The notes under the pieces: model-generated
Database searches by the model: none
What the model was told of the DNA's origin: nothing
Seen by the model: only the letters and a program-made list of their open reading frames with translations
NCBI GenBank assembly: GCA_944327225.1
Contig: CALVGZ010000002.1
Coordinates: 20,579-84,578 of the forward strand
Length of the DNA stretch: 64,000 bases
Direction of reading: 5' to 3'
From: Candidatus Gastranaerophilales bacterium
GTDB taxonomy: Bacteria; Cyanobacteriota; Vampirovibrionia; Gastranaerophilales; Gastranaerophilaceae
Part shown: positions 1-64,000 of the stretch, in pieces
Layout of the letters: the number at the start of each line of letters is the position of its first letter
Numbering within the stretch: position 1 is the first letter of the stretch
Translations under genes and position numbers: made by a program

Positions 1-1228
1 GAGCAAGATAAACCAAATTCGGAATATTCATCATCAAAGGTATATCAAAACAGGTCAAATGAGTAGCATCAGCATCCGTTAAACCGCCCCAATATACAAG
101 AATTGTTGCAGGAGAATTATTTAAACACAAATCTTGCGAAAGTTGGTCATAAGCTCTTTGAATAAATGAACTCATAACAGCTAAAATCGGTTTCGCACCG
201 TTTTTTGCAAGTCCTGAAGCAAAAGCAACCGCATGTTGTTCTGTTATTCCTGTATCAACATATTGATTTTTTAAAGTTTCTCGAAATTTTTTATTAAATC
301 CGCTAACTCCCGGAGTTGCAGGAGTAATTGCAACAATAGTTGAATCTTTTTTTGCTTCATTTAAAATATAAGCGGTTGTAATATTTGTATAATTTTCTTC
401 CTCAGCAGTTGGAGAGTTATAGAAATTATCTAGTGTATGCGGCATAATCCAATGAAATATTTCCTTATTTTCTTCAGCTTCTTTCAATCCACACCCTTTA
501 AGGGTTTTAATGTGTACAACAGTAGGGTGATTTGTATCTTTTACTTTTTCAAAAGTTTCTATTAATTTTTCAACACAGTTTCCTTCTTCGACATAAATAT
601 AATTAAATCCCAAAGATTTAAAGAAATTAAGCTCACTTTTACCTTTTGTTTCTCTTAGTAATCTTAAATTTTTATATAAGCCGCCTGAATTTTCCGCTAT
701 TGACATATCATTATCATTTACAATGATTATAATATTACTATTTAAATCAGCGGCACAATCCAATCCTTCAAATGCTTCTCCGCCACTTAAAGAACCATCT
801 CCGATAAGTGCAATAATATTTCCTTTTTCATTTTTTAAATCTCTTGCTTTTGCAAGACCCACAGCAAGGCTTATTGAAGTTGATGTATGCCCAATTTTAA
901 AAATATCATGTTCACTTTCTTCCGGTGCCGTATAACCAGTGTAAGTATAATATTTTTCAGGATTGATAAAACCTTCTTTTCTTCCGGTAAGCATTTTATG
1001 AGGATAACACTGATGCGAAACATCAAAAACAATCTTATCAACAGGCGAATTAAAAACTTTATGAAGTGCGATTGTAGTTTCAACTATCCCCAAATTAGGA
1101 CCCATGTGGCCGCCGATTTCATTTACTTTTTTTATAATTAATTTTCTCATTTCATTTGAAAGAATTTTAATTTCTTCATTTGAAAGATTTTTTAAATCTT
1201 TTGGTTCATTAATTTTATCTAAAATCAT
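1..1228 (-). CDS. dxs: 1-deoxy-D-xylulose-5-phosphate synthase, N-terminal ~409 aa (C-terminus runs off the window)
   Basis: Absent from the ORF track because it is open at the window edge. My reverse-complement translation from ATG 1228-1226 reads MILDKINEPKDLKNLSNEEIKILSNEMRKLIIKKVNEIGGHMGPNLGIVETTIALHKVF..DVSHQCYPHKMLTGRKEGF..ALIGDGSLSGGEAFEGL..IVNDNDMSIAEN..GITEQHAVAFASGLA. These are the Dxs N-terminal signature and the TPP-binding GDG..NDN motif. No stop codon down to position 2. Confidence 0.85.
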   Translation of the reverse strand, partial: MILDKINEPKDLKNLSNEEIKILSNEMRKLIIKKVNEIGGHMGPNLGIVETTIALHKVFNSPVDKIVFDVSHQCYPHKMLTGRKEGFINPEKYYTYTGYTAPEESEHDIFKIGHTSTSISLAVGLAKARDLKNEKGNIIALIGDGSLSGGEAFEGLDCAADLNSNIIIIVNDNDMSIAENSGGLYKNLRLLRETKGKSELNFFKSLGFNYIYVEEGNCVEKLIETFEKVKDTNHPTVVHIKTLKGCGLKEAEENKEIFHWIMPHTLDNFYNSPTAEEENYTNITTAYILNEAKKDSTIVAITPATPGVSGFNKKFRETLKNQYVDTGITEQHAVAFASGLAKNGAKPILAVMSSFIQRAYDQLSQDLCLNNSPATILVYWGGLTDADATHLTCFDIPLMMNIPNLVYLA

Positions 1229-1245
1229 ATTTATCTCCGATAATT

Positions 1246-1274
1246 TAAAAAGCACTTGTATTATACAAGTGCTT
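1246..1274 (-). terminator. rho-independent terminator after gyrB
   Basis: Perfect palindrome agcacttgta-tta-tacaagtgct (1251-1273) just downstream of the gyrB stop, followed on the minus strand by a U-run. Confidence 0.6.
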
Positions 1275-1278
1275 ATTC

Positions 1279-3741
<2,463 letters not shown>

Positions 3742-3793
3742 TTAAAATATGTCTATAACAATATTGTACTATAAAAAGGAGATTTGTAAATTT

Positions 3794-4507
3794 TTAAAAG
3801 AATTTTGAAAATACTTTAATATAAATTAAAAATGCTGCAATGATTAATAAAATTCCTGAAAATTTCATCAAAAATTCAGAAATATTAGCAAAATTTCTGA
3901 CCCCTTTTATAAAAGAGGTAAATATACCTGCTAAAACTACTATTACACCTTGTCCTAAAGAAAATAACAAAAGCATTAATCCCGCAAGTGCAATATTTTT
4001 ACTTAATGCAGCAAAACTCATTATTCCTGCTAAAATTGGAGTTGAGCAAGGACTTACTGCAAACGCAAATAAAACCCCCACCAAAAAGGGATATAAAAAT
4101 AAACTTTGAGAATTGCCTTTCGGCATTCTTTTAACCAACGGAGCAAGCGTAAAATCTAATATTCCAAGAAGGTTTAAGCCCATAAGAAGAATAAAAGATG
4201 CAATAAATAAAACCCAATATGAACCCCCGATTGAAACAAAGACACTTCCCGTTACGGCACAAATTACTCCGATTATAGAAAGAATTACCGCAAGCCCCAA
4301 AACAAACGAACTTAGTTGTGCGAATGTTTTTAGTTTATTACTGTCGCCGTAGCCGCCGACATATCCGACAATTAACGGCAAAATACCGATTGAACAAGGA
4401 GAAATTGAGCTCAAAATACCGCCGAGAAAGGAAACCACAAGAAACATAAGCGAGAATTCGCCGCTTGACATATATTGAACTAATTTATCCGTTAATTCTA
4501 CTATCAT
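3794..4507 (-). CDS. ccdA: CcdA/DsbD-family thiol:disulfide electron-transfer membrane protein (cytochrome c biogenesis type)
   Basis: 237-aa polytopic membrane ORF with the two conserved membrane-embedded Cys motifs (SISPCSIGILPL and AVSPCSTPILAG). Confidence 0.8.
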   Translation of the reverse strand: MIVELTDKLVQYMSSGEFSLMFLVVSFLGGILSSISPCSIGILPLIVGYVGGYGDSNKLKTFAQLSSFVLGLAVILSIIGVICAVTGSVFVSIGGSYWVLFIASFILLMGLNLLGILDFTLAPLVKRMPKGNSQSLFLYPFLVGVLFAFAVSPCSTPILAGIMSFAALSKNIALAGLMLLLFSLGQGVIVVLAGIFTSFIKGVRNFANISEFLMKFSGILLIIAAFLIYIKVFSKFF

Positions 4508-4526
4508 TTTTATATCCCGTTAAATT

Positions 4527-4952
4527 TTATTTTTCATCAATCATTTCTAATACATCAATAATTTCATCAGATGACATAGCACCTTCTTGTCTGTGGATAA
4601 CATTTCCTTGTCTGTCTATAAAAACAAGTGTCGGAACAAGGGTTACTTTATATTTTTTTATTTGTGATTTATTATAATCAATTCCTTTTCCTACATTTTC
4701 CACAACATTAATTTCTTCTACAATGACTGAACCTTTATAATTTTTCATTGCTTTATCCATTTCTGCTGCAACTTCTTTACATTCCGAACACATCGGAGAA
4801 GAAAACTTAATTACTTTTGCTTTTGCTATTTGATTTGTTTCTTTTGCTCCTTGACTTTTGCACATCATATCATTTTGTGCTTTAGCATCAAGATAAGCAT
4901 ATAAGCTTAAAGGAAGAACAAATATAAGTAATACGACAATCCAATTTTTCAT
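4527..4952 (-). CDS. secreted or membrane-anchored thioredoxin-fold thiol:disulfide oxidoreductase
   Basis: 141 aa with an N-terminal hydrophobic signal or anchor and a CxxC motif (SSPMCSECKEV) in thioredoxin context (..VPTLVFID..G). Lies 19 nt upstream of ccdA on the same strand. Confidence 0.7.
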   Translation of the reverse strand: MKNWIVVLLIFVLPLSLYAYLDAKAQNDMMCKSQGAKETNQIAKAKVIKFSSPMCSECKEVAAEMDKAMKNYKGSVIVEEINVVENVGKGIDYNKSQIKKYKVTLVPTLVFIDRQGNVIHRQEGAMSSDEIIDVLEMIDEK

Positions 4953-5017
4953 AATTTTCCCTTTATCAATTTACAAATGATTATATATTCAAAATTCAAA
5001 AATTTAAAATGGTTAAT

Positions 5018-5935
5018 TTAACTAAGCTCATTATTTGTATAATTTTGACCTTGAAAAGAATTTCTTTGAATCATTATTTTATCAATTAAATTTAAAATTT
5101 CAAAACGGCGATTAACCCATTTGGGATAAAGCGTTGTTTCACTAAAACCAGTTCCTGCTATTCTTTGAATTGTTGTTGTTTTAGGTAAAATTTCTAAAAT
5201 ATCACAAACAATTTGAGCATATTGCTCCATATTTAAAAGATAAAAAGGTTCTTTTTCGTACATTTTAGATAATGGAGAATCAGCTAAAACAGTCAACATG
5301 TGAATTTTTATTCCGTCAATTTCAAGCTCGGATAATTTTTTTGCTGTTTCGAGCATATCTTTTTTGCCTTCATTCGGAAATCCAAGAATGATATGAGCAC
5401 AAACTTTAATATTTCTTTTTTTTGTTTCAATTACCGCTCGTTTAAAACATTCAAAATCATGACCTCTATTTATTAGTTTTAAAGTTTCATTGTTGGCAGA
5501 CTGTAAGCCATATTCAATCCAAGGATGTCTATAATTTGAAATTAAATCAAGTTTTTTACTATCAACACAATCCGGACGAGTTCCTATCGAAATAGAAACT
5601 ATTTTATCATCAAAAAAAACGCTGTCATATATTTCTTTTAAACGATTAACGGGGGCATAGGTATTACTATATGACTGAAAATATGCCATAAAAGCCTCAG
5701 CTTTAAATTGTTTAGTTAATTTTTCCATACTTTCTTTTATCTGTGATTGAACAGAACTTTTAATATCACCACATCTTGAATAACTGCCCGTTTCATCACA
5801 AAAAATACATCCTCCCGCAGAAATTGTGCCATCCCTGTTAGGGCAATTAAAACCTCCGTCAAGGGTTATTTTATATACTTTTTTGTTAAAAGTTTCTTTT
5901 AAATAGCTACTGAAAGGATAATATCTTTTTTCCAT
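5018..5935 (-). CDS. radical SAM protein, TIGR01212/YhcC family
   Basis: N-terminus YLKETFNKKVYKITLDGGFNCPNRDGTISAGGCIFCDE is the characteristic family signature. 305 aa. Confidence 0.75.
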   Translation of the reverse strand: MEKRYYPFSSYLKETFNKKVYKITLDGGFNCPNRDGTISAGGCIFCDETGSYSRCGDIKSSVQSQIKESMEKLTKQFKAEAFMAYFQSYSNTYAPVNRLKEIYDSVFFDDKIVSISIGTRPDCVDSKKLDLISNYRHPWIEYGLQSANNETLKLINRGHDFECFKRAVIETKKRNIKVCAHIILGFPNEGKKDMLETAKKLSELEIDGIKIHMLTVLADSPLSKMYEKEPFYLLNMEQYAQIVCDILEILPKTTTIQRIAGTGFSETTLYPKWVNRRFEILNLIDKIMIQRNSFQGQNYTNNELS

Positions 5936-6032
5936 AAAACATTTTATTTTGTTGAATAATATTTGTAAATGATTTAGGGAATTACTATTGCGTGGTATTA
6001 TATAATTAGATACCCCGAAAGGAAGATAAGCT

Positions 6033-6845
6033 ATGAAGATTTTGATTTCGAATGATGATGGAATTGCTGCAGAAGGTATTAAGGCCTTAATGATAAATTT
6101 AGCAAAAGAACACGAGGTTTATGTTGTAGCACCCGATAGAGAACGTTCTGCTGCAGGACACTCTTTAACACTGCATTCTCCTATTCGGGTAGAAGAACTC
6201 GAACCGCAATATGGGGTTAAAAGAGCTTGGGTTACAAACGGAACTCCGGGAGATTGTGTAAAAATAGGTATTTGCTCCCTTTTAAAACAAGAAGAATTAC
6301 CGAATATAGTAATTTCAGGAATTAATCATGGGCCAAATTTAGGAACTGACATTTTATATTCAGGTACAGTAAGTTGTGCACTTGAAGCAGCAATGCTTGA
6401 TTATCCTTCCATTGCTGTTTCGTTAGCTTCTATGACACCTGATCCTGTATTTTTTGATGCTACAGCTAAATTTGTTTGCAGATTTCTACCTAAATTAAAA
6501 AATATTACTTTCCCAAAAAAATCAATTTTAAATATAAACGCCCCTGCATTAGAAGAAGAAGACGTTGCAGGAGTTGAAATAACAAAACTCGGAACAAAAA
6601 TGTTTACAGACAACTATGACAAAAGAATTGATCCGAGAGGAAAAGTATACTATTGGATGGCAGGAGAATTGACATCTAAACATGAAGAAGACGGAACAGA
6701 CATTGCTGCAGTAAGAGCAAACAGAATTTCTATCACTCCTGTTACTTTTGAAATGACTCACAAAAATATTATGGCAGAATTGGAACATGAGTTTTGTGCA
6801 GGCGGAATATGTAATTGGTATGGTTATGGTGCAAATCAAAATTAA
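6033..6845 (+). CDS. surE: 5'/3'-nucleotidase SurE
   Basis: MKILISNDDGI..GI..L..APDRERSAAGHSLT..GTPGDCV..SGINHGPNLG motifs. 270 aa. Confidence 0.92.
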   Translation: MKILISNDDGIAAEGIKALMINLAKEHEVYVVAPDRERSAAGHSLTLHSPIRVEELEPQYGVKRAWVTNGTPGDCVKIGICSLLKQEELPNIVISGINHGPNLGTDILYSGTVSCALEAAMLDYPSIAVSLASMTPDPVFFDATAKFVCRFLPKLKNITFPKKSILNINAPALEEEDVAGVEITKLGTKMFTDNYDKRIDPRGKVYYWMAGELTSKHEEDGTDIAAVRANRISITPVTFEMTHKNIMAELEHEFCAGGICNWYGYGANQN

Positions 6846-7026
6846 CGGTGAAATTGAAGAAATAAAAGATAATACAACCTTGCAAAATATTTTAGACGAT
6901 AAAAAATTACCTTCAGTTTTTGTAGTTGAATTAAATAAAATTATTATTAGAAAAGATAATTACAAAAATACTATTTTAAAAGACGGAGATACTGTTGAAA
7001 TAGCAACTTTTTGCTCAGGCGGATAA
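6826..7026 (+). CDS. thiS: ThiS/MoaD-family beta-grasp sulfur-carrier protein
   Basis: 66 aa starting at an internal ATG (MVQIKINGE..). The track ORF from 6787 is an N-terminal over-extension overlapping surE. Ends in the diagnostic C-terminal Gly-Gly (..FCSGG*). Confidence 0.6.
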   Translation: MVQIKINGEIEEIKDNTTLQNILDDKKLPSVFVVELNKIIIRKDNYKNTILKDGDTVEIATFCSGG

Positions 7027-7044
7027 TTGAGCTTAATTTTACTT

Positions 7045-7078
7045 ATTTTTTGTTGTAAAATTTAATTACAACAAAAAA
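7045..7078 (+). terminator. AT-only hairpin after thiS (possible weak terminator)
   Basis: ttttttgttgtaa / ttacaacaaaaaa inverted repeat around the loop aatttaa. No G/C clamp, so weak. Confidence 0.3.
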
Positions 7079-7092
7079 TTAAGGAAATTAAA

Positions 7093-8025
7093 ATGAAATC
7101 ATATACCTTTGAAAAAATAAAAGACTTAAAATATGGTGAAAATCCCCATCAAAAGGCTGAATTATATCATTACGAAAGAGAAATTGAAAAAGAAATATTA
7201 TCCGGAAAAGACCTGTCATATAATGACATTATAGATTGTTCCGTTGCTATTGAAGTTGCTGTTGAATTTTTTGATGTAGCTGCAGCAATTATAGTTCACC
7301 ACGCTAATCCTTGCAATGTCGCACTTGCAGGAAATTTATCTTTAGCTTGGGATAAAATACTTGATTCTGACCCCTTAAGCCCTTTTAATTCCGTTATTGC
7401 ATTTACTAAAAAAATTGATTTTGAATTTGCAAAAAAAATAAAAATACTGCCCGTAAAAATTATCATTGCACCTGATTTTTCATCGGATGCACTCAATGAA
7501 TTAAAACAAATTGAAAACGTAAAAATAATCAAAATAAATACTCCATTAAAAGAAATTTTAAATTTTTATAATGAAGAAATTAAAATAACTCCATTTGGAG
7601 TTTTAATTCAAGAAAAAGACACAAAAGAATTAACACCCGAAACATTTAAAGTTGTAACCAAGAAAAAACCTGAGCAAAGTGAAGTGGAAGATATGATTTT
7701 TGCTTTTAAAGTTGCAAAACACGTTAAATCAAGTGCAATAGTTGTGGCAAAAGATTTAAGGACTTTAGGAATATGCGGAGGACAAATGAATTCCGCTAAA
7801 AGCTTGGAGCATGCACTTCAATGCGTTTGTGATTCTCCAAAAAATTCTATTATTGCTGCTGATAGTATATTTTCAACAATAGACAATATTGAAATAGCTG
7901 CTCAAAACAGAGTTTCAGGAATAATCCAACCGGCAGGTTCAATCAAAGATAGAGAAGTTATTGCTGCAGCTGATAAGTATAATATTTCTATGATAACAAC
8001 AGGAATAAGACACTTAAAACACTAA
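7093..8025 (+). CDS. purH: AICAR formyltransferase-domain protein (PurH C-terminal domain only; no MGS/IMP cyclohydrolase domain)
   Basis: 310 aa. LKYGENPHQKA, SYNDIID, VHHANPCNVA and C-terminal QPAGSIKDREVIAAADKYNISMITTGIRHLKH match the AICARFT half of PurH. The N-terminal IMPCH/MGS half is absent. Confidence 0.7.
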   Translation: MKSYTFEKIKDLKYGENPHQKAELYHYEREIEKEILSGKDLSYNDIIDCSVAIEVAVEFFDVAAAIIVHHANPCNVALAGNLSLAWDKILDSDPLSPFNSVIAFTKKIDFEFAKKIKILPVKIIIAPDFSSDALNELKQIENVKIIKINTPLKEILNFYNEEIKITPFGVLIQEKDTKELTPETFKVVTKKKPEQSEVEDMIFAFKVAKHVKSSAIVVAKDLRTLGICGGQMNSAKSLEHALQCVCDSPKNSIIAADSIFSTIDNIEIAAQNRVSGIIQPAGSIKDREVIAAADKYNISMITTGIRHLKH

Positions 8026-8033
8026 GGTAAACT

Positions 8034-9200
8034 ATGAAATTTTTAAATAAAGAAAAAAGAGCATTATTGGGACTTAGTTTCGGCCATTTTAATGTAGATT
8101 TATATGCTGCACTTTTAGTACCTTTGTATCCTTTAATAACTTCAAAATTAGGAATTAATCTAGCTTTAATTAGTTCAATCATTGCTCTTGGACATTTAGT
8201 TTCTTCTATGATGCAACCTGTGTTTGGTTTCGTAGCAGATAAATTGCGTCATAGAGTTTTTATGGTTTGGGGGCTTGTTTTGGCTTCAATTTTTATTCCC
8301 TTAACAATAAAAACAAATACTGTTTATTTATTCGGTTTATTTTTGCTTTTGGGCATGATAGGAAATGCTTTTTTTCATCCGCAAGTTAGTGCGTTAGTTA
8401 AGGATTTTAATAAAAATAATCCGGATTTATCTCGTGCAATGGGAGTATTTTTAGGTCTCGGTACAATAGGATATGCTGTTGGACCTTATATAGCAACATT
8501 TTTAGTTGAAAATTTTGGTGAAAATGCCCTTTTATGTATGATTATTCCGGGAATATTATCAAGCATATTTATATACTTTTTTGTACCTAAAATGCCACCT
8601 AAAGATTGCTATATTCGAGAAAATTTCTTTTTTATAATGAAAGAAATAATTGAAAATAAAACCTGCATGTTTTTAATGTTTGTTTCAATTATAAAATCGG
8701 CTGTAAGTATAAGTTTTGGTACATACATCCCGTTTTTATTAAAAATAAACGGATTTAATCTTTCTCAAACAGGAATTATAGTTACTTTATTTTTTATATC
8801 AGGGGGTATTGCAACCATTATAAGTTCTAAAATTGAGAAATATATAAATGCAAACGGAGTCGTTGTGCTTTCATTTTTAAGTATTTTGCCTTTAACTTTG
8901 GCTTTTTTGGCTTTAATTAAAACATATAAAATTATAGCTGTAGTTTTGTTTATATTAACGGGGTTCTTTATTTTACTTTCTGTTGGTATTATTCTTGTAC
9001 ATGCACAAAAAGCAATGCCTAAATATCTAGGTGTTATTTCAGGTGTTATGCAAGGTTTCAGCTGGGGATTAGGTGCTTTATTTCTTGCTCCCTTAGGTTT
9101 AATAGGTCAAAATTTTGGAGTTGACAAAATTCTCATTTTAATGGCAACAATTGCCTTTATTGTCGGATTATATACAGCAAAAAACAAATGTTTAAATTAA
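8034..9200 (+). CDS. MFS-type transporter
   Basis: 388 aa with about 12 predicted hydrophobic helices and an MFS-like loop (FGFVADKLRHR) between TM2 and TM3. Confidence 0.7.
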   Translation: MKFLNKEKRALLGLSFGHFNVDLYAALLVPLYPLITSKLGINLALISSIIALGHLVSSMMQPVFGFVADKLRHRVFMVWGLVLASIFIPLTIKTNTVYLFGLFLLLGMIGNAFFHPQVSALVKDFNKNNPDLSRAMGVFLGLGTIGYAVGPYIATFLVENFGENALLCMIIPGILSSIFIYFFVPKMPPKDCYIRENFFFIMKEIIENKTCMFLMFVSIIKSAVSISFGTYIPFLLKINGFNLSQTGIIVTLFFISGGIATIISSKIEKYINANGVVVLSFLSILPLTLAFLALIKTYKIIAVVLFILTGFFILLSVGIILVHAQKAMPKYLGVISGVMQGFSWGLGALFLAPLGLIGQNFGVDKILILMATIAFIVGLYTAKNKCLN

Positions 9201-11125
9201 CTGAACATGCTTTTGTCATCAATGGTTTCTTCTTGCAATTTTTGTCCTTCAAGATTTTTTTCTTCTTCTAAATTATCTTCCTTCAATTCTCCTTCAACAG
9301 GTGCGATTTCAATTTCCTGCTCTTTCCCCTTTTCTAAATTATTTTCTTTTGATTCTTCTTCTTGCGGTTGTTTTTGAATTGACTTTTCTTCAGTTTCGGC
9401 TTCTATAACAGGTTTTTCTTCTTGTTCTTCTTTTGCTGTGTCGATTCCTAAATCTTCTAAATATTGTATTCCTGCATTCGGATTATATTCTTCCCCTAAA
9501 AGCAATTCAATATTGTGTTTTGCTTCTTTGTGATCATGATCAACATCAATTGCTTTTTTATAATATTTTATGGCTCTTTCAATGTCACCAACAAGTTCAT
9601 AAGCTAATGCCAAATTATACAAAGTATCTGCATTATCTGGAATATATTTTAAAACTTCAGCAAATTGTTCTATACTTTGAGCGTATTCAAGCTCTTTCGT
9701 TAAAGAAATTGCATAAGCAATTCTTGCTTGAATATTCATAGGGTCAATATTTATAGCATCATAAAAAGCAATCTTGGCATTTTTTACAGATCCCATTTCA
9801 TCATAAGCACAACCTAAACCAAAATAATATTTTGATTCTTGAGGTTTAATTGCAATAGCTCTTTTAAAGTGTGCAATAGAATCTTGAAAACTTTTTATAT
9901 AATAATTGCACTTTCCAAGCTGATAATATACATCATCATTTTCTTCATTATATTTAAGTGCTTCAAAAAATTTATCAAAAGCCTGATTATATTCACCTTT
10001 TTTAAATAAATCCTGAGCCCAGGCACAAATCAAATTTGAAATATATTTTATTATAATTTCTCCCTGTTCTGGCGGAAGATCATCTAAAAGTTTAGTATAT
10101 AAATTAACACCAATTTGAAATTCGCCAATTAAAGTGTACGCTTGAGCTAAAGTGAAAGCAAATGATGTTTCTTTTGGATTTTGTGCAAGCAGATCTTTCA
10201 ATAAATCAATGGCTTCCGGATATTGTTTATTTTTCAACATCGCATTGCATAATTCATTTTGGTGATACAAATAATTTGTACTTTCAGGATCTTCAAGGGA
10301 AATAATCTTTTTAAAAGCTTCGATTGCTTCAGGCCAATTTTCGAGAGTGACTTGCATTTGAGCTATTTTTTCCAATATTTCAAAATCATCACCGACTATT
10401 GAAATAATTTTTTTATAATACTTTAGACAATCCTGCCAATATTTGTTTTTATAAGCTAAATCAGCAAGCAATAAAAGAATTTCTAAATTTTCAGGATCAG
10501 TTTGATGGATTTTTTCATAAGCTTCAAAAGCTTTTTCATTATCATCAATTTTTATATACAAATTAGCCAAAGTATATTTTAATTCATTAATTCTATTTTC
10601 ATCAACCTCTGCATCAATAATTAATTGATACATTTCAATCGCTTTTTCCCAATTTTCAATTTGTTCATATAATTTTGCAAGATTTTCAACAGCGTTAACA
10701 TTTCCGCTATCGTATAATAAAATTTGTTCATATAATTCAATTGCTCTAGATTTTGGACCATTTTCACAATAATATTGAGCAAGCATTTCTTGAGTTTTAA
10801 TGTCATAGGGGGCAATTGATAAAATAGCCTCATAATGCTTTATTGCCATTTGTTCATTGCCTGATGCCATAAGAGATTGAGCAAGAATTCTTCTTAATTC
10901 GACATTTCCATAATTTTTAGATAATTCTCTTTGAGCATATCTTTGAAGTTCGGCGTGTAAACCCTGTTCAAAAAGTTGATTACACCTTTCCATAACATCT
11001 TCATGCACTATCTCTTTGGGTTTTTCTTTTTCTGGTTCATTTATTGTATTTGACATAAAAAGAACATATACCCAAACTATTGTACAAGCAAATAGTACTA
11101 ATCCTACAACTAGAAGAATATTCAT
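9197..11125 (-). CDS. membrane-anchored TPR-repeat protein with acidic E/K-rich C-terminus
   Basis: 642 aa. N-terminal TM helix, then many 34-aa TPR-like units (recurrent A..Y...L...P.N..A..NLA..Y). The tail is rich in E/K/Q. Confidence 0.75.
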   Translation of the reverse strand: MNILLVVGLVLFACTIVWVYVLFMSNTINEPEKEKPKEIVHEDVMERCNQLFEQGLHAELQRYAQRELSKNYGNVELRRILAQSLMASGNEQMAIKHYEAILSIAPYDIKTQEMLAQYYCENGPKSRAIELYEQILLYDSGNVNAVENLAKLYEQIENWEKAIEMYQLIIDAEVDENRINELKYTLANLYIKIDDNEKAFEAYEKIHQTDPENLEILLLLADLAYKNKYWQDCLKYYKKIISIVGDDFEILEKIAQMQVTLENWPEAIEAFKKIISLEDPESTNYLYHQNELCNAMLKNKQYPEAIDLLKDLLAQNPKETSFAFTLAQAYTLIGEFQIGVNLYTKLLDDLPPEQGEIIIKYISNLICAWAQDLFKKGEYNQAFDKFFEALKYNEENDDVYYQLGKCNYYIKSFQDSIAHFKRAIAIKPQESKYYFGLGCAYDEMGSVKNAKIAFYDAINIDPMNIQARIAYAISLTKELEYAQSIEQFAEVLKYIPDNADTLYNLALAYELVGDIERAIKYYKKAIDVDHDHKEAKHNIELLLGEEYNPNAGIQYLEDLGIDTAKEEQEEKPVIEAETEEKSIQKQPQEEESKENNLEKGKEQEIEIAPVEGELKEDNLEEEKNLEGQKLQEETIDDKSMFS

Positions 11126-11237
11126 AATTTTAATTATACTATCCGTTTATTAAATAGTAAATATCTAAAACTCTTTTTTACTACCCTAAATTAAGTATTT
11201 TTCTTTACTTGGAATAAAAAAACATTAAAATATTTTT

Positions 11238-11837
11238 ATGAGGATTTTTATTATTATAGCTTTATTATTTTCTTTTTTAATGCCACTAAAAGCAGCAGAA
11301 ATGTTAGATGTTGACTATAACTTTATCGATACTGCATTTGATGGTATTAAACCCGTAACAGATAAAGAATTTGATGATACTATTAATAAATTGACTCCTC
11401 AACCTGTTGAAAATACTTTTTTAGGCAAATTAAAAGCTTTTTTATTTGGAAGAAAATATGGCGTTGAACCGGCACCAAAAGGACAAGAAAAAGAAATTGA
11501 TTTTGGCGGCGAAATGAAAGCAATTCAAGATTTAAAAAACGGGGTTTATTATATAACTTTGCTTGTTTCGGTTGTAGGAAGCGACGGAAATATTATTCCT
11601 CTTGGAAATTATAAAATTCAAGAAAAAAAGATAAACAACGAAGATTATCTTGTATTTTACCAAGGCTCAAAAGAATACGGAACATTAAAATTAAGAAAAT
11701 ATGAAGACAATCTAAAAAAAGAACATGATTTAACATATTCAAGAGTTGATATTATAAATGAAAATATAATAAGAGTTGTTTATGCAACTATTTCCGATAC
11801 TAAATGTGCTTATGCTAAGGTTTATTTGCAAAACTGA
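11238..11837 (+). CDS. hypothetical secreted protein
   Basis: 199 aa with an N-terminal signal-like segment (MRIFIIIALLFSFLMPLKAAE). No recognisable domain. Confidence 0.5.
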   Translation: MRIFIIIALLFSFLMPLKAAEMLDVDYNFIDTAFDGIKPVTDKEFDDTINKLTPQPVENTFLGKLKAFLFGRKYGVEPAPKGQEKEIDFGGEMKAIQDLKNGVYYITLLVSVVGSDGNIIPLGNYKIQEKKINNEDYLVFYQGSKEYGTLKLRKYEDNLKKEHDLTYSRVDIINENIIRVVYATISDTKCAYAKVYLQN

Positions 11838-11883
11838 ATTTTGCATAATATAATTTATTAAAAAGACGTAGGGAAGGAATTAT

Positions 11884-12222
11884 ATGAACAGTGCAATTTT
11901 AGTGGGACGTGTAGGACAAGATCCTGAAATTAAATATTTTGAAAGCGGAAAAAGCAAAACAACTTTTTCAATTGCGGTAGATCGTTGGAATCCTAAAACA
12001 AAAACAAGAGAGGCAGACTGGTTTAATATTCAATTATGGGATAAAAAAGCCGAATCTGCTGCCGAATGGATTAAAAAAGGCTCTTTAGTATCAATCGAAG
12101 GAAGAATAATGGTATCAAAATGGCAAAATCCTGATGGCGAAATGGTGGAAAGATATTTAATCAATGCTACTGATTATGGTTTTGTAGGAAGTAAAAAGGA
12201 CGCACAAACAAGCGTAGTATAA
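11884..12222 (+). CDS. ssb: single-stranded DNA-binding protein (short form, no long acidic tail)
   Basis: MNSAILVGRVGQDPEIKYFESGKSKTTFSIAVDR..ADWFNIQLWDKKAE: an OB-fold SSB signature. Only 112 aa. Confidence 0.88.
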   Translation: MNSAILVGRVGQDPEIKYFESGKSKTTFSIAVDRWNPKTKTREADWFNIQLWDKKAESAAEWIKKGSLVSIEGRIMVSKWQNPDGEMVERYLINATDYGFVGSKKDAQTSVV

Positions 12223-12224
12223 TT

Positions 12225-13526
12225 ATGACAATAGCTGATTCAACTCTCATAGTTGCAGATGATTTAACCGGTGCAAATGATACTGCCTTACAGTATTTTA
12301 AAAATGGTTGCAATACAAAAATTATAATTGATTGTACTCAAGATTTTTCCGATATTGAAAATGTTGATATTTGGGCAGTTCCCACTGAAAGCAGGAATAT
12401 ATCAAAAGAAGATGCTGTTAAAAGAGTTTTAATTGTAACAGAAAAATTAAAAGAAAATCTTGGAATTGAAAAATTTTATAAAAAAATCGATTCAACTTTA
12501 AGAGGTAATGTTGGTGTTGAAATTATTGCAATGCTTGAAACTACTCAAAAAGAAGCAGCAATTATTGCCCCTGCTTATATTGAAGAAGGCAGAATTACTG
12601 TCGGCGGATATCAACTTTTAAACGGTATTCCAATAGAAAGAACTCAATGTGCTCTAGATCCTAAAGCCCCTATTTATGAATCTTATATTCCCGATATATT
12701 AAAAAAGGACTTAAATTCAAAATTTGAAGATTTAATTGATGTGATTAGCTTAAAAACTATAACTAAAGGTGCAGGACCTATAACTTTAAAAATTAATGAG
12801 TTAATACAAAAAGGTAAAAAATTAATTGTTTTGGATGCTGCATCTTGCGTTGATTTAGAACAGATTGCTTTAGCTATAAATAAAAGCGGTCATGACCTAC
12901 TTCCCTGCGGAAGTGCCGGACTAGCAAATGCTTTTAATAAAATAAATGATAATAATATTGAAAGTAAGCATATTAAACATATTCCAAATGTCGCAAGAAT
13001 GATAGTTTCGGGGTCTGCTACCCAATTAAGTGCCAATCAAATTCAAAAATTAAAAGAAGAAAAAAAAGATATTTTCTTTGTCGATTTAACAGTGAAAGAT
13101 GTTATTAAAGAACCAGAAGATAAACTTATAAATTTAATTTCCGAAAAATTAACTCAAGGAATTGATGTAGTTGTTCATTCATCTGATATAAATAAGGAAA
13201 TTTTGGATGATGAAACATCAAGTGTCTTAATTGATGAAGGTATTGCAAAAAACGAATTTTCCGGAAAAATTACAGATTTTATTTCAAGCCTTGTTCTTGA
13301 AGTTAATTTAAAAAGTAAATTTATTCTTGTAATGATAGGCGGAGAAACCTCTTATAAATGTGCTTTAAAGATTAAATCAGCGTATTTTGAAGTCTTGGAT
13401 GTAATTTTACCTGCAATTCCATTATGTATGGATATGCACGGAAAAATTATCGTTACAAAATCAGGCAATTTTGGAAACCAAAATACATTAATCGATATTT
13501 TAAATTATTTTGACAGGTTAAAATAA
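12225..13526 (+). CDS. four-carbon acid-sugar kinase family protein (DUF1537)
   Basis: 433 aa. N-terminal IVADDLTGANDTALQ motif and C-terminal nucleotide-binding half (GGETS..). Its stop overlaps the downstream pdxA-like start (TAATG). Confidence 0.7.
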   Translation: MTIADSTLIVADDLTGANDTALQYFKNGCNTKIIIDCTQDFSDIENVDIWAVPTESRNISKEDAVKRVLIVTEKLKENLGIEKFYKKIDSTLRGNVGVEIIAMLETTQKEAAIIAPAYIEEGRITVGGYQLLNGIPIERTQCALDPKAPIYESYIPDILKKDLNSKFEDLIDVISLKTITKGAGPITLKINELIQKGKKLIVLDAASCVDLEQIALAINKSGHDLLPCGSAGLANAFNKINDNNIESKHIKHIPNVARMIVSGSATQLSANQIQKLKEEKKDIFFVDLTVKDVIKEPEDKLINLISEKLTQGIDVVVHSSDINKEILDDETSSVLIDEGIAKNEFSGKITDFISSLVLEVNLKSKFILVMIGGETSYKCALKIKSAYFEVLDVILPAIPLCMDMHGKIIVTKSGNFGNQNTLIDILNYFDRLK

Positions 13527-14413
13527 TGAAAAAATATAAAATAGCTATTACAACAGGCGATAAAAAAGGTATTGGAAAAGAACTTGTTATAAAAGCTTTA
13601 AATAAATTAAATTTTGAACGCGAAGATATTTTAATTGTCGGTGAAAAGCTTGATTTAAATTATGATTTTATTGAAATAGATGAAAAAGATAACGGAACAT
13701 TTTGTTATAAATCACTTGAAAAAGTTTGTTTTATGGCAAAACAAGGATTAATAAAAGGAATTGTAACCGCTCCAATCTCAAAGGCAGAACTTCATAAATC
13801 AGGTTATTTTTTTAACGGTCAAACAGAAATTTTAGAAAAATTACTCGCTAAAGAAAACCAAAAGGCTCAAATGCTTTTTATCGCAGACAGTTTAAGGGTG
13901 ATGCTTTTGACTCGTCATTTAGCTTTAAAAAATGTTAATTTAAGTATTGAAGATATAATTTTTAAAACTGAAATTTTAAATAATTTTTTAATTAAAAAAT
14001 GTAAAATCAAAAACCCCTTGATTGCCTTTTGTGCTTTTAATCCTCACGCAGGTGAAAACGGTATATTAGGCAGAGAAGAAATAGAAATTTTAAATCCTGC
14101 TGTTGAAATTTTAAATTCCAAAGGTATTAATATTTTAAAACCAATGAGTGCTGACGGACTTTTTGCTAAAGTCGGAAAAGATTATCTAAGTGGAAAAAAG
14201 GTTCAATATGATGCTATTTTAGCTTGTTATCATGATCAGGGATTATGCCCCGTTAAGGCTATTGCAATGGAAAAAGCAATTAATACTACAATAGGACTTG
14301 ATATAATCAGAACATCACCATCCTCGGGAACGGCCTATGATATAGTTGGAAAAAATATTGCAAATCCCAATAGCATGATTGAAGCAATAAAACTGGCTAT
14401 GAATTTAAGTTAA
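13526..14413 (+). CDS. pdxA: PdxA-family 4-hydroxythreonate-4-phosphate / 4-phosphothreonate dehydrogenase
   Basis: 295 aa. TTGDKKGIGKEL, NPHAGENG and ACYHDQGL..K motifs of the PdxA/PdxA2 family. Confidence 0.8.
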   Translation: MKKYKIAITTGDKKGIGKELVIKALNKLNFEREDILIVGEKLDLNYDFIEIDEKDNGTFCYKSLEKVCFMAKQGLIKGIVTAPISKAELHKSGYFFNGQTEILEKLLAKENQKAQMLFIADSLRVMLLTRHLALKNVNLSIEDIIFKTEILNNFLIKKCKIKNPLIAFCAFNPHAGENGILGREEIEILNPAVEILNSKGINILKPMSADGLFAKVGKDYLSGKKVQYDAILACYHDQGLCPVKAIAMEKAINTTIGLDIIRTSPSSGTAYDIVGKNIANPNSMIEAIKLAMNLS

Positions 14414-14488
14414 TTTTTTTTAAGTTAAATTGAATTTAATTTCAAACAAAACTTTTTATACTTTTAAATCCATTGAAACAAAAATTTA

Positions 14489-14510
14489 AAACGTCGCAAT
14501 CGTAGTGCTT
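14489..14510. repeat. repeat C, copy 1 (aaacgtcgcaatcgtagtgctt)
   Basis: Identical 22-mer to 14591-14612. Extends to 28 nt (14483-14510 vs 14585-14612) with 1 mismatch. Confidence 0.95.
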
Positions 14511-14534
14511 CGGGTCAAACTCAACGTTTGCCCC

Positions 14535-14556
14535 TATCGCACCGGCTTCGCGGTTC
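14535..14556. repeat. repeat B, copy 1 (tatcgcaccggcttcgcggttc)
   Basis: Identical 22-mer to 14639-14660. Confidence 0.95.
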
Positions 14557-14590
14557 TGCTCCTGTCAAATTCGCCTTCGGCAAGAATTTG

Positions 14591-14612
14591 AAACGTCGCA
14601 ATCGTAGTGCTT
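14591..14612. repeat. repeat C, copy 2
   Basis: Identical to 14489-14510; offset 102 nt. Confidence 0.95.
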
Positions 14613-14638
14613 AACTCGCTTTCTGAACGAAAGCTCGT

Positions 14639-14660
14639 TATCGCACCGGCTTCGCGGTTC
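14639..14660. repeat. repeat B, copy 2
   Basis: Identical to 14535-14556; offset 104 nt. Confidence 0.95.
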
Positions 14661-14702
14661 CTCGAGCCGTTCGCTGGACTGTCGTCCGCTCCTTGGCTCT
14701 CG
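14661..14702. repeat. repeat A, copy 1 (ctcgagccgttcgctggactgTcgtccgctccttggctctcg)
   Basis: 42-mer matching 14770-14811 with a single T/C difference, which falls in the apical tetraloop of the predicted hairpin. Confidence 0.95.
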
Positions 14703-14769
14703 TGGGGTACGGACTACGCACTTGGCACGAGCTCAACGCTCCTGCCTGCGTGCTTCGCACACCTTTGCC

Positions 14770-14811
14770 CTCGAGCCGTTCGCTGGACTGCCGTCCGCTC
14801 CTTGGCTCTCG
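14770..14811. repeat. repeat A, copy 2
   Basis: 42-mer with 1 mismatch to 14661-14702; offset 109 nt. Confidence 0.95.
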
Positions 14812-14845
14812 GGTGCAGTCGCACTACGTTTCGCTCGGCTCGGGA

Positions 14846-15712
14846 CTACATCCAATCGTTAACCTGAACTTTTTGATTTGTTTTCGTGCAAATAGTACAC
14901 TTTTCACAATCTAAATAATTAATTTTTGAACAATTACTCAAAGATGAGCCTAATCTTGCTCTATAATCATCAACCAACATTGGACAAGAATATACTCCAT
15001 TTTGCGAGACTACTCTTGAATTATAGCAATCTAACTTTTTAATTTGTATATTTTCTATCATTTCAACTTGGTTTGTTTCATCTGATTTTGAAAAGAAAGG
15101 AATAATTTTTAAATTAATATCTTCTATTTCAAAACCTTTTTTAGAAAAATAATTCCTAAATTCATTGAAAATTTCTTCCTTTGGACGATTTTTATAATTT
15201 ACAACACTAATTATCGGGTTAAATTCATATTTTAAAAGGCTCATAATAGCACAAAGTGCTTTTCTAAAACTTCCTCTGCCTCTTAATTCATCATTTTCAA
15301 TTTCATCAACCGAATCAAGACTTATTCTATAAATTGTTTCAAATTGACTTTCGTCATCAATTTTTCTCAAAAATCTTGCCTTTTTATCATTTATCATAAC
15401 CCCGTTTGACATAACCGTTGTATTTGAAATTTTAAGACACATTCTTAAAATTTGATTGAAATCGGGGTGCATTAACGGTTCTCCACCTGTTAAATATATT
15501 GAATTTAATTTTTTACCTTTAACGAGCAAAAGTGATTGTTTTATTTTATCCAAAGAAATAAAATCTTCTTCATTTCTAAAAAGATTTCTTTCTATATAAC
15601 AATATTTACATTTTAAATTGCAAGTTTTTGTACAAAGTTGAAAAAATAAATTCTGTAATTCCTCTAGTTCGACCTTCGGGGGCGTCATAAACATACTCTT
15701 TTGATTTTGCAT
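14846..15712 (-). CDS. radical SAM enzyme with C-terminal Cys-rich SPASM/twitch-like domain
   Basis: 288 aa. CNLKCKYC (CxxxCxxC) cluster motif, GGEPLMHPDF, and a C-terminal C-x9-G-x3-C ... C-x7-C-x2-C-x2-C pattern (CYNSRVVSQNGVYSCP...CSKINYLDCEKCTIC). Confidence 0.75.
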   Translation of the reverse strand: MQNQKSMFMTPPKVELEELQNLFFQLCTKTCNLKCKYCYIERNLFRNEEDFISLDKIKQSLLLVKGKKLNSIYLTGGEPLMHPDFNQILRMCLKISNTTVMSNGVMINDKKARFLRKIDDESQFETIYRISLDSVDEIENDELRGRGSFRKALCAIMSLLKYEFNPIISVVNYKNRPKEEIFNEFRNYFSKKGFEIEDINLKIIPFFSKSDETNQVEMIENIQIKKLDCYNSRVVSQNGVYSCPMLVDDYRARLGSSLSNCSKINYLDCEKCTICTKTNQKVQVNDWM

Positions 15713-15875
15713 TAGTTTTATTCTCCTTAATTTAAAAAATATTTTATAAATTAAAAATGTAAATTAAAATTAGTCATCTGGGTATATTTAAAAATCGTCG
15801 TGGAATTAAAATATTGTTTTTAACTTTCAAATTTTCTAAAAATTTGCTATACTTAGTCAAGAGAAAGGCAGACTT

Positions 15876-16205
15876 ATGAGTGAAAAAGAAAACTACAGCA
15901 AACGTTGGTATGATAAAGACCCAATTTTAAAAGAAGCACTTGAACTTTTAAAATTATCAACAGATGAACAAAAAGAACATGCCAAAGACTACATGCTCAA
16001 ATTACAAGAAGATGTAGCACAAGACGTGATCGAAAGAATTTATCAAATAGTAACCCAATATCAAGGTAAGGGAAATCGTTGGTACGATAACGACCCTGTT
16101 ATGATTAAAGCTGTTGAAATGTTAAGACAAGCAGACCCAAAAACTCAAAGAATAGCTGCCCTAAAATTACTTTTAGCACTGGAAAAAAACAGTTTTGATG
16201 ATTAA
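15876..16205 (+). CDS. hypothetical helical protein with internal duplication (RWYDxDP repeat)
   Basis: 109 aa. KRWYDKDPILKEALELLK (res ~9-26) is repeated as NRWYDNDPVMIKAVEMLR (res ~67-84). Good SD (agagaaagg). The 3' end overlaps the folE2 start by 11 nt. Confidence 0.55.
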   Translation: MSEKENYSKRWYDKDPILKEALELLKLSTDEQKEHAKDYMLKLQEDVAQDVIERIYQIVTQYQGKGNRWYDNDPVMIKAVEMLRQADPKTQRIAALKLLLALEKNSFDD

Positions 16206-16995
16206 AGATGTCCAAAATCAAAAAGATTTAAGGAATATTCCAATTCAAAAAGTCGGGGTTAAAGATGTTGAAATTCCTTTAAAAATTGAAAGGAAAACAA
16301 ATGCCGAAAAACCCGAGCTTGAAACAGTTTATGCCAAAGCTAAAATGTCTGTAAGCCTGCCTTCTCATTACAAAGGCACTCACATGTCCCGCTTTATAGA
16401 GATTTTAAATCACTATAAAAAAGAAGGTTTGTTTGCAAACGACATTGAAACCATTTTGTTTGATATGAAAAAAAGACTGGATGCTACCTGTTCATATTTA
16501 AAATTCAGTTTTAAATATTTTATAAAAAAGAAAGCACCAATAAGCAAACTTGAGTCTTTAATGTGTTACGATTGTGCTTTTGAAGGAGAATTAGACGAAA
16601 ACTGTAATTATAAATTTTACCTTATAGTTAATGTTCCGATTACAACTCTTTGCCCTTGTTCAAAAGAAATTTCGGAATTTGGAGCACATAATCAAAGAGC
16701 AATTTTAAAAATTAAAATAAGTTACGGTGAAAATGAACAAATTTGGATTGAAGATTTAATTAAAATGGCAGAAAGTTGTGCCTCATGCGAAATTTATCCT
16801 CTTTTAAAACGTCAGGATGAAAAATTTGTAACAGAAACCGCATATAAAAATCCAAAATTTGTTGAAGATGTCATAAGAGATGTAGTAATAAAATTAAACG
16901 AAAACAAAAAAATTATTTTCTATGAAGTTGAAATGGAAGCGTTTGAATCTATACACAACCATAACGCTTGGGCTTACCAAAAATGTTACAAATAA
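16195..16995 (+). CDS. folE2: GTP cyclohydrolase I type 2 (GCYH-IB / FolE2)
   Basis: 266 aa. KGTHMSRF, TLCPCSKEIS..GAHNQR motifs typical of FolE2/MptA. Confidence 0.88.
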   Translation: MMIKDVQNQKDLRNIPIQKVGVKDVEIPLKIERKTNAEKPELETVYAKAKMSVSLPSHYKGTHMSRFIEILNHYKKEGLFANDIETILFDMKKRLDATCSYLKFSFKYFIKKKAPISKLESLMCYDCAFEGELDENCNYKFYLIVNVPITTLCPCSKEISEFGAHNQRAILKIKISYGENEQIWIEDLIKMAESCASCEIYPLLKRQDEKFVTETAYKNPKFVEDVIRDVVIKLNENKKIIFYEVEMEAFESIHNHNAWAYQKCYK

Positions 16996-17008
16996 GTTAT
17001 AATAAAGT

Positions 17009-17902
17009 ATGATTGAAATTAAGAACATAGTTTTTGTTAACTGTAATTTAAACCCTATAAGGGAATTTTTGTGTTTTATTAATCACCTTTTACCCTTAAA
17101 GTTAAAATTTGCAAATGAAAGCTTTGTTGCCCTTGTAGATAAAAAAAATCAAGGATTAATTACTCTTGATAAAGATTCAAAAAGCCATACTCGTTTTAAA
17201 ATAACAAAATTAATTTTGGAAGAAAACTCTGCAGATATTGCTCATCAACTGGTAAATTATGTAATTTCAAGATACAGAGCTATGGGAGCTAATTCTTTTT
17301 ATGTTGTTGTCAATGAAAAAAGAGCTGATTTATTAAACATTTTCAGAAATGATTTAAACTTCAGAAACTGCGGTTTTGAATATCTTTATAAAATTAATTC
17401 AATAAATACAAGCTATTCATTATTCTTAAAACCTTTTAAAAAAGAATTTGTAAAAGAAGTTTGCAATTTTTATAATGAAGGTATAAATTCCTTCAACAGA
17501 TTTTTATTTGCAAGACAAAATTATCAATTTTTGAACAAATGTTATAAATATATATTTTATGATGACAATAACAAAATTTTAGGATATTTTGAAGTAGCAA
17601 CAAAAAATAACCACGATTTTTACATTAATTTTACAATAGATTTCGCATATAACATATATTTAACAGATGCTATTAAATTTATTTATTCAAAATTATCCCA
17701 AAAAGCAAAAAACTTTAATTTATATATTAAAGTTAAAGACTATTTTATGAATTCAAAAGAACTTCTTGCAATTTTAAACGAAAACAACATGGAATTTATT
17801 TCTAAAAGTCAAATTCTAGCAAAAGACTATTATAGAGAAATTAAACAAGATAATATTTTAAAAAATGCAAAAATTATCTTTAATGACCCAACAACAGCTT
17901 AA
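17009..17902 (+). CDS. hypothetical protein (possibly GNAT-like fold)
   Basis: 297-aa intact ORF with no motif I can assign confidently. The segment ..LVNYVISRYRAMGANSFYVVV.. is weakly acetyltransferase-like. Confidence 0.4.
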   Translation: MIEIKNIVFVNCNLNPIREFLCFINHLLPLKLKFANESFVALVDKKNQGLITLDKDSKSHTRFKITKLILEENSADIAHQLVNYVISRYRAMGANSFYVVVNEKRADLLNIFRNDLNFRNCGFEYLYKINSINTSYSLFLKPFKKEFVKEVCNFYNEGINSFNRFLFARQNYQFLNKCYKYIFYDDNNKILGYFEVATKNNHDFYINFTIDFAYNIYLTDAIKFIYSKLSQKAKNFNLYIKVKDYFMNSKELLAILNENNMEFISKSQILAKDYYREIKQDNILKNAKIIFNDPTTA

Positions 17903-19068
17903 AAATTTTCTTTTAAATACTGCTTACATCCATTTGTAATTGCTTTTGCAATGATTTTTTGAAATTTTTTATCTGAAATTTTTTCAGCTTCTTCTTTTCT
18001 TATAATATATCCGCACTCAATTAACACACTGACGGGTAAACTTGCTCTTGTTATAGCAAAAGATGCATAGTTGACCTTATCGTCTCTGAATTTTGTATCA
18101 GAAACTAAATTTTGTTGAATTTTTTGGGCAAGAGATTTAGCCTGCGGATGATAGTAATAGGTGCCTACACCATATTTTTTATCTATATCCTTAGGATTTG
18201 GAAGAGAATTTTGATGAATTGAAAGTAAAATATCACTATCTTTTTCTTTTGCATAAAAAATTCTGTCATACAAATCAATTTTTTTATCTCTGCTCCTTGT
18301 TAAATATACTTTTGCACCCTGTTTTTTAAATTCTTTTTTTAATTTTTTCACTATTTGTAAATTAATATTTTTTTCTTCCAACCCAAAACAACATGCTCCT
18401 TTTTCACTTCCACCATGTCCTGCGTCAAGCGTTACTTTAATATTTTTTAAAGGTTTATTATGGTTAATTTTCGGAGATTTTTTAACTGTTAAAATATAAC
18501 CATCTTCATAACTTTCAACATTATAACCAAATAAAGGCTTTTCATTTTTATACTTTATTTTTAAATCGTCAACAAACATTAAAGGCAATTCAAAAGCACC
18601 GTTTTTATTCGAAATTTTAGTTTGAATAGGGTCAAAATAATTATCATATAAAGTAAAATCAAGATTATTACCTTCTTCGTTTATAATATAAGTGCTTTTA
18701 AAATCAGTTTCTATATTCAATTTATATTTATTTTTTTCTTCTTTAAAAATAATTTTTTTAACATTATCAATCCTTTTTTCAGGAATTATTGCTTGAACTT
18801 CAACATATTTCTTGTTTATCCAAAAATATTTATTTTCTTTTAATTCAACCCTAAAATAATCTTTATTTTCTTTATCTGCAAACAAAACACTGCCTTTATA
18901 TAAATGAGTTACTCTTTTTGCATTTTCATTTGCTTTATCTCTTAAAGGAGTATTATCTTCTACAACCTCTAAAACCGCATATTTGGCAATCCCAACATCT
19001 TTTAGTTCATCAAGTGCTAAAACATTTTGAAATAATAATAAAATCAATAAAAATAAAAACTTTTTCAT
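17899..19068 (-). CDS. N-acetylmuramoyl-L-alanine amidase (Amidase_3) with N-terminal SH3-like domain
   Basis: 389 aa with a signal peptide. LDAGHGGSEKGA..E..NL....L.......G..V.LTR..D......R......DILLSIHQNS catalytic pattern. Confidence 0.85.
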   Translation of the reverse strand: MKKFLFLLILLLFQNVLALDELKDVGIAKYAVLEVVEDNTPLRDKANENAKRVTHLYKGSVLFADKENKDYFRVELKENKYFWINKKYVEVQAIIPEKRIDNVKKIIFKEEKNKYKLNIETDFKSTYIINEEGNNLDFTLYDNYFDPIQTKISNKNGAFELPLMFVDDLKIKYKNEKPLFGYNVESYEDGYILTVKKSPKINHNKPLKNIKVTLDAGHGGSEKGACCFGLEEKNINLQIVKKLKKEFKKQGAKVYLTRSRDKKIDLYDRIFYAKEKDSDILLSIHQNSLPNPKDIDKKYGVGTYYYHPQAKSLAQKIQQNLVSDTKFRDDKVNYASFAITRASLPVSVLIECGYIIRKEEAEKISDKKFQKIIAKAITNGCKQYLKENF

Positions 19069-19169
19069 AGCTATATTATAAAATAATTCTTAAACAATTA
19101 AAATAATATTAATTTTAGAAAAATTTTTAAAAAACCTTATAAAATAAAAATATAAGAAAGGATTAAACT

Positions 19170-21743
19170 ATGTTTGATAATTATACCGATTCAACAAAAG
19201 AATTAATATATAATGCACAAAATACAGCTATTGAAAAGCACAATACATTAATTGAACCGGCTCATATCTTATATGCAATGGCAAATTCAGCTATAGATTC
19301 AATTAATATGCTTTTTAACGAACTAAAATTAAACAATAATCTTTTTTCAACAGATATTTCAAATATAATAGATAATCTTCCAAAAACTGAAGAAATAAAT
19401 GACAAAATTTATTTTAGTAAAAATTGTCTCACCTTATTTGAAACAGCAAAAAAACAAGCCGAAGAATTAAAAGACAAATTTGTAACAGCCGAACATATTT
19501 TGCTTGCTATGACAGCTATAAAAGATTTTGACATTGAAAGAATTTTTAATAAGTTCTCCTTAACAAAAGAAAAAGTCTTAACCGCTATGAAAAACATCAG
19601 AGGAGATAAAAAAGTGGATAACAAAAATGCAGATGAAGATTATAAAATACTTGAAAAATTTTCAACAGATCTAACAAAACTCGCATCATTAGGAAAACTT
19701 GATCCTGTTATAGGCAGAGATGAAGAAATAAGAAGAATAATACAAGTTTTAAATCGAAGAACCAAAAATAATCCCTGTTTAATAGGTGAAGCAGGGGTCG
19801 GTAAGACCGCAATAGTTGAAGGCTTAGCACAGCGTATTATAAGAGGAGATGTCCCTGAAAGCTTAAAAAATACAACTTTAATTTCACTTGACATGGGAGC
19901 ACTTATTGCAGGTGCAAAATTTAGAGGTGAATTTGAAGAAAGACTAAAAAAAGTCTTAAAAGAAGTAGAAAAATCCGATGGCCAAATAATTCTATTCATA
20001 GATGAAATACACACCGTTGTAGGAGCTGGCGGTGCTGAAGGCACAGCAGATGCCGGAAATCTTTTAAAACCAATGTTGGCTCGTGGTGCAATAAGAACAG
20101 TAGGAGCAACCACAATTAACGAATATCGTAAATATATTGAAAAAGATCCGGCACTTGAGCGTCGTTTTCAGCCAATTTTAGTTGACGAACCCTCTGTTGA
20201 AGATACCATTTCAATTTTAAGAGGCTTAAAAGATAAATATGAAGTTCACCATGGTATAAGAATTAAAGATTCAGCTCTTGTTGCTGCCGCAAAATTATCT
20301 TCAAGGTATATAACAGATAGATTTTTACCTGATAAAGCTATAGACTTAATAGATGAAGCATCAAGTGCAATTAGAATTGAAATTGATTCAATGCCCGAAG
20401 AACTTGATAAACTAGAACGTCAAAAACTTCAACTTCAAATCGAATTACAATCCTTAAAAGATGATAACGACAAAGAAAAAATCGAAAAAGTCCAAAAAAT
20501 ACTTAATGAAACCGAAAAAAAAGCAAATATCCTAAAAGAACAATGGGAAAAAGAAAAATCAACAATAAAAGGTGAAGTTCAAATTAAAGCCGAAATTGAA
20601 AAAATTAAACACGAAATTGAAAAAGCTCAAAGAGAATATAATCTTGAGCTTGCAGCTAAATTACAATACGGAAAATTACCTGAACTTGAAGAAGAATTAA
20701 AAAATTGTAAAACAACAGAACATAAAAATACACTCTTAAAAGAAGAAATCGACGAAGAAGATATAGCGGAAGTTATTTCAAAATGGACGGGCGTTCCGGT
20801 ATCAAAACTCGTTGAAGAAGAAAGTCAAAAATTAATTCAAATGGAAGACACTCTTCACAAACAAGTAATCGGTCAAGATGAAGCTGTTGAAGTAATTTCA
20901 GACAGCATAAGAAGAGCAAGAAGCGGATTAAAAGACCCCAAAAGACCTATCGGAACATTTTTATTTTTGGGTCCAACCGGTGTTGGTAAAACTGAACTCG
21001 CTAAAGCTCTCGCTAAATTTATGTTTCTGGATGAAGACAGTTTGATTAGAATTGATATGTCTGAATATATGGAAAAACATTCAACTGCTCGTTTAATTGG
21101 AGCTCCTCCAGGATATATAGGATATGACGAAGGCGGTCAATTAACACAAGCTGTCAGAAAAAAACCGTATTCTGTTATTTTATTTGATGAAATAGAAAAA
21201 GCACATCCTGATGTTTTTAATATAATGCTTCAAATATTTGACGACGGAAGATTAACAGATTCAAAAGGCAGAACTGTTGATTTTAAAAATACAATTATAA
21301 TATTAACATCCAATATAGGTTCAAATATTATTCTTGATAACGTTTTAAAAGGAAGTACAGGCAACAAAGAACAAATCAAAGAAGAAATTATGCAAAAATT
21401 AAGAGAATATTTTAAACCCGAATTTTTAAATCGTATTGATGAGACAATATTCTTTGATGCTTTAACTTTAGAAAATTTATCCAAAATTGTTGATATTCAA
21501 ATTGAATATTTAAAAGAATTATTAAAAGAAAGAAAAATTGAACTCTATATAACTCAAGATGCCAAGGAACATCTTGCTATACAAGGTTATAATCCAATGT
21601 ATGGAGCAAGACCTTTAAAAAGAACAATAAGACAATTAATTGAAAATCCCCTTTCAAAAGAACTTTTAAAAGGTAAATTTAAAGATGGCGACAAAATTGA
21701 AATTGATTTTAAAGATGACGAAATAAAATTTAAAAAAATCTAA
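19170..21743 (+). CDS. clpB: ATP-dependent chaperone/disaggregase ClpB
   Basis: 857 aa. Two AAA+ modules ([15 protein letters not shown]; [15 protein letters not shown]), a long coiled-coil middle domain, and the N-terminal Clp_N repeat. Confidence 0.97.
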
Positions 21744-21747
21744 ATTT

Positions 21748-21779
21748 AAAAGCGGGTTTTACTCAACACCCGCTTTTTT
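21748..21779. terminator. bidirectional rho-independent terminator (clpB / small minus-strand ORF)
   Basis: aaagcgggt-N10-acccgcttt stem followed by a T-run. Lies 5 nt after the clpB stop and about 10 nt after the stop of the 53-aa minus-strand ORF. Confidence 0.8.
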
Positions 21780-21788
21780 AAATCTTCA

Positions 21789-21950
21789 TTAAACCAACCC
21801 CAAAACTTTCTTGTACCAACTAAATGTTTCTAATTCTAACCCATTGAACGTTGTTTTCAAACATTGTTTTTTCAAATAATGTTGAAATTCATCGTTAAAC
21901 TTTGATTTGATTGAAGTCTGAGACTTTTCCTTGTGAGTAGAAATTGCCAT
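21789..21950 (-). CDS. unannotated small ORF, 53 aa, hypothetical
   Basis: Below the ORF-track size cut-off. My translation: MAISTHKEKSQTSIKSKFNDEFQHYLKKQCLKTTFNGLELETFSWYKKVLGLV*. Canonical SD GGAGG lies 5 nt upstream of the ATG, and the terminator hairpin lies immediately downstream. Confidence 0.5.
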   Translation of the reverse strand: MAISTHKEKSQTSIKSKFNDEFQHYLKKQCLKTTFNGLELETFSWYKKVLGLV

Positions 21951-22181
21951 AAGAACCTCCTAGCGAACTTTACAACTAACAACCGAACTTTTTGTCATAT
22001 ATTATAACATAAAAAAATTTCTATGTAACTATTTTATAAAAAAATAGCCCATTAAGACTAGAAAAACAGCTTTATTATTACTTTTTACAAGTGTAGTAAT
22101 TATTAAGTTTTTGTTACAATCTACCGAGCAATTTTTTTATTTTTCAATTTTTGTATAAATACAAATAAAAAGGTATAGATT

Positions 22182-23885
22182 ATGAAAATTTCAAACATTC
22201 AAACAATAAAAAATTATACTTATAAAAAAAGTATACAAAAAAAACAGGCAGCAAATCAAATAGATTATAAAAATATTAATAATTTAAATTTTTATCCTGC
22301 TTTTTTGGGCGGATATAGTCTTAATTTATCAAAAATTAATGAAAATTTAAAAGAAGAACAATATCCCCCCGATATTTATGAAGCTGTGCAAAATACTTTA
22401 AAGCAAGGTAATCCTCAAAATAAAACCCTTTATGACATTCACTTTGAAAAATATAAAGGTGTTTTGGACTGTTACTCTCTTGATGAATTAAAAGAAAAAT
22501 ACCCCGAATTCAAAAATGTTATTTCAATTTATAACACAGAAGGAAAAGAAGGCAGCTTTATTAGAAATTTTATGGAAGGAAAATCTGAAGTTTTTCAACA
22601 AGATGAAGATTTGACATTACAACTAATAAAATTATACTGGGGTCAAGGCTTTTCATTAAATGACCTTTCTGAACATGTATCCCAAGGTTTAAATAATAAA
22701 GAAAATTTTAATTTATATTACACAATGGTTAAAAAATTAAATATTCCTTTAATGAACGGGCATTATGCACATTTATTAAAATTTTCCAATAAAGAATATA
22801 ATAAAAATTTAATTGAAAAAATATCAATAAAAATAAAAGAAGCAAGAGAAGCAAAAAAACAAAAAGAGGAAGGTGAACCCGTTATAATACCTCAAGGTCA
22901 ATTAAGTAAAGCACACAAAAAACATATTTCAAAAAATTTAGAACATCATTTTAGAAAAAATCCAGATAAAATTTACAGCCAAACAAGAAGACAAACTGGT
23001 TTTTTAGAACAAAATCCGGAATTTAAAGATGAAATATCTGAAGCAATGATATACGCTTGGAATAAAACTCAAGAAGGATTGTCTGTTAGAAAATATCTTT
23101 CTAAATTTATGAAAAAACATGGTGGTATTAGCGAAGAAGAATTAGTATTAAAAACAATAATGCCAAGTGAAAAAATATCCGCTCTTGAATTATTTTGGAT
23201 AAAAAATCCTTGGGCAAGAGAAAAATTTTCAATTGCAGTAAATAAAGGGTGGGATTACGCTAAAAATTACAGCCCAAGAATATATTTTAAAACAAAAAAC
23301 GATGAAAGACACTTAACTTTAAATTTAATACCAACAAAAATAAGCAAAAAAATATCCGCTTGGGCAAAAGCAAACGGTATGTTTATCGATGAAAATGTAC
23401 ACTATGGAAGAATATTGATAGATAGAGATAAAGACTATACAAACGATAAAAAAGCTCAAGAATACACTGAAAAAATAGATAGAACCGTATTGGAATACGA
23501 AAAGAAATTTCCAAAAGACGCGGATTTATGTGCAAGCACACTACAACTTACAATAATTGATTTTGAAAACGATTTAAAAACAAATAGTAGCAATTTACCT
23601 GATATTATTAAAAATAATCCGGAAATTTTAAATAAATTAAAACAAGCATTACGTTTCTTTTTCAACATAAAACCTATTTATGAAAATGTAAACGGATTTA
23701 AGGTTCCCATTAGCGGAATGGATTATAATGAATTCAGTGATTTTTTCTTGGGATTAATGCAAATCTTATATATTATACCTGAAGGATATAAAATTGCAGA
23801 ATATCTAAACGATAAAATTGATAAAGTTTATGATTTTTTATCTATAGGAAATCAATTTGAAATAGATAAAATACTTACAAATTAA
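22182..23885 (+). CDS. hypothetical protein, 567 aa, lineage-specific
   Basis: Long intact ORF with an SD (aaaaggtatagatt ATG). K/N/E-rich with no recognisable catalytic motif. Preceded by about 230 nt of AT-rich non-coding DNA. Confidence 0.6.
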
Positions 23886-24741
23886 CAATTTTTTCTAAAT
23901 ATTTACCGTAGCCGTTTTGTTTATATTTTTCGGATATTTTAAGCAATTGTTCTTTTGTAATATAACCCATTCGATAAGCAACTTCTTCAATTGAAGCTAT
24001 TTTCATGCCTGTATTTATCTCCATTGATTGAACAAAATTAGCCGCTTGTAATAAACTTTCAAAAGTTCCCGTATCTAGCCAAGCAAAACCTCTGCCTAAA
24101 ATTTCAACTTTTAATTGATTTTTTTCAAGGTAAATTTTATTTAAATCTGTAATTTCAAGCTCACCTCTTTGAGATGGTTTTAAGGTTTTTGCATATTCAA
24201 CTACTTTGTTATCATAAAAATATAACCCTGTTACAGCATAATTTGATTTAGGATTTTTTGGTTTTTCTTCAATTGAAATAGCTTTATTATTTTTATCAAA
24301 TTCAACCACACCAAATCTTTCAGGGTCTTGCACCTGATAACCAAAAACTGTTGCACCAAAATCTCTTTTTCCAACTTCTTTTAACATTGATGAAAAACCA
24401 AACCCATGAAATATATTATCGCCCAAAATAAGTGCAACAGGTGAATTATCAATAAATTTTTCCGCAATTAAAAAACTATCCGCTATTCCCTTTGGAATTT
24501 CTTGAATAGCATAGGAAAATTTAACTCCTATAGAACTTCCATCACCTAAAACTTTTTTAAAATTATCTATATCACACGAATTTGTAATAATTAATATATC
24601 TTTAATACCAGCCAAAAGTAAAGTTGTAATGGGATAATAAATCATCGGCTTATCATAAACCGGAAGTAATATTTTTGATATCGGCAAACTTGCAGGATAT
24701 AATCTTGATCCTGCTCCTGCTGCAAGAATAATACCTTTCAT
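23875..24741 (-). CDS. rfbA: glucose-1-phosphate thymidylyltransferase
   Basis: Start trimmed to [23 protein letters not shown] (canonical N-terminus). LGDNIF and [10 protein letters not shown] motifs. 288 aa. Confidence 0.9.
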
Positions 24742-24811
24742 TTTAATCCTTTTTTTAAAATCTAAATTTAGTATAAAAAGGATTTTTAAATGTTGCAAGT
24801 ATATTAATAAT

Positions 24812-25876
24812 TTAATTTTCTAGTTTTTCTTCAGGTTTATTTTTAGAAGCAATTTTTTCTCTTACTTTTGTTTCAATTTCAGATAAAATTTCAGGATTTT
24901 CTGCTAAAAATTCTTTAGCTTTTTCTCTACCTTGACCTAATTTTTCATCATTATAACTAAACCAAGCACCTGCTTTTTTAATAATGTCAAAATTAACGGC
25001 AACATCTATTATATTACCTAAAGCACAAATTCCTTTTCCGTATATAATATCAAATTCAGCCACTTTAAAAGGTGGAGCAACCTTATTTTTAGCAACTTTA
25101 ACCCTGACTCTATTTCCTATATCTTCATTATCTTTATTTTTAACACTATCACATCTTCTTATATCAAGACGAACTGAAGCATAATACTTAAGAGCATTTC
25201 CTCCTGTTGTAGTTTCAGGATTTCCAAACATTATACCAATTTTTTGTCTTAATTGATTAATAAAAATAACAGTTGTATTTGTTTTTCCGACTATACCTGT
25301 TAATTTTCTTAAAGCTTTTGACATCAAACGAGCCTGCAAGCCCATTTGTTGTTCATCCATAGCATGCTCTATTTCGGCTTTAGGAACTAAAGCAGCAACT
25401 GAATCTATTACTATAACATCAATTGCACCTGAGCGAACTAATTCTTCAGCAATTTCTAATGCCTGTTCACCCGTATCAGGTTGAGATATTAAAAGTTGAT
25501 CTATATCAACACCTAAATTTTTAGCATATTCAGGATCAAGTGCGTGTTCCGCGTCAATAAAAGCTGCAATTCCGCCTTTTTTTTGACAATTAGCAACTAT
25601 ATGCTGAGCTAAAGTTGTTTTACCTGATGATTCCGGACCGTAAATTTCAATTATTCTTCCTCTTGGAACACCACCTATTCCAAGAGCTATATCAAGAGCA
25701 AGTGAACCTGTCGGTATACATTCACAATTAACAGATGTCTTGTCACCAAGACGCATAATTGAACCTTTGCCAAAATCTTTTTCGATTTTATCTAAAGCCA
25801 TTTTTAAAGCTTTATTTTTTCCTTCTTGAATTGCATCTTTTTCTTTTTCATCTAACATTTTAGCGATTGCACACAT
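24812..25876 (-). CDS. recA: recombinase RecA
   Basis: [23 protein letters not shown], Walker [12 protein letters not shown], and L1/L2 regions. 354 aa (the start could be the internal Met 6 codons downstream). Confidence 0.97.
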
Positions 25877-25925
25877 ATTTTTTCCTCACTTCCATAATAT
25901 TAATAATTATTATATAATAAAACTT

Positions 25926-26741
25926 ATGAAAACTCTAACTCTTAATAATTTTGAAATAGGCAAAGATAAATTAACTATATTAGCAGGTCCATGTGCAATG
26001 GAAAGTGCTGAAATATGTTACAAAACAGCAAAAAAATTAAAAGAAATTTGCACACGTTTAAATATAAATTTTGTTTTTAAAACTTCTTTTGATAAAGCAA
26101 ATCGCTCTTCTCTATCTTCATATAGAGGTTTGGGTATGAAGGAAGGTTTAAAAATATTATCTGATATTAAAAAAGAATTAAATGTACCTATTGTAACAGA
26201 TATCCATGAGCCTTCTCAAGCTGAACCTACAGCAGAAGTTACAGATATTATTCAAATACCTGCTTTTTTATGCAGACAAACAGATCTCCTTGTCGCAGCA
26301 GCCAAAACAAATAAAATTGTAAATATCAAAAAAGGACAATTTTTATCGCCATATCAAATGAAATCAATTGCAAATAAATTGATTGAAAGTGGAAATGATA
26401 AAATTTTAATAACAGAAAGAGGAACTTCTTTTGGATATAATAATCTTGTTGTTGATATGAGAGGAGTTCAAATAATTCAAAATGATTTAGGTTATCCTAT
26501 GATATTTGATGCAACCCATAGTGTTCAAATTCCGGGAGGACATGGCACAAGTTCATCCGGAGAAAGAAAATTTGTTCCTTTACTTGCAAAAGCAGCTATT
26601 GCGGCAGGTGCTAAGGGATTATTCTTCGAAATTCATCCAAATCCCGATTTGGCACTTTGCGACGGGGACAATATGTTACCTTTAGACAATTGCGAAGAAA
26701 CTTTTTATATTTGCAATCAAATCTTTAAGCTTGTAAATTAA
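25926..26741 (+). CDS. kdsA: 3-deoxy-8-phosphooctulonate (Kdo-8-P) synthase
   Basis: 271 aa. LAGPCAMES, FKTSFDKANRSS, IQIPAFLCRQTDL and DATHSVQ.PGG motifs. Confidence 0.92.
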   Translation: MKTLTLNNFEIGKDKLTILAGPCAMESAEICYKTAKKLKEICTRLNINFVFKTSFDKANRSSLSSYRGLGMKEGLKILSDIKKELNVPIVTDIHEPSQAEPTAEVTDIIQIPAFLCRQTDLLVAAAKTNKIVNIKKGQFLSPYQMKSIANKLIESGNDKILITERGTSFGYNNLVVDMRGVQIIQNDLGYPMIFDATHSVQIPGGHGTSSSGERKFVPLLAKAAIAAGAKGLFFEIHPNPDLALCDGDNMLPLDNCEETFYICNQIFKLVN

Positions 26742-28644
26742 TTTTTTTAACTTTATGTTGCTCAATTAAAACCATTAAAACAGAAACATCGGCGGGCTTT
26801 ACTCCACCTATTCTTAAAGCTTGTCCTATTGTTTTAGGTCTTATCTTAATAAGCTTTTCTTTTGATTCGGTTGAAATTTGTTTAATTAAATTATAATCAA
26901 TGTCATCTGGAATTTTTATATCCTCTATTTTTTTATGATTATTTATTTCAGCCGTTTGTCTTTTTATATAACCATCATATTTAACTAAAATTTCAGTTTG
27001 TTCTTCAATATCTCTTATTAAATAATTATCATCGGTTTCAATGTTGGATTTAAAACCTAATTCTTTTAAAATTCTATAATCCACATTTGGTCTTTTTAAA
27101 AGATTTAATCCGTTTACTCCAAGCTCAAGCCCTTCTTTATATTTTGATAAAATTTCTTTATTTTTTGAATTAACTTTAATTTTAAAATCTTTTAATTTTC
27201 CAATTTGTCTTTCGATTTCTTTTTCTTTAAAACGTTTTCTTTGAATATCTATTTCTTTTACTAAACCCGCAAAATATCCGATTTCAGATAACCTTAAATC
27301 AGCATTATCTTGCCTTAAAACAAGTCTGTATTCACTTCTTGAAGTAAGCATTCTATAAGGTTCGTCAATATCTTTGGTAATTAAATCATCAATTAAAGTT
27401 CCAATATAAGAATTTGAACGAACTAAATTAATATATTCCTTGCCTTGAAGATAATTGTAGGCATTAATACCTGCAACAAGTCCTTGAGCAGCAGCTTCTT
27501 CGTATCCTGAAGTACCGTTTATTTGACCCGCCAAGAATAAACCTTTAATTTTTTTTGTCATTAAACCATAATCTAATTCAAGAGCACAAACACTATCATA
27601 TTCAACTGCATAAGCAGGTTTTATTATAGAAACATTTTCAAGCCCAGGAAGCGAATGAATCATATCAAATTGAGCTTCTATAGGTAAACTTGTTGAAAAA
27701 CCTTGAATATAAACTTCATAAGTATTTTTTCCTTCAGGTTCTATAAAAATATGATGGGAAGGATTATGTGCAAATCTTACAACTTTATCTTCTATACTTG
27801 GACAATATCTTGGGCCAACACCTTTAATTAAACCTTGATATAAAGGCGAATAACACAAATTTGCTTTTATTATTTCATGAGTTTTTGCATTGGTTTTAGT
27901 TAAATAGCAGGGATATTGTTTTCTAATCGGACGATTTGGTTTAAAACTAAAAAATCTTGGCATATTGTCAAGAATTTCATCCCCCGGATGAAGCTCAAGT
28001 TTTGAATAATCTATTGTTCTGCCATCAACTCTGGCTGGAGTTCCGGTTTTTAATTTTCTTGTTTTAAAACCCAATTTTCTTAAAGAATCAGACAATCCAA
28101 AAGCACTTCTTTCCCCCAATCGTCCTGCTTCAAACGATTTTAAACCAATATAAATTTTTCCTTCAAGACTTGTTCCTGTTGTTAAAATAACACATGGTGC
28201 ATAGTATTCAATTCCAAGTTCATCACAAACTCCTTGTATAACACCATTTTTTACCAATAATTCTGTTATTTGGATTTGTTTTAATGTTAAATTTTCCTCA
28301 TTTTCAATATATTTTCTTGCAAGTAGTTTATATTCTATTTTATCAGATTGAGCCCTTAAAGCTCTTACTGCAGGACCTTTTGAAGAATTAAGAGTTTTTA
28401 GTTGAAGATATGTACTGTCTGCAAGTTCTGCCATGACTCCACCGAGTGCATCTATTTCTCTAACTAAATTAGATTTTGCAGGACCCCCAATAGCAGGATT
28501 ACAAGGCATTAAACCAATATTTTCAATATTTAAAGTAGCTAATAAAGTTTTTAAACCTAAACGAGAAGCACTAATTGAGGCTTCTATTCCGGCATGACCT
28601 GCACCAACTACTATACAATCAAATTTAAACGGGGAATTTAACAT
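26725..28644 (-). CDS. mnmG: tRNA uridine-5-carboxymethylaminomethyl synthesis enzyme MnmG (GidA)
   Basis: 639 aa. FDCIVVGAGHAGIEA FAD motif and GPRYCPSIEDK. Confidence 0.96.
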   Translation of the reverse strand: MLNSPFKFDCIVVGAGHAGIEASISASRLGLKTLLATLNIENIGLMPCNPAIGGPAKSNLVREIDALGGVMAELADSTYLQLKTLNSSKGPAVRALRAQSDKIEYKLLARKYIENEENLTLKQIQITELLVKNGVIQGVCDELGIEYYAPCVILTTGTSLEGKIYIGLKSFEAGRLGERSAFGLSDSLRKLGFKTRKLKTGTPARVDGRTIDYSKLELHPGDEILDNMPRFFSFKPNRPIRKQYPCYLTKTNAKTHEIIKANLCYSPLYQGLIKGVGPRYCPSIEDKVVRFAHNPSHHIFIEPEGKNTYEVYIQGFSTSLPIEAQFDMIHSLPGLENVSIIKPAYAVEYDSVCALELDYGLMTKKIKGLFLAGQINGTSGYEEAAAQGLVAGINAYNYLQGKEYINLVRSNSYIGTLIDDLITKDIDEPYRMLTSRSEYRLVLRQDNADLRLSEIGYFAGLVKEIDIQRKRFKEKEIERQIGKLKDFKIKVNSKNKEILSKYKEGLELGVNGLNLLKRPNVDYRILKELGFKSNIETDDNYLIRDIEEQTEILVKYDGYIKRQTAEINNHKKIEDIKIPDDIDYNLIKQISTESKEKLIKIRPKTIGQALRIGGVKPADVSVLMVLIEQHKVKKINLQA

Positions 28645-28655
28645 TTTATTTAACC

Positions 28656-29588
28656 TTATAAAATCTTAACTGCACCCTCTTTTTCTATTGGTAAATTCAA
28701 AAAATTAGTCTTAACATTAAAATAATTCCAGCTGTTTGAGACTATTTCCTTAATTTCACTAACACCAATTCCATTATAAATTATTAATATTGACGGCCCA
28801 GCTCCACAAAGTACTGTTCCAATAACACCATTTGTATGTTTTAAATTATCCATAATTTCCGTCATACCTGGAACAAGCTTTTGTCTGTATGGTTGGTGAA
28901 TTTTATCTTTTAAAGATAATTTTAATAGTTCTTCATCTTTTGTATACAGGGCTTCAACAAACATTGCACTTCTTTTTAAGTTATATACTGCATCTGATAA
29001 AGGAATTTCTTTTGGTAAAACTGAACGAGAAATCTCTGTATTTAATTCATAATCAGGCATGCAAATCATTAATTTCCAATCATCATTCCAAGGAAGTTTT
29101 CTATATATAACAGAACCGTCTTCTTCCCAAGACGCCATTGTCATTCCACCAACAAAAGCAGGAGTAATATTATCAGGATGACCTTCTATTTCCGTTGCAA
29201 TTGATAATAAAACTTTCTCATCCGCAGGATGACCTAAAAGTTCATTTGCAGCAATTAAACCACCGACTATCACAGAAGCTGATGAACCCAAACCTCTGGA
29301 AATCGGGATTTGGGTTTTGATTGTAATTTTTAATTCATTAGGATTTTGACCTATAAAATTATATAAAAGTTCTATTGCTTTATACACAATATTATTTTTG
29401 TCTGTTGGAATATCAATTAAATCATTTTCGTTATTTTTTTCATTAATTATATTGATTTCAATTCCTGTACCGGGCAATACCGTTTCTTCAACCGTCACAA
29501 TATTATATAAAGGCAAAGCCAACCCGAAAGAATCAAATCCTGGACCTATATTCGCTATTGTAGCTGGAGTTTTAACGCTTACTTTCAT
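28656..29588 (-). CDS. thrB: homoserine kinase
   Basis: 310 aa. PATIANIGPGFDSFGLAL and GHMP motif ISRGLGSSASVIVGG. Confidence 0.9.
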   Translation of the reverse strand: MKVSVKTPATIANIGPGFDSFGLALPLYNIVTVEETVLPGTGIEINIINEKNNENDLIDIPTDKNNIVYKAIELLYNFIGQNPNELKITIKTQIPISRGLGSSASVIVGGLIAANELLGHPADEKVLLSIATEIEGHPDNITPAFVGGMTMASWEEDGSVIYRKLPWNDDWKLMICMPDYELNTEISRSVLPKEIPLSDAVYNLKRSAMFVEALYTKDEELLKLSLKDKIHQPYRQKLVPGMTEIMDNLKHTNGVIGTVLCGAGPSILIIYNGIGVSEIKEIVSNSWNYFNVKTNFLNLPIEKEGAVKIL

Positions 29589-29598
29589 AATTACCTTA

Positions 29599-30720
29599 TT
29601 AAACCTTAACAGGCATTATTAAACAAATATAATTATCTTTTTCATCTTGAGGTTTAAAAATCACGGCTGCTAATGTATTAGAAATTTCTATTTCGACCTT
29701 TTTAGACTCCATGTTTTTTAAAGCATCAAGAACATATTTATAATTAAATGCTGTCAAAATTTCATCAAAATCATACTCTATATCAATATAGTCTTTTGAA
29801 CGACCTGCTTCGGGAGTATCAGCCATTATTTCCAGTTGATTTTGTTTAAAGTTAAATCTTACAACATTAGTTCTGTCATTCACCATAACAGAAACTCTTT
29901 CAATTGAATTAATTAATTCACATCTATCAATTATAATTTTTTTATCATTATTAACAGGAATTAATTGCTGATATTTAGGATATAACCCTTCTATTAATCT
30001 TGATTGAAAAGCTAAACAAGCAAATTCAAACAATATTTTATTATCTTGAATTTTTAATGTAATATTTTCATCATCTATTAATGGGGAAATTCTTTGTACT
30101 TCTGCTAGTGTTTTAGCAGGAACAATAAAGTTAATTAATTCATCTACTGTTGTTGAAATTTCTTTTTGGACTCTTGTTAAACGATTTCCGTCTGTTGTCG
30201 CAAGTTCTAAAATATTATTTTCAATATTAAAGCATACACCTGTTAATACACCTTGTGTTTCTTGTTGAGAAACAGCAAATATAACTTGTTTAATTGCTTT
30301 TGAAAATTCATTCTTATTTAAAATAACTGTTTTAAACTGTTCATCTGTTATATTTTCTAAAACTTTCGGGAATTCAATTGAAGGCAAACCAATCAAAACA
30401 AATTCTGTTTTACCACTTTTTATTTTAACGTTGTTTGTATCCTCTACTGTCGCTAAACTAATTTCTGTTGAAGATAACCTTGAAACAAGTTCAGATAATT
30501 TTTTTGCACTTAATGTAATGGAGCCTTGTGAAATAACTTGAGCAGATATTTTAAAATTTATTGCAAGATTTAAATCTGTTGCACAAAATTTAACTCTGTC
30601 AGATGATACTGTTTCAATTAAAATATTTGATAAAATTGGTTGAAGTGCTTTCTGTGAAGTAATTTTTTCAACAATTTTTATAGCATTTGAAAAATCTTCT
30701 CGATTTAAAACTATTTCCAC
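29599..30720 (-). CDS. dnaN: DNA polymerase III beta sliding clamp (GTG start)
   Basis: 373 aa. Typical N-terminus ...L..A...V......K..LPILSNILIE.., three-domain length, and a C-terminal ..MPVKV ending. Confidence 0.93.
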   Translation of the reverse strand: MEIVLNREDFSNAIKIVEKITSQKALQPILSNILIETVSSDRVKFCATDLNLAINFKISAQVISQGSITLSAKKLSELVSRLSSTEISLATVEDTNNVKIKSGKTEFVLIGLPSIEFPKVLENITDEQFKTVILNKNEFSKAIKQVIFAVSQQETQGVLTGVCFNIENNILELATTDGNRLTRVQKEISTTVDELINFIVPAKTLAEVQRISPLIDDENITLKIQDNKILFEFACLAFQSRLIEGLYPKYQQLIPVNNDKKIIIDRCELINSIERVSVMVNDRTNVVRFNFKQNQLEIMADTPEAGRSKDYIDIEYDFDEILTAFNYKYVLDALKNMESKKVEIEISNTLAAVIFKPQDEKDNYICLIMPVKV

Positions 30721-30954
30721 TAAACTGGTCTCCTATTTTTATCTAAATAAATTATATTACAAAAAAATCAACTTACAATCTAAAAGCTTTTTAAATTTTA
30801 TATTATATAAAATTAAATATATTTATATATAAAAATAATCATTATAATAAAGACATAATATTTGTGTAAAAAGTATTAAAATATTTAATTTTATTGGATT
30901 ATAACTTGTGGAAAATTATATAAAACATTAAACAGTTTTTACACAACGTATTTT
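30721..30954. other. candidate chromosomal replication origin (oriC): AT-rich unwinding tract plus DnaA-box cluster upstream of dnaN
   Basis: 234-nt non-coding gap directly upstream of dnaN. One exact cyanobacterial-type DnaA box, TGTGGAAAA (= TTTTCCACA reversed), at 30907-30915. It is flanked by an inverted pair of one-mismatch boxes: TGTGTAAAA at 30863-30871 and TTTTACACA at 30937-30945. The block 30780-30860 is almost pure A/T. Confidence 0.4.
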
Positions 30955-31620
30955 TTAAGTTTTTGCAATTGTTAAACAAATAATTTCATTTATATTATAT
31001 TTTAATAAAAGATTAATAATTTCTTCTAAAGTTGCTCCAGAAGTGGTTATATCGTCTATTAATAGAATAGTTTTATTTTTTATATTTTTTATTTCTTTTT
31101 CGTTAATTTTAAAACTGTTTTTTATGTTTTTATGTCTGTTTTTAGCTTTATATTGAGGTTTTGTATATTTTATTTTTTTAATTAGTTTTTTATTTATTTC
31201 AAAATTTGTTAGTTTTGAAAACTCTTTTACTATTAGATACATGTGGTCATATCCCCTTTGAGCAGATTTTAAGAAATAACTCGAAGGGTATATTATAATA
31301 TAATCTTTTTCTTGTTTTATATTTTTAAAATATTTAAAAAGTATTTGTGCAAGTGGTATTGCGGCTTGTTTTCTGTGATTAAATTTTAATTTATGAATTA
31401 ATTTTTTAATGTTTCCTTCATATAAAGTTGCTGAATAAAAAGGAATATTATTAAAAATTTTATGTGCATAATTTGATAAATAATGAATATCTTTTGCACA
31501 GTTTTTACACAATAATTCATCTGTTTTTGCACAAGAACAAATTAAACATTTTTTGTTATATATTAAATCTAAAAATAAATTCAAAATATTTATAATTTTA
31601 TTTTTTATATTTAAAAACAT
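30955..31620 (-). CDS. comFC: ComF-family phosphoribosyltransferase-like competence protein (ComFC type)
   Basis: 221 aa. N-terminal double Cys pairs (CLICSC..CKNC) and C-terminal PRTase motif ILLIDDITTSGATL. Confidence 0.8.
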   Translation of the reverse strand: MFLNIKNKIINILNLFLDLIYNKKCLICSCAKTDELLCKNCAKDIHYLSNYAHKIFNNIPFYSATLYEGNIKKLIHKLKFNHRKQAAIPLAQILFKYFKNIKQEKDYIIIYPSSYFLKSAQRGYDHMYLIVKEFSKLTNFEINKKLIKKIKYTKPQYKAKNRHKNIKNSFKINEKEIKNIKNKTILLIDDITTSGATLEEIINLLLKYNINEIICLTIAKT

Positions 31621-31637
31621 TAAATTTTAATTCCTGA

Positions 31638-34523
31638 TTAAGCTAATGAAAATATTTCATATATTTCATCATCAGATAATTCCGTAATAGTTCTTTCACC
31701 TTCGAAAACAGCAGCATTTGCAAGATCTCTTTTGTCTTTTATAATTTTATCAATTTTTTCTTCAAAAGTTGAAAGTGTAATAAATCTGTGTATCATAACG
31801 TTTTTATCTTGACCTATACGATAGGTTCTATCCGTTGCTTGATCTTCAACAGCAGGATTCCACCAAAGGTCGTAATGGATAACATTTGATGCACTTGTAA
31901 GATTTAATCCCAGCCCGCCTGCTTTAAGTGATAAAATCATTATTTTGTGATTTAAATTTTCTTGGAAATTTTTAATTACTTCTTCTCTTTGTTTGACATT
32001 TAAACTTCCATGGAAAAATAATGGATCAAAAGAATATTCTTCTTTTATTATATTTTCTAAAATAGAACCCATTTCCTTATATTGTGTAAAAACAAGTACT
32101 TTTTCATTGTTATCTAAAATATTATTTAAAATATCAATTAGTTTTTGACTTTTACCTGATGCATTTGCACTCATATCTCCATATTTTAAATAATGGTAGG
32201 GGTGATTGCATACTTGTTTTAAATTTGTAATAAGTTTAAATATTGCACCGCGTCTACCCATTTTATTATCTGATTTTGCAATATTTTCCATTGATTCTTT
32301 TAAAATTCTTTCATATAGAGCTATTTGAGGTTTAGTTAAATAACAATAATCATCAAGGACAATTTTTTCAGGTAAATCCGAGATAATGGTTTTATCTGTT
32401 TTAAGTCTCCTTAACATAAAAGGACTAATTGCTTTTTTTAGTTTTTCGGCACGAGTTAATTCTTTAAATCTTTCAATTGGAATTGAGTAATTTTTTGAAA
32501 AATCATTAAGTGAACCCAGATATCCTTTATTTATAAAATCAAAAATAGACCAAAGTTCAGATAATCTGTTTTCGACGGGAGTACCTGTCATCGCAACTTT
32601 CATTTGAGCTTTTATAGCTTTAATTGCTTGAGTTTGACTTGTTGATGGGTTTTTAATATTTTGAGCTTCATCAATTACTAATAAATCCCAGTTTGTTTTT
32701 TGGAATTTTTCAAGGTCAATTCTTAATATTGCGTAGGTTGTTAAAATTATATCGCAATTTGTTGAAAATTCACGATTAAAACCATGATAAGTTAAAGTTT
32801 TTAGACTAGGTGCGAAATTACTTAATTCTCTTTTCCAGTTTCCCATCAACGTTGTAGGACATACAACAAGAGCGGGTTTTTTAAGTTTATTTTCTTCTTT
32901 TAATTTTAAAATTAAACTTATAACTTGAATTGTCTTACCAAGACCCATATCATCTGCTATACAACAGCCAAATCCTTTATTAATATTAGTGTATAACCAC
33001 TTAAAACCAATTTTTTGGTAAGCTCTTAATTCCCCGTTTAATTTTTTAGGAAGAGTAATTTCTTCGATTTTTGTAAAATCAGATATGACTCTTGCAAAAG
33101 CTTCATCATAATCAAAATCATAATCATTAATTTTACCTGATAGCGCACTGTGTAAAAGTTGCATTTTATTTACATTGAAATTCGGAGTTTTTTCTAATTT
33201 TTGTATTAATTTTTCTGTTTCTTCTTTATCAATTAGAATATAACGGTCTTTATATTTGATTAAACCTTGGGAATTTTTTGCAAGCTGCATAAATTCTTCA
33301 GCCGAAAGCTTTTCATTATCTCCCAGAGCGATTTCAATTTTAAAATTCATTATTTCATCAAGTGAAATTGTCGAACCTGTTGGATTTTCAAGCAAATCCT
33401 TGATATCTTGTAATCTTTTTTCTTTTATTTTAGCATTTATTGAAGCTCTCGGAATAATAACATTATTTAGTCCTTCAGGAAGATTAACTTCCATACCGGC
33501 TTGTGAAAGGTAATATGAAATTTGTGTAATTAATTTATATACACCTGTTAAATCAAGCTCCATTGTTACATCTTCAAGATCTTCAATGTATTTTGTTGCC
33601 CAATTTATTTGTTTTTCAATCAGGATTTTATTTTCATCAGATAAATTTTCTAATTCTATAATTTCATTTTTTGTTTTATCTTTTGCCAGAATTTTTAAAA
33701 GAAATTTTTCATCAGATAATTTTTCAATATTGAAAACAGGAATAATGTCATAGCTTCCGAGGCTCATTTCATCAAACCAAGTTTGAATATCGTTTGCTAA
33801 ATCATTTCCTTTAAAAATTCTTTTTTGAAGAGTGTTTTTAACCAAATAAGGAGCTGCTTTTAAGTCTTTAAAACGATAGTGTTTAACATTTAAAAAAGTA
33901 AAAATTAAATAATTTAAATATTTTTCAATTAGTTTTTTTGTTATTTCGGGATTTAGAAAATCGTTTTCAATAATTTCGGTATATGTTTTCAAAAAATCTT
34001 TATTTTGAAAATATGGTTCCCAAAAAACACTAAACGTATCCTTTTTAAAATTAACGGCAGGAATGAAGTGCATTTTTTCAACTGCTTTTTTTACAAATTG
34101 AAAAAGATGAAAATAAAATTTATAACTATCCAAACAATCTGATAAATCAAGATTTTCGTCAACTCCTGTAAAATATTCAAAAAACATATCAGGACTTATT
34201 TTATAACCGCAAATTGAACCTCTATATTCAGGGCGAAGTTTATATAAAGAGCCTTTTGATTTTAGATAATAATTAAAACTGTAAGGCGGGGTTATAAAAA
34301 CATTTGCCGAATTATTATTTAATTCAAAAATAATTTCTGTTTGTCTTAAAATCGGGTTTTTAGTGTCAAAAGTATCTGCAAATTCTTCTTCAATAAGTTC
34401 ATATATTAAAGAAAGAGTATATCTAAAATCCTTATTTTTTTGCGAATAAGGATTTTGATCTAAATTTAACAGTAATTTTTCAATATTGTTTTTCTTAAAA
34501 CTTAAGTTAAATTTTTTTTCCAT
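31638..34523 (-). CDS. SNF2-family DEAD/H helicase/translocase with large N-terminal SNF2-associated region
   Basis: 961 aa. Motif I ADDMGLGKT, II VIDEAQNIKN, III MTGTPVENRL, VI DQATDRTYRIGQ. Lies 17 nt upstream of comFC on the same strand. Confidence 0.9.
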   Translation of the reverse strand: MEKKFNLSFKKNNIEKLLLNLDQNPYSQKNKDFRYTLSLIYELIEEEFADTFDTKNPILRQTEIIFELNNNSANVFITPPYSFNYYLKSKGSLYKLRPEYRGSICGYKISPDMFFEYFTGVDENLDLSDCLDSYKFYFHLFQFVKKAVEKMHFIPAVNFKKDTFSVFWEPYFQNKDFLKTYTEIIENDFLNPEITKKLIEKYLNYLIFTFLNVKHYRFKDLKAAPYLVKNTLQKRIFKGNDLANDIQTWFDEMSLGSYDIIPVFNIEKLSDEKFLLKILAKDKTKNEIIELENLSDENKILIEKQINWATKYIEDLEDVTMELDLTGVYKLITQISYYLSQAGMEVNLPEGLNNVIIPRASINAKIKEKRLQDIKDLLENPTGSTISLDEIMNFKIEIALGDNEKLSAEEFMQLAKNSQGLIKYKDRYILIDKEETEKLIQKLEKTPNFNVNKMQLLHSALSGKINDYDFDYDEAFARVISDFTKIEEITLPKKLNGELRAYQKIGFKWLYTNINKGFGCCIADDMGLGKTIQVISLILKLKEENKLKKPALVVCPTTLMGNWKRELSNFAPSLKTLTYHGFNREFSTNCDIILTTYAILRIDLEKFQKTNWDLLVIDEAQNIKNPSTSQTQAIKAIKAQMKVAMTGTPVENRLSELWSIFDFINKGYLGSLNDFSKNYSIPIERFKELTRAEKLKKAISPFMLRRLKTDKTIISDLPEKIVLDDYCYLTKPQIALYERILKESMENIAKSDNKMGRRGAIFKLITNLKQVCNHPYHYLKYGDMSANASGKSQKLIDILNNILDNNEKVLVFTQYKEMGSILENIIKEEYSFDPLFFHGSLNVKQREEVIKNFQENLNHKIMILSLKAGGLGLNLTSASNVIHYDLWWNPAVEDQATDRTYRIGQDKNVMIHRFITLSTFEEKIDKIIKDKRDLANAAVFEGERTITELSDDEIYEIFSLA

Positions 34524-34630
34524 TTGACTATTTTAATATAAAGGTTAAGCTTTTTAAAGATATTTTTTATTGAAATAGTTTGAATATATTAATTTTGCTT
34601 AAATTGAAAATTTCAGTTATAATTAAAACC

Positions 34631-35545
34631 ATGAAATTTGCAATAAGAGTTATTAAAAATCAATTTCATCCCCTTAAGGTTGCCTCGAATGCTAATATAA
34701 AGCATGGGCAATATGTTCTTGTGAAAACTGATAAAGGTGAAGAGGTTTTTCGGGTTTTTCTTGTCAATTCATTAATACAAAAAATATGGGAAAAACACCA
34801 ACCTGAACCTCTTTCTGTCGTTAGAATTATGAATGATGAAGATTTGGAAACTTATAAAGAACAAAAAGAGCTTGAGGTTAAGGCTTTTTATAAATGCAGA
34901 GATTTAGCTCAAAAAAGAAATCTTGTTATGAAATTTACTCAAGCAAGATATACCTTTGACAGAAAAAAAATAACATTTTATTATACGGCTCCGGAGCGTG
35001 TTGATTTCAGAGAGCTTTTAAAAGATTTAACTCAAGAATTTAAAAGAGTTAGAATTGATTTAAGACATATTGGAGTCAGAGATGAAACTTCAATACTTCA
35101 AGGACAAGGAATTTGCGGTGAAGATTATTGTTGCTGCAGATTTTTAAAAAAATTTGAACAGGTTAATACAAAACTTGCTCGTGATCAAGGTATTCCCATT
35201 ACTCCCGGTAAAATAACGGGAGCTTGTGGCAGACTTTTGTGTTGTTTAAATTATGAATATAAAAATTATATTGATGCTGCTAAAACTTTACCGCCGGTTG
35301 GTTCAGGCGTCATGACGCCTGATGGAGTCGGAAAAGTATTTATGGTTAATTTTCTTAAAAAAACAGCCAATGTTAAATTAGAAGACGGTAAAATTAAAGA
35401 ATATCAAAAAAATGAAATTGAAATGATAGACGGTGAAGTTAATATTGATATTGATATAACTAATAATCTTGCATATCAGGAAGAAGAAATTGTTGATATA
35501 AAATCACTGGAAGATGATAAAAATTCTACAACAGGAAATATTTAA
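34631..35545 (+). CDS. PSP1-domain protein (RicT/YaaT family)
   Basis: Start trimmed to MKFAIRV... PSP1 C-terminal signature (TFYYTAPERVDFRELLKDL...RIDLRHIG.RDE) and Cys cluster CGRLLCCLNYE. Confidence 0.8.
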   Translation: MKFAIRVIKNQFHPLKVASNANIKHGQYVLVKTDKGEEVFRVFLVNSLIQKIWEKHQPEPLSVVRIMNDEDLETYKEQKELEVKAFYKCRDLAQKRNLVMKFTQARYTFDRKKITFYYTAPERVDFRELLKDLTQEFKRVRIDLRHIGVRDETSILQGQGICGEDYCCCRFLKKFEQVNTKLARDQGIPITPGKITGACGRLLCCLNYEYKNYIDAAKTLPPVGSGVMTPDGVGKVFMVNFLKKTANVKLEDGKIKEYQKNEIEMIDGEVNIDIDITNNLAYQEEEIVDIKSLEDDKNSTTGNI

Positions 35546-35554
35546 AGGTTGAAT

Positions 35555-35950
35555 ATGGAAAATTTTACAAGTGAAAAACTAGCTTCTGTTATGGCGAGAA
35601 TTTTAGATGATAATAAAGCAAAAGATATTGTTATTTTGAATGTTTCAAATGTTTGTTCTTTATCTGATTATTTTATTATTGCGACAGGAACATCAACTCC
35701 TCAAATTAGAGGTTTGACAGAGATTTTAAGGAAAAGAATTAAAGATATATTTAAAAGAATACCCTTAGGGGAAGAAACCGAACGTCAAAGTAAATGGAAT
35801 TTATTGGATTATGGTGAAGTTGTAGTCCATATAATGAGTGAAACCGAAAGAGAAACTTATAAAATTGAGAAATTTTGGTCACATGCTCTCATTTTAGAAA
35901 GAGAAATTTGGGAAGAAAATTCAAAAGAATATTCTTTATATAATAAATAA
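35555..35950 (+). CDS. rsfS: ribosomal silencing factor RsfS (iojap)
   Basis: 131 aa. ..KA.DIVILNVS..CSLSDYFIIATGTS..Q......I............E......W.LLDYGEVVVHIM pattern. Confidence 0.85.
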   Translation: MENFTSEKLASVMARILDDNKAKDIVILNVSNVCSLSDYFIIATGTSTPQIRGLTEILRKRIKDIFKRIPLGEETERQSKWNLLDYGEVVVHIMSETERETYKIEKFWSHALILEREIWEENSKEYSLYNK

Positions 35951-36089
35951 ATTATTAAATTATTTACCTTTTTAAGAAAATATAATACTATAGTTTTAGT
36001 CTGGATATTTAGTTAATTTGGTAACAAATAAAAATATTCAGATGTGTTAAATATATAGTTGTGTTGTTAGATATAAAAGGAATTTACTT

Positions 36090-38714
36090 ATGAAGATTTC
36101 TTCTGTTTTTACTGATAAATTTTATCAGCCTGGGGTTACTTTTGCTAAGAAAAAAAAGAATTATTTGAATGAAAACCAGAGTTTTTCAAAAAAAGCTCAA
36201 AAAAAAGGTAAAAAAAATAATTTTAAAAAAGTTTTACCATATTTGTTGATGACAACTGTCGCAGCAGGGGGTGTTGCAGCAGGTTATATTTTTGCGAATA
36301 AGAAAGCAAAAGCACAAGGTTTAGAAATTAAAGCTTTAAAAGATAAAACAGAAGGTATATTAAAAAATCTTCAAGAAAAAATAAAAAATCCTGAATCTAA
36401 GGCTTGGCTTGCTATATTAGCTTTAATGGGAATAAGTGGTTATGAAGCTGGAAAAATGACCGAAGAAGATAAAGAAATTATCATAGATAAAATTTCTCAT
36501 GGTCAAACTCCTTTACAAAGTGCTGCCTATGGAGCAAGTGAACAGGTTGGAAAAATTAATAATTTTCAAACAAATCCGACAAGTCAGAAATACGGAGCAG
36601 ATTTTTATGGATTATCTCTTTTGACTGAAAAGAATATTTTAAATAGAAATTTTCAAAAATATAATGATGCAATTAAATTTATTCAAGATATCGGTTTTGA
36701 AAAATTAACTTCTATAAAATCTTTGCCTTATTTTGAAAAAGATCCCGGTGATATTTCAATTTGGTCTGTTACGTCCGAATTTGCTCCTATAAAAGAAGGC
36801 GGTTTAGGTTCAGTTCCTGTTGAGGTAAGAAATAATATTGCAAAATTGGGAATTAATATACCGACATTTGTTCCTATGTATTTACATGAAGGAATTTCAA
36901 CATTCAGCAAAGAAGACGAGGAATTTATATATAACTATAAAGGTAAAAAATTCAATCTTGAAAAAGTTGTATCTTTCAAAATGGATGTTTTTAAAGACGG
37001 AAAACCAAAAACTGTGCCCGTTGAATTTTATTTGAATAGCGAACAAGCTTCAGAGGGTAAAAACAGACAACTTGTATTTATAAAATGTGATGAATATTTT
37101 GATGGAACAATTTATGAAACAAATTCAAAAACTGAAGAACAAGAAAAATTTGCAGTAATGTCAAAAGCGGTTTATGAATTTGCAAAATTAAAAATGGATG
37201 GAGCTCATGCCCTGAAAGATGTAGATATTAGTTCAAGTAGTGCGTTTAGAGCAATAAAAACACCCGATGTATTTATGTTAAACGATTGGCAAGCAAGTCC
37301 TCTTGCAGCGTTAGCAAGATACAAATCGGGTATGGAAAATGCTTATGGTAAGCTTTCAGATGATACCACAAAGGCTTTACAAAATATGAGAATCATTACA
37401 TTAGGACATAATGTCACATATCAAGGAAAAACCGAAGATAATAACGATGATTCTCAAAGAAAAGCCGTTACTTCAAGAATTTTAAATACTTTATTTGATA
37501 AATATACTTATGATATTGTATCAAACGCAAGGGTTGGAACAGGAAGAATTGATCCTTATGATAGTGGGCTACAAAAATTAGATAATGTTTTAGTAATGAA
37601 TTATATGGAACCATATTCTAATCATACAAATTTTCTAAATATGGGAATTATTTTAAGTGATTATTTCAATCCTGTTTCAAAAAATTATGTTCAAGAGCTT
37701 ATTTCCGATAATCATAGAGATTTATCACATTCACTTCAATGGGCTTTGGTTCAAAAAAATAAAGCCGGAAAATTAATTGGTGTTATAAATGGAAATGATT
37801 ATAATAATATTTCACTTCGTGCAAAAAAAGCACAAATTAAGGCACAAACCGGTGTAGATTTTGAAATTACTTCAAAATTAAGCCCCGATGAAGTTGTTTT
37901 TGAAAATAAAGAAAAAAACAAAAGAGAATTTTATAATAAATTTGTTTTACCTTTTTCAAAATCATCTGCAAGTTCAGCTGAAAATATTGAAACAGTTAAA
38001 GTTTTAACAGAAAAACTTGAATTTTGTGAAGGTGAAAAAGGAACGAATTTACCCATTTTATCTGATAGTGAGATAAAAGAGACACCATTTTTGATGTCAG
38101 GCGGAAGATTAGTTTCGCAAAAAGGTATCGGAATTCTTTGCGATGCTATCAAAATATTGTTTGATAATTGGGATAAAGATTTTCCAAATTGCCCAAAACC
38201 TGTATTCTTTATAGCAGGTTCAGACGGAGAGGGCGGTTCTCAAAGAAAAATGATAGAAGATTTAAAAAACAGTCGTTTATCTAAAGAAGATAATGATAGA
38301 ATCTTATTTGCCCATGGTTTTGCACCTATTTCAGGATTTATGGCTGCTTCTGACTTTTTCTTGATGCCCTCTTTATTTGAACCTTGCGGATTAACTCAAG
38401 GTGAATCTATGGCGGTTGCTACTCCTGTGGTTGCTTCTGCCGTTGGCGGTATAGTTGATACAGTAAATAGAAACGGTAAAGAAAACGGTGTTTTGACCAA
38501 TATAGACAAAAAACTTGATGCTAAGGAATTTTATGAAGCAATGAAAAAAGCACTTGAAATATATTTCTATGATAAACCAAGATATCAAAATATGGTTAAA
38601 GATTCTTTAGCTGAAAATTTTAGCTGGATTCAAAAAGACAAACAAGGTTCTATATTTGAGTATTTGGATATTATGGGAATAAAAACAAATTCTTTACCTG
38701 AAGTGGCTCAATAA
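36090..38714 (+). CDS. GT5 glycogen/starch-synthase-like glycosyltransferase with ~220-aa N-terminal extension containing a TM helix
   Basis: 874 aa. TM segment VLPYLLMTTVAAGGVAAGYIFA. K-x-GGL motif (APIKEGGLGSVPVEV) at the start of the GT domain. C-terminal PSLFEPCGLTQGESMAVATPVVASAVGGIVDTV. Confidence 0.7.
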   Translation: MKISSVFTDKFYQPGVTFAKKKKNYLNENQSFSKKAQKKGKKNNFKKVLPYLLMTTVAAGGVAAGYIFANKKAKAQGLEIKALKDKTEGILKNLQEKIKNPESKAWLAILALMGISGYEAGKMTEEDKEIIIDKISHGQTPLQSAAYGASEQVGKINNFQTNPTSQKYGADFYGLSLLTEKNILNRNFQKYNDAIKFIQDIGFEKLTSIKSLPYFEKDPGDISIWSVTSEFAPIKEGGLGSVPVEVRNNIAKLGINIPTFVPMYLHEGISTFSKEDEEFIYNYKGKKFNLEKVVSFKMDVFKDGKPKTVPVEFYLNSEQASEGKNRQLVFIKCDEYFDGTIYETNSKTEEQEKFAVMSKAVYEFAKLKMDGAHALKDVDISSSSAFRAIKTPDVFMLNDWQASPLAALARYKSGMENAYGKLSDDTTKALQNMRIITLGHNVTYQGKTEDNNDDSQRKAVTSRILNTLFDKYTYDIVSNARVGTGRIDPYDSGLQKLDNVLVMNYMEPYSNHTNFLNMGIILSDYFNPVSKNYVQELISDNHRDLSHSLQWALVQKNKAGKLIGVINGNDYNNISLRAKKAQIKAQTGVDFEITSKLSPDEVVFENKEKNKREFYNKFVLPFSKSSASSAENIETVKVLTEKLEFCEGEKGTNLPILSDSEIKETPFLMSGGRLVSQKGIGILCDAIKILFDNWDKDFPNCPKPVFFIAGSDGEGGSQRKMIEDLKNSRLSKEDNDRILFAHGFAPISGFMAASDFFLMPSLFEPCGLTQGESMAVATPVVASAVGGIVDTVNRNGKENGVLTNIDKKLDAKEFYEAMKKALEIYFYDKPRYQNMVKDSLAENFSWIQKDKQGSIFEYLDIMGIKTNSLPEVAQ

Positions 38715-38742
38715 AAAAGAGGGTCGTCTGACCCTCTTTTTT
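38715..38742. terminator. bidirectional rho-independent terminator
   Basis: aaaaagagggtc-gtct-gaccctcttttt between the convergent stops at 38714 (+) and 38741 (-). Confidence 0.85.
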
Positions 38743-41700
38743 ATTGTTCAACATAGCTTATTAATTTTTCAATACAATTTTGAATATTATTAATTTTATC
38801 TTCAATAATTTCAACTCTGTTTGAGAGCATTTTTGTTTGGGTCATATTTTCATAGAAAATGTCTATAAACTGACTTGGATTAAAACTTTCTGCTTGCGTT
38901 TGTGCCATAAGTTCAAGTTTTTTTGTTAATTCTGTTATTTTATTTTCCTGATTTTGTGCATTTTTTATGAGATGTTTTAAAGCGTTTTCAACTTTAATAT
39001 TAAATTCAGAGTGAGTTCTTGATTTTTCGCTTTGTATTAAACGTTCTTTAATATCTTCAAAACCTATATTTTGGATATCTTCTACTTTATCAGTTAATTC
39101 ATCGATTTTTCCGACAGCATCTTTAAACCAGCCTGCAAGGTGACCTAGTTCTGCTTCTACATCTCTATTAATTTTTACATTTTCAAGAGCAACTGTTCTT
39201 AATTCAATTGTTTTTTCTATTAAATTTTTAAAATCATCATTTCCTGAAATTGATTTTTCAATACTTAATTTTATTTTTGCTAAATCGGATTCAATATCTT
39301 CTAAAGTATAAGAATAGTTTGAATTTTCATCAGATGTTTTAATTTTTTTAATTGAATTTTCGATTTTATTAAATTCGCTTATAAGATTTTCTTTAATTTC
39401 TTGCGAAATATTATTTTTTAAATATTCAAAATTGGAAAGATATTCTTGAACTTTATTTGATAAATCATCAATGTTATTGTTTTGTTTTTCAAATTCTGTG
39501 TTATCTTCCTGTTTTTCTAAAAGAGATGAAATTTTTTGAACGTTATCTTTTAATTTTTGTTCGATTTGTTCTTTTATTTCTTTTAGTTCATCAGACAATT
39601 CAATATTAAATTCTTCAATGCTTTGAACTTTTTCAGATATTTTAGAAATAGAAGAAATTACACCTTGAAGATTTTTACTTTCTTCAATTGTAGCCATTTT
39701 CATAGATAAATTTGATGCACTCGATTGAATTTCTTCTAAAAGTTCTTTTGCGTTATGAATTTGTTGAAGATTTGTTCTGTCTATTTTTGTTTCAATATCT
39801 ACAACGGTTTCTCTTAAAGATTTTTTTTCAATTATATTATCTAAATCTGCACCAATATAATTATCCAATAATTTATCTATTTTTAGTTCAAATTGAGATA
39901 AGGAATTTTTATTTGACTTGTCAATATTTATGATGCCTTCAAGTATATCACTTTTAATTTCGTTTAAGGTGTCTTGAGCATGGGCATTATTTGAATTTAT
40001 TGTATCGTTTAATTTATCAATTGTATCGTTGCTGAAATTTTCAAGTCCTACTTCTAATGATGACAGCTTGTCTGAAATTTTATCTATATTGTCAGATTGT
40101 TTTATTGAAAATTCCTGAAAATCAACTTTAAAATTGACAAATTCTTTTTCAACTCTATCATTTACAGCTTCAACGCTATCAACCAAGTGGTCTGAAAGTC
40201 TTTGAAGATCAACTTTAAGGGTGTCTAAAGTTTCTATATTTATAGTTTTTGTGTCATCTTGGATTTTATTGATTGCGTTTTTAAGATTTTCTTGAACAGA
40301 TGCAACAACTTCAGAGAAAGAGGTTTTTATTTGACCAAGATTTGTGCTGTTTTCTGTTACAACGTGAGTTCTAAAAATTTCAAGTTTATCTGAAATAGTA
40401 GGAATAGCTTCAGATAATTGGGTCAAAATTTGCATGCTTGAAACTGAATTCATGTCATTCAGACTTGTTTGCATATTTTGAATTGATGATTGAATTTCAA
40501 AAGTAATATCCCTTAAGTTATCGGATAAATCTTTAATATTTTTACCTAAATCTTGGTTTTTAAGTTCGTCCATAGCTTTTTCTATGGGTTCTTGCAAAAT
40601 TTTAATGTTTCCTTCATTAATTGCACTTAAATCTTTTTTAAATGAAGTCAAACCTACCAAAAGAGTTTTTATGTCTTCTTTTGCATTATTTAAATATCTT
40701 TCAAAGTCTTCTTGATGCTGATGAGATTTATATAAAATTTCATCATTAATTAAATTGTGGACATCTTTTAACTCGCTTCCAAGTCCTTGAACTGTTGTTT
40801 GAAGGTTTTTAACTTCATCTTTTGTATTAGTCAGGTTATTATTTAAACTTTGTATGCTGTTAGAAACCCCGCTAACGGTATTTGTAAGATTATATACTTC
40901 CGTCTTAACCCCTGCGTCTCCTGCTGTATTTATAATTTTTTGAATTTCATATTTTACTGTTTCAATTTGTGTTCTTATTTCGGAGCTAAATGCCTGTAGT
41001 TCTTGTTTTGGGTCAATTGAAGCTATGCTATTTTGCATAGAGGTAATTGAATTTGTTAAATTTCTTACTTCTTTTAGTGCATCATTAAAAATATTTTCTC
41101 TTGAATGAACGGCATCAATCAGGCTGGTTAAATCTCTATATTTGTTATCTATTATAGAAATAGCAGAAATTACAGAGTTAACATTTCCTGTTATTGTATC
41201 AAGTTCGGCTTTTATTTCTAAAAATTCTTCTTTTGAATTATGATTTTTTATTTGTTCCAAAAAATCTGCAAAATTTTTATTTAAAGTTACTGTTATATTT
41301 TCAAAACCTCGAGAAAAATTTAAGAAATTTTCGCTTAATTTTGCAATTTCTTCGGATGAATTATTTTGTTTTAGTTGTTCAATAGTATTAAATATTTTTT
41401 GAAGAGCCAAGTCTTGTGAATTTAGTTTTGCATAAGTGTTTGAAGTATCGGTTAAAAGTTTTGTGATTTCTGCTGCTATTTTTGGGCTTTGATTAGAGTG
41501 AGTTGTTATGAAGTTTTTAAGTGTTTCTTCAAGGTCTTTTAAGAATTGATTAGTTTGCCCATATTTTAAATCAATTGTTTTTCTGAATTCATTGACTAGA
41601 GTTGAGGCTATTTTTTCGCTTGAAACGTTTGTCAAATTTTCATATCTTTGAGACAAACTGGTAAGAGCATTATAAATTTCTCCTTGAGACATTGATGATT

Positions 41701-41764
41701 TGGCATAAAGACCTTTTATTGCTTCTGTTAATTGGTCTAATCTTATTTCGATACTATCTACCAT
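38741..41764 (-). CDS. giant alpha-helical/coiled-coil protein, function unknown
   Basis: 1007 aa with no Cys-rich or enzymatic motif and no TM. Uniformly heptad-like, rich in E/K/N/I/L/S/T, with recurring ..L.N.I..I.. periodicity. Confidence 0.6.
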   Translation of the reverse strand: MVDSIEIRLDQLTEAIKGLYAKSSMSQGEIYNALTSLSQRYENLTNVSSEKIASTLVNEFRKTIDLKYGQTNQFLKDLEETLKNFITTHSNQSPKIAAEITKLLTDTSNTYAKLNSQDLALQKIFNTIEQLKQNNSSEEIAKLSENFLNFSRGFENITVTLNKNFADFLEQIKNHNSKEEFLEIKAELDTITGNVNSVISAISIIDNKYRDLTSLIDAVHSRENIFNDALKEVRNLTNSITSMQNSIASIDPKQELQAFSSEIRTQIETVKYEIQKIINTAGDAGVKTEVYNLTNTVSGVSNSIQSLNNNLTNTKDEVKNLQTTVQGLGSELKDVHNLINDEILYKSHQHQEDFERYLNNAKEDIKTLLVGLTSFKKDLSAINEGNIKILQEPIEKAMDELKNQDLGKNIKDLSDNLRDITFEIQSSIQNMQTSLNDMNSVSSMQILTQLSEAIPTISDKLEIFRTHVVTENSTNLGQIKTSFSEVVASVQENLKNAINKIQDDTKTINIETLDTLKVDLQRLSDHLVDSVEAVNDRVEKEFVNFKVDFQEFSIKQSDNIDKISDKLSSLEVGLENFSNDTIDKLNDTINSNNAHAQDTLNEIKSDILEGIINIDKSNKNSLSQFELKIDKLLDNYIGADLDNIIEKKSLRETVVDIETKIDRTNLQQIHNAKELLEEIQSSASNLSMKMATIEESKNLQGVISSISKISEKVQSIEEFNIELSDELKEIKEQIEQKLKDNVQKISSLLEKQEDNTEFEKQNNNIDDLSNKVQEYLSNFEYLKNNISQEIKENLISEFNKIENSIKKIKTSDENSNYSYTLEDIESDLAKIKLSIEKSISGNDDFKNLIEKTIELRTVALENVKINRDVEAELGHLAGWFKDAVGKIDELTDKVEDIQNIGFEDIKERLIQSEKSRTHSEFNIKVENALKHLIKNAQNQENKITELTKKLELMAQTQAESFNPSQFIDIFYENMTQTKMLSNRVEIIEDKINNIQNCIEKLISYVEQ

Positions 41765-41835
41765 GGTTTTATTGTTTCCCTTTTTTTTTATTTTATCAAA
41801 AAGCTAAATGTAATGGCTAATTTGTAAAGTTTTTT

Positions 41836-43731
41836 TTAGTATGTTTGTACTTTAAATACACTTGTTTTTAAAACATCAAGATAATTGTCATTTAAATGAG
41901 CCCAATCAAAAAGAATAATTCCCCCTAGCTGGAGTTTTCTTATTATATGAATTTGTCTTAAGAGGTCTTCCGGGTCCGATTCGATAAATCCTGCAAAAAG
42001 TCCCGGGTAAACAATGGCATTTGTTGATACTTTTTTCTTTATTTCTTCTAACATTGATTTGGCTAAATCATCGTCACTTGTTAATATTAGCGGAGTTACG
42101 GCATCAAGATATTTTTGGTTTATCCAATATGCCCAGTCTTGCTGTTTTGTTTGAAGACTTACCTTGTAATCCGGAAAGATTACTGCTGAGACTGTTTTAT
42201 TTTTGCTTTTTATTATTTGTGAAGCTCTTTTAATGTAATTTGAAATTTTATCTCTGCGATATTCACACCAATTGTCCCACATAGCACTTTTTGGTTCAAT
42301 ATCCAAAGGGTCTATTTCATATAGTCGCATAAATTCTTCACGAGCATAAGGAGTATATCCCCATTGGTTTCCGTAATTTTCTTTTGCAATATTTGGATAT
42401 CTGACATAATCGATATTAACACCGTCTACGTTATATCTTGATACAATTTCATTAATAAGTTTTGTTAAAAAATCTATTACTTCAGGATTAGCTGGGTCAA
42501 GAAAATATCCGTTATGTTCGTTGGGATGTTGAACATAGCCTAAGTAAAAAGCTTTTTGACGGGTTCTGTTTTGCCATTCCGGTTTTACTGCAAGTATTGA
42601 TTTAGGGTTTGATTCAGGCGAAATGTTACCTATATAAAAGCTTTCAAACCAAACATGGACTTTGATTTTTCTTTTATGTGCTTCTTTTATCCATACTGCA
42701 AGAGCATCAAAATTTTGAAAAGCAGGATTTTGTTTTTCAAAGCCATATTGTTCCATAACTTCAGACGGGAAAATTGTTTTTCCATGGAAATATGTTTCAA
42801 GAAAAATATTGTTAATTCCTGTATCTTTAATTTTATCAAGAGTATTTTGAACAGATGTTATTGATTTTTCTGTGGGTCTTATCCAAGTACCTTTTAATTC
42901 GTCTTTAAGATAAGGAAGGGTGTATCTAAAGGCAAGAGAAGCATTATATATTGATTCTTTTGCACAATTTAGAGAGATATCACTTCCGTCTTTTAGAGAT
43001 TTTTTGTATTGTTGTTTTGCTCTTTTCAGATAATAATATATAAACTTGTCGTCTCGTGCAGTGTAATCAGATTTTGTTGAAACCAAGATATCTTCTACGG
43101 CTTCAATCTTTGATTTAGCTTGAAAACGGTAGCTGTCTATTGTTGTGTATGCTTTTATGGTTCTGTCTTTTATTTCAACACGTGTTCCTATTTTTAAGTT
43201 ATCCGAAATCCATTTTTTGGCTGTTCCATGACCGGATACAACAAATCCGTCTTTTGGGATGTTTGAATTTGCACCGGTCAGTTTAATAACAGTGTTGTCA
43301 ACAATTACTGCTTCTTTTCCAAATTCATTGGTACCGGTTGTTTTTCCGTAATCTTTTATATAAATTACCAGTTGATTAGGTCCTCTGTGTCCGGGGTATG
43401 TGTTTGACGGCAAGACATCATCAATTGGGTAAATAGCGTTTATTTTTCTGGTTGATTCGGATAAAATTCTGTCATTTGTGCAATCAAGTTCTATATTTTT
43501 TGAAAGTTTTTTGATTTCTTTTTCTTCTTTTTTTGTGAGTTCTTTTTTTTCTTCACTTCTTGAAACATATAAAAGCGAATCATTGTTATTTTTAATTTTT
43601 TCTTTGTTTTTGTTGGAAATTAAAATGTCGGCATTTTTAGAATCTATGGGGGCTGAATTGGCAAAAATAGCCAAAGTATTAAGACCAAAAAGTATAATTA
43701 AAATTAATAATTTTGATAAAAATCTCCTCAT
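41836..43731 (-). CDS. secreted glycoside-hydrolase-like family 10 (GHL10/DUF187, YngK-like) protein
   Basis: Start trimmed to the signal peptide MRRFLSKLLILIILFGLNTLAIFA. TIM-barrel-like core (GINNIFLETYFHGKTIFPS..VHVWFESF..DGVNIDYVRYP). Confidence 0.6.
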   Translation of the reverse strand: MRRFLSKLLILIILFGLNTLAIFANSAPIDSKNADILISNKNKEKIKNNNDSLLYVSRSEEKKELTKKEEKEIKKLSKNIELDCTNDRILSESTRKINAIYPIDDVLPSNTYPGHRGPNQLVIYIKDYGKTTGTNEFGKEAVIVDNTVIKLTGANSNIPKDGFVVSGHGTAKKWISDNLKIGTRVEIKDRTIKAYTTIDSYRFQAKSKIEAVEDILVSTKSDYTARDDKFIYYYLKRAKQQYKKSLKDGSDISLNCAKESIYNASLAFRYTLPYLKDELKGTWIRPTEKSITSVQNTLDKIKDTGINNIFLETYFHGKTIFPSEVMEQYGFEKQNPAFQNFDALAVWIKEAHKRKIKVHVWFESFYIGNISPESNPKSILAVKPEWQNRTRQKAFYLGYVQHPNEHNGYFLDPANPEVIDFLTKLINEIVSRYNVDGVNIDYVRYPNIAKENYGNQWGYTPYAREEFMRLYEIDPLDIEPKSAMWDNWCEYRRDKISNYIKRASQIIKSKNKTVSAVIFPDYKVSLQTKQQDWAYWINQKYLDAVTPLILTSDDDLAKSMLEEIKKKVSTNAIVYPGLFAGFIESDPEDLLRQIHIIRKLQLGGIILFDWAHLNDNYLDVLKTSVFKVQTY

Positions 43732-43796
43732 AACATAAAATTTTATAATAAAAAAAAATCTCAAGCAAAAAAAATCAAATAATTTATAATATAGTT

Positions 43797-44303
43797 ATGA
43801 TTTTAGACAATACTTTAATAGCTTATGAATATTTTAAAAATCAATATACTCCAAATTCGGTTTATCCCAGCGGAGAAAAGGATGAAACAAAACTAATCGA
43901 TAAATATTCACCAAATAAACAAGCTTCTGCTGTTTTAATTTTGGAAGATGATATAATTAATAAAGACGGTTACGGTTTAAAAAAGGGTTTTTATAATATT
44001 TGTCCCGACAAATATCTTGATTTTTTATTGATTTATCAAGGGGGGAAATTAAAAGCTAAAATTCCGGTTATAAAAACCGAAGTATTTGAAACTCTCAACA
44101 CTAAGCAGTTTAAGCCTGAAAAGATGAGTTATTCAAAGTTTAAGAGAAAACAGGAAAAAGAATACAGAAAATATTTCAAGGGTGAAAATCCTGTTGAACT
44201 TGAATGGAGAGAAGCTGAAATCATCTATATTGATGAGCAAAAAGCATGGTTAATTTTATATAATTTTAACAATATTCGTCTTATTGGATTGATAAAATTT
44301 TAA
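43797..44303 (+). CDS. hypothetical protein
   Basis: 168-aa intact ORF with no recognisable motif. Confidence 0.45.
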   Translation: MILDNTLIAYEYFKNQYTPNSVYPSGEKDETKLIDKYSPNKQASAVLILEDDIINKDGYGLKKGFYNICPDKYLDFLLIYQGGKLKAKIPVIKTEVFETLNTKQFKPEKMSYSKFKRKQEKEYRKYFKGENPVELEWREAEIIYIDEQKAWLILYNFNNIRLIGLIKF

Positions 44304-44401
44304 TTTTTTCAATCAAAAGATTGATTTTTTAAAATGGCATCTATGATAGTTTTTATTTAGGATAAACGTATTACAAAGAATTAACAAGAAAGGCAGAAGG
44401 T

Positions 44402-44881
44402 ATGCAAAAAATTTCCCCCCTAAGATCGAGCATTGAAGCTTTTAATAAATTTAGAGCATCTAGATTGAATAAAGCTGACAAAACTCAAGAAACAAACAAA
44501 ACACAAACTAATCCGTTTGGTATAACTTTTAAAGGGACTGTTATTCAAATGGATGTATTTGAAAAAGCAGATAAAGTTAATGAAAATACTCAAAAAGCAA
44601 TTTCTTTTAAAGAAAGAATGCAAAATACGGGTAAATTGCTTGCAAGTGCATGGGTTGGAACTATAAATAAGTTCTCTTCTTTAAAAACAAATGCAATTGC
44701 ATTCGGAAATAAAATTAAAGACAGCACAATCGCTACTGCTAAGAAAATTAGAGATTTTGGTAATACAAAAGTAGAATTTGATATCTTTAAATATAATGTA
44801 TCGAGATTACAAAATAAACCGGTTAGCGAATTAAAATCGATGTTATCGAATGAGTTACAAGGAGTTACTAATGAACAGTAA
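44402..44881 (+). CDS. hypothetical protein
   Basis: 159 aa with an SD (aaaggcagaagg). Begins MQKISPL.. and contains GITFKGT. Confidence 0.45.
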   Translation: MQKISPLRSSIEAFNKFRASRLNKADKTQETNKTQTNPFGITFKGTVIQMDVFEKADKVNENTQKAISFKERMQNTGKLLASAWVGTINKFSSLKTNAIAFGNKIKDSTIATAKKIRDFGNTKVEFDIFKYNVSRLQNKPVSELKSMLSNELQGVTNEQ

Positions 44882-45233
44882 GAGAGTTAAAAACATTATT
44901 GAAGCACTTGGTAAACACAAGGACGAGGAATCAATTGAAGTTTTGAATGAGCTCGGAACAAATTGTCCTATTGATGAAATTAGAGAAATGACGAGCAAAG
45001 CTTTAATTAGAAAGAATACTCATAGAGCACTTGAGCTTATGATTGTGAATAAAGGAAAGGGAATAAATGATCTTTCTGCTCGTGTTGCAATGTGTGCTAT
45101 CAACGAACTTTTGGCTCTTAAAGATAAACAAGAAGCAATTAAAATTCTTGATGATACAATAAATATGCACTCTGAAAAAGAAGTGCAAGATACGGCTCGC
45201 TCTGTTAAGGCTTTAATGTCTTTTAGTTCATAG
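44871..45233 (+). CDS. small helical (HEAT-repeat-like) protein
   Basis: Start trimmed to MNSKRVKN (SD AAGGAG 8 nt upstream; overlaps the previous stop by 11 nt). Paired-helix pattern ..ALGKHKDEESIEVL..L....P..EIREMTSKALI... Confidence 0.45.
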   Translation: MNSKRVKNIIEALGKHKDEESIEVLNELGTNCPIDEIREMTSKALIRKNTHRALELMIVNKGKGINDLSARVAMCAINELLALKDKQEAIKILDDTINMHSEKEVQDTARSVKALMSFSS

Positions 45234-45260
45234 TTGAGTTTGTAATATATTTATCCTAAA

Positions 45261-45288
45261 AAAAGCTTGGTTTTGCCAAGCTTTTTTA
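45261..45288 (+). terminator. rho-independent terminator
   Basis: aaaagcttgg-ttttg-ccaagctttt followed by a T-run, 28 nt after the stop at 45233. Confidence 0.8.
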
Positions 45289-45356
45289 TTTATTTAAAAG
45301 TTATGTTCAAAAATTTTTTTTACATGCTTTGTATAGAGGAAAAATAATTAAAATTC

Positions 45357-45385
45357 TTGCATGATAAGCTTTTAACATGTAAAAT
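45357..45385 (+). promoter_or_regulatory. sigma-70-type promoter candidate for the SLH-protein gene
   Basis: TTGCAT (45357-45362), 17 nt, TAAAAT (45380-45385), about 29 nt upstream of the ATG. Such hexamers are frequent in AT-rich DNA. Confidence 0.35.
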
Positions 45386-45413
45386 TATTTTATTAAGAAT
45401 GGAGCAAGTTTAA

Positions 45414-46610
45414 ATGAAAAAATTATTGTTGAACATCATCATTTTATTTGTATTAGCTTTATTTTCACCGGTATTGGCGTGGGAACTTGAGCAAGGGCCT
45501 GCAAGTTACCCTGACTTGCCTTCTGACCATTGGGCTTATGAAGCAGTTACTTTTTTAACGGATAAGAAAGTTGTTGTTGGTTATCCTGATGGGTTGTATA
45601 GACCGGATCAAAAGGTTACTAGGGCTGAATTTGCGACAATGGTTATAAAAGCTTTGGGTTTGTATGAAAAAGATACTCCAGAAATATTTAATTATAGAGA
45701 TACAAAAGACCATTGGGCAGACAGAAATATTCAAGTTGCTTCATATTATGGCCTTGTAAAAGGTTATCCTAATGAAATGTTTTATCCAAATAAGGATGTA
45801 ACCAGAATTGAAGCTTTAGAAGTAATTTTGAATGCACTTGCTCCTGAAAATATTGATTCTGAACAAGCTAAACATTTTTTGTCAATTTATAGCGATTATT
45901 CTGAAATTCCAGATTGGGCATTAATTGCAGCAGGAAAATGCCAAATGATTGGACTTGTGTATAATATGCCGGGACATGAAACAACTCTTGAACCTTTACG
46001 TCCTGCTACACGTGGTGAATTGGCAAGATTTTTATTTAATATGACCGAAGCAGTTAAAATTATGCCAAGTGAAAAAATTAAAGAAGCAATGGAACCCAAA
46101 AAGCCTGTTGAACCTAAAAAAGCAGACGGTTATATTTTGGATAATGTGTATTATGACGAAGATTATGCGGTTATTCCAAAAGGAACGGTTTTACCTTTAA
46201 CTGTTGATAAGTGTTTAAATGCAAAGACTGTTAAAGAAGGCGAACAATTTACGGCGAGAGCTCCCTTTAATTTTGTTACAAGAGAGAAATATGTTGTGAT
46301 TCCTGTTGGTGTTCAAATAGACGGCAGAGTTCATAAAGTTCAACGTCCGTTTAGATTTATTAAAAATGGCTATATGGCTTTAACCACAACAAATATCATT
46401 GACGGTAAGGGTATTCCCGAAATGAAGATTGTTGCAACATTGGGTGAAAGAAACGCCGATATGAGGATAATCAGAAATGACCCTTATTTAACAAGAACAA
46501 GATATAATGTTGTAAGAGGTCAGAATATGTATATTCATAAAGGTCAAAGAGTTGAATTTGTACTTTTAGAACCTTTAAGAATAAAGATATTCAATAGAGA
46601 TGATATGTAA
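45414..46610 (+). CDS. S-layer-homology (3x SLH) domain envelope protein
   Basis: 398 aa. Signal peptide, then three SLH motifs (DLPSDHWAYEAVTFL..GYPDGLYRPDQKVTRAEFA; TKDHWADRNIQVA..GYPNEMFYPNKDVTRIEAL; IPDWALIAAGKC...LRPATRGELA). C-terminal domain of about 190 aa, unknown. Confidence 0.85.
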   Translation: MKKLLLNIIILFVLALFSPVLAWELEQGPASYPDLPSDHWAYEAVTFLTDKKVVVGYPDGLYRPDQKVTRAEFATMVIKALGLYEKDTPEIFNYRDTKDHWADRNIQVASYYGLVKGYPNEMFYPNKDVTRIEALEVILNALAPENIDSEQAKHFLSIYSDYSEIPDWALIAAGKCQMIGLVYNMPGHETTLEPLRPATRGELARFLFNMTEAVKIMPSEKIKEAMEPKKPVEPKKADGYILDNVYYDEDYAVIPKGTVLPLTVDKCLNAKTVKEGEQFTARAPFNFVTREKYVVIPVGVQIDGRVHKVQRPFRFIKNGYMALTTTNIIDGKGIPEMKIVATLGERNADMRIIRNDPYLTRTRYNVVRGQNMYIHKGQRVEFVLLEPLRIKIFNRDDM

Positions 46611-46614
46611 AATT

Positions 46615-46645
46615 AAAGGCTCTTAATTAAGAGCCTTTAATTTTT
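46615..46645. terminator. bidirectional rho-independent terminator
   Basis: Perfect palindrome aaaggctctt-aatt-aagagccttt followed by a T-run, between convergent genes. Confidence 0.8.
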
Positions 46646-46975
46646 AAATAATTTTTTTATAATTTTAAAAGCAAACGAAATTCCTTTTTTTATATAAGGT
46701 AAAGTTAAATACCCTGCACAAGCTATTATGCCTATTGATGCTATGTTATTTAGATTTAAAAAAGAATCTGTTTTGTTTGTCAACTTGTATACGGTATGAG
46801 GATTTTCTTGTTTGCTTATGGATATTGTATCTGCCAAAGGCGTATTTGAAATTTGAGGCACACTGACAACCCCGACATCTGGTCTTTTTATTTCCCTTTT
46901 CGGGTTTTTTTCTTTTTGATTTGAAACTAAATTTGGTTCCGGAGATTTTACTTTATTTACTGTTGCGTTTTCCAT
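46637..46975 (-). CDS. hypothetical C-terminally anchored small membrane protein
   Basis: 112 aa. Hydrophilic N-terminal part and a single C-terminal TM helix (IASIGIIACAGYLTLPY). Confidence 0.45.
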   Translation of the reverse strand: MENATVNKVKSPEPNLVSNQKEKNPKREIKRPDVGVVSVPQISNTPLADTISISKQENPHTVYKLTNKTDSFLNLNNIASIGIIACAGYLTLPYIKKGISFAFKIIKKLFKN

Positions 46976-47079
46976 AAATAAATAAAAACCAAAAATAATT
47001 TAAGATTGCTTTAATGTAATAATTGAATTTAATTTTAATAATTGGTATAATCCTTTTATAATTTTTTTAAGGGTTTTTA

Positions 47080-48387
47080 ATGGCAAAAGCGTTTAAATCA
47101 AAGTGGATAATTCCTTCAGACGGCAATGTATATTCCGACTGTGTGCTTGTTGTTGATGAAGGAAAAGTTGTTGAAATAATAAAACAGGAAGATTTTGATG
47201 AAAGTCAGTATACAAACGTTAAAGATTTTAAAAATAGTGTGATTACTCCGGGTTTTATTAATTTGCATAATCATTTACAATATAGCTATCTTGAAGATAG
47301 AAAAAAAACTGACTTAAAAGCAAAAATTAAAAAATTATATACTGTTTTTCAAAAACATTATTTTCTTGCCGGAATTTCAAAAAAATCTTTTATATATAAG
47401 CTTGCAAATCTTTTATCGGAATATTTTTGCATGTCCAGAGAAGAAAAAATCGCATCATTTAAAAAAGGAATCGAAACCAGTTTATTAATGGGAACGACAA
47501 CTGTTGTTCAGTTGTCAAAGGAAAGTAAGTATTTTGAAGTTTTAAATGAAATGCCTCTAAAAACTTATTTGTTTTTTGAGTTGTTTTCAGATTCTGTTGA
47601 AAAAAGCAAGGATGAGTTTAGGAATATTCAAAAAAAAATAGAAAAATTAAAAAAACAAAAATCTGATAATACATTTGTCGGCATTGCACCACACAGTATT
47701 TGTTGTGTTCATAAGAGATTGTTTAAGATTTTAGTTAAATATTGTAAGAAAAATAATATTTTAATGACTATTCGGTTGGCTGAATCTCAAGAGGAAATGG
47801 ATTGGTTAAAACATGGTTTTTCTGATGTTGATCTTTTGAATGAATTTACGGGCCATAAGAAGATGGAACCTGTTTTTGAGGATTATTCTCCTGCAAAATA
47901 TCTTCAGGAGCTGGGTGTTTTATCTAAACAATTAATTATTTCTTACGGGAATTTTTTGTCAGATTCGGATTTAGCTATTTTAAAGGAAAATAAAGTCGCA
48001 CTTGCTTATTGTCCGAGGGTAAGTGATAATTTGCACAATAAAAAACTTGATTTTAACAAAGTTTTGGAATATTTTTCATATAGATTTGGTTTTGGAGTTA
48101 ATTCTTTAGCTTTTAATCAGGATTTATCTTTATTAAATGAATTAAGATACGTAAATCATGGACAATTGGATACTATAGAGGCAATAAAGTACCTTACAAT
48201 TATTCCTGCAAAAATTTTAAGATTAAATAACATAACAGGTTCTCTTGAAATTGATAAAGATGCTGATTTTAATGTTTTTGAGCTTGAAGAAAATGAAGAA
48301 TATAACGCAATTTTAAATAAAGAAAAACCAAAACATGTTTATATCAAAGGTAAAAGAGTAGTTAAGAATTATTCTTTGAATATTTAG
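47080..48387 (+). CDS. metal-dependent amidohydrolase-superfamily protein (chlorohydrolase/deaminase-like)
   Basis: 435 aa. N-terminal beta-sandwich, then the ITPGFINLHNHLQYS (HxH) metal motif. Later ..APHS.. and a C-terminal ..D.DADFNVFE pattern. Confidence 0.7.
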   Translation: MAKAFKSKWIIPSDGNVYSDCVLVVDEGKVVEIIKQEDFDESQYTNVKDFKNSVITPGFINLHNHLQYSYLEDRKKTDLKAKIKKLYTVFQKHYFLAGISKKSFIYKLANLLSEYFCMSREEKIASFKKGIETSLLMGTTTVVQLSKESKYFEVLNEMPLKTYLFFELFSDSVEKSKDEFRNIQKKIEKLKKQKSDNTFVGIAPHSICCVHKRLFKILVKYCKKNNILMTIRLAESQEEMDWLKHGFSDVDLLNEFTGHKKMEPVFEDYSPAKYLQELGVLSKQLIISYGNFLSDSDLAILKENKVALAYCPRVSDNLHNKKLDFNKVLEYFSYRFGFGVNSLAFNQDLSLLNELRYVNHGQLDTIEAIKYLTIIPAKILRLNNITGSLEIDKDADFNVFELEENEEYNAILNKEKPKHVYIKGKRVVKNYSLNI

Positions 48388-49046
48388 TCGATTGTATTAT
48401 AAATTCTATCTCCCGCATCTCCAAGTCCGGGGAGAATGTAACCTTTGTTGTTTAGAGTTCTATCTATTGAAGCTGTTATAATTTTCACATCTTCAAAATT
48501 TTCCGATATTTTTTTGATACCTTCAGGTGATGAAATTAGACTCACAAAAGTAATATTTTTTTCTAAAATACCTTTGGATATAAAGTTTTTAATAGTATCT
48601 ATTGCACTGTTTCCTGTTGCAAGCATAGGGTCTAAAATAATAACAAAAACTTTTTCTTTGTTTTCTTTTATTTTCTTTCTTTTATCATAGTACCATACCG
48701 GTTCAAGTGTTGCTTCATTTCTGTACATACCTATGTGATGTACATTTGCAAATGGAAGAAGATCTTGAGCAACTTCACAAAAAATCATTCCTGCCCTTAA
48801 AATTGGAGCAATTATAACTTGAGCAGATGTGTCAAAAACCTTGCAAATTGTTTTTTCCAAGGGCGTTTCTATTTCTTTTTCAATCGTGGGAAGATTTTTT
48901 GAAGCTTCATAAACTAACATATAAGTGATTCTTTTTAGTGCATTTTTAAATTTTTCACAATCGGAATTTTTATCTCTTATAACTGCTAAATTATTATCTA
49001 TAACGGGGTGAGATAAAATTTCTATATTAGTTTTTAATACTTCCAT
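48384..49046 (-). CDS. upp: uracil phosphoribosyltransferase
   Basis: 220 aa. ILRAGM, ILDPMLATGNSA and YILPGLGDAGDRIYNT motifs. Confidence 0.93.
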   Translation of the reverse strand: MEVLKTNIEILSHPVIDNNLAVIRDKNSDCEKFKNALKRITYMLVYEASKNLPTIEKEIETPLEKTICKVFDTSAQVIIAPILRAGMIFCEVAQDLLPFANVHHIGMYRNEATLEPVWYYDKRKKIKENKEKVFVIILDPMLATGNSAIDTIKNFISKGILEKNITFVSLISSPEGIKKISENFEDVKIITASIDRTLNNKGYILPGLGDAGDRIYNTID

Positions 49047-49061
49047 TATTAATTCCTTCGG

Positions 49062-49412
49062 TTAAATATAAGTTTCCCTTTTTGATAATACATCAAAAAT
49101 TTTGTCTGTTGTTATAATGGCTTTTTCTAATGGGTAACCTTTTTTAACCAATTCATCGCAAATTTTAATATGTGCTTCTGCTTTATCCGGATCTGATTTG
49201 AATTTTTCCAAAGCTTCTTTTAGACGTTTATTTTCTAAGTTATCCATGTTTACTTGAGCACATCCAAGTGTACCTAAGAAATTTAGGGGATTTTGTGTGG
49301 ATTCAGGCTCGTATTTGTCTTGGTTTGATTGTATTGGAGTTTTAGGCACAACATTATTGTTTTTTCTTGTTGTTCCAATAAAATTTATTTTGTTATTTAT
49401 ATCGTTATTCAT
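49062..49412 (-). CDS. hypothetical protein
   Basis: 116 aa. In an operon-like position 15 nt upstream of upp. No known motif. Confidence 0.45.
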   Translation of the reverse strand: MNNDINNKINFIGTTRKNNNVVPKTPIQSNQDKYEPESTQNPLNFLGTLGCAQVNMDNLENKRLKEALEKFKSDPDKAEAHIKICDELVKKGYPLEKAIITTDKIFDVLSKRETYI

Positions 49413-49712
49413 TTATTACTCTCCAATATTTGAGTTTTTGGCTCGTTTATTATACAAAACCAAAAAAGATTTTTTTTTGCTAGTTTAAAAACATTTCTTG
49501 ATATTTTAACTCTATAAAATATTGTTTGCAATATTCTAACAGATTGATTTTATTGTTATTCCTGGCTAAAATCCATTTATATCAATATTAATTATATAAT
49601 TTTTATATATTAAGTATTTGTTACAAAATAACATATTACATTTTTTTAATAAATTGCCTTATAAAAAAATAAAATTATATAATATTTGTGGGGATTTGTA
49701 GCCTAATGACGG

Positions 49713-50933
49713 ATGTTTACATTGTCTATTAAAGATAAAAATATTTTCGAAAATGTGGATTTTGGTAAATTTAGTAATGATATTACTGAAACAGTCGGTG
49801 CTGCCGTTGAGAAATTTTGGGAACAAGATATTAAAATCGTTTTAAAAGCAATAAATGATTTCAGGGAATTGAGAGATGAGAAGCTGGTAAAAAATATTAA
49901 TTTTTTTTCCAGTTTAATTAAAGTAGAAAAACACAAACCTGTTACTATAAGGCTTTCAAATAATTTTATTGAAAATTTTTTGGATGTTACGTTGGAAAAA
50001 AAAGAAGATTTTTCCCTTTCTAATTTAACTCCTCTTGAAATAAAAATTTTAAATAGTTTTTCAGAGTTTTTATATAAGCGTTTGAAAGAAGTTTTAATTT
50101 CCGAAAAAAATTTAAAATTAACTGAAAAAAGTGAAAAGAATGTTAGTTTTTTATTTTTGTTAGGTTTAAAAAACGGTGCTACATCTGAAATTTTGGTCAC
50201 AATCCCACTAGATAGGATTAATTTTAATGTTTTAAAAAAAGAAAAAGCTTTCAATGATGAAGATTTTAGAAATTCTCAAACAACCGTAAAAATTAAAGCA
50301 GGTAGTTCTAAAATAACTCTTGAAGAGTTAAATAATTTGTCGAAAGAAGATATAATTTTATTGGAAAATAGTGACAGTTCGAAACTTATTCTTATTTCAG
50401 GTGATTATGAAAAGAAATTTAATGTAAAGGTTAATCCTTCTCTTGTTATAAATTTGGATAATGAAGAACAAAACGAAAATATAGGTAATAATACTGGTGA
50501 TGAGGTAATAATGGAAAAAAATCTCTGGGACGATATACAGATTGAAATTAATGCGGAATTTGAAAAAGTTAAAATGACAATTGGTGAACTTAAACAAATA
50601 ACGCAAGGTCAGGTTGTTGATTTAGGTTCTGTTTTTGATAATGAAATTTCACTTTTTGTTGAAGATAAAAAAGTTGCCAAAGGTGAGCTTATAATAATCA
50701 ACGACAGATATGCGGTAAGATTAAACGAAGTATTAAGTTCTAAGGCAAAAGAAAATATTGAAGCTCAAGTTAAGGTTCAACCAAAACCTGCTCCTAAATC
50801 GCCTGCCGGTATAGCACCAAAAGGCCCGATTCCCAATAAACCGGCTTCTAAAATACCGCCTAAACAACCACAGATACCAAAACCAAAGCCTGCGGAAGAT
50901 GAACAATTCGATTATTCTGATTTTGAAAAATAA
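49713..50933 (+). CDS. fliN: flagellar motor switch protein, FliY/FliN family (SpoA domain) with Pro/Lys-rich C-terminal tail
   Basis: 406 aa. C-terminal SpoA/FliN domain (IQIEINAEFEKVKMTIGELKQITQGQVVDLGS..EISLFVEDKKVAKGELIIINDRYAVRLNEV), then a tail rich in P, K and A (QPKPAPKSPAGIAPKGPIPNKPASKIPPKQPQIPKPKPAEDE). Followed by fliOPQR. Confidence 0.75.
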   Translation: MFTLSIKDKNIFENVDFGKFSNDITETVGAAVEKFWEQDIKIVLKAINDFRELRDEKLVKNINFFSSLIKVEKHKPVTIRLSNNFIENFLDVTLEKKEDFSLSNLTPLEIKILNSFSEFLYKRLKEVLISEKNLKLTEKSEKNVSFLFLLGLKNGATSEILVTIPLDRINFNVLKKEKAFNDEDFRNSQTTVKIKAGSSKITLEELNNLSKEDIILLENSDSSKLILISGDYEKKFNVKVNPSLVINLDNEEQNENIGNNTGDEVIMEKNLWDDIQIEINAEFEKVKMTIGELKQITQGQVVDLGSVFDNEISLFVEDKKVAKGELIIINDRYAVRLNEVLSSKAKENIEAQVKVQPKPAPKSPAGIAPKGPIPNKPASKIPPKQPQIPKPKPAEDEQFDYSDFEK

Positions 50934-50945
50934 GAAGGAAAAGCC

Positions 50946-51458
50946 ATGATTAATTATATAGCAGCATTCATTTTTTATACACTTGCAATGATAGGCATTA
51001 TGCTTGTCGGATTAATAATTTATAAAAAAACTTTTATTATGAATAAAAGTGAAAATAAAGGAATGATAAAAATTTTGGACAGTTATCCGATTGGTGCAAA
51101 AAAGACATTATTTGTTGTAAAAATTAAAAATGAAAAATTTTTAATTGCATCAGGAGCGGAACATACTACGTTTTTGTCAAAATTAGAAAATGATAATGTA
51201 CAAAAGAATATGCCCGAAAAAAAGCAACAAATTTCAAATTTTTCAAATGAATTTGATAATGAAATAAGTGAAGTACCGAGATTTGATGATAACAAGAAGT
51301 CTCATCTTGAAAAATTGCAAAAACAATTTATGGAATTGTATGAAAAAGAAGACAATCAATCAAAAGTTATGACTAAAGCCGAAAGCAAACATCAAATTAT
51401 GCGTCAATTATTGGATGAATTAAATGAAACAAAAAATATTAAAGCAGGGAGATTTTAA
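50946..51458 (+). CDS. fliO: flagellar biosynthesis protein FliO
   Basis: 170 aa. Single N-terminal TM plus ..ILDSYPIGAKKTLFVVKIKNEKFLIASGAEHTTFLSKL. Positioned directly upstream of fliP. Confidence 0.65.
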   Translation: MINYIAAFIFYTLAMIGIMLVGLIIYKKTFIMNKSENKGMIKILDSYPIGAKKTLFVVKIKNEKFLIASGAEHTTFLSKLENDNVQKNMPEKKQQISNFSNEFDNEISEVPRFDDNKKSHLEKLQKQFMELYEKEDNQSKVMTKAESKHQIMRQLLDELNETKNIKAGRF

Positions 51459-52099
51459 TGGATAATTTGTTAAAGGATATAAATCCTGTTATACAATTAT
51501 TAATTGCGATGGCAGCTTTTTCCTTGTTGCCTTTCATTTTTGTTTCCATGACGCCTTTTTTAAGGTTTACGGTTGTTTTTTCTATGTTGAAAACGGCTTT
51601 GGGTACAAATTCAGTTCCGCCTGCAATAACATTAATAGGCTTATCTTTAATTTTGACGTTTTATACAATGTCGCCGGTATTTGATAAAATGTACCAAGAA
51701 TATCAGATTCCATATCAAAAAAATCAAAATGTAATAGAAGCGTTGAATGCAAGTTCAAAACCATTAAAAGAATATATGTTAAAACAAACAAGGCAAGGAG
51801 ATTTGGCTTTCTTTGTCGAAAAAACAAGAAAAGCCGCACCAAAAACTCCTGATGAGCTTACACTTTGGGAAGTTGCACCGGCTTATATCATATCTGAATT
51901 AAAAACGGCTTTTGAAATCGGATTTATTATTTATGTTCCCTTTATTGTTTTGGATCTTGTTGTGGCCAATATTTTACTTGCGTTAGGGATGTTTATGTTA
52001 TCTCCTCAAATTGTTTCAACTCCTTTTAAATTGTTGATTTTTATTGCGGTAGATGGTTGGAGTCTTATTGTTAAAGGGCTTGTGGAGAGTTTTAATTAA
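51458..52099 (+). CDS. fliP: flagellar type III export gate protein FliP
   Basis: 213 aa. TPFLRFTVVFSMLKTALGT...PP and ELKTAFEIGFIIYVPFIVLDLVVANILLALGMFMLSP motifs. Confidence 0.9.
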   Translation: MDNLLKDINPVIQLLIAMAAFSLLPFIFVSMTPFLRFTVVFSMLKTALGTNSVPPAITLIGLSLILTFYTMSPVFDKMYQEYQIPYQKNQNVIEALNASSKPLKEYMLKQTRQGDLAFFVEKTRKAAPKTPDELTLWEVAPAYIISELKTAFEIGFIIYVPFIVLDLVVANILLALGMFMLSPQIVSTPFKLLIFIAVDGWSLIVKGLVESFN

Positions 52100-52100
52100 A

Positions 52101-52595
52101 ATGGAAGTTCTTGTTGAATATTTGGCAAAAGGTTTTATGGTAATGCTTGCAATAAGCATGCCTTGTGTTCTTATGGCTGCTTTAGTCGGCTTAATTGTTG
52201 GTATTTTGCAAGCGGTAACTCAAGTTCAGGAACAAACAATAGCTGCTGCTCCAAAAATTGTTATAGTTTTTTTAACAATTGTGTTGTTGGGCGGTTATTT
52301 TATTAAGATTTTAACTAATTATTTATATGAAGGCACACATCTTGCTTTTCAAATTGTGCCTAAAAATGATACTTTTGTACTTCCACCTGATTATTATAAA
52401 TATACTCGTCCCTTCAGTTCTGAAATGCAGGACAAAATTAATACGGATAAGTCTTTTAATAAGGCTTTAATGAATAATGGACAGATTCCTTGGGATAAAA
52501 AGGCAACAAGACATCAAATTTATATTAATGCTAAGCAAAATCCTACTGTTGAACCTAATTTTATAGAAAGATTAAAAATACAACGTGGAAATTAG
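52101..52595 (+). CDS. fliQ: flagellar export gate protein FliQ with ~75-aa C-terminal extension
   Basis: Start trimmed to MEVLVEY. The FliQ core is AALVGLIVGILQAVTQVQEQTIAAAPKIVIVFLTIVLLGGY. The ORF continues to 164 aa, whereas FliQ is normally about 89 aa. Confidence 0.85.
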   Translation: MEVLVEYLAKGFMVMLAISMPCVLMAALVGLIVGILQAVTQVQEQTIAAAPKIVIVFLTIVLLGGYFIKILTNYLYEGTHLAFQIVPKNDTFVLPPDYYKYTRPFSSEMQDKINTDKSFNKALMNNGQIPWDKKATRHQIYINAKQNPTVEPNFIERLKIQRGN

Positions 52596-52606
52596 AGGAA
52601 TAGAAA

Positions 52607-53386
52607 TTGGATGAAATTTTAAAACAATTTGCAATTTTGTTTCCTGAAATAAATACGGCTCTTGGAACCGGTATTATGGTTTTTTTGCGTTTGGTTGGAA
52701 TGATGAGGTTGGCTCCTGTTTTATCCAAAAGTGAAATTCCTGCAATGGTTAGACTTTCGTTTGCAATAATTTGTACTATTATTCTTGTTGGCGTGATAAA
52801 GCCTACTGCACCTCCCGACGGAACTCCTATTTTTCTTTGTATGGTTTTAAATTTTATTTTTGGTGCGATTATTGGTTTTGTTGCAAATTGTATTCTAGCT
52901 GCCGTTTTGACGGGTGGAGATATGATAAATACTCAAATGGGTTTATCTTCGGCAATGATTATGGATCCGAGTACTAAATCACAAGTGAGTGTAATGGCTA
53001 ACTTTTTTTCAGTTCTTGCAATATTAATTTTTATGTATTCAGGTGGAATTTATTGGTTATTTAATGCAATAATAAAGAGTTTTGAATTGTATCCTATGTA
53101 CAGTACTAATTTTCATTTTGAAAATATAGTAAATATACAATATTTAAGCGAAGTTACGGGCAATATTCTTTTTATGGGTTTACACATAGCAGGACCCGTA
53201 TTTCTTGCCACAATGGCACAAGATATTATTCTTGGTATAATTTCCAAGACTGCTCCTCAAGTGAATGTTTTTTCTCTGAGCTTCTTATTTAAGCCTGTTT
53301 TAGGGGCATTTATTTTAATTGTAATTTTGCCTATGTTAATTAATGTGATAACTGATTATTTAGTTTCTTACGCAGGGATTTTTTAA
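52607..53386 (+). CDS. fliR: flagellar export gate protein FliR (TTG start)
   Basis: 259 aa with 6-7 TM helices. N-terminal VFLRLVGMMRLAPVLS and position after fliQ. Confidence 0.8.
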   Translation: MDEILKQFAILFPEINTALGTGIMVFLRLVGMMRLAPVLSKSEIPAMVRLSFAIICTIILVGVIKPTAPPDGTPIFLCMVLNFIFGAIIGFVANCILAAVLTGGDMINTQMGLSSAMIMDPSTKSQVSVMANFFSVLAILIFMYSGGIYWLFNAIIKSFELYPMYSTNFHFENIVNIQYLSEVTGNILFMGLHIAGPVFLATMAQDIILGIISKTAPQVNVFSLSFLFKPVLGAFILIVILPMLINVITDYLVSYAGIF

Positions 53387-54077
53387 TTTTTTTTGGTTTA
53401 TTTAAAATTGGTTTTGGTTTCATACAAATCCATAAAATGCTTTTTATGTATGGTCCAATAGTTAATGCCAACATACTGAAAATTAAATCGTAGATGAATT
53501 TAGCACTCATTGCTTTTGCAATTGGTAAAATGAGATTAAAGTCAATAATTCTGAATATGGCAAGAATAATGCAATAAATAAAACCTATCGAATGTATTGT
53601 AATGACCCCTGTTATCGCTGCAATTATTCTGAATTTTAGGGAGTGGTTTAATTTAAGTATTGTTCCTGAAAATAAAATTGCAAAAATAAAACCGACCAAA
53701 TAACCGAAAAGGTAATTTTGAATATAATCCAGACCACCGCCGTATATAAAAATCGGCCATATAAAAAATCCCGTCAAAAGGTAAATTGTAAATGTTATAT
53801 AAGAAAATTTTTTGCCTAAAATATATATTATGAATATCATAATAGGAATTTGAGGAGTATATATAACATTTTTAAATGTTGGGGTGAAACCTATCCCTTT
53901 AATATATTCAAACCAAGGATGTGAAAAATTTATCTGTGTGAAAGTTGCAATTATTAAAAATAAAAAACATAAAGCACATACAACCAAAGTTCCTATCGTA
54001 AGTGGAGTTGCCTCACCTTTATATATATATTGGTCAAAAATATCTTTGTATCTTTTATTTATTATTGTTTTCTTCAT
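53340..54077 (-). CDS. BioY-like ECF S-component / polytopic membrane protein
   Basis: 245 aa with about 6 TM helices. The pattern ..LLTGFFIWPIFIYGGGLDYIQNYLFGYLVGFIFAILFSG resembles the BioY core (G..G.PVF..GGGL.YL....GGYL.GF). Confidence 0.45.
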   Translation of the reverse strand: MKKTIINKRYKDIFDQYIYKGEATPLTIGTLVVCALCFLFLIIATFTQINFSHPWFEYIKGIGFTPTFKNVIYTPQIPIMIFIIYILGKKFSYITFTIYLLTGFFIWPIFIYGGGLDYIQNYLFGYLVGFIFAILFSGTILKLNHSLKFRIIAAITGVITIHSIGFIYCIILAIFRIIDFNLILPIAKAMSAKFIYDLIFSMLALTIGPYIKSILWICMKPKPILNKPKKIKKSLRKKLNNQLSH

Positions 54078-54579
54078 AGTTTATAATGTTTTCTTTAATT
54101 CTATCATATAATTTTTTGTAATTTTTATTAAAAATATTTTCACTCCACATAATAAGAGCACTTTCATTATTATCTTGATAATAGTTTTTTCTTATTCCTA
54201 AGGATTTAAAACCGAATTTTTCATATAAAGAAATTGCCTTTTTGTTTGAAATTCTTACTTCCAGTGTGATATATTTAATTTTTTCTTTATAACATTCATC
54301 TATCATACTTAAAAGTAATTTTTGAGCAAGTTTTTTGTTTTGAAAATCAGGATGTACGGATAAATTTGTAATATGAGCTTCGTCTATGATTTTCCAAAAG
54401 CCTATATATCCGATACATTTATTTTCATTAATTATACATTTATATGATGAGATTTTATTGTTTAATTCGGTTAAAAATGAATCTTTTGACCAATGATGAG
54501 CTCCATAACACAATTCTTCAATTTGAAGAATGTCATCAATGTGTTTTTGATCCATTTTTTCAATTTTAAATTGCTGCAT
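54055..54579 (-). CDS. rimI: GNAT acetyltransferase, RimI-type (ribosomal-protein-alanine N-acetyltransferase)
   Basis: 174 aa. GYIGFWKIIDEAHITNLSVHPDFQNKKLAQKLL...ITLEVRISNKKAISLYEKFGFK. Confidence 0.65.
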   Translation of the reverse strand: MQQFKIEKMDQKHIDDILQIEELCYGAHHWSKDSFLTELNNKISSYKCIINENKCIGYIGFWKIIDEAHITNLSVHPDFQNKKLAQKLLLSMIDECYKEKIKYITLEVRISNKKAISLYEKFGFKSLGIRKNYYQDNNESALIMWSENIFNKNYKKLYDRIKENIINYEENNNK

Positions 54580-54601
54580 ATAAATATAATATCAAAAAAT
54601 A

Positions 54602-55162
54602 TTAAAATGATTCTGATATTTTGAAGGGTTGGTGTTTAATATCATGACCTTCAAAATCCATTAAACCACGATTTAATTGGCTATATTTAGCATCTTTTGA
54701 ATTAAATTTTTTCTTTAAAAATTCATAAGAAATTTTAGGATCACATTGTTCACCACATGTGAATAAATCAACTGCAGCATAACCAAATTCGGGCCAAGTA
54801 TGGATTGCTAAATGACTTTCGGAAATTATAACAACTCCTGAAACACCATGAGGCATAAATAAATGGAAACACTTATTAACTACGGTTGCACCGCACTCCA
54901 GTGCCGCTTCAAGCATATATTTCTCAACCAGTGTCGGGTTATTTAAAACATTGGGGTCACATTCAAAAAATTCAGCCAGTATATGTCTTCCAAGATATTG
55001 TTGTTGTTTATTTTCAGCTGTTACGTTTCCGATAGGTGTCATTATTGCCAATTCATATTCCCCCTTATATTTTTTATTATCTACTTGCAAAAACAAATAT
55101 ACACTATAACAAAAAAACATACAAGAGGTAAAAGTTAATATTTTCAAAAATTTTTTTAACAA
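54602..55162 (-). CDS. speH: S-adenosylmethionine decarboxylase proenzyme (SpeH/SpeD class 1), ORF carries hydrophobic N-terminal extension
   Basis: Core LGRHILAEFFECD..GVSGVVIISESHLAIHTWPEFGYAAVDLFTCG with the ES/H self-processing site. About 55 extra N-terminal residues. An alternative start is Met41 at 55042. Confidence 0.85.
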   Translation of the reverse strand: MLKKFLKILTFTSCMFFCYSVYLFLQVDNKKYKGEYELAIMTPIGNVTAENKQQQYLGRHILAEFFECDPNVLNNPTLVEKYMLEAALECGATVVNKCFHLFMPHGVSGVVIISESHLAIHTWPEFGYAAVDLFTCGEQCDPKISYEFLKKKFNSKDAKYSQLNRGLMDFEGHDIKHQPFKISESF

Positions 55163-55250
55163 TTTTTAATAATACTTTATTTTCTTACATTATTTTTAAT
55201 ATTTTTTAATTTTTAAATAAAATAATTGATTTTAGATATAATATTTTATT

Positions 55251-55967
55251 ATGAATAAGATATTAATAATTGATGATGATGTTGCTATATGTGAATTGAT
55301 AAAGGTTAATCTTGAACTTCAGGGATATGATTGTTTATATTCTGTCGACCCTATTAGAGGTTTTGCATTAGCAAAACAAGAGTTGCCTGCACTGATTATT
55401 TTGGATGTAATGATGGGTGAAGTAAACGGGTATGAAATAGCAAAGAAAATTCGCCAAACAAAGGATATATCCAAAACCCCGATTATTATGTTAACTGCAT
55501 TGGGTGAATTAAATAATAAATTAAAGGGTTTTAATTCCGGAGTTGATGATTATATTGTAAAGCCTTTCGAAATAGAAGAATTAAAAGCAAGGGTTATGGC
55601 ACTTTTGGCTCGTAGTGGCGAAGAATTTTCTTCTTTAAGAGTTAAAGAGGTTTTGTCAAAAGGCGATATTACTTTAATTCCGGAAAGCTATAGTGTTAAA
55701 ATTTTGGATAAAACAACTCAGTTAACCCCCATTGAATTTGATATTTTGAATGTCTTAATGCAGTATGAAGGTTCTATGGTGAGTGCAAAAACTCTTTTAA
55801 AAGAAGTTTGGGGTTATGAAGATGAAGACGATATTGATACTATAAGAGTTCATATAACTCACCTAAGAGCAAAGATTGATAAAATTTCTTCTCAAAAAAA
55901 TAAATATATTCAGACTATATATGGTGGCGGTTATAGACTTTTAGCAAATGGTGTAGAAAAAAAATAG
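55251..55967 (+). CDS. OmpR-family two-component response regulator (orphan; no adjacent histidine kinase)
   Basis: 238 aa. Receiver (ILIIDDD..LIILDVMMGEVNGYE..IIMLTA..KPF) plus winged-helix (LTPIEFDIL..L......R.HI..LR.KI....YIQTIYGGGYRL). Confidence 0.9.
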   Translation: MNKILIIDDDVAICELIKVNLELQGYDCLYSVDPIRGFALAKQELPALIILDVMMGEVNGYEIAKKIRQTKDISKTPIIMLTALGELNNKLKGFNSGVDDYIVKPFEIEELKARVMALLARSGEEFSSLRVKEVLSKGDITLIPESYSVKILDKTTQLTPIEFDILNVLMQYEGSMVSAKTLLKEVWGYEDEDDIDTIRVHITHLRAKIDKISSQKNKYIQTIYGGGYRLLANGVEKK

Positions 55968-55968
55968 G

Positions 55969-57246
55969 ATGAAATTTAAGCAAATAAATTTTTTTTTAAA
56001 TATTGATAAATTAAAAAAATTTATCTTGATTGTAACAAGCGTGCTTGTTCTTTTTAGTATTACTTATAATAATTTTAAAATCAAAGAAATTAAAAGAATT
56101 AATAATATTTCGGAAGTAAATATTATTAATGATAAAAAAGTTTCACCAAAAGAGTTATTTGAGTATTCTTGGCAAATTATAAAAACAAATTATTACAAAA
56201 ATAATTTAAATAAACAAAATTGGAACAGATGGAAAAAAAGATATATCCATGAAATAAAAACCGAAGAAGATGCTTATATTGCAATAAATACAATGCTTGC
56301 GTCTTTGGATGATTCTTATTCAAAATTTATGTCGAAAGAAGAATTTTTGGCACAAAATAGTGCCATAAATTCAAAATTATACGGTATTGGTATTAATATA
56401 GCATCAATTGCCGGCAAAATATATATAATAAATGTTCTTGAAAATGCTCCGGCTTATCAGGCGGGTGTTAAAGCAGGGGATATAATTTTAAAAGTTAACG
56501 GTGAAGATGTTAATGGCCAGACGATATATCATGTTGCCCAATTAATCAGAGGTAATATTAATGAGTCTATTAATTTAGAACTTTTAAGAGGAAACGAGAA
56601 ATTTGATAAAACAATAAAAAGAGAAGAAATAAAAATTAAAACTATTGATTATAAAAAATTAACGAATGATATAGGCTATATAAAAATTTCGAGTTTTATT
56701 GGTGCTGATACTCCTAAAGAATTCATAATTGCATTGAATCGTCTTAAAGATTCAAAAGGTTTAATTTTGGATTTAAGGGGAAATTCTGGCGGATTATTTC
56801 AAAATGCAATAATGATTTCAAATTTATTTATGAATAAGGGTGTTATAGTTAATGTTATAGCAAGACAAGGCAAAAAAAATGTATATTCGGCTCAAAATGA
56901 AGGATGTATCTATGATAATCCTTTGGTTGTTTTGATTGATAATAATTCAGCATCTGCTTCAGAAATTTTATCTTCGGCTTTAAGAGATAATTCACGAGCT
57001 GTTTTAGTCGGAACTAGAACTTATGGCAAGGGTTTAGTTCAAAAAATATTTTCACTTCCAAATCAATCGGGTATGAATTTGACAATTGCAAGATATTTAA
57101 CTCCCAAGGGGGTTGATATAAATAAAAAGGGTATTGAGCCCGATTTTACGGTTAATTTTTCGCATAATGATTTTATAAATAATATTGATCCACAGTTAAT
57201 TTATGCACAAAGATATTTAGAAAAGCAGACAGCAAACAGTTTATAA
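55969..57246 (+). CDS. ctpA: C-terminal processing peptidase (S41 family)
   Basis: 425 aa. N-terminal TM, PDZ (GIGINI..G.I.I..V.ENAPAYQAGVKAGDIILKVNG), and catalytic DLRGNSGG, SASASEILSSAL, TYGKGLVQ. Confidence 0.9.
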   Translation: MKFKQINFFLNIDKLKKFILIVTSVLVLFSITYNNFKIKEIKRINNISEVNIINDKKVSPKELFEYSWQIIKTNYYKNNLNKQNWNRWKKRYIHEIKTEEDAYIAINTMLASLDDSYSKFMSKEEFLAQNSAINSKLYGIGINIASIAGKIYIINVLENAPAYQAGVKAGDIILKVNGEDVNGQTIYHVAQLIRGNINESINLELLRGNEKFDKTIKREEIKIKTIDYKKLTNDIGYIKISSFIGADTPKEFIIALNRLKDSKGLILDLRGNSGGLFQNAIMISNLFMNKGVIVNVIARQGKKNVYSAQNEGCIYDNPLVVLIDNNSASASEILSSALRDNSRAVLVGTRTYGKGLVQKIFSLPNQSGMNLTIARYLTPKGVDINKKGIEPDFTVNFSHNDFINNIDPQLIYAQRYLEKQTANSL

Positions 57247-57257
57247 CAGATAGTAGT

Positions 57258-59090
57258 ATGAAAAAGAAATTATTTTTTATTTTTTTTGTATTAAGTTTTT
57301 TATTTTCATTGTTCATTAATGCAGATAAGATAAATGTTCCGTATTTTGGCGGTTTAAATAAAAAAATTTCACTTGATGTTGTATTTAAAAATTCATTTGA
57401 AGAAAATAAAGAAAGAGTTTTATTTGATGGCAAAAATCCTGAAAATGTTTTAAAAATTGATAACGAACACTATTTATATTCGTTAAAAGATTATAAGTCA
57501 GTTAAAAAAATAGATTTGAAAAATCCTGAAAATGTTGAAAAAGTTATTATTTATGCTGATAAAGAAGCTTTTTTTGTTAATTCATTTGATATGAAAGGAA
57601 AAGTTTTTAGTATAGAGACGAAAAAAATGTCTGCAAAATCTTTATATGATAAGGCAGCGATTTCTTTTCTTTCGTTTTTTTATAATTTTAATTATTTTAT
57701 TGTTTGTTATTTAATTTTATTTTTTAGTTTTTTAAAGTTTTCTTTTCATGAAAAAAATTTTGTATGTTTAATGTTATTGTTAACAATCATTTTAAGGTTG
57801 GCACAGTTAAATAATATACCTTTTTGGGATGATGAAATTTATACTATAAAAATAACGGAATTGAATTCTCCTTTGGGTTTGCTATTATCTGACCCCGGAA
57901 ATCCGCCTTTATATTTTATTTTGTTTAAAATTTTTCGTTTGTTGATTCAAAATTCTGATTTTTGGAGAGTTTCGTCTGTTATTTTTGGAAGTATTTTTAA
58001 TATTGCTTTTTATATTTATATAAAAAAAGTTTTAAACAAAAATTCAGCTCAAATTGCTCTTTTTATAATGTCTATAAATATTGTTATGATTTACTTTTCA
58101 CAAGAACTCAGATGTTATATGCTTTTGATGTTGTTTAGTGTTTTAAGTTCATTGTTTTTGTTTAATTTTAATAAAAAAAATAAATTGTATTATTTTATTA
58201 GTTCGATGGCGTTATTATACACGCATTTTTACGGAGCTTTTTTTGTTTTGTATAATTTCTTTTTTGGTTTTTTTATTTATTTAAGCAAAAAAAGAAAATG
58301 GGATTTTTTAAAAATAAATTTGTTATCTTTTTTATTTTTTTTACCTTTATTAATTTTTAAAAAAGAAAGTATAACAACGGATTTTAACTCTTGGATTACA
58401 AAGCCTGATTGGTTTGATATAAGGCTTGTTTTTGAAACTTTTTCAGGACATAGTTTATTATTTTTAGTTTTTTTGATTATTGGTATATTCCTTATAAAAA
58501 CTGTTAAGAAGAGAAAAGAAAAAGTTTTTATTATTTATAATTTTAATGCTATATTGTTTGTGTTTTTTGCATCTCTTATTTTTTCTTTTTTAATAAAACC
58601 AATTTTTTGTTATAGATATTTTTATGTCGTCTATCCTTGTTATATAGCACTTGTTTCATATTTGCTTTCAATAAATTATAAATTTAAGGCTCAAATTATT
58701 TTAAAAACCGTTATTTTAATATTGTTTGTTTTAAATTCAAGACTAAATTATCAAAATCTTTTTTGTAATCATAACTTATATTTAGAGTTTATAAAAAATG
58801 ATATAGATTATATTAATAATAATTATATTTTTATGTCCGATACGGTTCAAGGTTATAGCAAATTTGAAGATACTTTTAAAAATAAAAAAAATGTTGAAAT
58901 AGTATACTTACCTGTAAACAAAGGCATTAAAGAAATAAATTTTAAAGATTTTAATTTGAAAAAACCCTATTGTGCCTATGTTTTAAATTTATATTTAAAA
59001 GACGATGTTTTTGACAGTAATTATGATATAGAATTATATAAGACTCCTCTTGGGGTTTTTTCAAAAACGGTATTTAAAAGTAAGGAGTAG
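57258..59090 (+). CDS. polytopic membrane glycosyltransferase (GT39/GT83, ArnT/PMT-like)
   Basis: 610 aa. Signal/anchor plus a soluble segment of about 130 aa, then about 10 TM helices with a first-loop acidic motif (NNIPFWDDEIYT). Confidence 0.6.
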   Translation: MKKKLFFIFFVLSFLFSLFINADKINVPYFGGLNKKISLDVVFKNSFEENKERVLFDGKNPENVLKIDNEHYLYSLKDYKSVKKIDLKNPENVEKVIIYADKEAFFVNSFDMKGKVFSIETKKMSAKSLYDKAAISFLSFFYNFNYFIVCYLILFFSFLKFSFHEKNFVCLMLLLTIILRLAQLNNIPFWDDEIYTIKITELNSPLGLLLSDPGNPPLYFILFKIFRLLIQNSDFWRVSSVIFGSIFNIAFYIYIKKVLNKNSAQIALFIMSINIVMIYFSQELRCYMLLMLFSVLSSLFLFNFNKKNKLYYFISSMALLYTHFYGAFFVLYNFFFGFFIYLSKKRKWDFLKINLLSFLFFLPLLIFKKESITTDFNSWITKPDWFDIRLVFETFSGHSLLFLVFLIIGIFLIKTVKKRKEKVFIIYNFNAILFVFFASLIFSFLIKPIFCYRYFYVVYPCYIALVSYLLSINYKFKAQIILKTVILILFVLNSRLNYQNLFCNHNLYLEFIKNDIDYINNNYIFMSDTVQGYSKFEDTFKNKKNVEIVYLPVNKGIKEINFKDFNLKKPYCAYVLNLYLKDDVFDSNYDIELYKTPLGVFSKTVFKSKE

Positions 59091-59093
59091 CTT

Positions 59094-59750
59094 ATGTTGT
59101 TAGATTTAATTGAAAATAGAAAAAGTGTTCGTGAATATCTTGAAAAAGATATACCAAATGAAGATTTAAAGAAGATTTTAAAAGCCGGATATCTTGCCCC
59201 TTCTTGGATGAACAGTCAGCCTTGGAAATTTATTCTTGTGAAAAATTCTGAAATAAAAGCTTTATTATCGCAATTATCAGGTAACCAACCCCATGTAAAA
59301 AACGCAAATGCCCTTATAGTTTGTATAGCTGATAAAAATGGTTGGTCAAAAGAAGAATTTGGTAAGGTGCTTGCAGCCAGAGGTATTGGTGAGAGTGGTC
59401 GTGAGAAAATATTTAATATTCCTATGTTTTATCCGCCACTTTTAGGAGAAGATAAAGTTCTTTTGAGAACAGTAGAGCAAGTAACTTACGCGGTTTCGTA
59501 TATGATGTTGGAAGCAAAAGATTTGGGCATTGATTCTTGTATAATCGGTGCAATTTCAAATGAAGCAACGGTTAAAAATGAAGATTTGATTGAAAAAGTA
59601 AATAAAGTTCTGAATTTGAATAATGATGAAGTAATAATTACCATGATTACACTTGGATATGCCAAAGAAGATACTCCTGCTAACAAAATAAGAAAAGATT
59701 TTGATGAAATTATATATTTTGAAAGAAAAGGAAATAAAATAGATTTTTAA
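59094..59750 (+). CDS. nitroreductase-family oxidoreductase
   Basis: 218 aa. RKSVREY....I.......IL.AG..APS..N.QPWKFILV signature. Confidence 0.85.
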   Translation: MLLDLIENRKSVREYLEKDIPNEDLKKILKAGYLAPSWMNSQPWKFILVKNSEIKALLSQLSGNQPHVKNANALIVCIADKNGWSKEEFGKVLAARGIGESGREKIFNIPMFYPPLLGEDKVLLRTVEQVTYAVSYMMLEAKDLGIDSCIIGAISNEATVKNEDLIEKVNKVLNLNNDEVIITMITLGYAKEDTPANKIRKDFDEIIYFERKGNKIDF

Positions 59751-59757
59751 TAATTCG

Positions 59758-59779
59758 AAAGGGGCAAATGCCCCTTTTT
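59758..59779. terminator. bidirectional rho-independent terminator
   Basis: aaaggggc-aaat-gccccttt followed by a T-run, between the convergent nitroreductase and pilO genes. Confidence 0.85.
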
Positions 59780-60356
59780 AAACTGTTTTTGTATAAAGTC
59801 TGATTTTAAATTTAACAATTAATATTGTCTTATCTTTATCATAAGGTTCTATGTAAACTTCGTAGATATTACTCAAGTAATTTTCTTTGGCTATATTTTT
59901 AAAGAATCTTTGAAATTGTGAATAGTTACCTATAGCTGTAAAAGATAGCTCACAAGCATTATATCCGGGAACATTTGCAAAAAGGATTTTATCATCGGTT
60001 GGTTGATAATTGTAATCTATGGAGCGTATTCTAACGCCACTGTTTGTCATGTTAGATAATACATTTTCGAACATTATACCAAAAGACGCTTCAGGGCTGA
60101 ATTGTTGACCTAAAACTTCATAAATTACTTTTCCGCTTTCGGATTCTTTTTTCTTTTCAACTTTGCTGGCTGCTTTTTGCTTTCTTATTTGAGCAAGTTT
60201 GTCTTGTTTTGTTTCAAGTTCGGCTTTTTTCTGTACAACTTCATTATGGCTGTCAATTGCAAGTGTTGCAAAGTACCAACATCCGTATAGACCGCCTATA
60301 ATTACTACTATTACAACAAGAATATATAAAATTTTTTCTTTTATAAGTTTTTCCAT
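59778..60356 (-). CDS. pilO: type IV pilus assembly protein PilO-like
   Basis: 192 aa. N-terminal TM, coiled coil (KKAELETKQDKLAQIRKQKAA), then an alpha/beta domain. Immediately downstream of pilMN. Confidence 0.5.
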   Translation of the reverse strand: MEKLIKEKILYILVVIVVIIGGLYGCWYFATLAIDSHNEVVQKKAELETKQDKLAQIRKQKAASKVEKKKESESGKVIYEVLGQQFSPEASFGIMFENVLSNMTNSGVRIRSIDYNYQPTDDKILFANVPGYNACELSFTAIGNYSQFQRFFKNIAKENYLSNIYEVYIEPYDKDKTILIVKFKIRLYTKTV

Positions 60357-60365
60357 TTTTATTTC

Positions 60366-62057
60366 CTAATTTGTAGGTCTCATTTGGTCAGAAGGTTGTT
60401 CAATATTTCCCGCTTTTGGCCTCACTATGATATCATTTTCGTTCGGTAAATCCTTTTCGTCTTCCTTTTTATTATTGAATTGAATTTGTGTATTTGAAAT
60501 TTCAAAACTATATAATCTGTCGGTATTTTTATTTAAAGCCAGATCTTTTATTACACTATCTTCTTCTTCTGTTTTTGAATCTTCTGTAACAACTTTCAGT
60601 TCCGTTAGTTTTATATCTGTTTGGGGTGAGACTATTCTTAAATTTTTGTAGTATTCATAAATATCAACAATGCTTTCTGCGATACCTCTTACAGATATTT
60701 GATTTCCTGCTTTGTTGTAATATTTTGTAAGCCAGACATTTTTTGGTATATCGGTTGCAATAGAATCATAAAAATTAATAGCTTCTACATTTAATGCTGC
60801 GACTTCATCAATTACCATATTCATATCTATTTCTTCTTTTTTTTCTGTTTGATTTTCAGCATTTATTTGAGCATCAACAGATTGAATTTGATTGCTTAGT
60901 TCGGAAATGCTGTTTTGAGCTTGTGCATCAGTAAAATAAAGTAATCCTATTAAAGCTCCGAAAACAATCAAACAAATTCCAACAATTAATACCGTTAATT
61001 TATCTACAAAACCGCTTGTTATTTCAACCGGTGTTCCAAGGATGTTTGTCGTAAAGTAGATGCCCATATTTGCATTAGGGTCATCTTGTAGTACATTTAA
61101 AGTAAGATTAAGTTCTGATTTAATACTTGCTGCACCGATTACTGCAAGAGTGGTTGAATTAGTTGCATTGAAGTCTGTTGCGGACATTACTTCCATTAGG
61201 GGTTTTTTAGAATATTTGTTTGAATCAATTGCAATTATTTCTCTGTCGAATTGTAATTGTCTTTTTAAAACTTCAGCACATATTTCATCAGTTTGAGAAA
61301 TTATATATAAATTTGTAGAAGAAAAATTGGATAAAAGTTGAGACGAGCTTGACACAATTGCTTGATAAGCTTCTTCCATAGAGAAAGATTTAATTGCAAG
61401 AGGCACTTCACTGTAATCAACAAGATTTTTGCCATCCATTTGAAATAAAGTGTAGCTGTTAGTGTTGATTAACATCGCTGTCCAAGAAGTTTCTTCAATG
61501 ATTACATCGCTTATGTAGCCTGCAATTGATAAACCTCTTAAGGTAGCTGAATAAGCACTTTCTACTCCTACAAGTTGTAAACCAATATCCGAAATTATTT
61601 CTTTAATTTCGTCAATAGCACTTTTTTGAAAAGACGTATATGCTAATTTTTTTTGAGATCCGCCTTCAGAATTTGCAATTTCACTCCATCCGGAAATAGG
61701 TTCATCTCTTTTGAATATGTAAAATTCTTCCGCCTTGGATAGAATTGCAGTTTTAATTTCTGGGTTGCTAATCATTGGCGGAATTTCAAGAAAATCAAAA
61801 TAAACATTTGGTAAAACCAAATAAACAGGAGATTTTGGGGTGATTTTCATTTCATCCATAAGTTCTACAAGAGCTGTTTTAAATTGGACATAATCTTGAA
61901 TTTCTCTTGTTGAGAAATTATATTCAACTTTTTTTCGTCCATAATTTAAAATTGCGGATTTATTTTTATCAAGAATAACCGCCTCTAGTCCAATGCCCGG
62001 GGTTAGTGCAATTCCGACTATTTGTTTCTGATTTCCTGAAGATAAAAAATTTAACAT
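60366..62057 (-). CDS. pilM: type IV pilus alignment protein, PilM (actin-like ATPase fold) fused to PilN-like TM/coiled-coil segment
   Basis: 563 aa. N-terminal region of about 340 aa, PilM-like (IVGIALTPGIGLEAVILDK..). Central TM (LTVLIVGICLIVFGALIGLLYF). PilN-like periplasmic part and an acidic tail. Confidence 0.55.
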   Translation of the reverse strand: MLNFLSSGNQKQIVGIALTPGIGLEAVILDKNKSAILNYGRKKVEYNFSTREIQDYVQFKTALVELMDEMKITPKSPVYLVLPNVYFDFLEIPPMISNPEIKTAILSKAEEFYIFKRDEPISGWSEIANSEGGSQKKLAYTSFQKSAIDEIKEIISDIGLQLVGVESAYSATLRGLSIAGYISDVIIEETSWTAMLINTNSYTLFQMDGKNLVDYSEVPLAIKSFSMEEAYQAIVSSSSQLLSNFSSTNLYIISQTDEICAEVLKRQLQFDREIIAIDSNKYSKKPLMEVMSATDFNATNSTTLAVIGAASIKSELNLTLNVLQDDPNANMGIYFTTNILGTPVEITSGFVDKLTVLIVGICLIVFGALIGLLYFTDAQAQNSISELSNQIQSVDAQINAENQTEKKEEIDMNMVIDEVAALNVEAINFYDSIATDIPKNVWLTKYYNKAGNQISVRGIAESIVDIYEYYKNLRIVSPQTDIKLTELKVVTEDSKTEEEDSVIKDLALNKNTDRLYSFEISNTQIQFNNKKEDEKDLPNENDIIVRPKAGNIEQPSDQMRPTN

Positions 62058-62170
62058 CTCTATAAAATTCTAAACTTATTCACATCCTACTCTTATTTTA
62101 TAATACAATAATTAAACAAAATAATGTAGTAACTTAACAATTATATACAAAAATTTAAGGTTTATAAATT

Positions 62171-62935
62171 ATGCAAAATACTGAAAATGTTTATGTTTAT
62201 GGAAAAAATCCTGTTTATGAGATTTTGTTAAAAAATCCTAAGAGAATTAATAAAATATATTTTCAAAAAGGTAATTTTTTCGATAATCGATTAAAAAAAA
62301 TTAATGAATTGGCTTTTCAAAATAAAATTCAAATTCAATATGTTAATTTAAAAAACTTTAATGATTATTTTGATGATAAGCCTAATTTCCAGGGAGTTAT
62401 AGCCAGTGTTTGCCCTGTTGAATATGTAGAATTATCTGATTTTTTGGAAAAAAGTAAAGAGGATTATAAAAGAATTGTTATTTTAGATGGCATAGAAGAT
62501 CCTCACAATTTGGGAGCAATAATAAGAACAGTTGCGGCTGCAGGATTTGATGCAGTCATGGTTTCTAATCATAGAGCTGCACCGATTACAGCAGCTGTTG
62601 AAAAAATTTCTTCCGGAGCAGTTAACCACATTCCAATAATTAAAACAACCAGTCTTTCGACTAGTATTGATATATTAAAAAAACACGACTTTTGGGTAAT
62701 TGCCACACAAATGGAAGCAAAAGACAATTATTATGAAATTGATTATACCGATATGAATTTTGCACTTGTAATGGGGTCAGAAGGAAAGGGTATATCTAAA
62801 ACGATTTTGAATAAAGCTGATTTTACGGTTAAATTGCAATCAAATTTTGAATCTTTGAATGTTTCTGCAGCAGCTGCTGTTATAATATATGAAGCAAAAA
62901 GACAGATTGAAATTAAACAAATTAAATCTCTTTAA
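62171..62935 (+). CDS. rlmB: SpoU/TrmH-family RNA 2'-O-methyltransferase (RlmB-like)
   Basis: 254 aa. N-terminal substrate-binding domain (VYGKNPVYEIL) and motifs LDGIEDPHNLGAIIRT, LVMGSEGKGIS, LNVSAAAAVIIYE. Confidence 0.85.
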   Translation: MQNTENVYVYGKNPVYEILLKNPKRINKIYFQKGNFFDNRLKKINELAFQNKIQIQYVNLKNFNDYFDDKPNFQGVIASVCPVEYVELSDFLEKSKEDYKRIVILDGIEDPHNLGAIIRTVAAAGFDAVMVSNHRAAPITAAVEKISSGAVNHIPIIKTTSLSTSIDILKKHDFWVIATQMEAKDNYYEIDYTDMNFALVMGSEGKGISKTILNKADFTVKLQSNFESLNVSAAAAVIIYEAKRQIEIKQIKSL

Positions 62936-62981
62936 GAAAATCGAAAAATAATGTATAATAGCGTTGTCTTTGGAGATTGAA

Positions 62982-63992
62982 ATGAAGCAAAAAACTAAAG
63001 AAGAAAAGAAGATTCAAGAAGATTTTTTATATGATGATTTGGATGAGGAAACTCTTTTAGAAATTGATAATAATATTCAAGATAAGGAAGATGAAGAAGA
63101 TGATTCTTCAAAAAATCATGAAGATTATAAATCAATTGTTGCTGATGATTCAGTTAAGATATATCTTCAGCAAATTGGTAAAATACCGCTTTTAAGTTTT
63201 GAAGATGAATTAGAAATTGCTCGTCAAATTAAAGAAAATCATTCTCAAAAAGCAAGAGAAATATTAATTAATGCTAATTTAAGGTTGGTCGTTTCTATTG
63301 CAAAAAAATATATCGGAAGGGGACTGTCTTTTCTTGATTTAATTCAGGAAGGTAATTTAGGTTTGATGAAAGCTGCTGAAAAGTTTGATTATTCAAAAGG
63401 TTATAAGTTTTCAACTTATGCAACTTGGTGGATTCAACAAGCAATAACGAGAGGAATTGCAGATAAATCAAGGATGATTAGGCTGCCTGTTCATATGATT
63501 GAAACTTTAAGCAGAATAAAAAGGGCAACAATTGAATTATCAACGGAGCTAAATAGAGTTCCAACTAAAGAGGAGATAGCTAAAAGAGTTGATATGCCGG
63601 TCTCAAAACTTGTTGCATTGATGAAGAGTTCTCAAAGTACTATTTCAATTGAAACACCTGCCAACCAAAAGGATGACACTTCTAAGATAGCTGATTTTAT
63701 TGTAGATGATACTCATCTTACTCCTGATACGAAAGTTACGCAGGAGAATTTGCTTGAGGATGTACAAAAAATGTTAAATCAGCTCAATCCGAAAGAAAAA
63801 GATGTTTTAATTATGCGATACGGGCTTGATAATAACGGACAAAAAAAGACGCTTGATGAAATAGGAACTCGTTATGGAGTTTCAAGGGAAAGAATCAGAC
63901 AAATTGAAACAAGAGCGATTGCAAAATTGAAAAAATTATGTAGGAACAAGAACCTTTCCGTTAATTTAAAAAATTATATAGGGTTGGAATAA
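62982..63992 (+). CDS. sigA: primary-like (group 1/2) sigma-70 factor
   Basis: Start trimmed to MKQKTKE (SD GGAG 7 nt upstream). Region 2 (DLIQEGNLGLMKAAEKFD..GYKFSTYATWWIQQAITR), region 3, and region 4.2 (TLDEIGTRYGVSRERIRQIETRAIAKL). Confidence 0.93.
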   Translation: MKQKTKEEKKIQEDFLYDDLDEETLLEIDNNIQDKEDEEDDSSKNHEDYKSIVADDSVKIYLQQIGKIPLLSFEDELEIARQIKENHSQKAREILINANLRLVVSIAKKYIGRGLSFLDLIQEGNLGLMKAAEKFDYSKGYKFSTYATWWIQQAITRGIADKSRMIRLPVHMIETLSRIKRATIELSTELNRVPTKEEIAKRVDMPVSKLVALMKSSQSTISIETPANQKDDTSKIADFIVDDTHLTPDTKVTQENLLEDVQKMLNQLNPKEKDVLIMRYGLDNNGQKKTLDEIGTRYGVSRERIRQIETRAIAKLKKLCRNKNLSVNLKNYIGLE

Positions 63993-64000
63993 TTTGCTTT

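Follow-up and report, generated by a model that had tools for sequence, protein, structure and literature searches.

The question raised by this locus is whether an isolated GC-rich island between two protein genes of an AT-rich genome is the gene of a structured RNA, as an earlier note had proposed, or an element of another kind. The genome belongs to the Gastranaerophilales, uncultured gut relatives of cyanobacteria that are known from metagenome bins alone. The window, i.e., the whole stretch of DNA analysed here, comprises 64,000 nt with a G+C content of 28.8%.

Composition and modules of the island

The island (14483-14845) has a G+C content of 58% and the adjoining spacer (14414-14482) one of 14%. 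The counts given for three rows (35/60, 40/60 and 39/60 in 14521-14580, 14641-14700 and 14701-14760) are exact on recount, and a comparison of intergenic regions bears out that the island is the sole strongly GC-rich stretch in the 64 kb: it alone exceeds 26% GC, the 20 others ranging from 6 to 26%. As described, it lies between convergent genes, with the pdxA stop codon ending at 14413 and that of a radical SAM gene at 14846-14848. The neighbourhood consists of pdxA, a D-threonate-kinase-like gene, the radical SAM gene and folE2. In the radical SAM protein Pfam detects Radical_SAM and Fer4_12, not the SPASM domain by which it had been labelled. Three duplicated modules had been reported, namely A (14661-14702 versus 14770-14811, 41/42), B (14535-14556 = 14639-14660, 22/22) and C (14489-14510 = 14591-14612, 22/22), and these identities are reproduced; the 27/28 given for a longer span of C is not (26/29 on the span tried). 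Modules B and C do occur exactly twice, with no further match in the window even at 3 mismatches, where shuffles lead one to expect 0.

The island resolves into an array of stem-loop modules on the strand of the radical SAM gene, beginning just past its stop codon (Table 1). Relatives (L029, L030, L044, bin63) have a complete H0 at the equivalent position. Copy 1 of the H module forms a rod, CCC-GA-GAGCC ... GGAC-GGCA-GUCC ... GGCUC-GA-GGG, from which copy 2 differs at the apical loop only (GACA for GGCA). The U module is composed of P1 (GGUGUG/CGUACC, with G.U and U.G pairs), P2 (GCAC/GUGC) and P3 with an apical GC-GUUGA-GC; an unfiltered covariance-model search detected no other full U in the window. 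The U-like hairpin u2 reads CGCGA..GGUGC..[GCUUUC-GUUCA-GAAAGC]..GCACU..UUGCG, and u1 has a different apical stem (GGGGCAAAC-GUUGA-GUUUGACCC) and a weak model match at 14505-14542. Modules of the y type are also found 3' of U in L050, L055, L056 and bin63, and truncated array 3' ends are a pattern common to relatives and other loci. The sequences of u1, u2 and U each contain GCGAAGC, a heptamer that forms a very stable mini-hairpin in DNA. No promoter-like site was found for the island, and a terminator scan of 14300-15000 scored none, the long u1 hairpin followed by UUUUAAAUUUUUGUUU exceeding the scanner's loop limit.

Table 1. Parts of the array in the window, listed in the direction of the radical SAM gene.
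Feature	Position	Strand	Remarks
Radical SAM stop codon TAG	14846-14848	-	Gene 14846-15712; array 1 nt downstream
Partial H0 module, CCCGAGCCGAGCGAAACGUAGUGCGACUGCAC	14813-14844	-	5' arm and apical GUGC-GACU-GCAC hairpin
H module, 'A' type, copy 1	14768-14813	-	Contains module A 14770-14811
CAAA linker joining H and U	14764-14767	-	CAWA in most family loci
U module	14706-14763	-	Covariance-model match 74.5 bits, E 5.5e-19; covariation
H module, 'A' type, copy 2	14660-14704	-	Contains module A 14661-14702
u2, U-like long hairpin	14600-14659	-	Holds module B copy 2 and part of C copy 2
y module	14557-14599	-	GCGACGUUUC-AAAUUC..GCC-GAA-GGC..GAAUUUG-ACAGGAGCA
u1, second U-like hairpin	14498-14556	-	Holds module B copy 1 and part of C copy 1
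3'-truncated y module, GCGACGUUUUAAAUU	14483-14497	-	Array end; runs into U-rich tract
AT-only spacer, 14% GC, outside the element	14414-14482	.	From array to pdxA stop codon

The island matches no known RNA family; the earlier note had likewise been unable to match it to tRNA, tmRNA, RNase P, SRP, 5S or 6S signatures. Searched against Rfam 15, it yields only chance matches at E<=10, to eukaryotic lncRNA and miRNA models with at most 18 bits; the whole window yields 0 at the gathering threshold, the bin63 array none, and ARAGORN reports 0 tRNA or tmRNA genes in the 64 kb. Sensitive blastn against phage and plasmid collections returned nothing, and none of five IMG/VR scans (2.9 million viral contigs; queries A, B, C, U and H-U) detected a copy. 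A coding function is rejected, the ORFs having no Pfam match and no conserved frame; the minus strand, said to lack any meaningful frame, does contain two 40-aa ORFs, which likewise match no Pfam family. The island is no relic of the GC-rich gene adjoining the radical SAM gene in L013, the two sequences being unrelated.

Several further classes were considered and rejected. A CRISPR array does not agree with the irregular spacing, with 'spacers' that are themselves repeated and structured, and with housekeeping neighbours. The motif GTTGAGC fits the GTTRRRY of an integron attC site but lies in a hairpin loop or 3' arm with no matching RYYYAAC, and no integrase was found in the flanks. A Type III toxin-antitoxin system (ToxI-like) is rejected on the genes named above, which are not of the ToxN type, and a DGR template/variable repeat on copies that do not differ at A positions. 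Retrons, hammerhead or hairpin ribozymes and group II intron domain V give no Rfam signal, a canonical K-turn is contradicted by extra nucleotides on the strands and a tRNA-like minihelix by the base-paired ACC, and TIGR or box C/D-like arrays by the lack of an adjacent protein gene. Neither terminal inverted repeats nor a short target-site duplication were found; instead, the last module of an array is an incomplete copy of its first.

Secondary structure and its strand

For U, 92.7% of 423 cells are paired and double-sided changes occur in 8 of 17 pairs. This outcome is reached by 0/500 shuffles, slid controls give 20-47%, and RNAalifold independently reports 8 covarying pairs in U. The conservation of P1 and of the apical loop is partly due to ascertainment because the pattern by which further loci were sought in metagenome contigs fixed both, and alignment A3 is fitted to the model. 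The H variants share one fold architecture throughout (14/14), with covarying pairs beside the tandem G.A.

The sense strand folds more stably in all five arrays (5/5) and in all H modules (14/14). For U, pairing amounts to 92.7% in sense versus 82.0% in antisense, a difference caused by near-invariant G.U/U.G pairs, and the fold z-score is -5.3 for the minus strand and -3.0 for the plus strand. In every array, all H, U, u and y modules lie on one strand. The structured strand, which the earlier note had not identified, is here the minus strand, the radical SAM gene's own. The conserved GUUGA loop, the G.U pairs and the tandem G.A suggest a specific binding partner, i.e., a function, and together with the covariation they point to a specific recognition event involving RNA (or ssDNA). 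No exact match to a K-turn, loop E or boxA/B motif was found.

Variation at the site and recurrence at other loci

The island is a tandem mosaic, and close strains differ in how long it is and in which modules it contains. A 104-nt unit (u2 + y) that is present in the window is missing from scaffold_90 (L001/L006), strains sharing one radical SAM protein have 0.6, 1.6 or 2.3 units of 112 nt, and L044 shows a different mosaic at the site. In bin63, whose flanks are 94% identical, the array is >670 nt long and includes additional module types; the array part that it shares with the window is 92.6% identical and the coding flank 93.9%. Between close strains, modules are added to arrays, dropped from them and exchanged, and lineages that are 6-12% diverged keep the site with altered content. 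The distal neighbour gene differs from lineage to lineage. Past the stop codon, the window and bin63 differ in sequence, with no conserved frame or read-through extension. No array stands at the site in relatives with a radical SAM protein 76-88% identical, one 'empty' site keeps only an AAGC-GUUGA-GCUU hairpin, and more distant relatives have no array or the GUUGA hairpin alone. Contig breaks are frequent inside the array, as is expected of internal repeats.

Searches for dispersed copies by primary sequence returned little. A 20-mer of B occurs in the bin63 genome at the array ends only, a scan of a genome collection for module B gave the two bin63 array ends and four chance matches in GC-rich phyla, module A has no match in JGI metagenomes, and short-word blastn for further copies in the window or at the relatives' loci gave AT-rich chance matches only. 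The structural pattern, in turn, retrieved 16 further true loci on AT-rich contigs, and the two checked for organism are both from Candidatus Gastranaerophilales. With its variable content, its absence from relatives and the recurrence of its modules at many unrelated loci, the island behaves like an interspersed repeat family, not like a single-copy RNA gene. The earlier proposal of a candidate structured RNA is accordingly supported for a non-coding sequence with conserved, covarying secondary structure and not supported for one discrete RNA gene. The window holds the family at one locus in its 64 kb, and for a 'repeat family' the number of copies per genome may be low.

A canonical unit measures about 110 nt and consists of an H rod, a CAWA linker and a three-helix U of 58-61 nt, and accessory modules (y, v and a U-like u) are interleaved with H-U units. 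The H consensus comprises CCC, tandem G.A/A.G, covarying pairs, an apical hairpin and a closing ...GA-GGG, and the U consensus is GGUGUG...GC-GUUGA-GC...CGUACC. The loci stand in rRNA contexts (a 16S-23S spacer; upstream of 23S), among ribosomal protein genes (between rpsH and rplF; after rplF; before rpsU), beside small RNAs (adjacent to tRNA-Val; flanked by SRP RNA and tRNA-Leu), in the gap that separates a response regulator gene from that of its kinase (L063/L073) and in 3'UTRs. Duplications of the 5' part of tRNA-Val are also seen. Arrays start at the stop codon of a same-sense gene, <=2 nt from it or overlapping it, or else stand within operons of stable RNAs and ribosomal proteins, and some supply the stop codon. 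Orientation is sense in 8 of the 9 informative contexts, in which both neighbours point one way. Two contigs (L052 and L070) each have two separate loci within 5 kb; these are opposite in orientation, 2-4 kb apart and each sense to its own gene, an arrangement that speaks against replication-strand control of orientation.

The L070-U2 array lies between a stop codon and a canonical terminator. The L059 array, antisense to both neighbours and with a sense terminator downstream, looks like a stand-alone element with its own terminator, and L060 has promoter-like hexamers upstream, so that both accord more readily with an RNA gene than with a passive repeat. In L065/L067, a conserved RNA-like region lies upstream of U. 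The flanking direct repeats of L065/L067 are not a long target duplication because modules of their terminator-like H2 type are also found at unrelated loci (L052-U2, L050, L055).

Interpretation and comparison with known systems

The most probable reading, to which we assign a probability of about 0.6, is that the island represents one locus of a modular, GC-rich family of co-transcribed stem-loop repeats, similar to BOX, BIME or MIRU elements, and not a trans-acting RNA gene. This H-U family is previously undescribed in that it matches no Rfam family and no description was found in the literature consulted. Read-through transcription would make the window array the 3'UTR of the radical SAM mRNA. 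Once transcribed, the array is predicted to fold as a string of stable hairpins, the last of which (u1 with the U-tract) probably terminates the transcript or shields its 3' end. The family may persist mainly as a tolerated or selfish repeat, its modules changing by recombination or slippage between identical copies, and would behave like BOX, BIME/REP, Correia and MIRU elements rather than like a trans-acting RNA gene.

Alternatively, the arrays might be functional cis-acting RNA cassettes that are held by selection rather than tolerated. Candidate roles are to stabilise or terminate the 3' end, to provide a site at which RNases process rRNA and polycistronic precursors, to serve as a platform for a protein that recognises the GC-GUUGA-GC hairpin and tandem-G.A rods, or to act as a put-like processive antiterminator. 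The strong covariation with its invariant loop and G.U pairs, the prevailing sense orientation and the location in highly expressed operons (rRNA spacer, ribosomal proteins, tRNA leader, SRP RNA) agree with such a role, as do a site kept despite changing content and an array identity close to that of the coding flank. Selection is harder to reconcile with a presence and copy number that vary between near-identical strains and with relatives that manage without the array. Moreover, one orthologous spacer has H only in one species and U + y in another, the distal copy of L070 is decaying to AT, and no exact known motif was found. Overall, a selected cassette is possible, if on the unlikely side.

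It is doubtful that the modules act as ssDNA hairpins of a non-autonomous mobile element handled by REP/RAYT, an IS200/IS605-type TnpA or a rolling-circle HUH nickase, in which case the strand bias would reflect DNA-strand choice, not transcription. The modules are indeed extragenic GC-rich imperfect palindromes, three of them contain the GCGAAGC heptamer, 5'-Y-GA-R tandem G.A is also stable in DNA, and synthesis that starts from a defined nick and terminates imprecisely would produce a fixed 5' start with a truncated 3' end. GTAG-like motifs are present (CGTAGTGC) but not conserved (GCAG in bin63), and the modules of an array are co-oriented, unlike BIMEs or REPIN doublets. Arrays that begin exactly at stop codons or supply them, the oppositely oriented paired loci, and the absence of a transposase gene from the fetched flanks and of copies from the viral contigs also speak against a mobile ssDNA element.

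A more far-reaching proposal, likewise improbable, is that H-U modules constitute a new kind of transcription-linked element, either a structured RNA cassette that an RNA-mediated or concatemer-forming (rolling-circle-like) process copies into the transcripts of highly expressed genes, or an RNA motif of a new type to which a protein binds, made up of the GC-GUUGA-GC hairpin and the tandem-G.A rod. If true, the copied cassette would cover the sense orientation, the fixed 5' start at or overlapping stop codons, the truncated 3' ends and the tRNA-Val duplications, and the protein-binding motif would imply a dedicated partner in Gastranaerophilales.

The reading of the earlier note, a discrete trans-acting structured ncRNA gene of a new class, appears distinctly improbable. 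It draws on the GC-rich island in an AT-rich genome, on covariation-supported helices without an Rfam match, and on the stand-alone-looking loci L059 and L060. Against it, module number and order shift between strains of one species-level clade, the island has no promoter-like site and abuts the upstream gene's stop codon, and its modules are elsewhere embedded in rRNA spacers and operons. The island is also absent from relatives. An artefactual or coding origin, be it a chimeric assembly, high-GC DNA from a foreign source, a piece of rRNA or a protein gene, whether intact or decayed, is practically out of the question despite the island's foreign composition and long plus-strand ORFs, given that both junctions recur in independent assemblies from several samples and studies, that phage, plasmid, rRNA/Rfam and Pfam matches are absent, that most unit lengths (104, 109 and 112 nt, though not the 105 nt of bin63) are not multiples of three, and that homologous modules occur in many AT-rich contigs.

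As a stem-loop repeat, the H-U family appears to be the first small structured repeat described for Gastranaerophilales. The array breaks contigs and collapses in assemblies and therefore affects MAG quality; it also marks sites of lineage-specific gene order, and arrays are usable as VNTR-like strain markers. Screens for ncRNAs in GC-rich intergenic regions of AT-rich genomes call for caution because structured repeats pass that filter.

Among known systems, pneumococcal BOX elements are modular composite repeats in which an internal module is repeated in tandem, its copy number depending on the strain; they are predicted to form stem-loops when transcribed, are often co-transcribed with their neighbours and can create spurious ORFs (PMC3049150). 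The H-U arrays share the modular build with an internal tandem module and the strain-variable copy number, and the 159-aa ORF called on the L044 array resembles a spurious BOX ORF. They differ in having co-oriented modules without the boxA/boxC terminal inverted repeats, in host (Streptococcus for BOX, here GC-rich modules in a 29% GC genome) and in their tandem-G.A rods and GUUGA loop; by eye, no sequence resemblance is apparent.

REP/BIME elements are extragenic GC-rich imperfect palindromes that often follow stop codons or lie between convergent genes, form mosaic motif combinations in 3'UTRs and can stabilise or attenuate transcripts (PMC3049150, PMC3184786). GC-rich imperfect palindromes past stop codons and a mosaic of module types are found here as well. 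REPs have a length of 20-40 nt and a conserved GTAG, switch orientation from unit to unit in BIMEs, reach hundreds of copies and are associated with RAYT transposases. In contrast, H-U modules measure 43-61 nt and lie on one strand without alternation, CGTAGTGC occurs in some but GCAG in bin63, and there is one locus in 64 kb with no RAYT seen in the fetched flanks.

MIRU-VNTRs are tandem repeats of 46-101 bp at tens of loci whose copy number varies between strains (PMC3914561). Tandem units of variable number at several intergenic loci, oriented with the operon, are likewise a feature of the H-U family (16 loci; 8/9 sense), and the L063/L073 locus lies in a two-component-system spacer. MIRU was first found in such an operon spacer, is regarded as containing short in-frame ORFs that couple translation and, reportedly (Supply et al. 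in 1997), is oriented with the operon and overlaps the flanking stop and start codons. A unit of a multiple of three with a coupling ORF is not what is conserved here, the conserved feature being an RNA-type structure with covariation.

Correia (Neisseria) and ERIC elements are small repeats in transcribed regions whose hairpins are substrates of RNase III or RNase E and alter the expression of co-transcribed genes (PMC3049150). Small repeats in transcribed regions are the point of likeness to the H-U family. Correia and ERIC are MITE-like single units with terminal inverted repeats and target duplications, inserted in either orientation, whereas the H-U modules form mosaic co-oriented arrays with neither. 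Finally, the GC clusters of yeast mitochondrial DNA are short, GC-rich palindromes in an AT-rich genome that are strain-polymorphic, non-coding, organellar and very dense. They offer an analogy only, in that GC-rich palindromic modules stand out from their surroundings and are strain-polymorphic; GC clusters have no multi-helix architecture or sense bias, whereas the H-U arrays possess both.

Composition and anatomy of the island

The G+C content of the island at 14483–14845 is 58%; the spacer beside it has 14% and the window 28.8%. The counts of the earlier note (35/60, 40/60 and 39/60 in three named rows) proved exact on recounting, and its duplicated modules C, B and A were confirmed at 22/22, 22/22 and 41/42 identical positions; no further match to B or C occurs in the 64 kb at ≤3 mismatches, where none is expected by chance. 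As had been claimed, the island is the sole intergenic region above 26% GC among the 21 intergenic regions longer than 40 nt within the window, and it fills the gap between the pdxA stop (ending at 14413) and the radical SAM stop (14846–14848, minus strand). An assembly chimera, the concern raised at the outset, is excluded because identical left and right junctions recur in independent assemblies from several samples and two sample sets. Many of these assembled contigs terminate within the island, which is expected from the internal repeats; scaffold L033 carries an N-gap there. The way its closest radical SAM homologues are named makes the host a Candidatus Gastranaerophilales bacterium.

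In agreement with its description as an unclassified RNA candidate, the island yielded only chance Rfam matches at E≤10 and zero at gathering thresholds, and ARAGORN found no gene in it. The window shows no site resembling a promoter for it. Phage or plasmid DNA was rejected after sensitive blastn against collections of both gave no match, as was a coding function, its open reading frames having no Pfam match. Directly after the pdxA stop, at 14402–14450, come repeats made of A and T alone, both inverted and direct (AATTTAAGTTAA / TTAAGTTAAATT and others). They may represent a decayed module or a terminator acting in both directions, and the relative L029 has a comparable AT-rich stretch after its array. 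Over 1–64000, cumulative GC skew reaches its minimum at about 33–34 kb and then rises steadily to the window end, which could mark a replication origin near 33000–34000 or a mere switch in gene orientation.

Folding is more favourable on the minus strand, which is sense for the radical SAM gene, than on the plus strand (z −5.3 vs −3.0). On the former the island is a string of long hairpins beginning 1 nt past the TAG stop, in which H modules are CCC-GA…GA-GGG rods and U modules three-helix hairpins; modules A, B and C are fragments of such hairpin units. The U-like hairpins u1 and u2 have their flanks in common and differ in their apical stems, each self-complementary, around nearly identical loops (GGGGCAAAC-GUUGA-GUUUGACCC in u1 vs GCUUUC-GUUCA-GAAAGC in u2).

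Modules of the array in the window, and contexts of homologous loci (L-numbers denote contigs or metagenome loci)
Feature or locus	Position in window	Strand	Context or remark
H0 (H variant), partial	14844-14813	-	
H module, 'A' type	14813-14768	-	
Linker CAAA		-	between H ('A') and U
U module	14763-14706	-	
Second 'A'	14704-14660	-	
u2	14659-14600	-	U-like hairpin
y module	14599-14557	-	
u1	14556-14498	-	second U-like hairpin
y, truncated	14497-14483	-	continues into UUUUAAAUUUUUGUUU
L050			16S-23S rRNA spacer
L055			immediately upstream of 23S
L064			rpsH-rplF interval
L056			after rplF
L070			before rpsU
L060			upstream of rpsE
L054			SRP RNA-tRNA-Leu interval
L066			ahead of tRNA-Val; tRNA 5' part in three copies
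L063			response regulator-kinase interval
3'UTR loci			after NrdG-like gene, CdaA-like gene, others
L065/L067, L053			after RNA-like regions

The radical SAM site in relatives

Scanning a genome collection with a 20-mer of module B picked out only the MAG BRZ_N_bin63, whose flanks are 94% identical and whose array exceeds 670 nt, is split across two contig ends and includes further module types (U5, U6, v and repeated y). In scaffold_90, from another sample, precisely the 104-nt u2-y unit is missing. Among further strains, taken from the cluster members of the window’s radical SAM protein, those with an identical protein carry 0.6, 1.6 or 2.3 copies of the 112-nt H0-U unit, and L044 has a different mosaic at the same site. 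The array here always starts with CCCGAGC..., 1 nt past the stop codon, and the distal neighbour varies by lineage (pdxA, a 348-aa gene with radA, an HTH gene, a MiaB-like gene or a 322-aa gene). The L039–L043 lineage has a 48-nt "empty" site retaining AAUUUUAAGC-GUUGA-GCUUGAAAAUU, corresponding to the apex of U; elsewhere in the window the 9-mer GCGTTGAGC does not occur. Relatives with a 76–88% identical radical SAM protein have no array at the site.

L029 and L030 encode identical radical SAM proteins, and a three-gene block (HTH_19, TRL, TRL) that in L029 (3620–4765) separates the array from the MiaB-like gene is missing in L030; the indel therefore abuts the distal end of the array. In L013 (3971–5182; radical SAM protein 84% identical) the convergent neighbour encodes a 403-aa Cys-/Ser-rich repeat protein, the 3' 250 nt of its gene having 63% GC where the locus has 33%; it bears no relation to the island and is possibly acquired DNA. 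The radical SAM gene and a divergent block (109-aa gene, folE2, 297-aa gene) at window 14846–17902 are conserved across the close relatives L001, L013, L025, L029 and L039. The radical SAM protein scores under the cut-off of all NCBIfam models, and Pfam calls no SPASM domain in it.

Conserved strand-specific structure at many loci

Metagenome contigs scanned with the pattern GGTGTGYG-N(10-22)-GCGTTGAGC-N(12-28)-CCRTACC gave 26 loci, 16 of which are clear homologues in AT-rich contigs, the other ten being chance matches in GC-rich coding DNA. Two homologues could be linked to Gastranaerophilales: one protein encoded by L060 is 85% identical to that of a window gene, and the L063 kinase has homologues at 86% identity that carry the name Gastranaerophilales. 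In a relative with an 86% identical kinase, the orthologous spacer between regulator and kinase holds an H0 module alone. Two contigs carry two separate loci each, 2–4 kb apart; the window has a single U (74.5 bits) and nothing else above noise with filters off. No viral contig contained a module.

At L066 (620–975) the first 13 nt of tRNA-Val and about 20 nt upstream occur in triplicate. An H0-U unit and a second structured insert that lacks U lie between the copies, and the intact tRNA comes after the last one. The orthologous loci L065 and L067 share, some 180 nt upstream of U, a conserved RNA-like region with a raised GC content (…CCGGGAGA…GCCC…CCCGGCG…CACCCACCUGC…GGGCAGGAAACAAAAUUGCC…), which precedes a terminator-like H2 module in both and received no identification from Rfam. 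The unrelated contigs L044 (~2560–2680) and L053 (oriented ~870–960) have in common GTACAAGTTGTTCTCTTTTCCACTCCTTCCTCCATATGCAGATTTTATAGCATTA followed by a terminator hairpin, directly after which the L053 array begins; an unannotated small RNA may have its 3' end here.

A covariance model of U, made from six copies, was aligned to 29 hits (26 distinct). In this alignment, which is fitted to the model, with P1 and the loop imposed by the search and E-values rough, 92.7% of 423 cells are paired (82.0% on the antisense strand), both-sided changes occur at 8 of 17 pairs (73 cells), and the covariation score of 0.42 vs 0.10 in shuffles is reached by 0 of 500 shuffles. Pairing drops to 20–47% when the partners are slid, and the covarying inner P2 and P3 positions were not set by the search pattern. 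RNAalifold, run separately on the same alignment, also reports 8 covarying pairs, and an extra pair between columns 7 and 54 (U-A in 13, C-G in 12 sequences) alters the P1/P2 junction. G4.U and U5.G are nearly invariant, U.G becoming U-A in four sequences. All 14 H variants, from different loci, adopt one predicted architecture: CCC/GGG, tandem G.A/A.G (12 of 14; Watson-Crick pairs in one), 2–5 covarying pairs, an internal loop, GC/GC, a second 2x2 loop and a variable apical hairpin. Stability is greater on the sense strand for 5/5 arrays and 14/14 H modules.

Where the two neighbours of a locus point one way, the element is sense to both in eight cases (L030, L050, L054, L064, L063, L073, L070-U1, L066) and antisense in one, L059. 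There the element has the terminator of a thioredoxin-like gene on one side and the groES promoter on the other, and a sense-strand terminator follows it. The array starts 0–2 nt past a same-sense stop codon in the window, bin63, L029/L030/L044, L064, L052, L056 and L048, overlaps the stop codon in L063, and at both L070 loci provides the last codons and stop from the H 5' arm. L070-U2, the second of these, lies between a stop codon and a canonical intrinsic terminator. Its distal H/U copy (L070:2650–2780, minus) is recognisable and mutated towards A/T (ACCGAAAGGUAAAGAG…AAGGCAAAGUAUGAUAU), which suggests that GC-richness is retained only in young or selected copies.

A probable family of co-transcribed repeats

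The elements combine a conserved, strand-specific secondary structure with occurrence at many loci, in mosaic, strain-variable arrays anchored at gene ends and in operon spacers. We infer that the arrays are transcribed within the host transcription unit and fold as RNA; the window array would then be a structured 3'UTR of the radical SAM mRNA, u1 and its U-tract likely forming the 3' end. With a probability of roughly 0.6, they constitute a new family of co-transcribed modular interspersed repeats whose array dynamics arise from recombination or slippage between identical modules.

Several features go beyond this explanation. Arrays start at a fixed 5' point and end in a truncated 3' copy, as (H-U)n with a portion of H, U or y; in L059 and the window the U copies differ while the H copies on either side are identical; the triplicated tRNA-Val 5' part of L066 surrounds two inserts; and no mobilising gene was seen. 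The invariant GUUGA loop, together with the G.U pairs and tandem G.A rods, points to a specific partner. Given these features, spread by an RNA-linked or concatemer-type route, or a dedicated protein-binding RNA cassette, keeps a small share of the probability.

The family behaves like BOX, BIME/REP, Correia and MIRU elements (PMC3049150, PMC3914561). Membership tests for each of these failed: the family has neither terminal inverted repeats nor alternating orientation, GTAG is not conserved, and the majority of units have a length not divisible by three. It is therefore assigned to none of them and likened to their kind.
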